This document shows, in pieces, positions 1-20,000 of a stretch of 20,000 nt of DNA. Both the position numbers and the translations under genes were made by a program. Each line of letters begins with the position of its first letter. Positions within the stretch are counted from its first letter, which is position 1. Under the pieces are notes generated by a model, which saw nothing but the letters and a program-made list of their open reading frames with translations, did not search any database and had not been told where the DNA came from. The DNA lies in the IMG/VR virus record IMGVR_UViG_3300036715_001702. One strand, written 5' to 3'. The DNA comes from an uncultured virus (IMG/VR IMGVR_UViG_3300036715_001702). Taxonomy: Duplodnaviria > Heunggongvirae > Uroviricota > Caudoviricetes.

Positions 1-1
1 C

Positions 2-223
2 TACTAATTTAGTAGATAATGCAGCATCCAGAACATAAATCCCAGAGGATATAAATTCTTTAGTATTGATAAATTCATTAGTCTCTACTAAAGATCCTAT
101 AGGATTAACTTCTTTGCTAAGGAAATCATTCAATTTGCTAAATTCGAACACCTTAGTGTTGCTTTTCTGAGCTGCCGCTTTTGCGGAACTACCAGCAGTC
201 TTTACAGTTGCTTTTTTTGCCAT
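2..223 (-). CDS. uvsX: RecA/UvsX-like recombinase, N-terminal part (runs off the window edge)
   Basis: Manual translation from ATG at 223: MAKKATVKTAGSSAKAAAQKSNTKVFEFSKLNDFLSKEVNPIGSLVETNEFINTKEFISSGIYVLDAALSTKLV. FISSGIYVLDAALS matches the RecA/UvsX 'ISTGSxxLDxAL' motif that precedes the Walker A box. Not in the supplied ORF track. Confidence 0.75.
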   Translation of the reverse strand, partial: MAKKATVKTAGSSAKAAAQKSNTKVFEFSKLNDFLSKEVNPIGSLVETNEFINTKEFISSGIYVLDAALSTKLV

Positions 224-245
224 TTTTATTTTAATTATTTGATTA

Positions 246-272
246 ATATATGTCCTAAAACGTTAAAAGTTT
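246..272 (-). promoter_or_regulatory. Putative phage promoter AAACTT-N15-ATATAT upstream of uvsX
   Basis: The same bipartite motif with exact 15-nt spacing recurs at 5212-5238, 8984-9010 and 9364-9390. Confidence 0.45.
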
Positions 273-287
273 AAGTCGATTTTTATC

Positions 288-295
288 AATATATA
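288..295 (+). promoter_or_regulatory. Putative late promoter box AATATATA
   Basis: Lies 4 nt before the ATG at 300. An identical box lies 4 nt before the ATG at 4921. Resembles the T4 late promoter TATAAATA. Confidence 0.45.
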
Positions 296-299
296 GTTC

Positions 300-755
300 A
301 TGATAAATTTTGAACAATTCAGCAAAATAAATGAGATGTCTCTACCACCAGATAGCGTATTGAGATTGAACGGGCATCAGATCCTCACAAGATTGGTTTT
401 GGGCACAACTGCTCAGATCAAATTATACCATTGGCAGGCAACAAAGCACAACACCCACACTATACTAGGAGATCTTTATGATTTTTTCAACGAAGCTTCA
501 GATAAATTGATAGAAGTCCTGATGGGTCGATATGGCATCATTAATCTTGATATAGAAGATGTAAACAATACTCTGATGACGATGGATTTAAAAGAGATTA
601 CTGATATTGTTTCATTTCTGGATGTGACAATCTATATGTTGAAAAATACATATGTGTTAAATCTTACCGAAGGAGCAGATGATGATATAATAAGCATCAT
701 CCAGGAAATAACAGCAGAGTTAGAAAAAACAAAATACTTGATCAAACAAGCATAA
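300..755 (+). CDS. Ferritin/Dps-like four-helix protein (DUF5856-like) with an N-terminal capsid-targeting-like peptide
   Basis: KLYHWQ...HTILGDLY...DKLIEVLMGRYG and C-terminal EKTKYL fit the ferritin-like metal-ligand pattern. N-terminus is MINFEQFSKINE. Confidence 0.7.
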   Translation: MINFEQFSKINEMSLPPDSVLRLNGHQILTRLVLGTTAQIKLYHWQATKHNTHTILGDLYDFFNEASDKLIEVLMGRYGIINLDIEDVNNTLMTMDLKEITDIVSFLDVTIYMLKNTYVLNLTEGADDDIISIIQEITAELEKTKYLIKQA

Positions 756-1508
756 ATGGAGATATACAATTTCGAACAATTCAAAAAGCTTTACGAATCA
801 TCCGAACTTGATTGGTCCTTCAGCGGAGGAAATCCTGCAATGCCAGGAGGTCCTTATTCTGGATCTCATATAGATGATTACAATCTCTCTACTGATGGAT
901 ATAGCAAATTTACAATCAGTCAGAAATCATGGTTGAATACGTTAGATTTTATCACAAAAGCTGTTTTCAGCAAAGACGAAGTTACACCTAGGGTTTACAA
1001 AGGATATATGCCTTTGCAGAACATCACTAATGTGATCATACAGCGTCTTGAAAACAAGATCGATTCTGTCGATGTTTATCTGACGTTCGTGATGGACGAT
1101 ATAGAATACTGGTCGATATTCAGAAATTATGGTAGAATGCAACCTCCTAAGTTTGTATCAGAACTGACATTTAACAAAGAACATCATTCATTGAGCTACG
1201 ATAATTACGTGCGCTTGCAGGGCATATTGATCAATATGTTGGATGGTTTCTTTTCTAAGATAAACGGAAGATATAATTGTTTGAAAGATGGAGTTCTGGT
1301 TTATGACAAAATGGGAATAGATTATCTATTGAACAAAAAAACATATATCATCGTAGAGGACATGAGCAATCAACCCTTCGATAGATTTATCAAGATGAAG
1401 ATAAATATGGATAAAAATAATGTTAAAACTGTATACATGAGAGGTATAGATTGTCTGTACTTCAATTATTGGTTTGAACCTGTAGATTTAAAAAAAGAAT
1501 TAATATAA
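756..1508 (+). CDS. Hypothetical protein, possible virion internal protein
   Basis: 250-aa ORF abutting the upstream stop. N-terminus MEIYNFEQFKKLYE resembles the T4 capsid-targeting sequence. Confidence 0.6.
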   Translation: MEIYNFEQFKKLYESSELDWSFSGGNPAMPGGPYSGSHIDDYNLSTDGYSKFTISQKSWLNTLDFITKAVFSKDEVTPRVYKGYMPLQNITNVIIQRLENKIDSVDVYLTFVMDDIEYWSIFRNYGRMQPPKFVSELTFNKEHHSLSYDNYVRLQGILINMLDGFFSKINGRYNCLKDGVLVYDKMGIDYLLNKKTYIIVEDMSNQPFDRFIKMKINMDKNNVKTVYMRGIDCLYFNYWFEPVDLKKELI

Positions 1509-1510
1509 TC

Positions 1511-2038
1511 ATGATCACAGCTGAACAACTAACGAATATAATCGGTGTTAAATATGCCAACAAAGCGAGTCAGATAATTCCTTATCTGTTGCAGACTATA
1601 GAAATGTATCAGATAAATACTCCATTGAGACTGTGTCATTTTCTGGCTCAGGTTTTACATGAATCTGGAGGATTCTTCTATGTAGAAGAACTGGCTTCTG
1701 GAGCTGCATACGAAGGAAGAAAAGATCTGGGCAATATCAATGAAGGAGATGGTGTAAGGTTCAAAGGAAGAGCTTACATCCAGATCACAGGTCGAGCAAA
1801 TTACCAATCGATTACAAATGAATTCAAACACGATTTTGTTACAAATCCAAAGGATCTGTCCAACATAGAATATGCCATGAAGGCCTCAGGTTGGTTCTGG
1901 AACAAGAAGTCATTGAATCTATTGGCAGACAAAGATGATATAACAAGTATCACTAAAAAGGTTAACGGTGGACTTAACGGTTTCGATGATAGAAAATTGT
2001 GGCTTTCCAAATGTAAAAAAGTTTTAATGCCGGTTTAA
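1511..2038 (+). CDS. Glycoside hydrolase family 19 endolysin
   Basis: Motifs HFLAQVLHESGG, FKGRAYIQITGRANY, ASGWFW and ITKKVNGGLNGFDDR. Confidence 0.92.
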   Translation: MITAEQLTNIIGVKYANKASQIIPYLLQTIEMYQINTPLRLCHFLAQVLHESGGFFYVEELASGAAYEGRKDLGNINEGDGVRFKGRAYIQITGRANYQSITNEFKHDFVTNPKDLSNIEYAMKASGWFWNKKSLNLLADKDDITSITKKVNGGLNGFDDRKLWLSKCKKVLMPV

Positions 2039-2125
2039 AGATCATTGAATTAGTAAAAAAAATAAAAAGGAACTTATATGTTTAAATATGTAATATGAAT
2101 TTAAACATATAAGTTCACAAAAAAA

Positions 2126-2716
2126 ATGATAACAAATTTCAAGACATCCGTAAATGAAAACCTGCTGGTTCCTCGTAATATCGAAGGTCGCAAGGAAAAG
2201 CTCAAACAATTAAACACGAGGTTGCTTTCACAGGAAGTGATAGATGGAGATCTTGAAATTGACGAATCTTTCATGGATATTGATCCTAAATTTTTAAAGC
2301 TCAAGAAAGTGAATGGTGATGTTTGGTTAACAGGAAATCAATGGACAGAAATACCTGTATGGTTGAAAGATGTAGAAATATCTGGATATTTTGATTTTAC
2401 ATATAATAAATTGACATCATTAAAAAACTGTCCACATAAAATAGGAAGTAGTTTATATTGTTATCGTAACCAATTAATATCTCTCGAAGGATGCCCTGAA
2501 ACTTTAAAAGGGACGTTTGATTGCTCATATAATAAATTAAAGTCTTTAGAAGGATGTCCTAAAAATATAGGAGGATATTTTGATTGCTCACATAATAAAT
2601 TAACATCACTTAAAGGATGTCCTGAAAACATAGAAGGAAAATTTAAGTGTCATGATAATAAAACCGAATTAGAACTTCCTGATTATGTAAAATTAAAAGG
2701 TGAATTTATAAATTAA
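2126..2716 (+). CDS. LRR-like repeat protein (22-aa LxSLxGCPxxIxGxFxCxxN repeats), paralog 1
   Basis: About four tandem 22-aa repeats. Closely similar to 14126-14563 and 19903-20000. Confidence 0.8.
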   Translation: MITNFKTSVNENLLVPRNIEGRKEKLKQLNTRLLSQEVIDGDLEIDESFMDIDPKFLKLKKVNGDVWLTGNQWTEIPVWLKDVEISGYFDFTYNKLTSLKNCPHKIGSSLYCYRNQLISLEGCPETLKGTFDCSYNKLKSLEGCPKNIGGYFDCSHNKLTSLKGCPENIEGKFKCHDNKTELELPDYVKLKGEFIN

Positions 2717-2722
2717 ATTAAA

Positions 2723-2980
2723 TTAAACACCTTTTTTTAATGCATCATTAATCGTGTTCATTAGTTGAAACCAGTGAATTTTGTATTCTTTCCAAGGATT
2801 TTCCTTACTGATAAAATACACAAAAGTATTAATATTTGTGTGTTTTTCAGTAGTATATGATGTTTTCTCATCTATGATTTCTACTTTAAAGTTAGGAAAA
2901 CATTGTTCAGAAATCTTTTTTATTTCTTCTTTATTCTCTTCTGTTAAAGAAGATTTTATGGATTCTAAAAATAATTGCAT
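2723..2980 (-). CDS. Hypothetical protein
   Basis: 85-aa ORF, last of a tightly packed minus-strand operon running 4862 to 2723. Confidence 0.6.
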   Translation of the reverse strand: MQLFLESIKSSLTEENKEEIKKISEQCFPNFKVEIIDEKTSYTTEKHTNINTFVYFISKENPWKEYKIHWFQLMNTINDALKKGV

Positions 2981-2981
2981 T

Positions 2982-3239
2982 TTAAAAATTTGTTTTATTG
3001 TTGAAATCTGTTTGTTCTTTTTTTATTAATTCTAAAAATTTTATCCACTGTTTGTTATCGTTGACTATTGTGTCAATGCCAACTTCTTGTATGTGGTTTG
3101 CTATCATGAAACATCCTTCCAGATTTGAATGCATGTCTAGTTCGAAACATATTCTTGAAGAAGCATAGATACATATATTCATATCAGTTATGTCATATGA
3201 ATTTTCTAAGATCTGCTTGATCAACCTTTCTATTTGCAT
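2982..3239 (-). CDS. Hypothetical protein
   Basis: 85-aa ORF overlapping the upstream stop and abutting the next start. Confidence 0.6.
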   Translation of the reverse strand: MQIERLIKQILENSYDITDMNICIYASSRICFELDMHSNLEGCFMIANHIQEVGIDTIVNDNKQWIKFLELIKKEQTDFNNKTNF

Positions 3240-3784
3240 AATTCTATCAATTTTCCTAGTCTTGGCTCTGCTAATCCTGTTCCATAAATATAAGCATTAT
3301 CTTTAAAAGTTCGAATTCCATATGATCCAAGTTCGCATTCTTTATCTTTTACCATTCCAACTATATCAATTGAACCATCATAGTTCTTGACAATTTTACA
3401 ATTTATGTAATTTTTGAAAAAATTGAAGGCATCAGTAACCATACTGTGCAATATAACACCATTCACATCTTTAGTTTCGATGAGTTCTAATTTCATGAAA
3501 TATTTTCCATGTAGAGAATCTTCGATATCGTCTCTGAAGCAAGGTGTGATTGCACAATATCTGCCTTTAGGAAGGTCTTCATCCTCAATTTTTTGCAAGA
3601 AAGATTGTTCTCCAGAAGCGACTAACACTTTGTCTTCAACAAAGAAATCTTTATGATGCTCAGGTTTTGTATGAACGCTGATATCTGGATAAACGGTCCA
3701 ATCTACATCAGTGTATGTGTAACCCAAGTTTTCGTAATGATCTAGTGCTTCTATAAATCTTCTATAATTGATTATGTTTTCCAT
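3230..3784 (-). CDS. Stand-alone class II aminoacyl-tRNA synthetase-like catalytic core
   Basis: Motif-2-like TPCFRDD..H.KYFMKLE, ASGEQ (TxE-like), ELGSYG and motif-3-like GTGLAEPRL. No tRNA-binding domain. ATG 3784 is the likelier start; the ORF track gives 3814. Confidence 0.65.
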   Translation of the reverse strand: MENIINYRRFIEALDHYENLGYTYTDVDWTVYPDISVHTKPEHHKDFFVEDKVLVASGEQSFLQKIEDEDLPKGRYCAITPCFRDDIEDSLHGKYFMKLELIETKDVNGVILHSMVTDAFNFFKNYINCKIVKNYDGSIDIVGMVKDKECELGSYGIRTFKDNAYIYGTGLAEPRLGKLIELCK

Positions 3785-3791
3785 ATTTAAA

Positions 3792-4862
3792 TTAGTTTCT
3801 GTATCCGTTTTCAAATGCTCTTTTTGTTATATTACTAAATTTTTCAAGATCTTCCATTTTCAATCCTTGATTTTCAGCAAAGGCTCTAATGGCACCATAT
3901 AAATCTGATAGTTCTACCATCATCATAATCTTGCAATCTTGTTCCATAGCATCTTTTAGTTCTTCTAATTCTTCTTCTATTTTCGAAATATCTCCAAGTG
4001 TTCCTTTTTTGATATCTTTTAAATGATAACCTTTTTCTATTATATCAGGGAATATTTTTCCATCATTCCTTATAGAAAAAAGAATTTTGTCTGATGTATT
4101 TTCTGGATATGCTACTTTGCCATGTTCTGATGAAAATAACAATTCGTCATTTGAATTTTTTATTGCATAATCGTATATGCAAGATTTAATCGGTGTATAG
4201 AATAAATCTTTCATCATTTCTTCTTGAGTATAGAATTTTTCTTTCTGATAAGGAACTTCTCTATCATTATATTTATCTATGTTGTGATTTTTGTATTTCA
4301 AAACTTTGTGAGCAATAGGATAAACATGATATCTATGATAAGTTTTATGAATCCCAGTTTCAGACATTTCTATTATCACATTATCAGTATTATCATAAGC
4401 TACTAACATTCCTGTTACAGATTCGTCGTCTCTTATTTTTACTAATGAATTGATATCAATATTCTTATCATAGACTTCGTAGTAATATGTATCGCTGTAT
4501 GAATACAATTTTTCTTTAATCTTTTTCTCTACATCCTTTGTGTTGTAGATCATATCTAATGAACTATCGTCTATAGTATCCAATCCTATCAACAGGCTTT
4601 TTTGTTTTTCGTCTAGCTGTATGACTTTGTAGGGTTCACATAAAGGCCAAAGCTCATTCACTGTATATAAATAATCGTTTATCACATATGTTGTATTTAT
4701 TGTTGATTCATAAACATGATCTATGTTTTCTACATTCATGTTTCCTGATGCATTTTTTATCACTACTAATGAACCTGTTTTTAAGTTTGGATATCCTTCA
4801 TATATTTCAGATAAGAACAAGATCTCGTTAAGATAGTTTCTATGTATGTGATATTTTGCCAT
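3792..4862 (-). CDS. Protein with a C-terminal MazG/HisE-like all-alpha NTP pyrophosphohydrolase domain
   Basis: C-terminal KIEEELEELKDA...ELSDLYGAI fits the ExxE...ExxD metal-binding pattern. The N-terminal ~275 aa are unrecognised. Confidence 0.6.
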   Translation of the reverse strand: MAKYHIHRNYLNEILFLSEIYEGYPNLKTGSLVVIKNASGNMNVENIDHVYESTINTTYVINDYLYTVNELWPLCEPYKVIQLDEKQKSLLIGLDTIDDSSLDMIYNTKDVEKKIKEKLYSYSDTYYYEVYDKNIDINSLVKIRDDESVTGMLVAYDNTDNVIIEMSETGIHKTYHRYHVYPIAHKVLKYKNHNIDKYNDREVPYQKEKFYTQEEMMKDLFYTPIKSCIYDYAIKNSNDELLFSSEHGKVAYPENTSDKILFSIRNDGKIFPDIIEKGYHLKDIKKGTLGDISKIEEELEELKDAMEQDCKIMMMVELSDLYGAIRAFAENQGLKMEDLEKFSNITKRAFENGYRN

Positions 4863-4908
4863 GTTTTATAAGTTTGATATTTTTATTACAAAATGACACA
4901 AAGTTTTA

Positions 4909-4916
4909 AATATATA
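4909..4916 (+). promoter_or_regulatory. Putative late promoter box AATATATA
   Basis: Lies 4 nt before ATG 4921, the same geometry as 288-295. Confidence 0.45.
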
Positions 4917-4920
4917 CACT

Positions 4921-5211
4921 ATGATTTTAAATTTTAAACAATTCTTAAACGAGGACGCTTATGCTAATGCTGCAAATGTTACAGGTATGGGAGCAGTCGT
5001 AACATCGCAACCTTCTGCAATACCTGGAGATGCTTCTGGGGCCACAACTGGTTCTGGTGATATAGGATTCCCTTTTGCTATGTATACAAAAATGCCACAA
5101 TTCGGATATGGAAAATACGAACCCAAGATCAAAAAACCAAAGAAGGATAAGAAATCTAAATCTAAACTTGCAAATTTGTACAGTTTTGATGAGTTTTCTA
5201 TTCAAGATTAA
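4921..5211 (+). CDS. Small Gly/Ala-rich, Lys-tailed protein, probable head internal protein
   Basis: N-terminus MILNFKQFLNE is close to the T4 internal-protein targeting peptide MKTYQEFIAE. C-terminus is basic. Confidence 0.65.
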   Translation: MILNFKQFLNEDAYANAANVTGMGAVVTSQPSAIPGDASGATTGSGDIGFPFAMYTKMPQFGYGKYEPKIKKPKKDKKSKSKLANLYSFDEFSIQD

Positions 5212-5239
5212 AAACTTTTATGATCATTTTGTATATTTG
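5212..5239 (+). promoter_or_regulatory. Promoter of the gmk-dnaJ operon (TATATTTG box overlapping AAACTT-N15-ATAT)
   Basis: TATATTTG at 5232-5239 matches the Bacteroidota -7 consensus TAnnTTTG and lies 5 nt before the ATG. AAACTT is at 5212-5217. Confidence 0.55.
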
Positions 5240-5244
5240 TTGTT

Positions 5245-5727
5245 ATGACAACATCAAGTAAACTGCTCATACTGGGAAAAGGAGCTGCCGGAAAAGACCA
5301 TCTTTGCAGACGCTTTGAAAAAAGAGGATTTACCAAATCTATCAGCTACACAACAAGGCCCATCAGACTTAATGAAAAAGATGGTATCGATTATCATTTC
5401 ATATCTGAAGAACAATTCAAATCAATGTCAGATGCTAATGCATGGCAAGAACAAGATTGTTTCAGAGGTTGGTATTACGGTACAACAAAAGATTCTTTTG
5501 AAGATAATAATCTTTTCATAAAAACTCCAAGAGTTTTGGCAGCAATGAAACCTGAAGACCGAGCTCAATGTTTTGTTATTTATTTAAATCCTCCAAAAGA
5601 CATAATTAGAAAAAGACTAGAATATAGAAATGATGCCGATGATGTAGAACGTCGCATAAGAACAGATGAAGAAGCCTTCGCAGATTTCAAAGATTACGAT
5701 TTAATGATTACAGACCCAAATTTTTAA
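5245..5727 (+). CDS. gmk: Guanylate kinase
   Basis: P-loop GKGAAGKD, plus SYTTRPIRLNEKDGIDYHFIS and YYGT motifs. Confidence 0.9.
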   Translation: MTTSSKLLILGKGAAGKDHLCRRFEKRGFTKSISYTTRPIRLNEKDGIDYHFISEEQFKSMSDANAWQEQDCFRGWYYGTTKDSFEDNNLFIKTPRVLAAMKPEDRAQCFVIYLNPPKDIIRKRLEYRNDADDVERRIRTDEEAFADFKDYDLMITDPNF

Positions 5728-5730
5728 AAT

Positions 5731-6759
5731 ATGAACACAAGTATAGATTACTACAGAATTTTAGAGACTAAAAATAATGCAACAGAGACTGAAATAAAAA
5801 AAGCTTTCAGAAATCTTTCCAAACAATATCATCCGGATAAAAATCCAGATAATAAAGAATTTGAAGAGAAATTTAAAAGTGTAGCTGAAGCATATGCCGT
5901 ATTAGGAGATAAAACTAAAAAAGCTGACTACGATAAAAAAAGTCATTTTGGAAACAACTACGATCCTAATTATGGTACTTATCAGAGTTTTGGAAATGGA
6001 GGTTTTGATCCATTTGCTCATATGAAACAAGCATATGCCAAAGCTGAAGAATCTAGACGCAGAGCTTTGGAATTATCCATAGCAATGACAGTTACGATCA
6101 CATTAGCAGAAGCTTACAATGACGAGACTCTGACAAAAAAATATAAAAGAAGAGTTCCTTGTGATACTTGCAATGGTTGTGGCTACGATGATAAGAAGGA
6201 TGTATATGATTGTGAACTATGTAATAACACAGGAAAAGATGCAAAAACAGGAAAAAATTGTAAATCGTGTAAAGGCAGTGGAGCTTTAGGTATACATAAA
6301 TGCGAGACTTGTAAAGGCAGAGGTTTAGTAGAGAAGGAATTTTCATTCAACATACAAAATCCTAGCAGGTTTATAAATAGCGAAGAACAACAATTTGTGA
6401 ACCAAGGCCATGGTAATTATTCTGATGATATGTCAGAGCTTGGTCACCTCATCATCAATGTCAAGATTGAAGAAAATAATAAATATTCATTCCAGAACGG
6501 AGACATATACTATACCTTAGATCTGCATTATCAGGATGTTATAGATGGCATAAAGGTTCAACATCAACATTTGGATGGAAAGGTATATGCAGTACAAATT
6601 CCTGAAAAATGCAAAGATGGAAATGTATTAAAATTGGCTGGCAAAGGTATAACATATCACAATCCTTACAATGGGCAGAAATACAGAGGAAATCTGTTAT
6701 TAACAGTCAATGTGATTATTGATTATGATAGAGTACAATCTAAAGTTCAACAAAACTAA
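5731..6759 (+). CDS. dnaJ: DnaJ co-chaperone
   Basis: J domain (DYYRIL, YHPDKNP), four CxxCxGxG-like repeats and a C-terminal substrate-binding domain. Confidence 0.92.
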
Positions 6760-6783
6760 TTAACTTTTTTAAATAAAATATAC

Positions 6784-7560
6784 ATGAGCACTAAAAATTC
6801 AATCACAGATGTAAACTGTGTTTTTACAAAAGATGGACTGACTACATTTCTTGTCAACTTGCAAGATCTTGCAAAGATCAATAAAGATCATACCGTAAAG
6901 GTGATCTTTGATCATGATAAAACTTTAATGTATACGTTAAATGGTGCTACAATATTCAAGACTTGTCAATTAGATAACAAAGATCTTTTTTCATCATTTC
7001 CAGATGAATTCAAAGAACAGATATCAATGATGATTTTAGATGCTGATAAGTTTGTAAAACGTATGGCATTCTATAGAGATTCTGAAGAAGTCAAAGCTAC
7101 ATTAGGTTACAGAAAGAATTATTCTGGACAAAACTATGTATATTATTTCAAAGCCAATGACAAGAAATTGAAAATGAGCATAGTGTGCGGAGAACAAAAT
7201 AAATTGGATGTGATCACACGAACTCAGATACAGACGAAAGTAGATGCTCCTTCAGATTTCATATTTAATATAGATATAGAAAAGTTACAAAAAATCAAAA
7301 AATTGAGTGCATTATATCCAGATGATACGACTTTAACAATAAGGATAAAAAACAACAAGTTATTTTTTGAAGAAGAAGATAAATGGTCGATGCATGTTGA
7401 TGATGTAGAAAGTGAGAATGCTTCATATAGATTTACTAAGAAATATATCAATTCTATAAACAATAGCAATTCTGTAAAGATAGAAATGAAAGGTTTGTTT
7501 ATGACAATTTCAAATGAAACAGTATTATTGATGATAGGATTGGAAGTTAGTGATTTCTAA
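6784..7560 (+). CDS. Probable DNA polymerase sliding clamp (gp45/PCNA-like)
   Basis: 258 aa with a two-fold repeated helix-plus-beta pattern, next to the DNA ligase. No diagnostic motif. Confidence 0.45.
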   Translation: MSTKNSITDVNCVFTKDGLTTFLVNLQDLAKINKDHTVKVIFDHDKTLMYTLNGATIFKTCQLDNKDLFSSFPDEFKEQISMMILDADKFVKRMAFYRDSEEVKATLGYRKNYSGQNYVYYFKANDKKLKMSIVCGEQNKLDVITRTQIQTKVDAPSDFIFNIDIEKLQKIKKLSALYPDDTTLTIRIKNNKLFFEEEDKWSMHVDDVESENASYRFTKKYINSINNSNSVKIEMKGLFMTISNETVLLMIGLEVSDF

Positions 7561-7574
7561 TAAATTTTAAAAAT

Positions 7575-8717
7575 ATGTATACAAAAGAAGAATTAGAGTA
7601 CCTTGATTACAAGGAATCTTATTATTTGGGAAATCCAAAAATTTCAGATCCTGAATTTGATAAATTTGAAGATCTACTAAGAAAGAAAGGATCCAGAGTT
7701 GTTGATATAGTAGGATATACGATCAAGAATAAAAAAGATGTATATGATCATCCTTCAGATATGTTATCACTTGAAAAATTGCAAGTGAATGATGAAGAAA
7801 ACATACCATTGGATGAACTTGAAAAATGGATGAACCAGATGTCAGGTAGTATCATCGAGATAAGCCCTAAATACGATGGCAATGCAATTAATTGTATTTA
7901 TCAGGATGGTGTACTGATCAAAGCTTTAACAAGAGGTAGTAAAACTCAAGGGTTCGAAAGGATTAACAAATTGAAACACTTGGTTCCTAATATAATTCCA
8001 TTGAAAGGAACTGTACAAATCAGAGGTGAAATAGTTATCACTGATAAAGAGTACCAAAAATACAGAGATCCTGAAAAAATATCAAATGCTCGTAATTTTG
8101 TTGCTGGAATTTTAAACAGAGATGAAGTTGATTTTGATATTATTAACGATCTAGTATTTGTTGCATATTCATGTCTGTTGAATAATGGATACATAGATAA
8201 TACTATGCAACAATTGGAAAATTTTGGTTTCAACGCTATACATAAACCTTTCCTTAGAAAATTTTCTAATATTTCAGATTTTCCAGCATTGTATAAAGAA
8301 TTCAAACAATATAGAAAGAATATCAGTGAATTTCTGTTAGATGGTATAGTTCTCAAATTTCCTGAAAGTATTCGTCCTATTTTATCAGAGACTGATCATC
8401 ATCCAAGGTGGGGTTTGGCAATCAAGTTTGAAACTGACATAGTAGAGACTGAAATTTTAGATATTATCTGGAACGTTTCAACAACTGGCGAATTGTCTCC
8501 TGTTGCTATATTGAAACCTGTAGAACTTTTAGGAACCATAGTTCAGAAAGCATCTCTTTATAATTTAGGATCTATCATAACAATGAGATCTTTTCCTGGA
8601 GCTACAGTAAAGATTAGAAAATCTGGAGAAATAATACCACAAATATTAAGTGTTATAATTCCTTCACCAAATGAAGATCAATATTTAAAACAATATGAAG
8701 AAAGATGCAGAGTATAG
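7575..8717 (+). CDS. ligA: NAD+-dependent DNA ligase, short form (domain Ia, adenylation and OB domains only)
   Basis: YYLGNPKISDPEFD (Ia), MLSL, KYDG active site, TRG, IRGE, NARNFVAG, DGIVLK, PRWGLAIKF and SGEIIPQI. The protein ends right after the OB fold. Confidence 0.9.
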   Translation: MYTKEELEYLDYKESYYLGNPKISDPEFDKFEDLLRKKGSRVVDIVGYTIKNKKDVYDHPSDMLSLEKLQVNDEENIPLDELEKWMNQMSGSIIEISPKYDGNAINCIYQDGVLIKALTRGSKTQGFERINKLKHLVPNIIPLKGTVQIRGEIVITDKEYQKYRDPEKISNARNFVAGILNRDEVDFDIINDLVFVAYSCLLNNGYIDNTMQQLENFGFNAIHKPFLRKFSNISDFPALYKEFKQYRKNISEFLLDGIVLKFPESIRPILSETDHHPRWGLAIKFETDIVETEILDIIWNVSTTGELSPVAILKPVELLGTIVQKASLYNLGSIITMRSFPGATVKIRKSGEIIPQILSVIIPSPNEDQYLKQYEERCRV

Positions 8718-8971
8718 AAGATATTAAAAAATCGGCATTGTTTTATTTGTTAGACTATAAAGATAAAACTTTTATAGCGATACACGAAACCAATATTGAG
8801 CAAACTCAGCAGATTGGATTTACGATAGCGTGGAATAAAAATAAAAAAGAATTTGATTATTCATATGGCCCAACATTCATGATGAATGAATATGTAGATC
8901 GTTGCATAGCGAACAAAAGATTTGATATGACAAATTCTTATGAAGAAGCATTGAAACATATCAAAAAATAA
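8705..8971 (+). CDS. Hypothetical protein
   Basis: 88-aa ORF overlapping the ligA stop. Confidence 0.6.
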   Translation: MQSIEDIKKSALFYLLDYKDKTFIAIHETNIEQTQQIGFTIAWNKNKKEFDYSYGPTFMMNEYVDRCIANKRFDMTNSYEEALKHIKK

Positions 8972-8983
8972 TATTTTACTCTA

Positions 8984-9010
8984 AAACTTTTAAAATAAAT
9001 TTTCATATTA
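8984..9010 (+). promoter_or_regulatory. Putative phage promoter AAACTT-N15-ATATTA
   Basis: Recurrent bipartite motif, intergenic, upstream of the H1-like gene. Confidence 0.4.
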
Positions 9011-9055
9011 CATATCTAAATATTAAATTAGCAATAAATAAAACAACAAACAAAT

Positions 9056-9280
9056 ATGGCAACTTCATCAACTAAAAAAGCAGCTCCTAAAAAAGCTGCA
9101 GCGAAAAAGACTGTCGCAGCGAAAGCTCCAGCAAAAAAAGCAACAACTAAAGCTGCACCAGCTAAAAAAGCTGCACCAGCTAAAACTACAACAGCTAAAG
9201 TTGCACCAGCAAAATCTGCTGCTAAGAAAGCTGTAGTGAAGAAATCAGCTCCTAAAAAAGAAGCTGCTCGTCCTCAGTAG
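9056..9280 (+). CDS. Histone H1-like Lys/Ala/Pro-rich DNA-binding protein
   Basis: Repeated KKAAP/KAPAK units, an A-rich translation initiation region and its own terminator. Confidence 0.75.
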   Translation: MATSSTKKAAPKKAAAKKTVAAKAPAKKATTKAAPAKKAAPAKTTTAKVAPAKSAAKKAVVKKSAPKKEAARPQ

Positions 9281-9306
9281 TTATAATAAAAATAGTTAAA
9301 ATAGAT

Positions 9307-9340
9307 AAAAAACTCTAAACATATGTTTAGAGTTTTTTTT
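9307..9340 (+). terminator. Intrinsic terminator (palindromic, likely bidirectional)
   Basis: AAAAAACTCTAAAC-ATAT-GTTTAGAGTTTTTTTT. Confidence 0.85.
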
Positions 9341-9363
9341 GATAAAATATTTTTTATTCAATT

Positions 9364-9390
9364 GAACTTTTGTATATTTGTAAAGTATAA
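9364..9390 (+). promoter_or_regulatory. Promoter region of the leader/tRNA operon
   Basis: TATATTTG at 9373-9380 (Bacteroidota -7 box) and GAACTT-N15-GTATAA. Confidence 0.55.
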
Positions 9391-9397
9391 TATAGTA

Positions 9398-9475
9398 ATG
9401 AAAAACAATTCAACGATATTGACCTTATGTATGATGCTGATTCTGAAGATTGGTACTGGGCTATATATTTGTTAA
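9398..9475 (+). CDS. Putative attenuator leader peptide MKNNSTILTLCMMLILKIGTGLYIC
   Basis: 25-codon ORF between the promoter and a terminator. Codons 6-16 are all Thr/Ile/Leu/Cys/Met, matching the downstream tRNAs. Confidence 0.7.
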   Translation: MKNNSTILTLCMMLILKIGTGLYIC

Positions 9476-9501
9476 ATGTTAGATAAACATATTTTAATAA
9501 T

Positions 9502-9540
9502 AAAAGCTCAGCTCGTAAGGTTGAGTTTTTTTATTTTTAT
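9502..9540 (+). terminator. Intrinsic terminator / attenuator directly upstream of the tRNA array
   Basis: AAAAGCTCAGC-TCGTAAG-GTTGAGTTTTTTT. The 5' arm AGCTCAG (9505-9511) can alternatively pair with CTGGGCT (9456-9462). Confidence 0.75.
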
Positions 9541-9542
9541 TT

Positions 9543-9616
9543 GCCTCGTTAGTAGAGTTGGTTCATACTTCAGATTTAGAATCTGAAGATCGCTGGGTCG
9601 GAACCGGCACGAGGTA
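9543..9616 (+). tRNA. trnL: tRNA-Leu (TAG), short variable loop
   Basis: Acceptor GCCTCGT/ACGAGGT, anticodon arm TCAGA-TTTAGAA-TCTGA, variable loop AGATC, T arm GCTGG-GTCGGAA-CCGGC, discriminator A. Confidence 0.85.
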
Positions 9617-9623
9617 CAAAAAT

Positions 9624-9696
9624 AGTGCATTGATGCAGTTGGTTGACATATTGGACTTAAAATCCAAGTACATCGGATCGTTCCAGATATGCACTA
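9624..9696 (+). tRNA. trnL: tRNA-Leu (TAA), short variable loop
   Basis: Acceptor AGTGCAT/ATGCACT, anticodon arm TTGGA-CTTAAAA-TCCAA, variable loop GTAC, T arm ATCGG-ATCGTTC-CAGAT (one mismatch), discriminator A. Confidence 0.8.
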
Positions 9697-9708
9697 CAAA
9701 ATATAAAT

Positions 9709-9780
9709 TGCCATGTAGCTCAGTGATAGAGCAATTCCCTCATAAGGAATAGGTCTCGAGTTTAATCCTCGACATGGCGA
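9709..9780 (+). tRNA. tRNA with CAT anticodon (elongator Met or Ile2)
   Basis: TGCCATG/CATGGCG, GCTC/GAGC D stem, ATTCC-CTCATAA-GGAAT, TCGAG-TTTAATC-CTCGA. Lacks the three G-C anticodon-stem pairs of initiator tRNA. Confidence 0.85.
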
Positions 9781-9790
9781 CAACTAATAT

Positions 9791-9863
9791 AGTCTTATAT
9801 GTCAGTGGTTAGACGGTCAAACTGATACTTTGAAGGTCGTGTGTTCGAATCACACTAAGACTA
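9791..9863 (+). tRNA. trnI: tRNA-Ile (GAT)
   Basis: AGTCTTA/TAAGACT, TCAAA-CTGATAC-TTTGA, GTGTG-TTCGAAT-CACAC. Confidence 0.9.
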
Positions 9864-9874
9864 CTTTTAAAAAT

Positions 9875-9946
9875 GCTCATATGGCCGAGTGACTAGGTCA
9901 CGATCTGCAAAATCGTTGTACGTTGGTTTGATCCCAACTATGAGCT
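9875..9946 (+). tRNA. trnC: tRNA-Cys (GCA)
   Basis: GCTCATA/TATGAGC, ACGAT-CTGCAAA-ATCGT, GTTGG-TTTGATC-CCAAC, and the U73 discriminator expected for Cys. Confidence 0.9.
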
Positions 9947-9958
9947 CAAAATAAAAAT

Positions 9959-10030
9959 GCCGATATAGTTCAGTGTTAGAATGTCACATTTGTAATGTGA
10001 ATGTCCTGGGTTAGATTCCTAGTATCGGCT
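9959..10030 (+). tRNA. trnT: tRNA-Thr (TGT)
   Basis: GCCGATA/TATCGGC, TCACA-TTTGTAA-TGTGA, CTGGG-TTAGATT-CCTAG. Confidence 0.9.
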
Positions 10031-10054
10031 CCGAATACTGATAGTGGCTCAGAT

Positions 10055-10094
10055 TTTTTCATACATAATAAAAATATTAATTATGTATGAAAAA
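10055..10094 (+). repeat. Perfect 15-bp inverted repeat covering the HNH start codon
   Basis: TTTTTCATACATAAT (10055-10069) pairs with ATTATGTATGAAAAA (10080-10094). ATG 10087 lies inside the right arm. Confidence 0.8.
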
Positions 10095-11265
10095 TAAGAC
10101 TCAGTTTGATTATGAAAAATTAAAAAAAATTATTAGATCAAGGATTGTCAATTGATGAAATTTCATTTGAAATGAAAACATCAATATCAAATGTAAAAAG
10201 AAAAAAAATTGAATTAAAAACTGGATTAAAATATAATCTTAGAATTGTTAAAGAAGTTGAAAAAAAATAAAATGTTTATATTGCAAAAATGATATAAAAA
10301 CAACACCAAATGGACAAAGAAAATTTTGCAGTAGGGTATGCTCTATTTCATATAGAAATCAAAACAGTGATATTAAAAATAAGTGTTTCAATTGTGAAAA
10401 TGAAATAGAATCTTCTGACAAAAGAAGAAAATTTTGTAATAGTTCTTATGCATCAATTTATAATAATAAAATAAGAATTAAAAAAGAAGCTAAGCGTGCT
10501 GAAAAAAGGATATATCATAAAAGAAATAATCAAAATAAAAAAAATGTCAAAATTGTAATAGTATTGTGAAATATTCAAAAAGTGTATATTGTAGTTCTAA
10601 ATGTCAAAATCAATATCAAAGGAAACTAAAATTTGAAAAGATTGAAAATGGAGATTTAACATTATCAACAAGAGTGTATAATATTAAGTAACTGATTTTA
10701 TATCAATTTATATAAAAATATTTAAACTAAACCATTTTTATATAATATATGCTCTATTATCAATTAATTGATTAATTGATTAATGTTCATTGACATGTTG
10801 GTTGTATGAAATTTACAAATTCATACGTAAAACAAATGTAATAAAAATACATTTTTCGCACTGAAAAGTGCGAATATGAAATATTCGGTAGGGATGAGTA
10901 AACCCGAACCTGAACAAGAGATTGTTCTAAAAGATCGTGGAGATGCTGGGTTACTGGTGTCTATGAAGCAATAAGTAAAAAATGTTGGATAATTTTTCAA
11001 TATTTTGCATTACTATAAATTATATCTTATAGATAAATATGGAGCAAAATGTATGATATGCGGTTGGAATGAAATCAATCCTAAAAGTGGTAAAGTTCCA
11101 ATTGAATTAGAACATAGTGATGGAAATTCTGCCAATAATAATTTAAAAAATTTAAAATTATTATGTCCTAATCATCACTCATTAACTCCTACTTATAAAG
11201 GCTTAAATAAAGGTAATGGTAGAGCAAATAGAATGAAAAGATATCATGATTGTAAATCATGGTAA
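10087..11265 (+). pseudogene. Disrupted HNH homing endonuclease (HTH, three CxxC..(F/Y)CSxxC Zn-finger repeats, HNH)
   Basis: Fragments LLDQGLSIDEISFEMKTSISNVKR, KCLYC..RKFCSRVC, KCFNC..RKFCNSSY, KCQNC..VYCSSKC, then CMICGW..IELEHSDGNSANN..NLKLLCPNHH. Frameshifts at A8 runs near 10125, 10263 and 10540, plus a 337-bp insertion. Confidence 0.8.
10677..11013 (+). mobile_element. 337-bp non-coding insertion, probable non-autonomous IS200/605- or IS607-derived element with an omega-RNA-like right end
   Basis: Removing it restores the HNH frame (..TRV|YKLYLIDKYG..). TATAA occurs at both junctions. It has several hairpins, and the 3' part GGTAGGGATGAGTAAACCCGAAC..CGTGGAGA..TATGAAGCAATAAG resembles tnpB 3'-end sequence. 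Confidence 0.6.
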
Positions 11266-11366
11266 ACATAGGTTTATATAACATACAGTAAAAAATATTG
11301 TTTAAATAAACGCCAAGTGTTAGTTATATAAAAACTATGAAATAATAATGAATAAAATCTTAGTGT

Positions 11367-12647
11367 ATGGAAACAAAAAATAAAATATACGTTAACGTTG
11401 CATTTCCTTATCCTTCAGGAGCAGGATTACATGTAGGTCATAGTTACAATTATGCTATCATTGATAGCTACTGTAGATGGTTAACATATTATCAAAACAA
11501 AGAAGTGTTTCAACCTTTTGGTTACGACGCACATGGTTTACCGACGGAATTATATGCTGCTAAACATAATAGAGAACCAAGAGATGTAGCTTATGAAAAC
11601 ATTAACAAATTCAGAAATCAGATGCAAGATATGCATACTAACTATGTAGAAAAATTAATCACATCGGATACATCTTATCAAAAATGGACACAATGGCTGT
11701 TTTTAAAATTAAAGGAACATGGATTATGTTATAAGAAGAAAGCTGTAGTTTGTAGATGTCCCAGTTGCGAAACAGTAGTTTCTAATGAACAAGTAGAAAA
11801 CGGGAAATGTGAAAGATGTTCCACCCCTGTAGAACAAAAAGAAATGGATCAGTGGTATTTCAAGATCACTGATTACAGAGAAAGATTAATTAAAAATTTA
11901 GGACATTTAGATTATCCTGCAAAGACGAAAAAGATGCAGATCAATTGGTTAGAATCTATTACTGATTGGTGTGTATCAAGACAACGTAAATGGGGATGTC
12001 CTATTCCTATAGAAGGAGAGCTGGACACTATAGATACATTTGTTGATTCAAGCATATACTATATCAGATATAATGATCCTGAAAACGAAAATGAATTATG
12101 CTCGAAAGATAAATACAAACAAGTCGATTTATATGTGATAGGTTCTGAACACTGTAACAGACATTTGATCTATGCAAGATTTATCCATATGTTTTTATAT
12201 GATATCGGATTAGTTCCTGTTGAAGAACCTTTCGTGAAAGTGATTCATCAAGGTCACATCACAAAAGACGGTTTCAAAATGAGCAAGACTAAAGGAAACA
12301 CTGTTACTCCTGATGATTACGATTCGGATGAAATCAGAATGTATTTATGTTTCATTGGTCATTATTTTGATGGTGGAGATTGGAGCGATAAAAATATAGT
12401 CGGCATTAAACGCTTCTTCAACAGAATTGATAAATGGTTAGAAGCTCCTGGAAATGATGATATATCTAAAGAAATAGATATAATGAAATCCAAGATTGAT
12501 AAGTTTGTTACAGATTTTAAATTCAATAAAGTTGTTAGCACAATGATGGAATTTTACAATGATCATAAGAATAAAAACATCTCTATAGAAAATATTACAG
12601 AGTTTAAGAAAGTGTTAGGTTGTTTTGCACCAAAAAAGTACAGTTAA
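11367..12647 (+). CDS. leuS: Minimal leucyl-tRNA synthetase (426 aa)
   Basis: FPYPSGAGLHVGH (HIGH motif), GYDAHGLPTE, Zn knuckle CPSC..CERC, DWCVSRQRKWGCPIP, DTFVDSS, EEPF and KMSKTKGN. Confidence 0.92.
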   Translation: METKNKIYVNVAFPYPSGAGLHVGHSYNYAIIDSYCRWLTYYQNKEVFQPFGYDAHGLPTELYAAKHNREPRDVAYENINKFRNQMQDMHTNYVEKLITSDTSYQKWTQWLFLKLKEHGLCYKKKAVVCRCPSCETVVSNEQVENGKCERCSTPVEQKEMDQWYFKITDYRERLIKNLGHLDYPAKTKKMQINWLESITDWCVSRQRKWGCPIPIEGELDTIDTFVDSSIYYIRYNDPENENELCSKDKYKQVDLYVIGSEHCNRHLIYARFIHMFLYDIGLVPVEEPFVKVIHQGHITKDGFKMSKTKGNTVTPDDYDSDEIRMYLCFIGHYFDGGDWSDKNIVGIKRFFNRIDKWLEAPGNDDISKEIDIMKSKIDKFVTDFKFNKVVSTMMEFYNDHKNKNISIENITEFKKVLGCFAPKKYS

Positions 12648-12663
12648 AAGCTGTACTTTTTTT
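12632..12663 (+). terminator. Intrinsic terminator overlapping the leuS stop
   Basis: AAAAAAGTACAG-TTAAAAG-CTGTACTTTTTTT. Confidence 0.85.
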
Positions 12664-12696
12664 ATTTTTGGTTATTAATAACTAAAATTTTTTATT

Positions 12697-12704
12697 TATA
12701 TTTG
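12697..12704 (+). promoter_or_regulatory. Bacteroidota-type -7 promoter box TATATTTG
   Basis: Intergenic, after a terminator and 16 nt before ATG 12721. Confidence 0.5.
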
Positions 12705-12720
12705 TTCCAAATTATTTAAC

Positions 12721-13467
12721 ATGATAACAATTCAACGCAAAATCACAGATAAAGTGCAAATAGATATTGCTAACTTCTTTACAAAATGGAATGGTCAATT
12801 CACACTAGAAGAAGTGTGTAAAGTTTTGATAAAGATGAACTACCGCTATGACAAAAATGAGGTTTATGAAACGATCAAAAAGAACCAATCTTCTCTTAAA
12901 TCTGATAAAGTTGTATTTGTCAACGATACAGATCTGATAGTAGATGTTTTAGAATTATGTGCTAATAACATGGCTAAAACCTATATAGGGCAAATCTCAC
13001 ATATAATCAAAATGATCAAACCTTTGATGGATTATAGAGTGATCGGAAATATATTATACAAAGAGTGTGTTAAAGATAACTCTTTATATAAATGTATAGA
13101 CGAGAAAGGTGTAGGTGTATACACTTTGGCTGAACGAAATTTTGAAAAGTATGTAAAAACTGAAGTTGGTAAATTTTCAGGTTTATCTGATCATACAAAT
13201 AATAAAAGTAATAATATGGGAAGAGGAGGAAAAAGAAGAGTTTTTCTGAAACCTCTTGCTACAGACATAGGAAAGATGGATGCTCATTATCTGAAGATGA
13301 AATATGATGAAGATTCATGGGTTGTTTCAAATTTGAAAAATAAGGATGATATCATATTATTGAACGGTTCCGAATCTCCTGATCATGTAAGAACTTTCTA
13401 TTCGAGAGAGTATAAAGTAAAACATGATGATGTGAGAAATCGTCGTCTAAAAAATTACCCATGGTAG
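12721..13467 (+). CDS. Hypothetical protein
   Basis: 248-aa ORF, no recognised motif. Confidence 0.65.
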   Translation: MITIQRKITDKVQIDIANFFTKWNGQFTLEEVCKVLIKMNYRYDKNEVYETIKKNQSSLKSDKVVFVNDTDLIVDVLELCANNMAKTYIGQISHIIKMIKPLMDYRVIGNILYKECVKDNSLYKCIDEKGVGVYTLAERNFEKYVKTEVGKFSGLSDHTNNKSNNMGRGGKRRVFLKPLATDIGKMDAHYLKMKYDEDSWVVSNLKNKDDIILLNGSESPDHVRTFYSREYKVKHDDVRNRRLKNYPW

Positions 13468-14129
13468 TAAATTTTCAACCATTAGACTCTCTCAATTTAA
13501 GAATTGCTAAAACAGTGTGGCATTATGCAGATCTCTATAATTTAGAATGCAGTAAAGAACTAGCTCTCAAAATAGGAGACATGAAGCTCAGTAAAATGCT
13601 AATCAGAGCTGCATATTTCATGCCAGATGATATAAGTGATTACGCTTTAATTAAACATATATACGAAAATCAAAATGTGTTCACTGTTGATTTTATAAAA
13701 CATATAATCAACAACATTTCTAAAGCTTTGGAGAATGGGAAAAATTCAGAATTGATCGCCGTTAAAATAGAAGAGTTTCTAAAGAGGAGTGTAGATAAGA
13801 CGTTAAAAGAACGAGATCTAAAAGGTATAGATTATCAGGTTATTGATAAGTTCGGAAGAACCAAAAATATGCAATGCAAGAAGGTGTATAATTTGGAAAG
13901 AATAGGAAATTTCTTAATATTTTCTTATGAAGGTACTGTCTCTTTGAACGAGATCGAAATACTCACCATAATGGATTTCAAAATAGCATACAGGATAGGA
14001 AATTTTGATTGCTACAAGATTGTAAAAGAAAATAATTCTAGGAATACTCTATATAAATATCCAATAGAACATAATACTGATATCATTCAGTTTAATATAG
14101 AAAATGATAAAATAGAAATTATCGCTTAA
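13461..14129 (+). CDS. Hypothetical protein
   Basis: 222-aa ORF overlapping the upstream stop. Confidence 0.65.
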   Translation: MVVNFQPLDSLNLRIAKTVWHYADLYNLECSKELALKIGDMKLSKMLIRAAYFMPDDISDYALIKHIYENQNVFTVDFIKHIINNISKALENGKNSELIAVKIEEFLKRSVDKTLKERDLKGIDYQVIDKFGRTKNMQCKKVYNLERIGNFLIFSYEGTVSLNEIEILTIMDFKIAYRIGNFDCYKIVKENNSRNTLYKYPIEHNTDIIQFNIENDKIEIIA

Positions 14130-14563
14130 TTTATAAACTTCCCTTTTACTTTTGCATAACATGGAAGTTTTAATATAGTTTTGTTAGCGTAGCAGTAAAA
14201 AACTCCTGTTATTTTAGGTGGACAATTTTTTAATGTTGATAATTTGTTATTAATACACAGAAAACTTCCTTCTATATCATGCGGACAGTTTTTCAGTGTT
14301 GCCAATTTATTAAACGAACAGCTAAAATCACCATTTATTTTTATATCTTTCAACCACTCAGGTATTTCAATCCATTCCCCTCCTGTTAACCAAACATCAG
14401 CATTCACTTTTTTTAATTTCACAAATTTTGGATCGATGTCCATGAATGATTCATCCAAAACAAGATCTCCATCGATCACTTCCTGAGAAAGTAATTTTAT
14501 GTTCATCTGTTTGAGCTTTTCCTTGCGGCCTTCCAGGTTTCTAGGGACTAGTATATTTGTCAT
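14126..14563 (-). CDS. LRR-like repeat protein, paralog 2
   Basis: N-terminal half nearly identical to 2126-2716 (LVPRNxEGRKEKLKQ..LLSQEVIDGDL..DESFMDIDPKF). About two repeats. Confidence 0.8.
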   Translation of the reverse strand: MTNILVPRNLEGRKEKLKQMNIKLLSQEVIDGDLVLDESFMDIDPKFVKLKKVNADVWLTGGEWIEIPEWLKDIKINGDFSCSFNKLATLKNCPHDIEGSFLCINNKLSTLKNCPPKITGVFYCYANKTILKLPCYAKVKGKFIN

Positions 14564-14567
14564 TTTA

Positions 14568-14575
14568 CAAATATA
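14568..14575 (-). promoter_or_regulatory. Bacteroidota-type -7 promoter box TATATTTG
   Basis: On the minus strand, 4 nt before the ATG at 14563. Confidence 0.5.
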
Positions 14576-14643
14576 TGAATTTTTTTCTAAACAAATTATT
14601 GAATTCTTAATAAAAAGATAAATATCAATACATTTCCAATAAC

Positions 14644-14916
14644 ATGAGCCTGAAAACTGTAGAACTTTACTTCAAATATAATGATTACATAAAAGAATGT
14701 TACAACAATTGTGTGAATAGTAACAAATGCATACATTTTTCAGATGATAATGGTGTTCCAAACATACAAAAAGTTGAAAATTTAGAAATGTCTCCTACTA
14801 TCTATAACCAGGATATAGGGCTCTCTATCCTCAGAGAATACACCATGGATTTTGAATGTTTCGAAAAAGATCTCAAAAAAGATTTATTCAAATTCAGATT
14901 AGCAAAAATAAAATAG
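14644..14916 (+). CDS. Hypothetical protein
   Basis: 90-aa ORF at the head of a plus-strand operon. Confidence 0.55.
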   Translation: MSLKTVELYFKYNDYIKECYNNCVNSNKCIHFSDDNGVPNIQKVENLEMSPTIYNQDIGLSILREYTMDFECFEKDLKKDLFKFRLAKIK

Positions 14917-14924
14917 AACATAAT

Positions 14925-15359
14925 ATGTACACGAAAACAAAAAAAGAATGGCCTGCTATGAGAGGTTTATTAGTTAAAGAGATCAGAAATCTATCAATGA
15001 TTAAAGATCTTGAAATTGAAACAGGAGGTGATTATGAACGATATTTTGTAAGTATGGTATTACAATGTTGTAGTTTCAATGGATTCAATTCTGAGATTGC
15101 GGCTCAAGAAATCAAGAAAAATAATAGAGACTTTTTTTCTATGTTATATCAAATGACTTTCGGAATTACTTATAATGATGAAATAAATAATAATGAACCA
15201 TACAAATGCTATATAAATGCTTTTAATAAATATAAAGTTGAAACTTTATTAGATAACAATTTTCTATTAATGCGAAAAATTAATATAAGCATAAACGATA
15301 TAAACGAAATGCTTTATTCGGATTACAGTTTTTACATAAATAAATTAATATTATATTAA
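14925..15359 (+). CDS. Hypothetical protein
   Basis: The ORF track starts at 14856; ATG 14925, just after the upstream stop, is more plausible. Confidence 0.6.
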   Translation: MYTKTKKEWPAMRGLLVKEIRNLSMIKDLEIETGGDYERYFVSMVLQCCSFNGFNSEIAAQEIKKNNRDFFSMLYQMTFGITYNDEINNNEPYKCYINAFNKYKVETLLDNNFLLMRKINISINDINEMLYSDYSFYINKLILY

Positions 15360-15363
15360 AAAA

Positions 15364-15684
15364 ATGGAAAATTTAAAAATATATGATGAGATCAAGAAGA
15401 TCTCCAAATATAATGAACATATAGTATTTTTTCAGATGAAAGATTATATTTTCATTCTTGGTGAAGATGTCGATAATATAGCAGAAGATAATTTCTTTTG
15501 GGCCCAGGATAAAGGGACTTTATCTGGAATGAAAGCTATCAGAATTCCAATGTATAATGTTAATCAGATAGATTCTCCATTTGATGATCTTTTGACTATC
15601 AATAAAAAGCCTATTGCTGTAAAAGTACAACATGCTTATATCAATGAAGATGAATTCATCTCAAACAAAGTTAGTCAGTCTTAG
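15364..15684 (+). CDS. Stand-alone MutS domain I-like protein
   Basis: YDEIKK..Y.EHIVFFQMKDYIFILGED....IPMY....DDLL...KPIAVKVQ parallels the MutS N-terminal pattern Y.EIK..YPD.ILFFR.GDFYELF.ED...G.P......L...G.KVAI.EQ. Confidence 0.45.
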   Translation: MENLKIYDEIKKISKYNEHIVFFQMKDYIFILGEDVDNIAEDNFFWAQDKGTLSGMKAIRIPMYNVNQIDSPFDDLLTINKKPIAVKVQHAYINEDEFISNKVSQS

Positions 15685-15976
15685 ATCTGGAAAATCATAC
15701 GATGTTTATATAGGAAGACCTTCAATATTTGGAAATCCTTATACTCATATTAAGGATAAAAATACACTAGCTGAATACATAGTATCAAATAGAAATGAAG
15801 CGATTCAAAAATATGAAGAATATATTTTAAATAACCAAGACCTGCTTGAAGAAATTTATAAATTGGAAGGAAAGATTTTAGCTTGTTGGTGTCATGAGAA
15901 AAAATGTCATGGAGATATAATCATAAAACTGATTGAAGAACATAGTAAAAAATTAAAAATAAAACCACTTTTTTGA
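15632..15976 (+). CDS. DUF4326 family protein
   Basis: YDVYIGRPSIFGNPY and LEGKILACWCHEKKCHGDII. Confidence 0.85.
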   Translation: MLISMKMNSSQTKLVSLRSGKSYDVYIGRPSIFGNPYTHIKDKNTLAEYIVSNRNEAIQKYEEYILNNQDLLEEIYKLEGKILACWCHEKKCHGDIIIKLIEEHSKKLKIKPLF

Positions 15977-16779
15977 TAAATTTAACAGACATATTATATA
16001 TTTTACAAGGTTTCATATTGCCAGTATTGGTTTTTATATGGTGCTTGTATTTTTTTAAAATTAATATTTTTATTGATGAAATTGATGAAGATATATTAAT
16101 TAAAAATTTCAAATATATGTGGTTTGGAGGTTTATCAGCAATATTGGTATTACTTTTAAATATTTTTTGTCCGATACTGTTTCAACCTTTTTTCTTGTAT
16201 TATTCTCATGTGATATATATAGCAGAAGATTTAAATTTCTCAATAACAAATACTCATACATCTGTATATTCTGAACTGTATAGAGCTTTCTTCCAAGTAG
16301 GATTAACTGAAGAACTATGTAAAGGGTTTATAATATATCTGTCAATCAGAAAAGTAAAAAATGATTTGCTTATATGTCTAATCAGAGCAATGATTATAAG
16401 TTTTGGCTTTGCATTGTTCGAAAACGTAAACTATGCATTGTATTATGAATCTTTTCAAGTGTTGTATACTAGATCTGTAGTCCCGGTATTAGCACATATA
16501 TCAATGTCTATGTTCATTATCATCGGAATGGTTTCAGAAAAATATAATTATAAAATAAAAGGAGTGTCTACATACTCTATAATCAATGGTTTTATATGCG
16601 CAACATTCTGGCATGGACTATATGATTATGTGATTATGTATAATCCGGAGTTAACTCACTTTTTTAAATTGGATTATATTATATTAGTAGCATGTGTCAT
16701 GCATGTAACATTTCTGACTAGAGAATTATTAAATAGAGAAAAATTAACAGCAAATGAATATCAACATATATTTAACTAA
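15973..16779 (+). CDS. prsW: PrsW-family intramembrane glutamic/metalloprotease
   Basis: Multiple TM segments; motifs GLTEELCK, GFALFEN, LAH and WHGLYD. Confidence 0.85.
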   Translation: MINLTDILYILQGFILPVLVFIWCLYFFKINIFIDEIDEDILIKNFKYMWFGGLSAILVLLLNIFCPILFQPFFLYYSHVIYIAEDLNFSITNTHTSVYSELYRAFFQVGLTEELCKGFIIYLSIRKVKNDLLICLIRAMIISFGFALFENVNYALYYESFQVLYTRSVVPVLAHISMSMFIIIGMVSEKYNYKIKGVSTYSIINGFICATFWHGLYDYVIMYNPELTHFFKLDYIILVACVMHVTFLTRELLNREKLTANEYQHIFN

Positions 16780-18535
16780 AAGCGATTTCATATCTTCTAA
16801 AGATTGTAGAACTAAATTGTATTATATCAAGAATCATTATCCTGCTAATACTGATAATGAATTCATGGAAAATCTTGCCGAGAATGGTAGAATCATAGGT
16901 AAATTATCACAGATGGTTTACAAGGATGGTATTATGTCAAATTATGGCATCCAAAAGAATATAGAAGAAACCAAAAAAAGAATAGATTCCGGAAAAGATT
17001 TTATACTGTTTGAACCTTGTGTTGTAGATTCTAAAGCTTTAGCAAAAATTGATATCTTGAAAATATCAAAAAATGAACTCACTATAATAGAAGTCAAATC
17101 TATTTCTCTAGACGGAGAATCTCCAGAAATATTCAACAAAAATGGAACTGTGAAAGCTACATATCTAGATTATGTAGAAGATTTGGCATATCAGTATAAT
17201 ATAGTTAAAAAAAATAATCCAGAAAAAAACATCAGTGCATATCTGATGTTTTTGGATAAAGGTAAAACTTTAAAAGTTCATGATCTATTTTCTTATTTTG
17301 AAGAAGTGAATGGACATATAATCTATAATGGTCCAGAATTAGAAACTCCAATGTTAAATCTGTTTGCAAAGGTAGATTTGACTAAAGTGGTTGAAAAAAT
17401 GAGATCTGGTATAGATGAAGCTGTAGATAAACTTACAGATCTGATCAATGATGATGGTTCAGTTACAAAATTTACTGAAAAAATTGGGAAAAGATGCAGC
17501 GGATGTTTGTTCAAATCAAAAGGTGAATTGAACGGTTTTAAAGAATGTTGGTCTGATTTGTATATAGAGAATAATGTTTTTGATTTATATAGTTCTACTA
17601 TACAGAAATTAGATGGTGAATTCGTGATCGATAAGATGGTGAATGAAAAAAATATTTCATTGTTGGATTGGCCGATAGATAAAGTGTCAGAAGGAGCAAC
17701 ATCAACCAGACAACGTATACAGATAGAAAATACAAAAAACGATACCGAACATTTCAGTCAAGAATTAGGAAAAGAACTTTCAAACTTCAAGTATCCTCTA
17801 CACTTCATGGATTTTGAAACATCTATGCCTGCACTTCCATACCACATTGGAAATAGCCCATACGAATTAGAAGCGTTTCAGTTCTCATGTCATACATTGT
17901 ACGACAATGGAGACCTGGTTCATAAAGAATGGATCAACACATCAAGAGAATGGCCCAATTATAACTTTGCTAAGGCTTTGAGAGATGTTATAGGAGACGA
18001 TGGAACAGTATTCATGTGGCATCATCATGAAAGAACTGTATTGAAATCAACATCTAGACAAATGGACGTCAAAGGTATACTTGATGAAGATCTTACTTCA
18101 TGGATTAAAGAATTGACTAAGGATGAAAACGCAGGAAGGCTTCAGGATATGAATAGGATGTGTAAAGAAGGTTATTTCCATCCTATGATGAAAGGGAAGA
18201 CTAGTATCAAGAAAGTATTGCCTGCTATATGGCAGAATAGTCCATATTTAAAAGGCGATAAACATATCGAAACATTTTTAGGAAGTGATATAGATCAAAC
18301 TAAAGATCTATACGAATCTCTTGCAACAGATGATGAAAAAGTTAATGTAGGAACGGATGCTATCATGGCTTATGAAGAGATTATGAAAGCTTGTATAAAG
18401 AATGATCATGATACTTCAAAAAAATGGGCAGATAGATTATTAGCTTATTGTAAGCTTGACACATTTGCAATGTATATAATCTGGAAACACTGGATGAAAA
18501 CTTACGAAAATAGATATTTAGTAGAGAAGGTTTAA
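16754..18535 (+). CDS. DUF2779 protein (Cas4-like PD-(D/E)xK nuclease plus RNase H-like domain)
   Basis: LTKSDF..C, IDIL..IEVKS, DLAYQY, CxxC..C cluster, MDFET, FQFSCH, SIKKVLP and LLAYCKLDT. Confidence 0.8.
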   Translation: MNINIYLTKSDFISSKDCRTKLYYIKNHYPANTDNEFMENLAENGRIIGKLSQMVYKDGIMSNYGIQKNIEETKKRIDSGKDFILFEPCVVDSKALAKIDILKISKNELTIIEVKSISLDGESPEIFNKNGTVKATYLDYVEDLAYQYNIVKKNNPEKNISAYLMFLDKGKTLKVHDLFSYFEEVNGHIIYNGPELETPMLNLFAKVDLTKVVEKMRSGIDEAVDKLTDLINDDGSVTKFTEKIGKRCSGCLFKSKGELNGFKECWSDLYIENNVFDLYSSTIQKLDGEFVIDKMVNEKNISLLDWPIDKVSEGATSTRQRIQIENTKNDTEHFSQELGKELSNFKYPLHFMDFETSMPALPYHIGNSPYELEAFQFSCHTLYDNGDLVHKEWINTSREWPNYNFAKALRDVIGDDGTVFMWHHHERTVLKSTSRQMDVKGILDEDLTSWIKELTKDENAGRLQDMNRMCKEGYFHPMMKGKTSIKKVLPAIWQNSPYLKGDKHIETFLGSDIDQTKDLYESLATDDEKVNVGTDAIMAYEEIMKACIKNDHDTSKKWADRLLAYCKLDTFAMYIIWKHWMKTYENRYLVEKV

Positions 18536-18536
18536 T

Positions 18537-19895
18537 CTAAACCTTCTTTTTCTTATTGGAATTTTTATCTTCTGAATCACCAAAGAAACCTTCCTCCTCT
18601 TTGATTATCTTCACATCACTTTTGATGAAAGCATTATCTCCTATAGTACCAGATCTGAAAACACCTCCACTCATTTCTGCATTCATTACACCAGAGTGAA
18701 AGAAACAATCCAGCATGGTAGAACTTTGATCTACTGTTGTTGATGCTATTTTACTGTTTACTATATCAGAACCATAAACTATACAATCCACAAGATGACA
18801 ATTCTTTATGTTACTGTTAACAATCATACAATTGTACAACATTGAATTCTGTATGTTGCAATCTATAAAATCAAAATTGTTGATATCTAATATAGTTTCG
18901 AAATTTAGATCCACAATTTCCAATTTGTGTATATCAGATGCATAGTTTACATATATATTATCTTCTGTTTTTATGCTAGAGAAAAGATCGTACAACATAT
19001 CATAAAATTTATCATAGTATGCATTGACTACATCGTACAGATAATTATTATTAACACTTATCGTAGCATGTGGATAGCTTGATAAAAATTTATCATAGCT
19101 AGAAAAATTTTTATATTTGTTGATATGAGAATTAAAATATTTTTTCAGATCTACAACATCGGCTTCATCCAAAGAAGCTCCTATATTCTGCCATGAAAAT
19201 GAAATAAAATAATCTAAAAGATCTAGAATTTCTCCAGTTTTAAATTCGTAATTTTCACCTCCGATGTATCTATATTCAATTCTAGCATCTTCTTGTTCCT
19301 GTAAATGATTAAAATTTATACCATAGTATTTTTCTTCTGGCGTGTAAAAATTATTCTGTATGCTCTTCAATGCAGTAGAAACATAATCATACTGCTTGTA
19401 AGGCATGACGTTTTTTACTGATTTTGCATAGATGTTGTTTTGTCTGTTTGGAAATTTCTTATATATGTCCTCTTCGTCTATATTGAGTATCATTTTGAGG
19501 ACATTGACTTTATTTATAGTCTTTTGAGTGTTGTCCTTATTGAAACTAATATTTATATGAATTGAACATTTATCATTAGTATATCCTCTTTGTTGTATAT
19601 ACTTTAAAACTTTCAATAATACTATTTTAGAATCTGTATATTTGATAGGCCCTGTAACAAGTTCTATCATATTGGATCCTCCGGAATGATCTGGTTCTAT
19701 TTTGTAATTTTTATCATCAGTTTTGAAATCTGAATGATACTCTCTGAATCCCCATACTTGCGATGGAGCTAAAAGCATATTCAACAGTTCTAAAGTTTTA
19801 TAGTAAGGTTCTTTAGAATAAAATTCGAATTCGAATCCTACCATTGCAAAAGACATTAAGTCTGTTAGATTATATTTATCGGTATATTTCTTCAT
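18537..19895 (-). CDS. Putative amidoligase (COOH-NH2 ligase type 2) with a C-terminal beta-helix-like repeat
   Basis: GFEFEF, EPDHSGG, ELVTGP, CSIHINIS, KYYGINF and IEYRY; C-terminal I.NC/I.NS pentapeptide-like repeats. Confidence 0.75.
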   Translation of the reverse strand: MKKYTDKYNLTDLMSFAMVGFEFEFYSKEPYYKTLELLNMLLAPSQVWGFREYHSDFKTDDKNYKIEPDHSGGSNMIELVTGPIKYTDSKIVLLKVLKYIQQRGYTNDKCSIHINISFNKDNTQKTINKVNVLKMILNIDEEDIYKKFPNRQNNIYAKSVKNVMPYKQYDYVSTALKSIQNNFYTPEEKYYGINFNHLQEQEDARIEYRYIGGENYEFKTGEILDLLDYFISFSWQNIGASLDEADVVDLKKYFNSHINKYKNFSSYDKFLSSYPHATISVNNNYLYDVVNAYYDKFYDMLYDLFSSIKTEDNIYVNYASDIHKLEIVDLNFETILDINNFDFIDCNIQNSMLYNCMIVNSNIKNCHLVDCIVYGSDIVNSKIASTTVDQSSTMLDCFFHSGVMNAEMSGGVFRSGTIGDNAFIKSDVKIIKEEEGFFGDSEDKNSNKKKKV

Positions 19896-19902
19896 TATTT
19901 TT

Positions 19903-20000
19903 TTAATTTACAAATTTACCCCCAATTTTAATATTATCAGGAAGCTTTAGTTCTACTTTATTTTTTCTGCAATAAAAATCACCCCCTATTGTTTCAGGGC
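19903..20000 (-). CDS. LRR-like repeat protein, paralog 3 (C-terminal end only)
   Basis: Manual translation PETIGGDFYCRKNKVELKLPDNIKIGGKFVN* matches the C-termini of paralogs 1 and 2. Confidence 0.8.
   Translation of the reverse strand, partial: PETIGGDFYCRKNKVELKLPDNIKIGGKFVN

What the first reader, a model, noticed from the sequence alone, without database searches (positions are those of the whole stretch)
9364..10030. Codon-matched attenuator that may switch on a phage tRNA array when host tRNAs are depleted
Seen in sequence: promoter boxes, a 25-codon ORF (9398-9475), an intrinsic terminator (9502-9540), then six tRNA genes starting 3 nt later. Codons 6-16 are ACG ATA TTG ACC TTA TGT ATG ATG CTG ATT CTG (T I L T L C M M L I L). 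These are exactly the amino acids of the downstream tRNAs (Leu-TAG, Leu-TAA, CAT, Ile-GAT, Cys, Thr), with both Leu codon families present, and 17 of 25 codons belong to this set. CTGGGCT (9456-9462) can pair with the terminator 5' arm AGCTCAG (9505-9511). TTGACCTTATG (9419-9429) can also pair with CGTAAGGTTGA (9514-9524). Established: trp/thr/ilv-type attenuation works by ribosome stalling on leader codons, and anti-phage systems such as PrrC and PARIS cleave tRNAs, which phage tRNAs can rescue. Inference: a ribosome stalled in codons 6-16 leaves 9456-9462 free to antiterminate, whereas one reaching the stop covers it and allows termination. The leader would be a multi-tRNA sensor controlling tRNA genes rather than biosynthetic enzymes. 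I am not aware of this being described for phage tRNA arrays.
Basis: partly seen in the sequence, partly recalled or inferred. Interest (0 to 1): 0.93.

Follow-up and report, generated by a model that had tools for sequence, protein, structure and literature searches.

The report
Leader-peptide attenuator gating phage tRNA genes
A tiny translated test gene, written in the codons that the six following phage tRNAs read and wired to a switchable transcription stop, probably lets the phage make these tRNAs only when ribosomes decode those codons slowly, a control long known for amino-acid synthesis genes but apparently not described for tRNA genes.

Summary
Codons 6-16 all encode amino acids of the array. 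Only 1 of 228 short ORFs in the window, the leader itself, has such a stretch.

I found 30 distinct leader-terminator-array units in the window, five huge-phage contigs and 38 metagenome loci.
- Leader composition tracks each unit's own array (0 of 20000 permutations reach the observed match).
- 106 of 108 array anticodons have a readable codon in their own leader (6 of 6 in the window).
- The stop codon lies 18-32 nt before the stem in 27 of 30 units.
- Each leader's 3' part is complementary to its own terminator's 5' arm (0 of 20000).

The best reading is a ribosome-mediated attenuator in which stalling gives antitermination and tRNA transcription. The trigger (defence tRNases, starvation or simple feedback) and the host are untested, and there are no RNA data.

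Eight literature searches found no description. This scan has noted the same kind of element before on other DNA (76 notes in at least 70 genomes).

The parts
9307..9338 (.). Two-way terminator-like hairpin that closes the upstream H1-like gene, so the leader needs its own promoter
   Evidence: 14 pairs; T/A runs on both sides
9362..9391 (+). Promoter-like site, TTGAAC-18-TATAAT. The TATAAT ends 6 nt before the ATG, so the transcript may be leaderless or nearly so. A TAnnTTTG match lies inside it at 9373-9380.
   Evidence: One search shows a similar TATAAATA box 5-8 nt before the leader ATG in 5 of 6 leaders of contig G001. L144 and L133 keep an AT-rich -10-like box before their ATG.
9398..9475 (+). 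Leader ORF, 25 codons plus TAA
   Evidence: A variant contig keeps the frame open.
9413..9445 (+). Regulatory stretch: codons 6-16, all for Thr, Ile, Leu, Cys or Met, the amino acids of the array
9455..9475 (+). Antiterminator 5' strand (core 9456-9462), in the last six codons and the stop codon
   Evidence: duplex -12.0 against -6.8 +- 1.8 for shuffles, z -2.84; best of 30 leaders for this arm
9469..9500 (+). Small AU-rich hairpin enclosed by the antiterminator helix
9496..9513 (+). 5' arm of the terminator (core 9505-9513), shared between the antiterminator and the terminator
9502..9540 (+). Intrinsic terminator: hairpin 9502-9530 and T tract
   Evidence: (-13.0 kcal/mol, z -4.79). In two other samples 9526 T>C turns a G-U pair into G-C. 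There are compensatory differences against L144.
9543..9617 (+). tRNA-Leu (TAG), 75 nt, no long variable arm
9624..9697 (+). tRNA-Leu (TAA), 74 nt, no long variable arm
9709..9781 (+). tRNA with anticodon CAT (Met, or Ile if modified; not decided)
9791..9864 (+). tRNA-Ile (GAT)
9875..9947 (+). tRNA-Cys (GCA)
9959..10032 (+). tRNA-Thr (TGT)
11367..12647 (+). Truncated LeuRS-like gene, possibly the last gene of the same unit. The next + strand terminator-like site after the attenuator is 12632-12662.
   Evidence: In relatives the gene starts about 25 nt after the last tRNA of the array.

Best explanation
This is a ribosome-mediated (leader-peptide) transcription attenuator that controls a phage tRNA operon.

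Transcription starts at the promoter at 9362-9391, and the 25-codon leader is translated at once. Two outcomes follow:
- If the ribosome runs through codons 6-16 to the stop codon, it covers the antiterminator strand (9455-9475). The terminator (9502-9530) then folds, and RNA polymerase stops 2-12 nt before the first tRNA.
- If the ribosome stalls in codons 6-16 because charged tRNAs for Leu, Ile, Met, Cys or Thr codons are short, the strand 9455-9475 is free. It pairs with the terminator's 5' arm (9496-9513) as soon as that arm is made. The terminator cannot form, and polymerase reads into the six tRNA genes and perhaps on to the LeuRS-like gene.

The leader holds a codon for every tRNA of the array, so the array's own products close a negative feedback loop. 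Any shortage of those tRNAs would open the gate, whether from codon-usage mismatch with the host, starvation, or tRNA-cutting defence.

Shown here: the parts, their order and spacing, the match between leader and array across many units, and the specific complementarity. Inferred: translation of the ORF, the direction of the switch, and the trigger.
For: In the window:
- The parts and coordinates are confirmed.
- 10 of 10 codons in the best stretch come from the array's amino-acid set, against a background frequency of 0.27.
- Only 1 of 228 short ORFs in the window has such a stretch.
- 6 of 6 tRNAs have a readable codon in the leader.
- The antiterminator fold of 9450-9513 is -13.2 kcal/mol (z -2.18; 6 of 200 shuffles as good). 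The terminator is -13.0, and the two are mutually exclusive.
- The modelled chance of the terminator is 0.83 with a ribosome at the stop codon and 0.48-0.68 with one stalled in the regulatory codons.

Variant contig from another sample:
- The frame stays open.
- The 3 changes inside codons 6-16 are two synonymous Leu changes that stay readable by the Leu-TAG tRNA, and one Met-to-Thr change that stays within the set.
- The cores of both pairing strands are unchanged.
- 9526 T>C strengthens the terminator stem.

The class:
- 15 units in the window and five huge-phage contigs: own-array match 57.8 against 14.0 +- 4.5, 0 of 20000 permutations, own array ranked first for 12 of 15.
- All 84 array heads scored without using terminators: 118.4 against 68.6 +- 6.0, 0 of 20000, with 17 of 84 heads at empirical p <= 0.05.
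- 30 distinct units after adding 38 metagenome loci: 134.4 against 36.6 +- 8.2, 0 of 20000, own array top for 21 of 30.
- 10 representatives with little-overlapping amino-acid sets: own array top for 10 of 10, 0 of 50000.
- 106 of 108 distinct array anticodons have a readable codon in their own leader, against 56.8 +- 5.7 (max 78) when leaders are dealt to other arrays.
- The stop-to-stem distance is 18-32 nt in 27 of 30 units.
- The antiterminator duplex with a unit's own terminator arm totals -321.1, against -248.6 +- 12.3 with other units' arms, 0 of 20000. Against shuffles, Stouffer Z is -4.39 over 15 units. The strand lies within or overlaps the last 14 codons or the stop in 14 of 15.
- At the syntenic place upstream of the LeuRS-like gene, the arrays differ between relatives and the leaders differ with them.
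Against: - No expression data exist: no RNA run holds the stretch. Translation, termination and read-through are therefore all inferred.
- The whole-leader fold is not unusual (z -1.44).
- The equilibrium model gives a high chance of the terminator in every ribosome state for most units, so it does not show a switch. In the window the untranslated RNA favours the antiterminated form (0.30), unlike trp. Any switch must therefore be kinetic, and that was not modelled.
- The synonymous-codon signal is modest overall (43 of 56 informative codons readable against 33.7 expected, z 2.7). It is absent in the window itself (11 of 17 against 10.4), where ACC, ACT and ATA are not readable under strict wobble rules.
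- 67 of 84 array heads have no matched leader, and contig G004 has 0 of 18 heads that pass my terminator rule.
- The units are not phylogenetically independent; for example, there are several homologous Gln leaders.
- The window's terminator is weak (3 G-C pairs).
Confidence: 0.8

Rival explanations
1. The same parts work with the opposite logic. A ribosome following RNA polymerase closely suppresses the terminator, so good decoding of the leader gives read-through and poor decoding gives termination. This would be positive feedback, or a check that translation works.
For: The leader ORF and terminator are close together, and coupling is known to suppress terminators (established knowledge; abstract of PMC5021804 seen in the listing). 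The equilibrium model does not show a clear stall-dependent switch for most units.
Against: The stop codon lies 18-32 nt before the stem in 27 of 30 units, so a terminating ribosome would not reach the stem. It would instead cover the strand that is complementary to the terminator's 5' arm, which favours termination. Specific antiterminator complementarity (0 of 20000) has no role in this model.
Confidence: 0.08
2. The leader's match to the array is real, but control acts after transcription. For example, a stalled ribosome or the alternative fold could change RNase P/RNase E processing or the stability of the pre-tRNA, or Rho access, rather than intrinsic termination.
For: The hairpin and U tract end 2-12 nt before the mature 5' end of the first tRNA, so they are part of the RNase P substrate in any read-through transcript. 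The window's hairpin is weak for a terminator (3 G-C pairs).
Against: In relatives the hairpins are strong, G+C-rich and followed by T runs (-11 to -26 kcal/mol), the usual form of intrinsic terminators. Some lie 90-120 nt before the first tRNA, too far to be part of the RNase P site.
Confidence: 0.06
3. It is a chance ORF or a small hydrophobic membrane peptide gene with its own terminator. The tRNAs would be made by leaky read-through, and the amino-acid match would reflect only the hydrophobic, AT-rich composition.
For: Leu, Ile, Met, Cys and Thr are common in hydrophobic peptides and in AT-rich frames. The whole-leader fold has z of only -1.44.
Against: Only 1 of 228 short ORFs in the window, 2 of 3393 in G002 and 1 of 5361 in G003 reach the same stretch. 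Leaders before polar arrays (Gln, Asn, His, Glu/Arg, Asp/Glu, Leu/Ser) are polar and match as well. All permutation tests gave 0 hits.
Confidence: 0.03

Closest known systems
Multivalent leader-peptide attenuators of enterobacterial amino-acid operons (ilvGMEDA leader with Leu/Val/Ile codons; thr leader with Thr/Ile codons; also trpL, hisL, leuL, pheL). Recalled from established knowledge; pheL also from the abstract of PMC3082878.
   Same: A promoter-proximal short ORF holds a run of codons for the relevant amino acids. An intrinsic terminator follows. An alternative pairing uses the terminator's 5' arm and is hidden by a ribosome at the stop codon. Several amino acids are sensed by one leader.
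   Different: The regulated genes are tRNAs, the decoding reagents themselves, not biosynthetic enzymes. The leader samples up to eight amino acids and has a codon for nearly every anticodon of its array (106 of 108). The element is in a phage and occurs many times per genome, each copy tuned to its own array. There is no sequence similarity and no Rfam leader family match. A clear 1:2 'pause' hairpin was not established.
pheST (pheM leader) attenuation of phenylalanyl-tRNA synthetase in E. coli (recalled, not checked in a paper here)
   Same: Leader-peptide attenuation controls a component of the translation supply chain. Here the LeuRS-like gene may lie in the same unit.
   Different: The target there is a synthetase gene only, sensing one amino acid, in a cellular genome.
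T-box riboswitches (recalled)
   Same: They sense the state of a specific tRNA and switch a terminator/antiterminator upstream of translation-supply genes.
   Different: A T-box binds uncharged tRNA directly through a specifier codon and needs no ribosome or ORF. None of its conserved elements is present, and there is no Rfam match.
Phage tRNA genes as counter-defence (T5 tRNA-Lys against PARIS, PMC11464382; phage tRNAs against retron and other tRNases, PMC11555353). For both I saw only the listing and the start of the abstract.
   Same: Phage-encoded tRNAs replace host tRNAs that have become limiting.
   Different: In what I saw, those papers describe what the tRNAs do, not a sensor that regulates their transcription.

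Membership tests
Ribosome-mediated (leader-peptide) transcription attenuator | Short ORF with a start codon at the 5' end of the transcript, just after a promoter | tested here: met
   The ORF is 9398-9475. The promoter-like site at 9362-9391 ends 6 nt before the ATG, and an upstream terminator at 9307-9338 isolates the unit. The TSS was not mapped.
Ribosome-mediated (leader-peptide) transcription attenuator | A cluster of codons for the amino acid(s) or tRNAs to which the regulated genes relate | tested here: met
   Codons 6-16 are all in the array's set. 6 of 6 tRNAs have a readable codon in the leader. Class-wide permutations gave 0 of 20000.
Ribosome-mediated (leader-peptide) transcription attenuator | Intrinsic terminator between the leader ORF and the regulated genes | tested here: met
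   Hairpin 9502-9530 plus T tract, z -4.79. The first tRNA starts at 9543.
Ribosome-mediated (leader-peptide) transcription attenuator | A mutually exclusive antiterminator that uses the terminator's 5' arm, placed so that a ribosome at the stop codon masks it | tested here: met
   9455-9475 pairs with 9496-9513: z -2.84, best of 30 leaders for this arm, fold -13.2 kcal/mol. Own arms against other units' arms gave 0 of 20000.
Ribosome-mediated (leader-peptide) transcription attenuator | Read-through depends on ribosome stalling at the regulatory codons | not testable with these tools
   No RNA run holds the stretch. The equilibrium model is inconclusive.
Ribosome-mediated (leader-peptide) transcription attenuator | Anti-antiterminator (1:2) pairing that gives termination without translation | tested here: inconclusive
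   A small hairpin at 9435-9455 abuts the antiterminator strand. However, the untranslated RNA is modelled as mostly antiterminated (terminator chance 0.30).
Rfam leader families and T-box | A match to a curated covariance model | tested here: not met
   Only the six tRNAs pass. The leader region has nothing above E = 0.6.

The most novel reading that the evidence does not exclude
Huge phages run their tRNA supply on demand. Each tRNA block, and sometimes an attached synthetase gene, sits behind its own leader that contains a test codon for nearly every tRNA of that block. Together the leaders would form a distributed sensor of decoding capacity. It would switch on exactly the tRNA set whose codons are being read slowly, including when host tRNAs are cut by defence nucleases, and switch it off again through the tRNAs it produces. 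This would be the first case of attenuation acting on tRNA genes, and a new layer in the phage-host conflict over tRNAs.
Probability: 0.6. Interest if true: 0.93.

Novelty: new variant of a known kind. Interest (0 to 1): 0.88.

Why it matters
How phages time and dose the expression of their tRNA arrays is essentially unknown. Why large phages carry so many tRNAs is also still debated, with codon usage, host shut-off and defence evasion all proposed. A leader that is read by the very tRNAs it controls gives a simple, testable feedback circuit, and it turns each array into a readable statement of which codons the phage expects to become limiting.

It extends attenuation, a textbook mechanism, to a new class of target genes and to viruses. 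It offers a compact natural sensor of decoding speed for many codons at once. It also gives a sequence signature (leader composition matching array composition) that can be used to annotate operon starts in uncultured phage genomes.

Tried and rejected
- No whole genome is held for the window.
- The phage record collection holds no relative of 9280-10100 beyond tRNA fragments.
- Exact-DNA scans of viral contigs with the terminator and with a tRNA stem found nothing.
- The DNA ligase found no relatives in viral contigs.
- No RNA holder is listed for the stretch, so expression could not be examined.
- Contigs laid from four DNA runs gave one informative variant of the leader (X6). X5 does not cover 9338-9520.
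- Equilibrium modelling of terminator probability with a masked ribosome footprint was uninformative for most units, because the terminators dominate in every state. A kinetic model would be needed.
- The synonymous-codon test is modest overall (z 2.7) and null for the window itself. In that call the automatic choice picked the wrong overlapping ORF for the G002 Cys-headed unit. It was kept in the counts; the ORF in the other frame was chosen.
- Rfam holds no matching leader family.
- My terminator rule found 0 of 18 units in the G+C-rich contig G004, although 3 of its heads have matched ORFs.
- Eight literature searches and one passage check found no description of leader-peptide attenuation of tRNA genes. 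The library lacks most subscription journals, so this is not proof of absence.
Full report
WHAT IS IN THE WINDOW

The window is AT-rich (30% G+C) and looks like part of a very large phage genome.
- It encodes an NAD-dependent DNA ligase, a DnaJ, a guanylate kinase, a PrsW-type protease and a histone H1-like protein.
- Its truncated LeuRS-like protein (best match leuS_bact at E 4e-106, but 426 aa against a model of 843) has relatives at 56-62% identity on eight viral contigs of 81-608 kb.
- No whole genome is held, and the phage record collection has no relative of the region.
- DNA runs that hold the stretch come from sediment, microbial-mat, ice and glacier metagenomes. None is RNA.

THE OBSERVATION

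- The upstream H1-like gene ends at 9280 and is followed by a two-way terminator-like hairpin at 9307-9338.
- A promoter-like site (TTGAAC, 18 nt, TATAAT; 10 of 12 matches) spans 9362-9391. Its second box ends 6 nt before the ATG at 9398.
- The ORF runs for 25 codons to TAA at 9473-9475. An in-frame ATG at 9323 lies inside the upstream hairpin, before the promoter, and is unlikely to be used.
- The terminator hairpin at 9502-9530 and its T tract fold at -13.0 kcal/mol, z -4.79.
- Six tRNA genes follow from 9543 to 10032, all above Rfam's threshold.
- Seventeen of the 25 codons encode Leu, Ile, Met, Cys or Thr, and codons 6-16 are all from this set.

IS IT MORE THAN CHANCE, IN THE WINDOW ALONE?

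Of 228 short ATG ORFs (12-80 codons, both strands) in the window, only this one has ten consecutive codons from the set. In two AT-rich relatives the figures are 2 of 3393 and 1 of 5361. Each of the six tRNAs can read at least one codon of the leader under strict wobble rules.

At the level of synonymous choice the window shows no signal. Only 11 of 17 informative codons are readable, against 10.4 expected. That count was made on the 50-codon frame and treats ATA, ACC and ACT as unreadable.

THE COMPARATIVE TEST

I did this in three stages.

Stage 1: two syntenic relatives. The tRNA array lies just upstream of the LeuRS-like gene in both, and both arrays have the same architecture.
- In L006 a 23-codon ORF with six alternating Leu and Ser codon pairs, followed by a strong terminator, precedes an array of Leu, Ser, Ser, Ser, Leu, Leu.
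- In L004 a 24-codon ORF rich in Leu, Val and Cys, followed by a terminator, precedes Cys, Val, Leu, Leu, Leu, Leu.

Stage 2: five whole contigs. I fetched five whole contigs (2.15 Mb), called tRNAs (223 in these contigs), and applied a fixed rule. The rule required a hairpin with a T tract within 140 nt upstream of an array head, and an ATG ORF whose stop lies -8 to 90 nt before the stem.
- This gave 15 units including the window.
- Their leaders match arrays as different as Ile/Thr/Val, His, Asn, Asp/Glu, Ala/Cys/Asp/Glu, Phe/Pro/Val, Tyr/Pro/Leu/Met/Cys, Phe/Leu/Trp/Arg/Lys, Gln and Glu.
- Each leader was scored by its best ten-codon stretch against an array's amino-acid set. The own-array total is 57.8 against 14.0 +- 4.5 when arrays are permuted (0 of 20000), and the own array ranks first for 12 of 15 leaders.
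- A version that ignores terminators and scores every short ORF within 300 nt upstream of all 84 array heads gives 118.4 against 68.6 +- 6.0 (0 of 20000). In it, 17 of 84 heads reach an empirical p <= 0.05.
- The elements therefore head only some of the arrays. Many 'heads' by my 300-nt rule are probably internal to longer operons.

Stage 3: metagenome loci. A scan with the LeuRS-like protein gave 41 loci. I dropped three as the same contigs already held.
- The loci added, among others, close compositional relatives of the window. In L144 and L133, ten-tRNA arrays of Asn, Ile, Val, Thr, Leu, Cys, Met and Ser follow leaders built from just those amino acids.
- They also added Gln arrays behind leaders with runs of six or seven Gln codons, and a Glu/Arg array behind a Glu/Arg leader.
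- Over 30 distinct units the own-array total is 134.4 against 36.6 +- 8.2 (0 of 20000), and the own array scores top for 21 of 30.
- With one representative for each of ten little-overlapping amino-acid sets, the own array is top for 10 of 10 (0 of 50000).
- At the anticodon level, 106 of 108 distinct array anticodons have a readable codon in their own leader. When leaders are dealt to other arrays the figure is 56.8 +- 5.7, with a maximum of 78.
- The synonymous-choice test is weaker: 43 of 56 against 33.7 expected, z 2.7.

THE SWITCH

The stop codon lies 18-32 nt before the terminator stem in 27 of 30 units.

The stretch between the last matching codon and the stem contains a strand complementary to the terminator's 5' arm.
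- Against shuffles the combined Z is -4.39 over 15 units.
- The strand lies in, or overlaps, the last 14 codons or the stop codon in 14 of 15.
- Pairing each leader with its own arm gives -321.1 kcal/mol in total, against -248.6 +- 12.3 with other units' arms (0 of 20000). This is covariation between the two strands across units.

In the window:
- The strand is 9455-9475 and the arm is 9496-9513 (z -2.84; best of 30 leaders for this arm).
- The RNA that is free behind a ribosome stalled in the first eight or so regulatory codons, before the 3' arm is made (9450-9513), folds into this antiterminator at -13.2 kcal/mol (z -2.18).
- The terminator alone is -13.0, so the two forms are balanced and mutually exclusive.
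- A ribosome at the stop codon would cover roughly 9458-9488 and so hide the antiterminator strand.

An equilibrium model with masked footprints gives the expected order for the window: terminator chance 0.83 at the stop and 0.48-0.68 when stalled. For most other units the terminator dominates in every state. The decision must therefore be kinetic, and I did not model that.

VARIATION

A contig from a glacier metagenome covers 9308-9557 with ten substitutions and three small indels.
- The reading frame stays open.
- The three substitutions within codons 6-16 are two synonymous Leu changes, both to the codon that pairs exactly with the Leu-TAG tRNA, and one Met-to-Thr change. All stay inside the set.
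- Two replacements fall outside the regulatory stretch.
- The cores 9456-9462 and 9505-9511 are unchanged.
- 9526 T>C, also seen in an ice metagenome, turns a G-U pair of the terminator into G-C.
- Compared with L144, the terminator shows compensatory differences in its stem.

HOW IT MOST LIKELY WORKS

It follows classic leader-peptide attenuation. Fast decoding lets the ribosome reach the stop codon and mask the antiterminator, so the terminator forms. Slow decoding of any of the set's codons leaves the antiterminator free, and polymerase reads into the tRNA genes.

Because the leader is read by the products of the operon, the circuit is a negative feedback on tRNA supply.

No + strand terminator-like site lies between the attenuator and 12632-12662, at the end of the LeuRS-like gene. 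In relatives that gene starts about 25 nt after the last tRNA. The synthetase gene may therefore be under the same control.

What lowers decoding speed in nature is not addressed by my data. Candidates are a mismatch between phage codon usage and host tRNAs, starvation, host shut-off, or tRNA-cutting defence systems (PMC11464382 and PMC11555353, listing and abstract starts only).

COMPARISON WITH WHAT IS KNOWN

It works like the multivalent enterobacterial attenuators (ilvGMEDA, thr) and like the pheST leader; these are recalled from established knowledge. It meets four of the six defining features that I could test. The fifth (stall-dependent read-through) is not testable here, and the sixth (a 1:2 pairing) is inconclusive. 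It matches no Rfam leader or T-box model.

The differences are the target (tRNA genes), the breadth (up to eight amino acids, with a codon for nearly every anticodon), the setting (a phage) and the multiplicity (many array-specific copies per genome).

Eight full-text searches found no description of such control of tRNA genes. The library lacks most subscription journals.

This scan's own notebook holds 76 earlier notes of the same kind in at least 70 other genomes. I did not use these as evidence. None concerns this genome.

VERDICT

I rate it a new variant of a known kind, with high interest. The open points are expression, the direction and kinetics of the switch, the natural trigger and the host.

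Noticed in passing
window 9543-9697; also G002, L127, L129-L131, L133, L139, L140, L143, L144, L148, L149, L160, L162: Both tRNA-Leu genes of the window are only 75 and 74 nt long, so they lack the long variable arm that bacterial tRNA-Leu normally has. Such short Leu tRNAs (73-77 nt) recur in this phage clade beside normal ones of 79-92 nt. They lie next to a LeuRS-like gene of half the normal length. A minimal synthetase paired with minimal tRNA-Leu is worth a look.
   Followed up: partly
window 11367-12647: The LeuRS-like protein has 426 aa. Its best match is bacterial leuS (E 4e-106) but it falls below the curated cut-off, and the matched stretches imply loss of the editing and C-terminal parts. 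It is conserved at 52-66% identity (full-length matches; one short fragment at 40%) in 8 viral and 41 metagenome loci, usually directly after a Leu-containing tRNA array.
   Followed up: partly
window 10087-11265: Between the tRNA array and the LeuRS-like gene lie several short frames with Cys-rich and HNH-like motifs. Only the last one, an 86-aa HNH-like ORF at 11005-11265, is intact. It looks like a decayed homing endonuclease inserted into the operon. A similar HNH-like frame lies before a tRNA-Val in G001. Pfam gave no match for the 86-aa ORF.
   Followed up: no
other contigs in runs X3 and X4 that match window 9361-9407 (tables 7 and 8): A second place in the same metagenomes shares the promoter and the first three codons of the leader (8 differences in 47 nt) and then diverges. 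Read in the frame of the ATG, the next nine codons are 5 Gln, 2 Tyr, 1 Phe and 1 Thr. This is probably the leader of a Gln/Tyr tRNA array of the same or a related phage, which would mean a shared promoter-and-start module with exchangeable regulatory codons.
   Followed up: no
G001 4091-4256; G002 228804; G003 358020, 368276, 374278: The related huge-phage contigs carry tRNAs with anticodon CTA, which ARAGORN labels Pyl. They are probably amber suppressors, so some relatives may read TAG as an amino acid. I did not test whether the window's phage does so. Its leader ends in TAA.
   Followed up: no
G001, 5-8 nt upstream of leader ATGs: Five of the six leaders of the 52% G+C contig G001 start 5-8 nt after a shared TATAAATA box, which suggests leaderless or nearly leaderless leader transcripts. 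The window has TATAAT ending 6 nt before its ATG.
   Followed up: partly
window 9056-9280: A 74-aa Lys/Ala-rich protein has a weak match to the histone H1-like nucleoprotein HC2 (E 1.7e-4, below the cut-off). It lies directly upstream of the attenuator unit.
   Followed up: no

Follow-up and report, generated by a model that had tools for sequence, protein, structure and literature searches.

Two type I tRNA-Leu genes of an uncultured phage beside a half-size leucyl-tRNA synthetase, and loss of the variable arm as a widespread trait of phage tRNA-Leu

The two leucine-anticodon tRNA genes of the window, the 20,000-nucleotide stretch of uncultured-virus DNA (IMG/VR record IMGVR_UViG_3300036715_001702) that was analysed, are probably two type I phage tRNA-Leu whose loss of the long variable arm reflects a general phage trait, and they are probable, not exclusive, substrates of the half-size leucyl-tRNA synthetase (mini-LeuRS) encoded nearby. 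Short-armed tRNA-Leu are widespread among phages, irrespective of the mini-LeuRS, and the missing arm by itself is uninformative about that enzyme. The features of the window that bear on this reading are as follows.

9502..9530, + strand: terminator-like hairpin with a 12-pair stem and a T run, directly upstream of the tRNA array
9543..9616, + strand: tRNA-Leu with anticodon UAG (tRNA1); variable loop AGAUC; G1-U72, A73, G15-C48; T loop GUCGGAA (G54/G58) (ARAGORN, Rfam)
9624..9696, + strand: tRNA-Leu with anticodon UAA (tRNA2); variable loop GUAC; A1-U72, A73, G15-C48; T loop AUCGUUC (A54/U58); one T-stem G-A mismatch (ARAGORN, Rfam)
9709-9780, + strand: tRNA with anticodon CAU, same array (ARAGORN, Rfam)
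9791-9863, + strand: tRNA-Ile with anticodon GAU, same array (ARAGORN, Rfam)
9875-9946, + strand: tRNA-Cys with anticodon GCA, same array (ARAGORN, Rfam)
9959-10030, + strand: tRNA-Thr with anticodon UGU, same array (ARAGORN, Rfam)
11005..11265, + strand: ORF of 86 aa resembling HNH endonucleases, located after the tRNA array and before the LeuRS gene (PF13392 at E 0.0091, which does not reach the Pfam cut-off)
11367..12647, + strand: leucyl-tRNA synthetase of half size (426 aa); HVGH and KMSKT in the catalytic core, a zinc-finger insertion, and a short helical bundle
12632..12662, + strand: terminator-like hairpin over the LeuRS stop codon, a 14-pair stem followed by a T run

Six co-oriented tRNA genes form the array at 9543-10032 (ARAGORN), and the contigs of four DNA runs that cover it show zero differences in it. 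ARAGORN assigns 75 nt (9543-9617) to tRNA-Leu(tag) and 74 nt (9624-9697) to tRNA-Leu(taa), spans that both run one base beyond the discriminator. Both tRNA-Leu belong to the Rfam tRNA family RF00005, being matched over model positions 1-71 of 71 at scores above its gathering score of 29 bits, with 49.8 bits (E 3.5e-08) for tRNA1 (9543-9616) and 43.6 bits (E 1.8e-06), the lowest of the array, for tRNA2 (9624-9696). A permissive Rfam scan of 9250-11450 returned no match besides the six tRNAs. In the Rfam alignment the variable loops measure 5 nt in tRNA1 and 4 nt in tRNA2; the loop of tRNA1 is 4 nt in the ARAGORN drawing, where a sixth anticodon-stem pair is added. An earlier note on this DNA had described 4-5 nt variable loops, A73, and altered T-loop positions (G54/G58 and A54/U58) in the two tRNAs, and ARAGORN and Rfam show that observation to be right in every particular.

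By sequence, both tRNAs are type I tRNA-Leu, combining a leucine anticodon with a 4-5 nt variable loop, A73, and A14. Neither carries the hairpin variable arm of more than 10 nt that marks long-arm class II, their loops measuring 5 and 4 nt versus 12-24 nt in phage long forms. A14 and G18G19 are retained in both, as are U55 and C56 of the T loops, and U20a stands in place of A20a. The change at 15-48 is compensatory in tRNA1 and tRNA2 alike, A15-U48 having become G15-C48. Every stem of tRNA1 is intact, and tRNA2 has one non-standard pair in the D stem and one in the T stem. CCA is encoded by neither gene, CAA following A73 in both. The array's CAU, Cys, and Thr tRNAs also depart from the usual elbow, with G19-C56 replaced by A-U, A-U, and U-A, respectively. 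The cloverleaf lies above the computed minimum-energy fold by 3.5-6.7 kcal/mol in tRNA1 and by 3.3-5.6 kcal/mol in tRNA2, and folding of tRNA2 gave z = -0.98; minimum-energy folding of the array's six tRNAs is not diagnostic, returning cloverleaf-like structures for CAU, Cys, and partly Thr. Among the 472 leucine codons in window ORFs, UUA and UUG account for 63% and CUN for 37%, and the anticodons UAA and UAG could jointly read all six leucine codons.

The LeuRS gene is co-oriented with the tRNA-Leu pair and lies 1.7 kb downstream. Its ORF (11367-12647) matches class I synthetase Pfam families, and the top 17 solved-structure sequence matches of the enzyme are all LeuRS, the best being Mycoplasma mobile LeuRS (3ziu). 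Alignment to 3ziu pairs query residues 3-226 with chain residues 34-273 and query residues 248-422 with 353-545 of 637, and alignment to Thermus thermophilus LeuRS (878 aa) skips residues ~224-419 and ~578-637 and stops near 753, before the C-terminal domain. The Pfam search of the phage LeuRS gave no match to PF13603 or PF08264. An AlphaFold model built on a 27-sequence alignment reached a pLDDT of 87.3 and a pTM of 0.85; its top 44 Foldseek matches are all LeuRS, with a TM of 0.89-0.91 on the query for 3ziu and, for full-length LeuRSs, 0.84-0.87 on the query and 0.43-0.50 on the target. The residues of the HIGH and KMSKS motifs are invariant across the 27-member family alignment. The enzyme thus has the core of a class Ia bacterial-type LeuRS, with a Rossmann core, the HIGH and KMSKS motifs, and LeuRSs as its closest relatives. 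On the strength of the alignment gaps and the TM of 0.43-0.50 on full-length targets, it lacks three domains: the editing domain (CP1), the leucine-specific domain, and the tRNA-binding domain at the C-terminus. The earlier description of a leuS without its C-terminal domain is thereby confirmed by alignments and Foldseek, CP1 and the leucine-specific domain being missing as well.

This enzyme belongs to a large family. Its best 120 near-length matches are 60-67% identical, mostly ~420 aa long, and sit on contigs of up to 780 kb, and the highest LeuRS identity in a metagenome scan is 66%. Remnants of CP1 persist in two family members (L063 and L066). Among longer relatives, only two are fusions of the mini form (one with methyltransferase domains, one with an intein), and the others are ordinary LeuRSs of ~800 aa, which cover just 45-61% of the query. 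One family member (L022) has a C-terminal extension of 60 residues, for which no Pfam family gives a match. As candidates for supplying the absent C-terminal domain in trans, the two ORFs that follow the LeuRS gene have matches in 0 of 104 relative loci, and no other protein-coding neighbour is conserved with the mini-LeuRS.

The tRNA genes that adjoin this enzyme were surveyed in those relative loci, 63 from IMG/VR and 41 from metagenomes, each taken with flanks of at most 10 kb on both sides and with duplicates counted. Leucine is the isotype that recurrently adjoins the mini-LeuRS, in support of the earlier note's pairing of the two, with 68 of the 230 unique tRNAs within 10 kb, and Val and Ser follow with 15 each. 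The variable region of these tRNA-Leu is bimodal, at 4-8 nt or 12-24 nt, and tRNA-Ser near the mini-LeuRS have the long arm in all cases. Both shapes of tRNA-Leu occur in 13 of the IMG/VR loci and long forms alone in 5; the corresponding counts for the metagenome loci are 14 and 8, together with one short-only locus (a 3-kb fragment) and 18 with none. Pooled, the relative loci with tRNA-Leu comprise 27 with both shapes, 13 with long forms only, and 1 with the short form only, placing long-arm genes in 40 of 41. A single anticodon is often encoded in both shapes, as in one locus (L019) with UAA in genes of 86 and 75 nt and CAA in genes of 85 and 75 nt. Within 10 kb of the window's LeuRS, tRNA1 and tRNA2 are the sole tRNA-Leu genes, and the window is the only long locus among the enzyme-bearing loci with short tRNA-Leu alone.

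The module of LeuRS and tRNA-Leu is not universal, 45 of the 63 IMG/VR loci being without tRNA-Leu within 10 kb.

The converse search began from the tRNA, using the D arm of the largest short-Leu subfamily as a motif in IMG/VR. The short-arm D-arm motif is present in at least 123 viral stretches, of which 80 were examined with their flanks. Its 83 matches fall in Leu-anticodon tRNAs of 74-78 nt (70), in sequences without an ARAGORN call (11), or in ambiguous ones (2), and in no other named isotype. A LeuRS lies within 10 kb in only 1 of the 80 short-tRNA-Leu loci, on a contig already in the enzyme-keyed set. Whole-contig searches found a LeuRS in 0 of 8 short-tRNA-Leu contigs, of which 6 have a completeness of 95% or more, in a procedure whose positive control was recovered at E 5e-172. 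A 75-nt short tRNA-Leu matches 151 deposited phage records, mostly annotated 'tRNA-Leu', with Escherichia, Salmonella, Erwinia, Mycobacterium, Streptomyces, cyanobacteria, and others as hosts; among 40 of these records as listed, none is shared with the 33 deposited records having any LeuRS-like match. Annotated tRNA-Leu genes of 74-79 nt are present in cultured phages that infect E. coli, Mycobacterium, Prochlorococcus, and Pseudomonas, hosts whose own LeuRS is ordinary, and four of these phages, when verified, have tRNA-Leu variable loops of 4-7 nt alongside tRNAs for Ser and Tyr of 88-90 nt.

With a LeuRS near only 1 of 80 short-arm loci, in 0 of 8 contigs, and in none of these cultured phages, arm loss is independent of the mini-LeuRS, and since it is common in phages without a LeuRS, a missing arm is no evidence of private pairing with this enzyme. 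The earlier note had proposed that the tRNAs and the synthetase shrank together into a phage-private leucylation system, and had named the co-occurrence of short-arm tRNA-Leu and minimal LeuRS across phages as a check. That check speaks against general dependence from both directions: the ~420-aa enzyme is flanked by long-arm tRNA-Leu in nearly every relative locus having tRNA-Leu, and short-arm tRNA-Leu are common without any LeuRS. The main support for a co-shrunk private pair is removed by this co-occurrence evidence.

Leucine identity was assessed with isotype profiles in which the anticodon was masked and the variable region removed; 16 of 230 tRNAs resisted parsing and were omitted, and two long tRNA-Leu were unparsed in the structural parsing step. 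The long-arm phage tRNA-Leu profile is highly specific, recovering 41 of 41 members in leave-one-out and attracting 1 of 135 other tRNAs. Of the 25 short forms near the enzyme, the window pair among them, only 8 scored best on it. Once short-Leu was made a class of its own, and with each phage left out in turn, 17 of the 25 scored best on short-Leu and 4 on long-Leu, so that by sequence the phage short-arm tRNA-Leu form a coherent family. Across short forms overall, A73 is found in 134 of 136 and T54/A58 in all 136, and the last variable position is T in 133 of 136; the short forms without the enzyme show the same pattern (100/100, 100/100, and 98/100, respectively). In motif-selected tRNAs the search pattern itself dictates A14-A15 and A20a, which are not independent evidence.

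The window pair is not placeable by isotype profile. tRNA1 reaches at most 4.9 bits (best on Asn) and scores nothing on short-Leu, and tRNA2 scores 17.1 bits on Phe, 11.8 on short-Leu, and 4.9 on long-Leu. In D-loop geometry, however, both window tRNAs are of the Leu type, with four bases from A14 to G18 and three after G19, an arrangement that occurs in 156 of 234 phage tRNA-Leu versus 123 of 855 other tRNAs. They stand outside the widespread phage short-arm family, which is defined by a D arm of TAGCCCAAWWGGNAGAGGC or near, a canonical T loop, and a best profile score on that class, and they alone are without T54/A58 among 236 phage tRNA-Leu genes. No relatives of the two were found in the enzyme-keyed loci, the metagenome scan, or the IMG/VR pattern search; the last, run with the window D arm and anticodon loop, gave one match, in apparent coding sequence with no tRNA called. 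The determinants listed for E. coli LeuRS in a major review are A73, A15-U48, G18G19, A20a, and U54:A58, with the arm and the anticodon dispensable (PMC9976931). The window pair holds A73, A14, and G18G19 of the E. coli-type identity set, the remainder being replaced by G15-C48, U20a, and altered 54/58.

Short tRNA-Leu of cultured phages offer the closest comparison, here from Escherichia phage vB_EcoM_ESCO50, Mycobacterium phage Rey, Cyanophage P-RSM6, and Pseudomonas phage vB_PseuGesM_254. Like the window pair, they have leucine anticodons (UAG, UAA, and CAA), short variable loops (4-7 nt), A73, a 3-bp D stem, and a large D loop, and lie within phage tRNA arrays, where the tRNA-Ser and tRNA-Tyr keep the long arm. 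Unlike the window pair, they carry a D arm identical or similar to TAGCCCAAYTGGNAGAGGC, the nucleotides A15-U48 and A20a, and a T loop of the canonical TTCRANT type, and their phages, unlike the window, have no LeuRS gene.

Among cellular systems, the type I tRNA-Leu(CAA) of Streptomyces coelicolor shares with the window a 5-nt variable loop, and is leucylated and coexists with long-arm tRNA-Leu (Fan et al. 2019, PMC6614811). According to the same paper, U8-A14 is an identity element in this tRNA, the elbow is less important for it than for long-arm tRNA-Leu, and it is charged by a full-length LeuRS whose leucine-specific domain is required for this substrate. A14 is kept in the window pair, and the phage enzyme is without that domain. 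The Streptomyces tRNA is also cellular, whereas the window pair is viral. It supplies a published exception (PMC6614811) to the premise of the earlier note that bacterial tRNA-Leu are class II. Animal mitochondrial tRNA-Leu(UUR) resembles the window pair in its short variable loop, A73, A14, and loose, A+T-rich structure, with A73 and A14 described as identity elements in the review's account (PMC9976931). Mitochondrial LeuRS has the domains of the E. coli enzyme, of which the phage enzyme has lost three (by comparison with PMC6614811).

For the synthetase, the best match in both sequence and fold is Mycoplasma mobile LeuRS (PDB 3ZIU), which likewise is naturally without CP1 (Yan et al. 2013, PMC3643597). 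Its leucine-specific domain is replaced by the tetrapeptide GKDG, where the phage enzyme has TKDG, and it is reported in that paper as active and as mischarging isoleucine (PMC3643597). The M. mobile protein (637 aa) keeps ~90 C-terminal residues past the end of the alignment, and the phage enzyme stops at ~545 of 3ZIU. tRNA synthetases of huge phages have been described by Al-Shayeb et al. (2020, PMC7162821), in passages that mention neither a half-size LeuRS nor tRNA-Leu shape. A search of an open-access library found no paper on phage type I tRNA-Leu or on a phage LeuRS without an editing domain. Type I tRNA-Leu as such are already known from animal mitochondria and Streptomyces coelicolor (reported in PMC9976931 and PMC6614811), and are annotated in many phage genomes.

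In the preferred reading, the window pair are phage-supplied tRNA-Leu that would be among the substrates of the adjacent mini-LeuRS, because tRNA-Leu genes recurrently cluster with the enzyme. As both tRNA-Leu shapes cluster beside it in giant phages, the mini-LeuRS most likely leucylates phage tRNA-Leu of long and short shape. Most short-arm phage tRNA-Leu are presumably charged by host LeuRS, since they occur in phages without a LeuRS of their own and keep the E. coli determinants. Streptomyces type I tRNA-Leu is not charged by E. coli LeuRS (PMC6614811), so that host charging of short forms is not guaranteed. For the window's two tRNAs, we infer expression, leucine acceptance, and charging by either enzyme from sequence.

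The remodelled elbow of the window pair could alternatively reflect a window-specific co-adaptation, a narrowed version of the earlier note's idea, in which the tRNA-Leu are poorly charged by the host LeuRS and accepted by the tail-less phage LeuRS, so that leucylation would be largely independent of the host. The changed positions fall among the E. coli LeuRS determinants A15-U48, A20a, and U54:A58 (as listed in PMC9976931), and the C-terminal domain that contacts C56, A20a, and 47f-47i in the E. coli enzyme (per PMC6614811) is absent from the phage enzyme. The combination of T54/A58 loss with G15-C48 is unique to the window pair among the 236 phage tRNA-Leu genes, no other tRNA-Leu lies within 10 kb of the window's enzyme, and the pair could cover all six leucine codons. 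Against this stand the 116 LeuRS-linked tRNA-Leu genes of other phages, none of which has the elbow changes, which argues that the enzyme does not require them; moreover, elbow changes are a genome-wide habit and not Leu-specific, the 19-56 pair being swapped in the CAU, Cys, and Thr tRNAs. Co-adaptation is accordingly judged unlikely, and for this one lineage it is quite unlikely that the elbow-rebuilt pair is charged by the tail-less phage LeuRS and no longer by ordinary bacterial LeuRS.

Relaxed selection in a very A+T-rich genome would instead leave decaying or poorly functional tRNA copies, and the status of the window pair as the only 54/58 outliers among 236 genes is consistent with that, as are the T-stem G-A pair and low Rfam score of tRNA2, the minimum-energy folds that are not cloverleaves, the z of tRNA2, and the failure of any isotype model to fit either tRNA. 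Such decay is improbable given that both tRNAs lie well above the Rfam gathering score, with tRNA1 equalling the array's tRNA-Cys (49.8 vs 50.3 bits), that all stems of tRNA1 are intact, that 15 and 48 changed together to G-C in both with the tertiary pair kept, and that U55, C56, G18, G19, A14, and A73 are preserved; the array's Ile and Thr tRNAs likewise fail to fold as cloverleaves in silico. Highly improbable is a third possibility, that tRNAs with leucine anticodons are charged with another amino acid, so that the phage would recode UUR and CUN codons or mistranslate them deliberately. With the anticodon masked, the window pair resembles tRNA-Leu no more than it resembles other isotypes, and A73 is common to many isotypes; yet no other isotype has consistent or strong backing (the best scores being Asn at 4.9 and Phe at 17.1 bits), the D-loop geometry is of Leu type, window ORFs are normal under table 11, and both genes adjoin a LeuRS. 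Most synthetases for A73 isotypes are anticodon-dependent, and the anticodon here is that of leucine, which counts further against a different amino acid.

A co-shrunk private pair, if true, would serve synthetic biology as a ready-made orthogonal pair and the phage as a means of counter-defence. The quite unlikely reading of an elbow-rebuilt pair charged by the phage LeuRS and no longer by ordinary bacterial LeuRS would if true constitute a natural, very compact, host-independent LeuRS/tRNA-Leu pair for all six leucine codons. Short-armed tRNA-Leu are common in phages of many hosts, contrary to the statement in the review that tRNA-Leu is long-armed everywhere but in animal mitochondria (PMC9976931). 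Why phages drop the arm from tRNA-Leu and not from tRNA-Ser or tRNA-Tyr is a question testable in cultured systems, e.g. Felixounavirus in E. coli, a phage with three tRNA-Leu genes of 77-79 nt, and it is sharpened by the finding, in PMC6614811, that E. coli LeuRS does not charge the Streptomyces type I tRNA-Leu. Giant phages hold a very large family of ~420-aa LeuRSs without the editing, leucine-specific, and C-terminal domains, usually adjoining tRNA-Leu arrays of the two shapes, a family that raises the question of how a tail-less mini-LeuRS grips its tRNA and how accurately it charges it. As the extreme elbow case, the window pair are natural first substrates for the mini-LeuRS.

The surroundings of these genes in the window are phage-like. 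Its G+C content is 30%, its ORFs read normally with table 11, and its phage-type genes include a lysozyme-like ORF, DnaJ, an NAD-dependent ligase, an HNH endonuclease, and a PrsW protease. The HNH-like ORF at 11005..11265 has blastn matches to annotated homing/HNH endonuclease genes in other phages and shares 52% and 50% identity with ORFs in two relative loci (L042 and L103). Terminator-like sites are enriched in 9000-12800, with 9 observed versus 0.9 expected from shuffles, and a promoter scan gave 26 sites observed versus 25 expected. The deposited phage collection gave one LeuRS match at 65% identity. The closest deposited relative of the window, and of its LeuRS, is the 635-kb uncultured phage record LR745206.1.

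Unpaired variable regions of 7-10 nt characterize three tRNA-Leu genes in phages that carry relatives of the half-size leucyl-tRNA synthetase (mini-LeuRS), placing these genes between the short-arm and the long-arm forms.

L026 8260-8340, tRNA-Leu with unpaired variable region
L023 6281-6357, tRNA-Leu with unpaired variable region
L040 11588-11664, tRNA-Leu with unpaired variable region

The synthetase also occurs in variant forms. Two relatives of 520-541 aa keep fragments of the LeuRS editing domain, so the mini-LeuRS family includes intermediates in CP1 loss.

L063 10001-11551, mini-LeuRS relative with editing-domain fragment (PF13603, E 1e-20)
L066 5334-6896, mini-LeuRS relative with editing-domain fragment (PF13603, E 5e-23)

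Of the longer relatives P0121 and P0122, one is a 777-aa fusion of mini-LeuRS with methyltransferase domains (58% identity across 98% of the query length); the other, at 813 aa, is a mini-LeuRS split by an intein that contains a LAGLIDADG endonuclease. Within the LeuRS gene of the window (11367-12647), TTA, which the neighbouring tRNA-Leu(UAA) reads, spells 19 of the 22 leucines, and no leucine-rich leader ORF was seen by eye in the 100 nt upstream.

Alteration of the tRNA elbow is not confined to the leucine tRNAs. Covarying pairs replace the universal G19-C56 elbow pair in three of the four non-Leu tRNAs of the array (window 9709-10030), indicating a habit that extends across the whole tRNA set of the phage.

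9709-9780, +, CAU tRNA, A19-U56 in place of G19-C56
within 9709-10030, +, Cys tRNA, A19-U56 in place of G19-C56
within 9709-10030, +, Thr tRNA, U19-A56 in place of G19-C56

The CAU tRNA was called as Met. ATA is the commonest isoleucine codon in the window ORFs (264, vs 123 ATT and 125 ATC), and no other tRNA of the window reads it; the CAU tRNA may be a lysidine-type tRNA-Ile.

Besides mini-LeuRS, a further ORF is a second stripped-down synthetase-like gene.

3230-3814, -, class II synthetase-like ORF of 194 aa with an FRDD motif

The ORF has a match at E 1e-41 in PHROG 4806, a family labelled 'histidyl tRNA synthetase', and its nearest Atlas clusters are viral proteins of ~190 aa, some with class II synthetase Pfam families; searches of Pfam and of sequences of solved structures with the ORF itself gave no match. 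In the L026 phage a counterpart (39% identity) lies close to the tRNA/LeuRS region, where the neighbouring ORF (window 3792-4862) is conserved alongside it.

Upstream of the HNH endonuclease-like ORF, segment 10668-11009 reached a depth of 33-70 vs about 5 in the flanks (5-10 times) in all four DNA runs, which also contained variant contigs of it, so the segment is present in further genomes within those samples. An Rfam scan of the segment gave no match.

10855-10874, hairpin inside the high-depth segment
roughly 10876-10974, short ORF of about 33 codons, read by eye, just upstream of the HNH ORF

Two further ORFs of the window are paralogous.

2126-2716, +, paralogous ORF 1
14126-14563, -, paralogous ORF 2

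Their C-terminal halves are Cys-rich and leucine-rich-repeat-like, with a weak LRR_4 match, and their N-terminal stretches are nearly identical (…LVPRNIEGRKEKLKQ…LLSQEVIDGDL…).

Follow-up and report, generated by a model that had tools for sequence, protein, structure and literature searches.

An intact bacterial-type leucyl-tRNA synthetase (LeuRS) core of about half the usual size is encoded in the window, the whole stretch of 20,000 nucleotides of viral DNA that was analysed. This protein, here called mini-LeuRS, is probably a working LeuRS of a huge phage, reduced to the Rossmann fold, the zinc knuckle ZN1 and a stub of the helical bundle of the anticodon-binding domain, which would charge tRNA-Leu while binding it by the acceptor end only. 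A first-pass annotation had proposed a LeuRS of roughly half size with intact catalytic motifs, and this was borne out: the predicted protein has 426 aa and the class I signatures HIGH (as HVGH) and KMSKS (as KMSKT) are both read in its sequence. No internal stops interrupt the frame, and the gene with its 3' end showed 0 differences and 0 gaps when compared with contigs of four public DNA runs (for example, records 14 and 15 of X2 and record 30 of X4), which may include the source sample of the window. The extent given originally, 11367..12663, does hold the gene, but the ORF ends at 12647 and the remaining positions take in a terminator-like hairpin. The TAA stop (12645-12647) lies inside this hairpin, so that the terminator described as overlapping the stop is indeed present. 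Coordinates of the gene, its parts and its neighbours are collected in Table 1.

Table 1. Features of the mini-LeuRS gene and of the region upstream of it (positions in the window).
Feature	Position	Strand	Basis
tRNA-Leu(UAG), 75 nt, short variable loop (type I), G1-U72, A73	9543..9617	+	ARAGORN; Rfam tRNA 49.8 bits; fold
tRNA-Leu(UAA), 74 nt, type I, A73, reads TTA	9624..9697	+	ARAGORN; Rfam; fold
Rest of tRNA cluster: Met(CAU), Ile(GAU), Cys(GCA), Thr(UGU)	9709..10032	+	ARAGORN; Rfam
ORF with HNH endonuclease domain, 86 aa, between tRNA cluster and LeuRS gene	11005..11265	+	PHROGs
mini-LeuRS CDS, 426 aa and TAA stop	11367..12647	+	ORF; LeuRS family and PDB matches; alignment; fold
HIGH motif (HVGH), residues 22-25	11430..11441	+	sequence
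ZN1 zinc knuckle (CxxC...CxRC), residues 131-151	11757..11819	+	alignment to E. coli LeuRS
Junction at missing CP1 (~190 aa), residues 195-198	11949..11960	+	alignments
Junction at missing ZN2 insert (~50-55 aa), residues 215-218	12009..12020	+	alignments
TKDG tetrapeptide replacing the leucine-specific domain, then KMSKT, residues 300-308	12264..12290	+	alignment to M. mobile LeuRS
KMSKT, residues 304-308	12276-12290	+	sequence
Terminator-like hairpin over the stop codon, then T run	12632..12662	+	14-pair stem; fold z-score -3.1

Comparison of the window protein with NCBIfam gave TIGR00396 (leuS_bact) as the best family with an E-value of 4.3e-106, followed by ValRS (2.1e-39) and MetRS (8e-36), and the 17 best distinct PDB sequences were all LeuRS. 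At 355.9 bits the leuS_bact match stays under the equivalog cut-off of 548.4, as would be expected of a protein lacking half of the model positions. An AlphaFold model (pLDDT 93.1, pTM 0.90) displays the Rossmann fold in full, ZN1 and a four-helix remnant of the anticodon-binding domain, and alignment to the LeuRS from Thermus thermophilus and E. coli together with this prediction upheld the LeuRS core. Residues F13, Y15, D54, F225, S228, Y231, H262 and H266 align with F41, Y43, D80, F501, S504, Y507, H541 and H545 of the T. thermophilus enzyme, which we take to be residues of the leucine pocket and of adenylate binding. The ZN1 cysteines C131, C134, C148 and C151 are kept, N140/E141 and R150 align with Asn168/Glu169 and Arg178 of E. 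coli LeuRS, and Y15, R150 and Q162 align with its Tyr43, Arg178 and Gln190. For the E. coli enzyme it is reported that Tyr43 gates the pocket, that Arg178 binds ATP's gamma-phosphate and that Glu169 and Gln190 contact the tRNA at its 3' end (PMC13454842).

In the alignment to T. thermophilus LeuRS, residues 5-195 of the window protein correspond to residues 33-224 and residues 198-215 to residues 419-436, and the CP1 editing domain (~225-418) is therefore absent. Residues 211-299 correspond to residues 487-578, leaving out the second zinc insert ZN2 (~437-486), and from residue 304 onward the protein corresponds to residue 637 onward, leaving out the leucine-specific domain (~579-636). The final aligned residue, 398, corresponds to residue 753 of 878, and the N-terminal ~30 aa of LeuRS are missing as well. 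The loss of CP1 and of CP2/ZN2 claimed in the first-pass annotation is thus seen with T. thermophilus LeuRS and was found again in a 39-row alignment. The latter alignment also agrees with the claim that the chain ends before the C-terminal domain, as the window protein stops at the FAP motif whereas full-length LeuRS continue for ~90-110 residues; the C-terminal tRNA-binding domain is absent and leuS_bact positions beyond ~760 of 843 are unmatched. In the case of the leucine-specific domain, its absence is as claimed but a separate deletion is not, because 3 of the 3 full-length relatives in the 39-row alignment likewise are without this domain, and its loss is therefore an inheritance of the lineage.

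Separately encoded versions of the missing domains were not found. Pieces of these domains gave no tblastn match elsewhere in the 20-kb window (best E-value for C-terminal pieces 0.04), and in five genomes of related phages, 476-635 kb long and in four cases at least 97% complete, neither anything else matching leuS_bact positions ~760-843 nor CP1 as a LeuRS-type piece was detected.

A search of phage genomes for homologs of about 430 aa had been suggested, and the same architecture turned out to be abundant in huge phages. With the mini-LeuRS family defined by a length of 400-440 aa, the same four missing regions, an end just after FAP and location on viral contigs, the window protein belongs to it and is 56-67% identical to the 114 other members. 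At least 115 clusters of proteins of 400-440 aa have this architecture, with 55-67% identity, and nearly all are on viral contigs, which reach ~780 kb. Among the 120 best matches, 119 are proteins other than the window's own, all 60-67% identical. In IMG/VR, 53 of the 80 kept loci are full-length matches (51-65% identity, contigs up to 608 kb), and in the one-genome-per-species prokaryote data 1 of 80 kept loci is of the mini type, located on a 2.9-kb contig. When the 20-kb window was compared by megablast with 50,697 phage records, no match was obtained. In a phylogenetic tree the window protein falls inside a clade of mini forms and P0122 (support 100/100); this phage clade is apart from the LeuRS of Mycoplasma mobile, and forms without CP1 arise several times beside different full-length enzymes.

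The mini-LeuRS family is under purifying selection. All 115 members keep Y15, D54, R150, Q162, F225, S228, Y231, E261, H262, H266, K304, M305 and K307, E141 is kept in 110 of them, and none of 24 family rows varies at H22, G24 or H25. The 15 closest pairs have dN/dS values of 0.045-0.10; of 1770 pairs, 195 gave a usable dS, and their median dN/dS is 0.22. Among the pairs that include the window sequence dS was finite in 23 of 59, and metagenome and protein searches yielded no relatives near enough for a window-specific dN/dS, the best being 66-67% identical. With about half the normal length and a fragmented HNH endonuclease gene directly upstream, the gene could look like the decaying remnant of a captured host leuS. 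This is extremely improbable, and conservation refutes it: at least 115 clusters share its architecture and end point, the closest pairs have a dN/dS of 0.05-0.10, the frame has no internal stops and a terminator at its stop codon, and the identical sequence is present in contigs of four runs. Real deletions, abundant homologs of the same architecture, purifying selection and the failure to find the missing domains separately in the window or in the five related genomes exclude a decaying fragment and bear out the selected streamlining that had been suggested.

The window copy is among the most divergent of the family. It departs from the consensus at 19 of the 198 columns with conservation of 90% or more, compared to a median of 3, a count that is inflated because all other sequences were collected as matches to the window protein, and its branch in the tree is 0.64 versus a median of 0.27. 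The departures include F56H, G258I and M297H and an alanine at residue 12, where E. coli and T. thermophilus LeuRS have Met40, an amino-acid pocket residue of the E. coli enzyme (PMC6537655). As M40A and M40G are among the changes that widen the pocket of E. coli LeuRS for unnatural amino acids (PMC6537655), one might suppose that the window copy alone has drifted to an altered amino-acid specificity or a relaxed function, the rest of the family being ordinary LeuRS. Such drift is considered very unlikely, since the frame is intact, the structure model is confident, 13 of the 13 family-invariant positions are kept and alanine at position 12 occurs in 5 of 115 members, which indicates that it is tolerated by the family.

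As a working LeuRS, the protein would activate leucine with ATP and move it onto tRNA-Leu, holding the tRNA only by its acceptor end, that is by A73, the CCA end and the first base pairs. Because mini-LeuRS has lost the C-terminal and leucine-specific domains, with which cellular enzymes contact the elbow and the variable arm, it would be blind to the variable arm, and both ordinary long-arm tRNA-Leu and arm-less tRNA-Leu of the phage may serve as substrates. As CP1 is absent, post-transfer editing is not expected, and judging from the sequence alone the enzyme may be error-prone, as was supposed in the first-pass annotation. Its likely role would be to sustain the supply of Leu-tRNA for phage translation. 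M. mobile LeuRS is reported to be functional without CP1 or the leucine-specific domain (PMC3643597). Three LeuRS elements are described as holding the acceptor end during transfer, of which the ZN domain alone remains in mini-LeuRS (PMC13454842), and this counts against a working enzyme, as do the leuS_bact score, the divergence of the window copy and, further below, the null result for matching anticodons and the lack of a leader with a leucine run in the window. Deletion of the C-terminal domain is reported to abolish aminoacylation by E. coli and T. thermophilus LeuRS (PMC3561953), and this result favors a different reading, namely that mini-LeuRS activates leucine and may bind tRNA-Leu without aminoacylating it, as a regulatory or sensing paralog. 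LeuRS-I of Sulfolobaceae, described as making leucyl-adenylate and binding tRNA but unable to charge it (PMC9437257), provides a precedent, and the leuS_bact score under the equivalog cut-off would fit as well. However, the ZN residues with reported roles in holding C75 and the CCA end (PMC13454842) are conserved, with E141 kept by 110 and Q162 by all 115 members, which speaks against an adenylate-only enzyme, as such an enzyme would not need them. The gene is also tightly linked to tRNA-Leu clusters, and huge phages are reported to carry up to 15 synthetases and their own tRNAs (PMC7162821), so that a non-charging paralog appears unlikely.

Another way to account for the lost C-terminal domain is that mini-LeuRS charges only when a phage or host protein supplies elbow binding in trans, comparable to the beta subunit in the LeuRS of Aquifex aeolicus. 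The split A. aeolicus enzyme is reported to show that a LeuRS can work in pieces (PMC3643597, PMC3561953), and the search for missing domains in the window's own phage covered the 20-kb window, outside which its genome may encode a second LeuRS or a tRNA-binding protein of its own. A helper of this kind is nevertheless judged quite unlikely: no neighbour gene of mini-LeuRS is constant, the best family being present in 9 of 60 loci, and the searches of the window and of the five related genomes gave no separate match to the C-terminal region, which a small, fast-evolving domain could escape. A working LeuRS that by itself holds the acceptor end is preferred.

Across the family, tRNA-Leu clusters adjoin the mini-LeuRS genes, often with arm-less (type I) tRNA-Leu, two of which are present in the window. 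The tRNA-Leu(UAG) of the window is an outlier among the short tRNA-Leu. An Rfam scan of positions 8900-12800 with E-values up to 1 revealed, beyond the six tRNAs, two chance-level matches only. At the loci of the family, leucine tRNAs account for 51 of 121 tRNAs within 3 kb of the gene versus 11 of 89 farther out in these loci (Fisher 1.8e-6, not an exact probability as the loci are related), and a tRNA-Leu lies within 3 kb of the gene in 13 of 35 eligible loci. Nearly all tRNA-Leu of bacteria are reported to be type II, and type I tRNA is described as not being leucylated by E. coli LeuRS (PMC6614811). That the enzyme must be paired with type I tRNA-Leu is ruled out by one complete related genome (G003), in which all 4 tRNA-Leu are type II (80-88 nt); another related genome (G001) has 7 tRNA-Leu, 1 of them short.

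The mini-LeuRS genes display a one-codon bias that is specific to leucine. In the window gene 19 of 22 leucine codons are TTA, compared to 153 of 427 in the other 22 ORFs (binomial 1.5e-6), and over 42 loci the median share of the favoured leucine codon is 0.76 in the gene and 0.18 elsewhere. The excess of the top codon is 0.54 for leucine and 0.05-0.12 for eight other amino acids. An anticodon matching the favoured leucine codon was found near the gene in 16 of 25 loci, where shuffling gives a mean of 15.4 (P 0.48). With some hesitation, a phage-private leucine channel can be imagined, in which mini-LeuRS, reading the acceptor end only (an 'operational RNA code'), would charge arm-less tRNA-Leu that is no substrate for a host LeuRS like that of E. 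coli, and in which an mRNA with a single leucine codon would tie its synthesis to, or insulate it with respect to, one isoacceptor, so that leucine decoding might be kept when host charging is limiting or attacked. This reading is limited by the related complete genome that has the enzyme with type II tRNA-Leu only (4 of 4) and by the null result for matching anticodons near the gene, and it is put forward as doubtful.

Among known enzymes, LeuRS from M. mobile (PDB 3ZIU, 637 aa) is the closest match in both sequence (E-value 6.5e-74) and fold (TM-score 0.92, normalised to the query). Both are bacterial-type, have no CP1 and carry a tetrapeptide in place of the leucine-specific domain, TKDG in the phage protein and GKDG, as reported (PMC3643597), in M. 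mobile. However, the Mycoplasma protein is a cellular housekeeping enzyme, from which the phage clade is separate in the tree, and it keeps ~80 residues at the ZN2 position (~274-352) and ~90 past the end point of the phage protein (~546-637) that have no counterpart in mini-LeuRS. The comparison with a urzyme made in the first-pass annotation does not fit: the LeuAC urzyme, also a LeuRS without CP1 and anticodon-binding domain, is reported to still activate leucine (PMC9026127, bioRxiv 10.1101/2025.04.05.647346), but it is engineered and with ~130 aa has about one third of the size of the phage protein, which occurs naturally and still has its entire Rossmann fold, ZN1 and, from the anticodon-binding domain, four helices. 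LeuRS-I of Sulfolobaceae and LeuRS2 of haloarchaea are likewise additional copies of LeuRS in which the editing or C-terminal region is damaged, but are described as archaeal-type and full-length with absent or poor charging (PMC9437257), whereas the catalytic and CCA-handling residues of the phage family are strictly conserved. Human mitochondrial and Streptomyces coelicolor LeuRS are reported to charge tRNA-Leu without a long variable arm (PMC6614811); both are full-length, and the S. coelicolor enzyme is described as using for type I tRNA its leucine-specific domain (PMC6614811), which the phage enzyme is without, as it is without the C-terminal domain.

In the literature searched, no paper was found on a phage LeuRS without CP1 and C-terminal domain or on phage type I tRNA-Leu, and nothing usable on C-terminal deletions of yeast mitochondrial LeuRS. 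The main text of PMC7162821 treats phage synthetases only generally and its supplementary tables and text may list such genes. As far as the searches reach, the tRNA-Leu clusters with frequent type I tRNA-Leu beside this gene family and the leucine-specific one-codon bias are new. Work on the E. coli and T. thermophilus enzymes found the C-terminal domain indispensable for charging, and a large natural family under selection that lacks it either overturns this as a general rule or implies an unknown way of holding the tRNA. At ~420 aa mini-LeuRS would be the smallest natural LeuRS and would allow one to test how small a class Ia synthetase can be and still read tRNA identity from the acceptor end only. 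Lacking an editing site, the enzyme may cause mistranslation, as happens in Mycoplasma; this is relevant to how phages tolerate or use statistical proteomes. Arm-less phage tRNA-Leu and the spelling of leucine with one codon suggest a feedback between one isoacceptor and the enzyme, and a compact LeuRS that ignores the tRNA body could, together with type I tRNA-Leu, serve as an orthogonal pair for genetic-code engineering.

The HNH endonuclease gene directly upstream of mini-LeuRS is fragmented. It is mobile and no conserved partner of the LeuRS, its family being present at scattered positions in 8 of 60 loci. In the window this gene fills the upstream space, and no leader with a run of leucine codons and no attenuator were found there. 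Short upstream ORFs with leucine runs do occur in 5 of 56 related loci, and in this they resemble the attenuator leaders of amino-acid operons and of pheST.

The 426-aa protein encoded by the leucyl-tRNA synthetase ORF, here called mini-LeuRS, matched class I synthetase families in Pfam (tRNA-synt_1g, 2.3e-37; tRNA-synt_1, 3.1e-36), and its best NCBIfam match by far was the bacterial LeuRS equivalog (4.3e-106; ValRS, 2.1e-39), which aligned in four separate stretches with 355.9 bits, under the cut-off of 548.4 bits. The domain map given in the table was the same whether mini-LeuRS was aligned to solved LeuRS structures' chains or placed in a 39-row alignment spanning short and full-length relatives. 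These residue-level alignments confirm the first-pass annotation, which had described a half-size LeuRS with its catalytic motifs but without the editing domain CP1, the second zinc insert (ZN2) and the C-terminal end; full-length enzymes run about 90-110 residues beyond the FAP motif, where mini-LeuRS ends. The leucine-specific domain is absent as had been claimed, and TKDG occupies the position of GKDG in the Mycoplasma mobile LeuRS (excerpt of PMC3643597). However, a separate deletion of this domain does not hold, as it is also missing from three full-length relatives in the 39-row alignment and likewise from Bacillus subtilis (excerpt of PMC3643597), so that its absence is a lineage trait and not one more deletion.

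Features of the window and of mini-LeuRS (residue numbers are those of mini-LeuRS; Tt, Thermus thermophilus LeuRS; ZN1, zinc knuckle)
Feature	Position or size	Strand or state	Remark
mini-LeuRS ORF	11367..12647	+	426 aa
Terminator-like hairpin	12632-12662		overlaps mini-LeuRS stop codon
Six tRNA genes: Leu(UAG), Leu(UAA), Met, Ile, Cys, Thr	9543-10032		~1.3-1.8 kb upstream of mini-LeuRS
N-terminal segment	~30 residues	absent	
HVGH	residues 22-25	present	
ZN1 knuckle	C131, C134, C148, C151	present	
CP1	Tt ~225-418	absent	
Second zinc insert	Tt ~437-486	absent	
Leucine-specific domain	Tt ~579-636	absent	TKDG in place
KMSKT	residues 304-308	present	
Helical bundle	~90 residues	present	
Everything past FAP motif		absent	rest of anticodon-binding domain and C-terminal domain
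Gating residue over pocket	Y15 (E. coli Tyr43)		excerpt of PMC13454842
Contact to tRNA C75	E141 (E. coli Glu169)		excerpt of PMC13454842
Salt bridge to ATP gamma-phosphate	R150 (E. coli Arg178)		excerpt of PMC13454842
Contact to tRNA acceptor end	Q162 (E. coli Gln190)		excerpt of PMC13454842

A terminator-like hairpin overlapping the stop codon was found, as had been annotated, and the gene with its 3' end showed 0 differences in contigs from four public DNA runs; as these runs possibly include the source sample, the match shows no more than that the gene end is not due to an error in a single assembly. Phage homologs of about 430 aa were sought and found. Among the 120 best matches listed by a word-indexed protein search, 119 were non-self; their identities were 60-67% across 94-100% of the query, and all but six were 410-437 aa long, on contigs of up to 779,616 bases. 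In an exhaustive search of 50% representatives, the mini forms fell into a few representatives (e.g. P0121, 429 aa), and intermediate forms of 499-639 aa were also found. Searching phage records with tblastn revealed a 422-aa copy with 65% identity in LR745206.1, an uncultured phage of 634,780 bp, and a more distant 508-aa form lacking CP1 and the tail in LR756501.1, a phage of 735,411 bp. In IMG/VR, 53 of the 80 kept loci were full-length matches with 51-65% identity, the largest contig having 607,744 bases, and in a one-genome-per-species prokaryote collection the mini type occurred in only one of 80 kept loci (of at least 599 relatives), this being a 2.9-kb contig in a Bacteroidota MAG. Judged from these sequences, mini-LeuRS is a family, and a viral one. 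No published description of it was found in the literature searched.

For the 15 closest pairs among 60 distinct coding sequences, dN/dS was 0.045-0.10, and the median was 0.22 (range 0.03-0.57) for the 195 pairs, out of 1770, with 0.05 < dS < 1.5, indicating that the family is maintained by selection. Family conservation, these ratios and the absence of CP1 support the earlier proposal of a selected streamlining without an editing domain, whereas its comparison to an urzyme is not apt. AlphaFold2 with the 39-row alignment predicted a confident LeuRS fold (mean pLDDT 93.1, pTM 0.90, no segment below 50), and the top PDB match in Foldseek was the M. mobile LeuRS (TM 0.92 normalised to the query), followed by other bacterial LeuRS. 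Residue roles were mapped by alignment to the E. coli enzyme and from a 2026 study of ZN domains (excerpt of PMC13454842). Thirteen catalytic or substrate-contacting positions (Y15, D54, R150, Q162, F225, S228, Y231, E261, H262, H266, K304, M305 and K307) are invariant in 115 of 115 family members compared.

The most likely reading, to which we give moderate confidence, is that of a working, non-editing LeuRS that would bind its tRNA by the acceptor end only. At the sequence level, the strongest argument for a transfer of leucine to tRNA, beyond formation of the adenylate, is that the residues contacting the tRNA 3' end are conserved. The chief objection is that LeuRS from E. coli and T. thermophilus lose all charging activity when the C-terminal domain is removed (excerpt of PMC3561953), and for this reason a protein that makes only the adenylate or depends on a helper is a less likely alternative to be kept in view. 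The missing domains were found encoded separately neither in the window nor in five related phage genomes. When 27 pieces from relatives (CP1, the ZN2 region, C-terminal stretches and N-terminal extensions) were compared with the window by tblastn, the best E was 0.04. In the five related genomes, which range from 476 to 635 kb and of which four are 97-100% complete according to CheckV, the leuS_bact model matched the mini gene at model positions ~22-221, 411-428, 484-570 and 604-760 and weakly matched other class Ia synthetases; nothing covered positions ~760-843, and there was no free-standing LeuRS CP1. No constant neighbour gene family was detected, the best occurring in 9 of 60 loci, and the only neighbour family shared with the window was a mobile HNH endonuclease. 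A small, fast-evolving tRNA-binding protein encoded far off would escape the domain, genome and neighbour searches. A conserved ORF of ~105 aa lies directly downstream of mini-LeuRS in 9 of 60 loci (e.g. L020 11355-11678 and L095 11387-11698); the window lacks it. The related huge phage genomes G001, G003, G004 and W01 contain further class Ia synthetase-like open frames that are likewise small for enzymes of their type (454-516, 666 and 739-749 aa), and synthetase downsizing in these phages may not be limited to LeuRS.

Of 60 distinct loci, 35 had flanks of 3 kb or more on each side of the gene; in 20 of these a tRNA, and in 13 a tRNA-Leu, lies within 3 kb of mini-LeuRS. Leucine accounts for 51 of 121 tRNAs near the gene vs 11 of 89 at greater distance within these loci (Fisher 1.8e-6, an indication and not a probability because the loci are related). 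Both tRNA-Leu of the window are of the arm-less type I (74-75 nt, variable loop of 4-5 nt), and type I tRNA-Leu adjoin mini-LeuRS in 10 of the 35 eligible loci and the distant 508-aa form in L002, L056, L062 and L064. Bacterial tRNA-Leu are almost all of the long-armed type II; Streptomyces coelicolor is reported as the first bacterium with both types, and its type I tRNA-Leu is not charged by E. coli LeuRS (excerpt of PMC6614811). In the first 33 distinct short tRNA-Leu, A73, read from the alignment, is present in 31. Among 552 phage tRNAs, the nearest neighbour was a tRNA-Leu for 48 of 49 distinct short tRNA-Leu and the nearest non-short neighbour a long-arm tRNA-Leu for 34 of 49, and thus most look like a tRNA-Leu minus its arm; the UAG tRNA of the window is an exception with no clear kin. 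The adjacency of an enzyme without arm-touching parts to arm-less tRNAs is suggestive. An obligatory pairing is ruled out by the complete genome G003, which has the enzyme and four tRNA-Leu, all of 80-88 nt; G001 has seven tRNA-Leu, one of them short. ARAGORN also called two 'tRNA-Pyl' with CUA anticodon, possible amber suppressors, in G001 (607,744 bp) and a tRNA with a four-base anticodon in LR745206.1 (L001 8534-8607).

TTA provides 19 of the 22 leucine codons in the mini-LeuRS gene vs 153 of 427 in the other 22 window ORFs (binomial 1.5e-6), and none of 15 other long window frames reaches this share. In the 42 loci whose flanks offered enough coding sequence, the top leucine codon had a median share of 0.76 in the gene and of 0.18 elsewhere (Wilcoxon 3e-10), a measure biased upward by choosing the top codon. 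The favoured codon (TTG in 26 loci, TTA in 9, CTG in 4, CTT in 3) is often rare outside the gene in the same phage; in one example it makes up 26 of 27 leucine codons of the gene vs 6% elsewhere. The excess of the top codon was 0.54 for leucine vs 0.05-0.12 for Arg, Ser, Ala, Gly, Pro, Thr, Val and Ile, from which it is evident that the bias is specific to leucine. A matching anticodon near the gene was no more frequent than by shuffling (16 of 25 loci vs a mean of 15.4). Leader peptides with leucine runs lie upstream in five of 56 loci, though none in the window; in the three clear cases the gene uses TTG for 18/18, 20/20 and 19/19 leucines and the leader uses other leucine codons.

A 40-row maximum-likelihood tree united the mini forms and the 530-aa P0122, which has a CP1 remnant (~110 aa) and neither ZN2 nor a tail or C-terminal domain, in one clade with 100/100 support. 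The 530-aa form (P0122; L057-L059, L061) is sister to the mini clade and may be an intermediate stage of reduction. Other CP1-less enzymes (499-639 aa) group with three different full-length enzymes, so CP1 was lost several times, the phage mini clade being the most reduced; the tree, with midpoint rooting only, is not read for the sequence of these losses. Contig L133 of the cyanobacterium Calothrix anomala (3022-4788; also L134) encodes a LeuRS of ~588 aa without CP1 and with the ZN2 insert and C-terminal domain, an M. mobile-type architecture in a free-living bacterium; where CP1 would sit, this enzyme has a short linker similar to that given for M. mobile in an excerpt of PMC3561953. The window's copy is a long-branch member (0.64 vs a median of 0.27) with 19 departures at 198 highly conserved columns vs a median of 3, a count inflated because the comparison set was gathered as matches to this very protein. 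At position 12 it has Ala in place of the Met that is found in 109 of 115 members and, as Met40, in E. coli and T. thermophilus; M40 is one of the residues of the amino-acid pocket that were replaced (M40A, M40G) to enlarge it in E. coli LeuRS (excerpt of PMC6537655), and one may speculate that a wider pocket in an enzyme lacking the editing site could relax specificity.

The window is AT-rich (24-35% G+C in 1-kb bins) and carries phage-type genes (endolysin, NAD-dependent DNA ligase, DnaJ-like protein, guanylate kinase and HNH endonuclease); none of 50,697 deposited phage records matches it at near identity. For a 194-aa ORF at 3230-3814 (-), the match to PHROG 4806 (E 1e-41) carries the label 'histidyl tRNA synthetase', which is doubtful; Pfam gave no synthetase family for this ORF with E values up to 1. 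A 74-aa Ala/Lys-rich ORF (9056-9280) weakly matches the histone H1-like nucleoprotein HC2 (E 1.7e-4, below cut-off), and its repeats show raised depth and variable contig joints. Upstream of mini-LeuRS, 10087-11265 has the appearance of a homing-endonuclease gene in pieces, with an HTH-like start, Cys-rich repeats in shifting frames and breaks at A runs near 10120 and 10260, followed after a 300-nt gap by an intact 86-aa HNH domain ORF (11005-11265); the letters of 10034-10704 are identical in public-run contigs, and thus the breaks are not confined to a single assembly. Compared with 200 shuffled versions, 10780-11000 folds better than every one (z -3.8); it has no Rfam match and no second copy in the window or the fetched loci. 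Summed contig depth at 10661-11113 is 14-62 in all four DNA runs vs ~4-6 over the mini-LeuRS gene, with variants and an 8-base deletion in public-run contigs, and this region is perhaps a structured element that is repeated or shared widely. In the 23 window ORFs, ATA is the commonest isoleucine codon (245 of 478) and the only tRNA-Ile of the cluster has a GAU anticodon; the adjacent tRNA with a CAU anticodon, called as Met, may instead be a tRNA-Ile2 that reads ATA.
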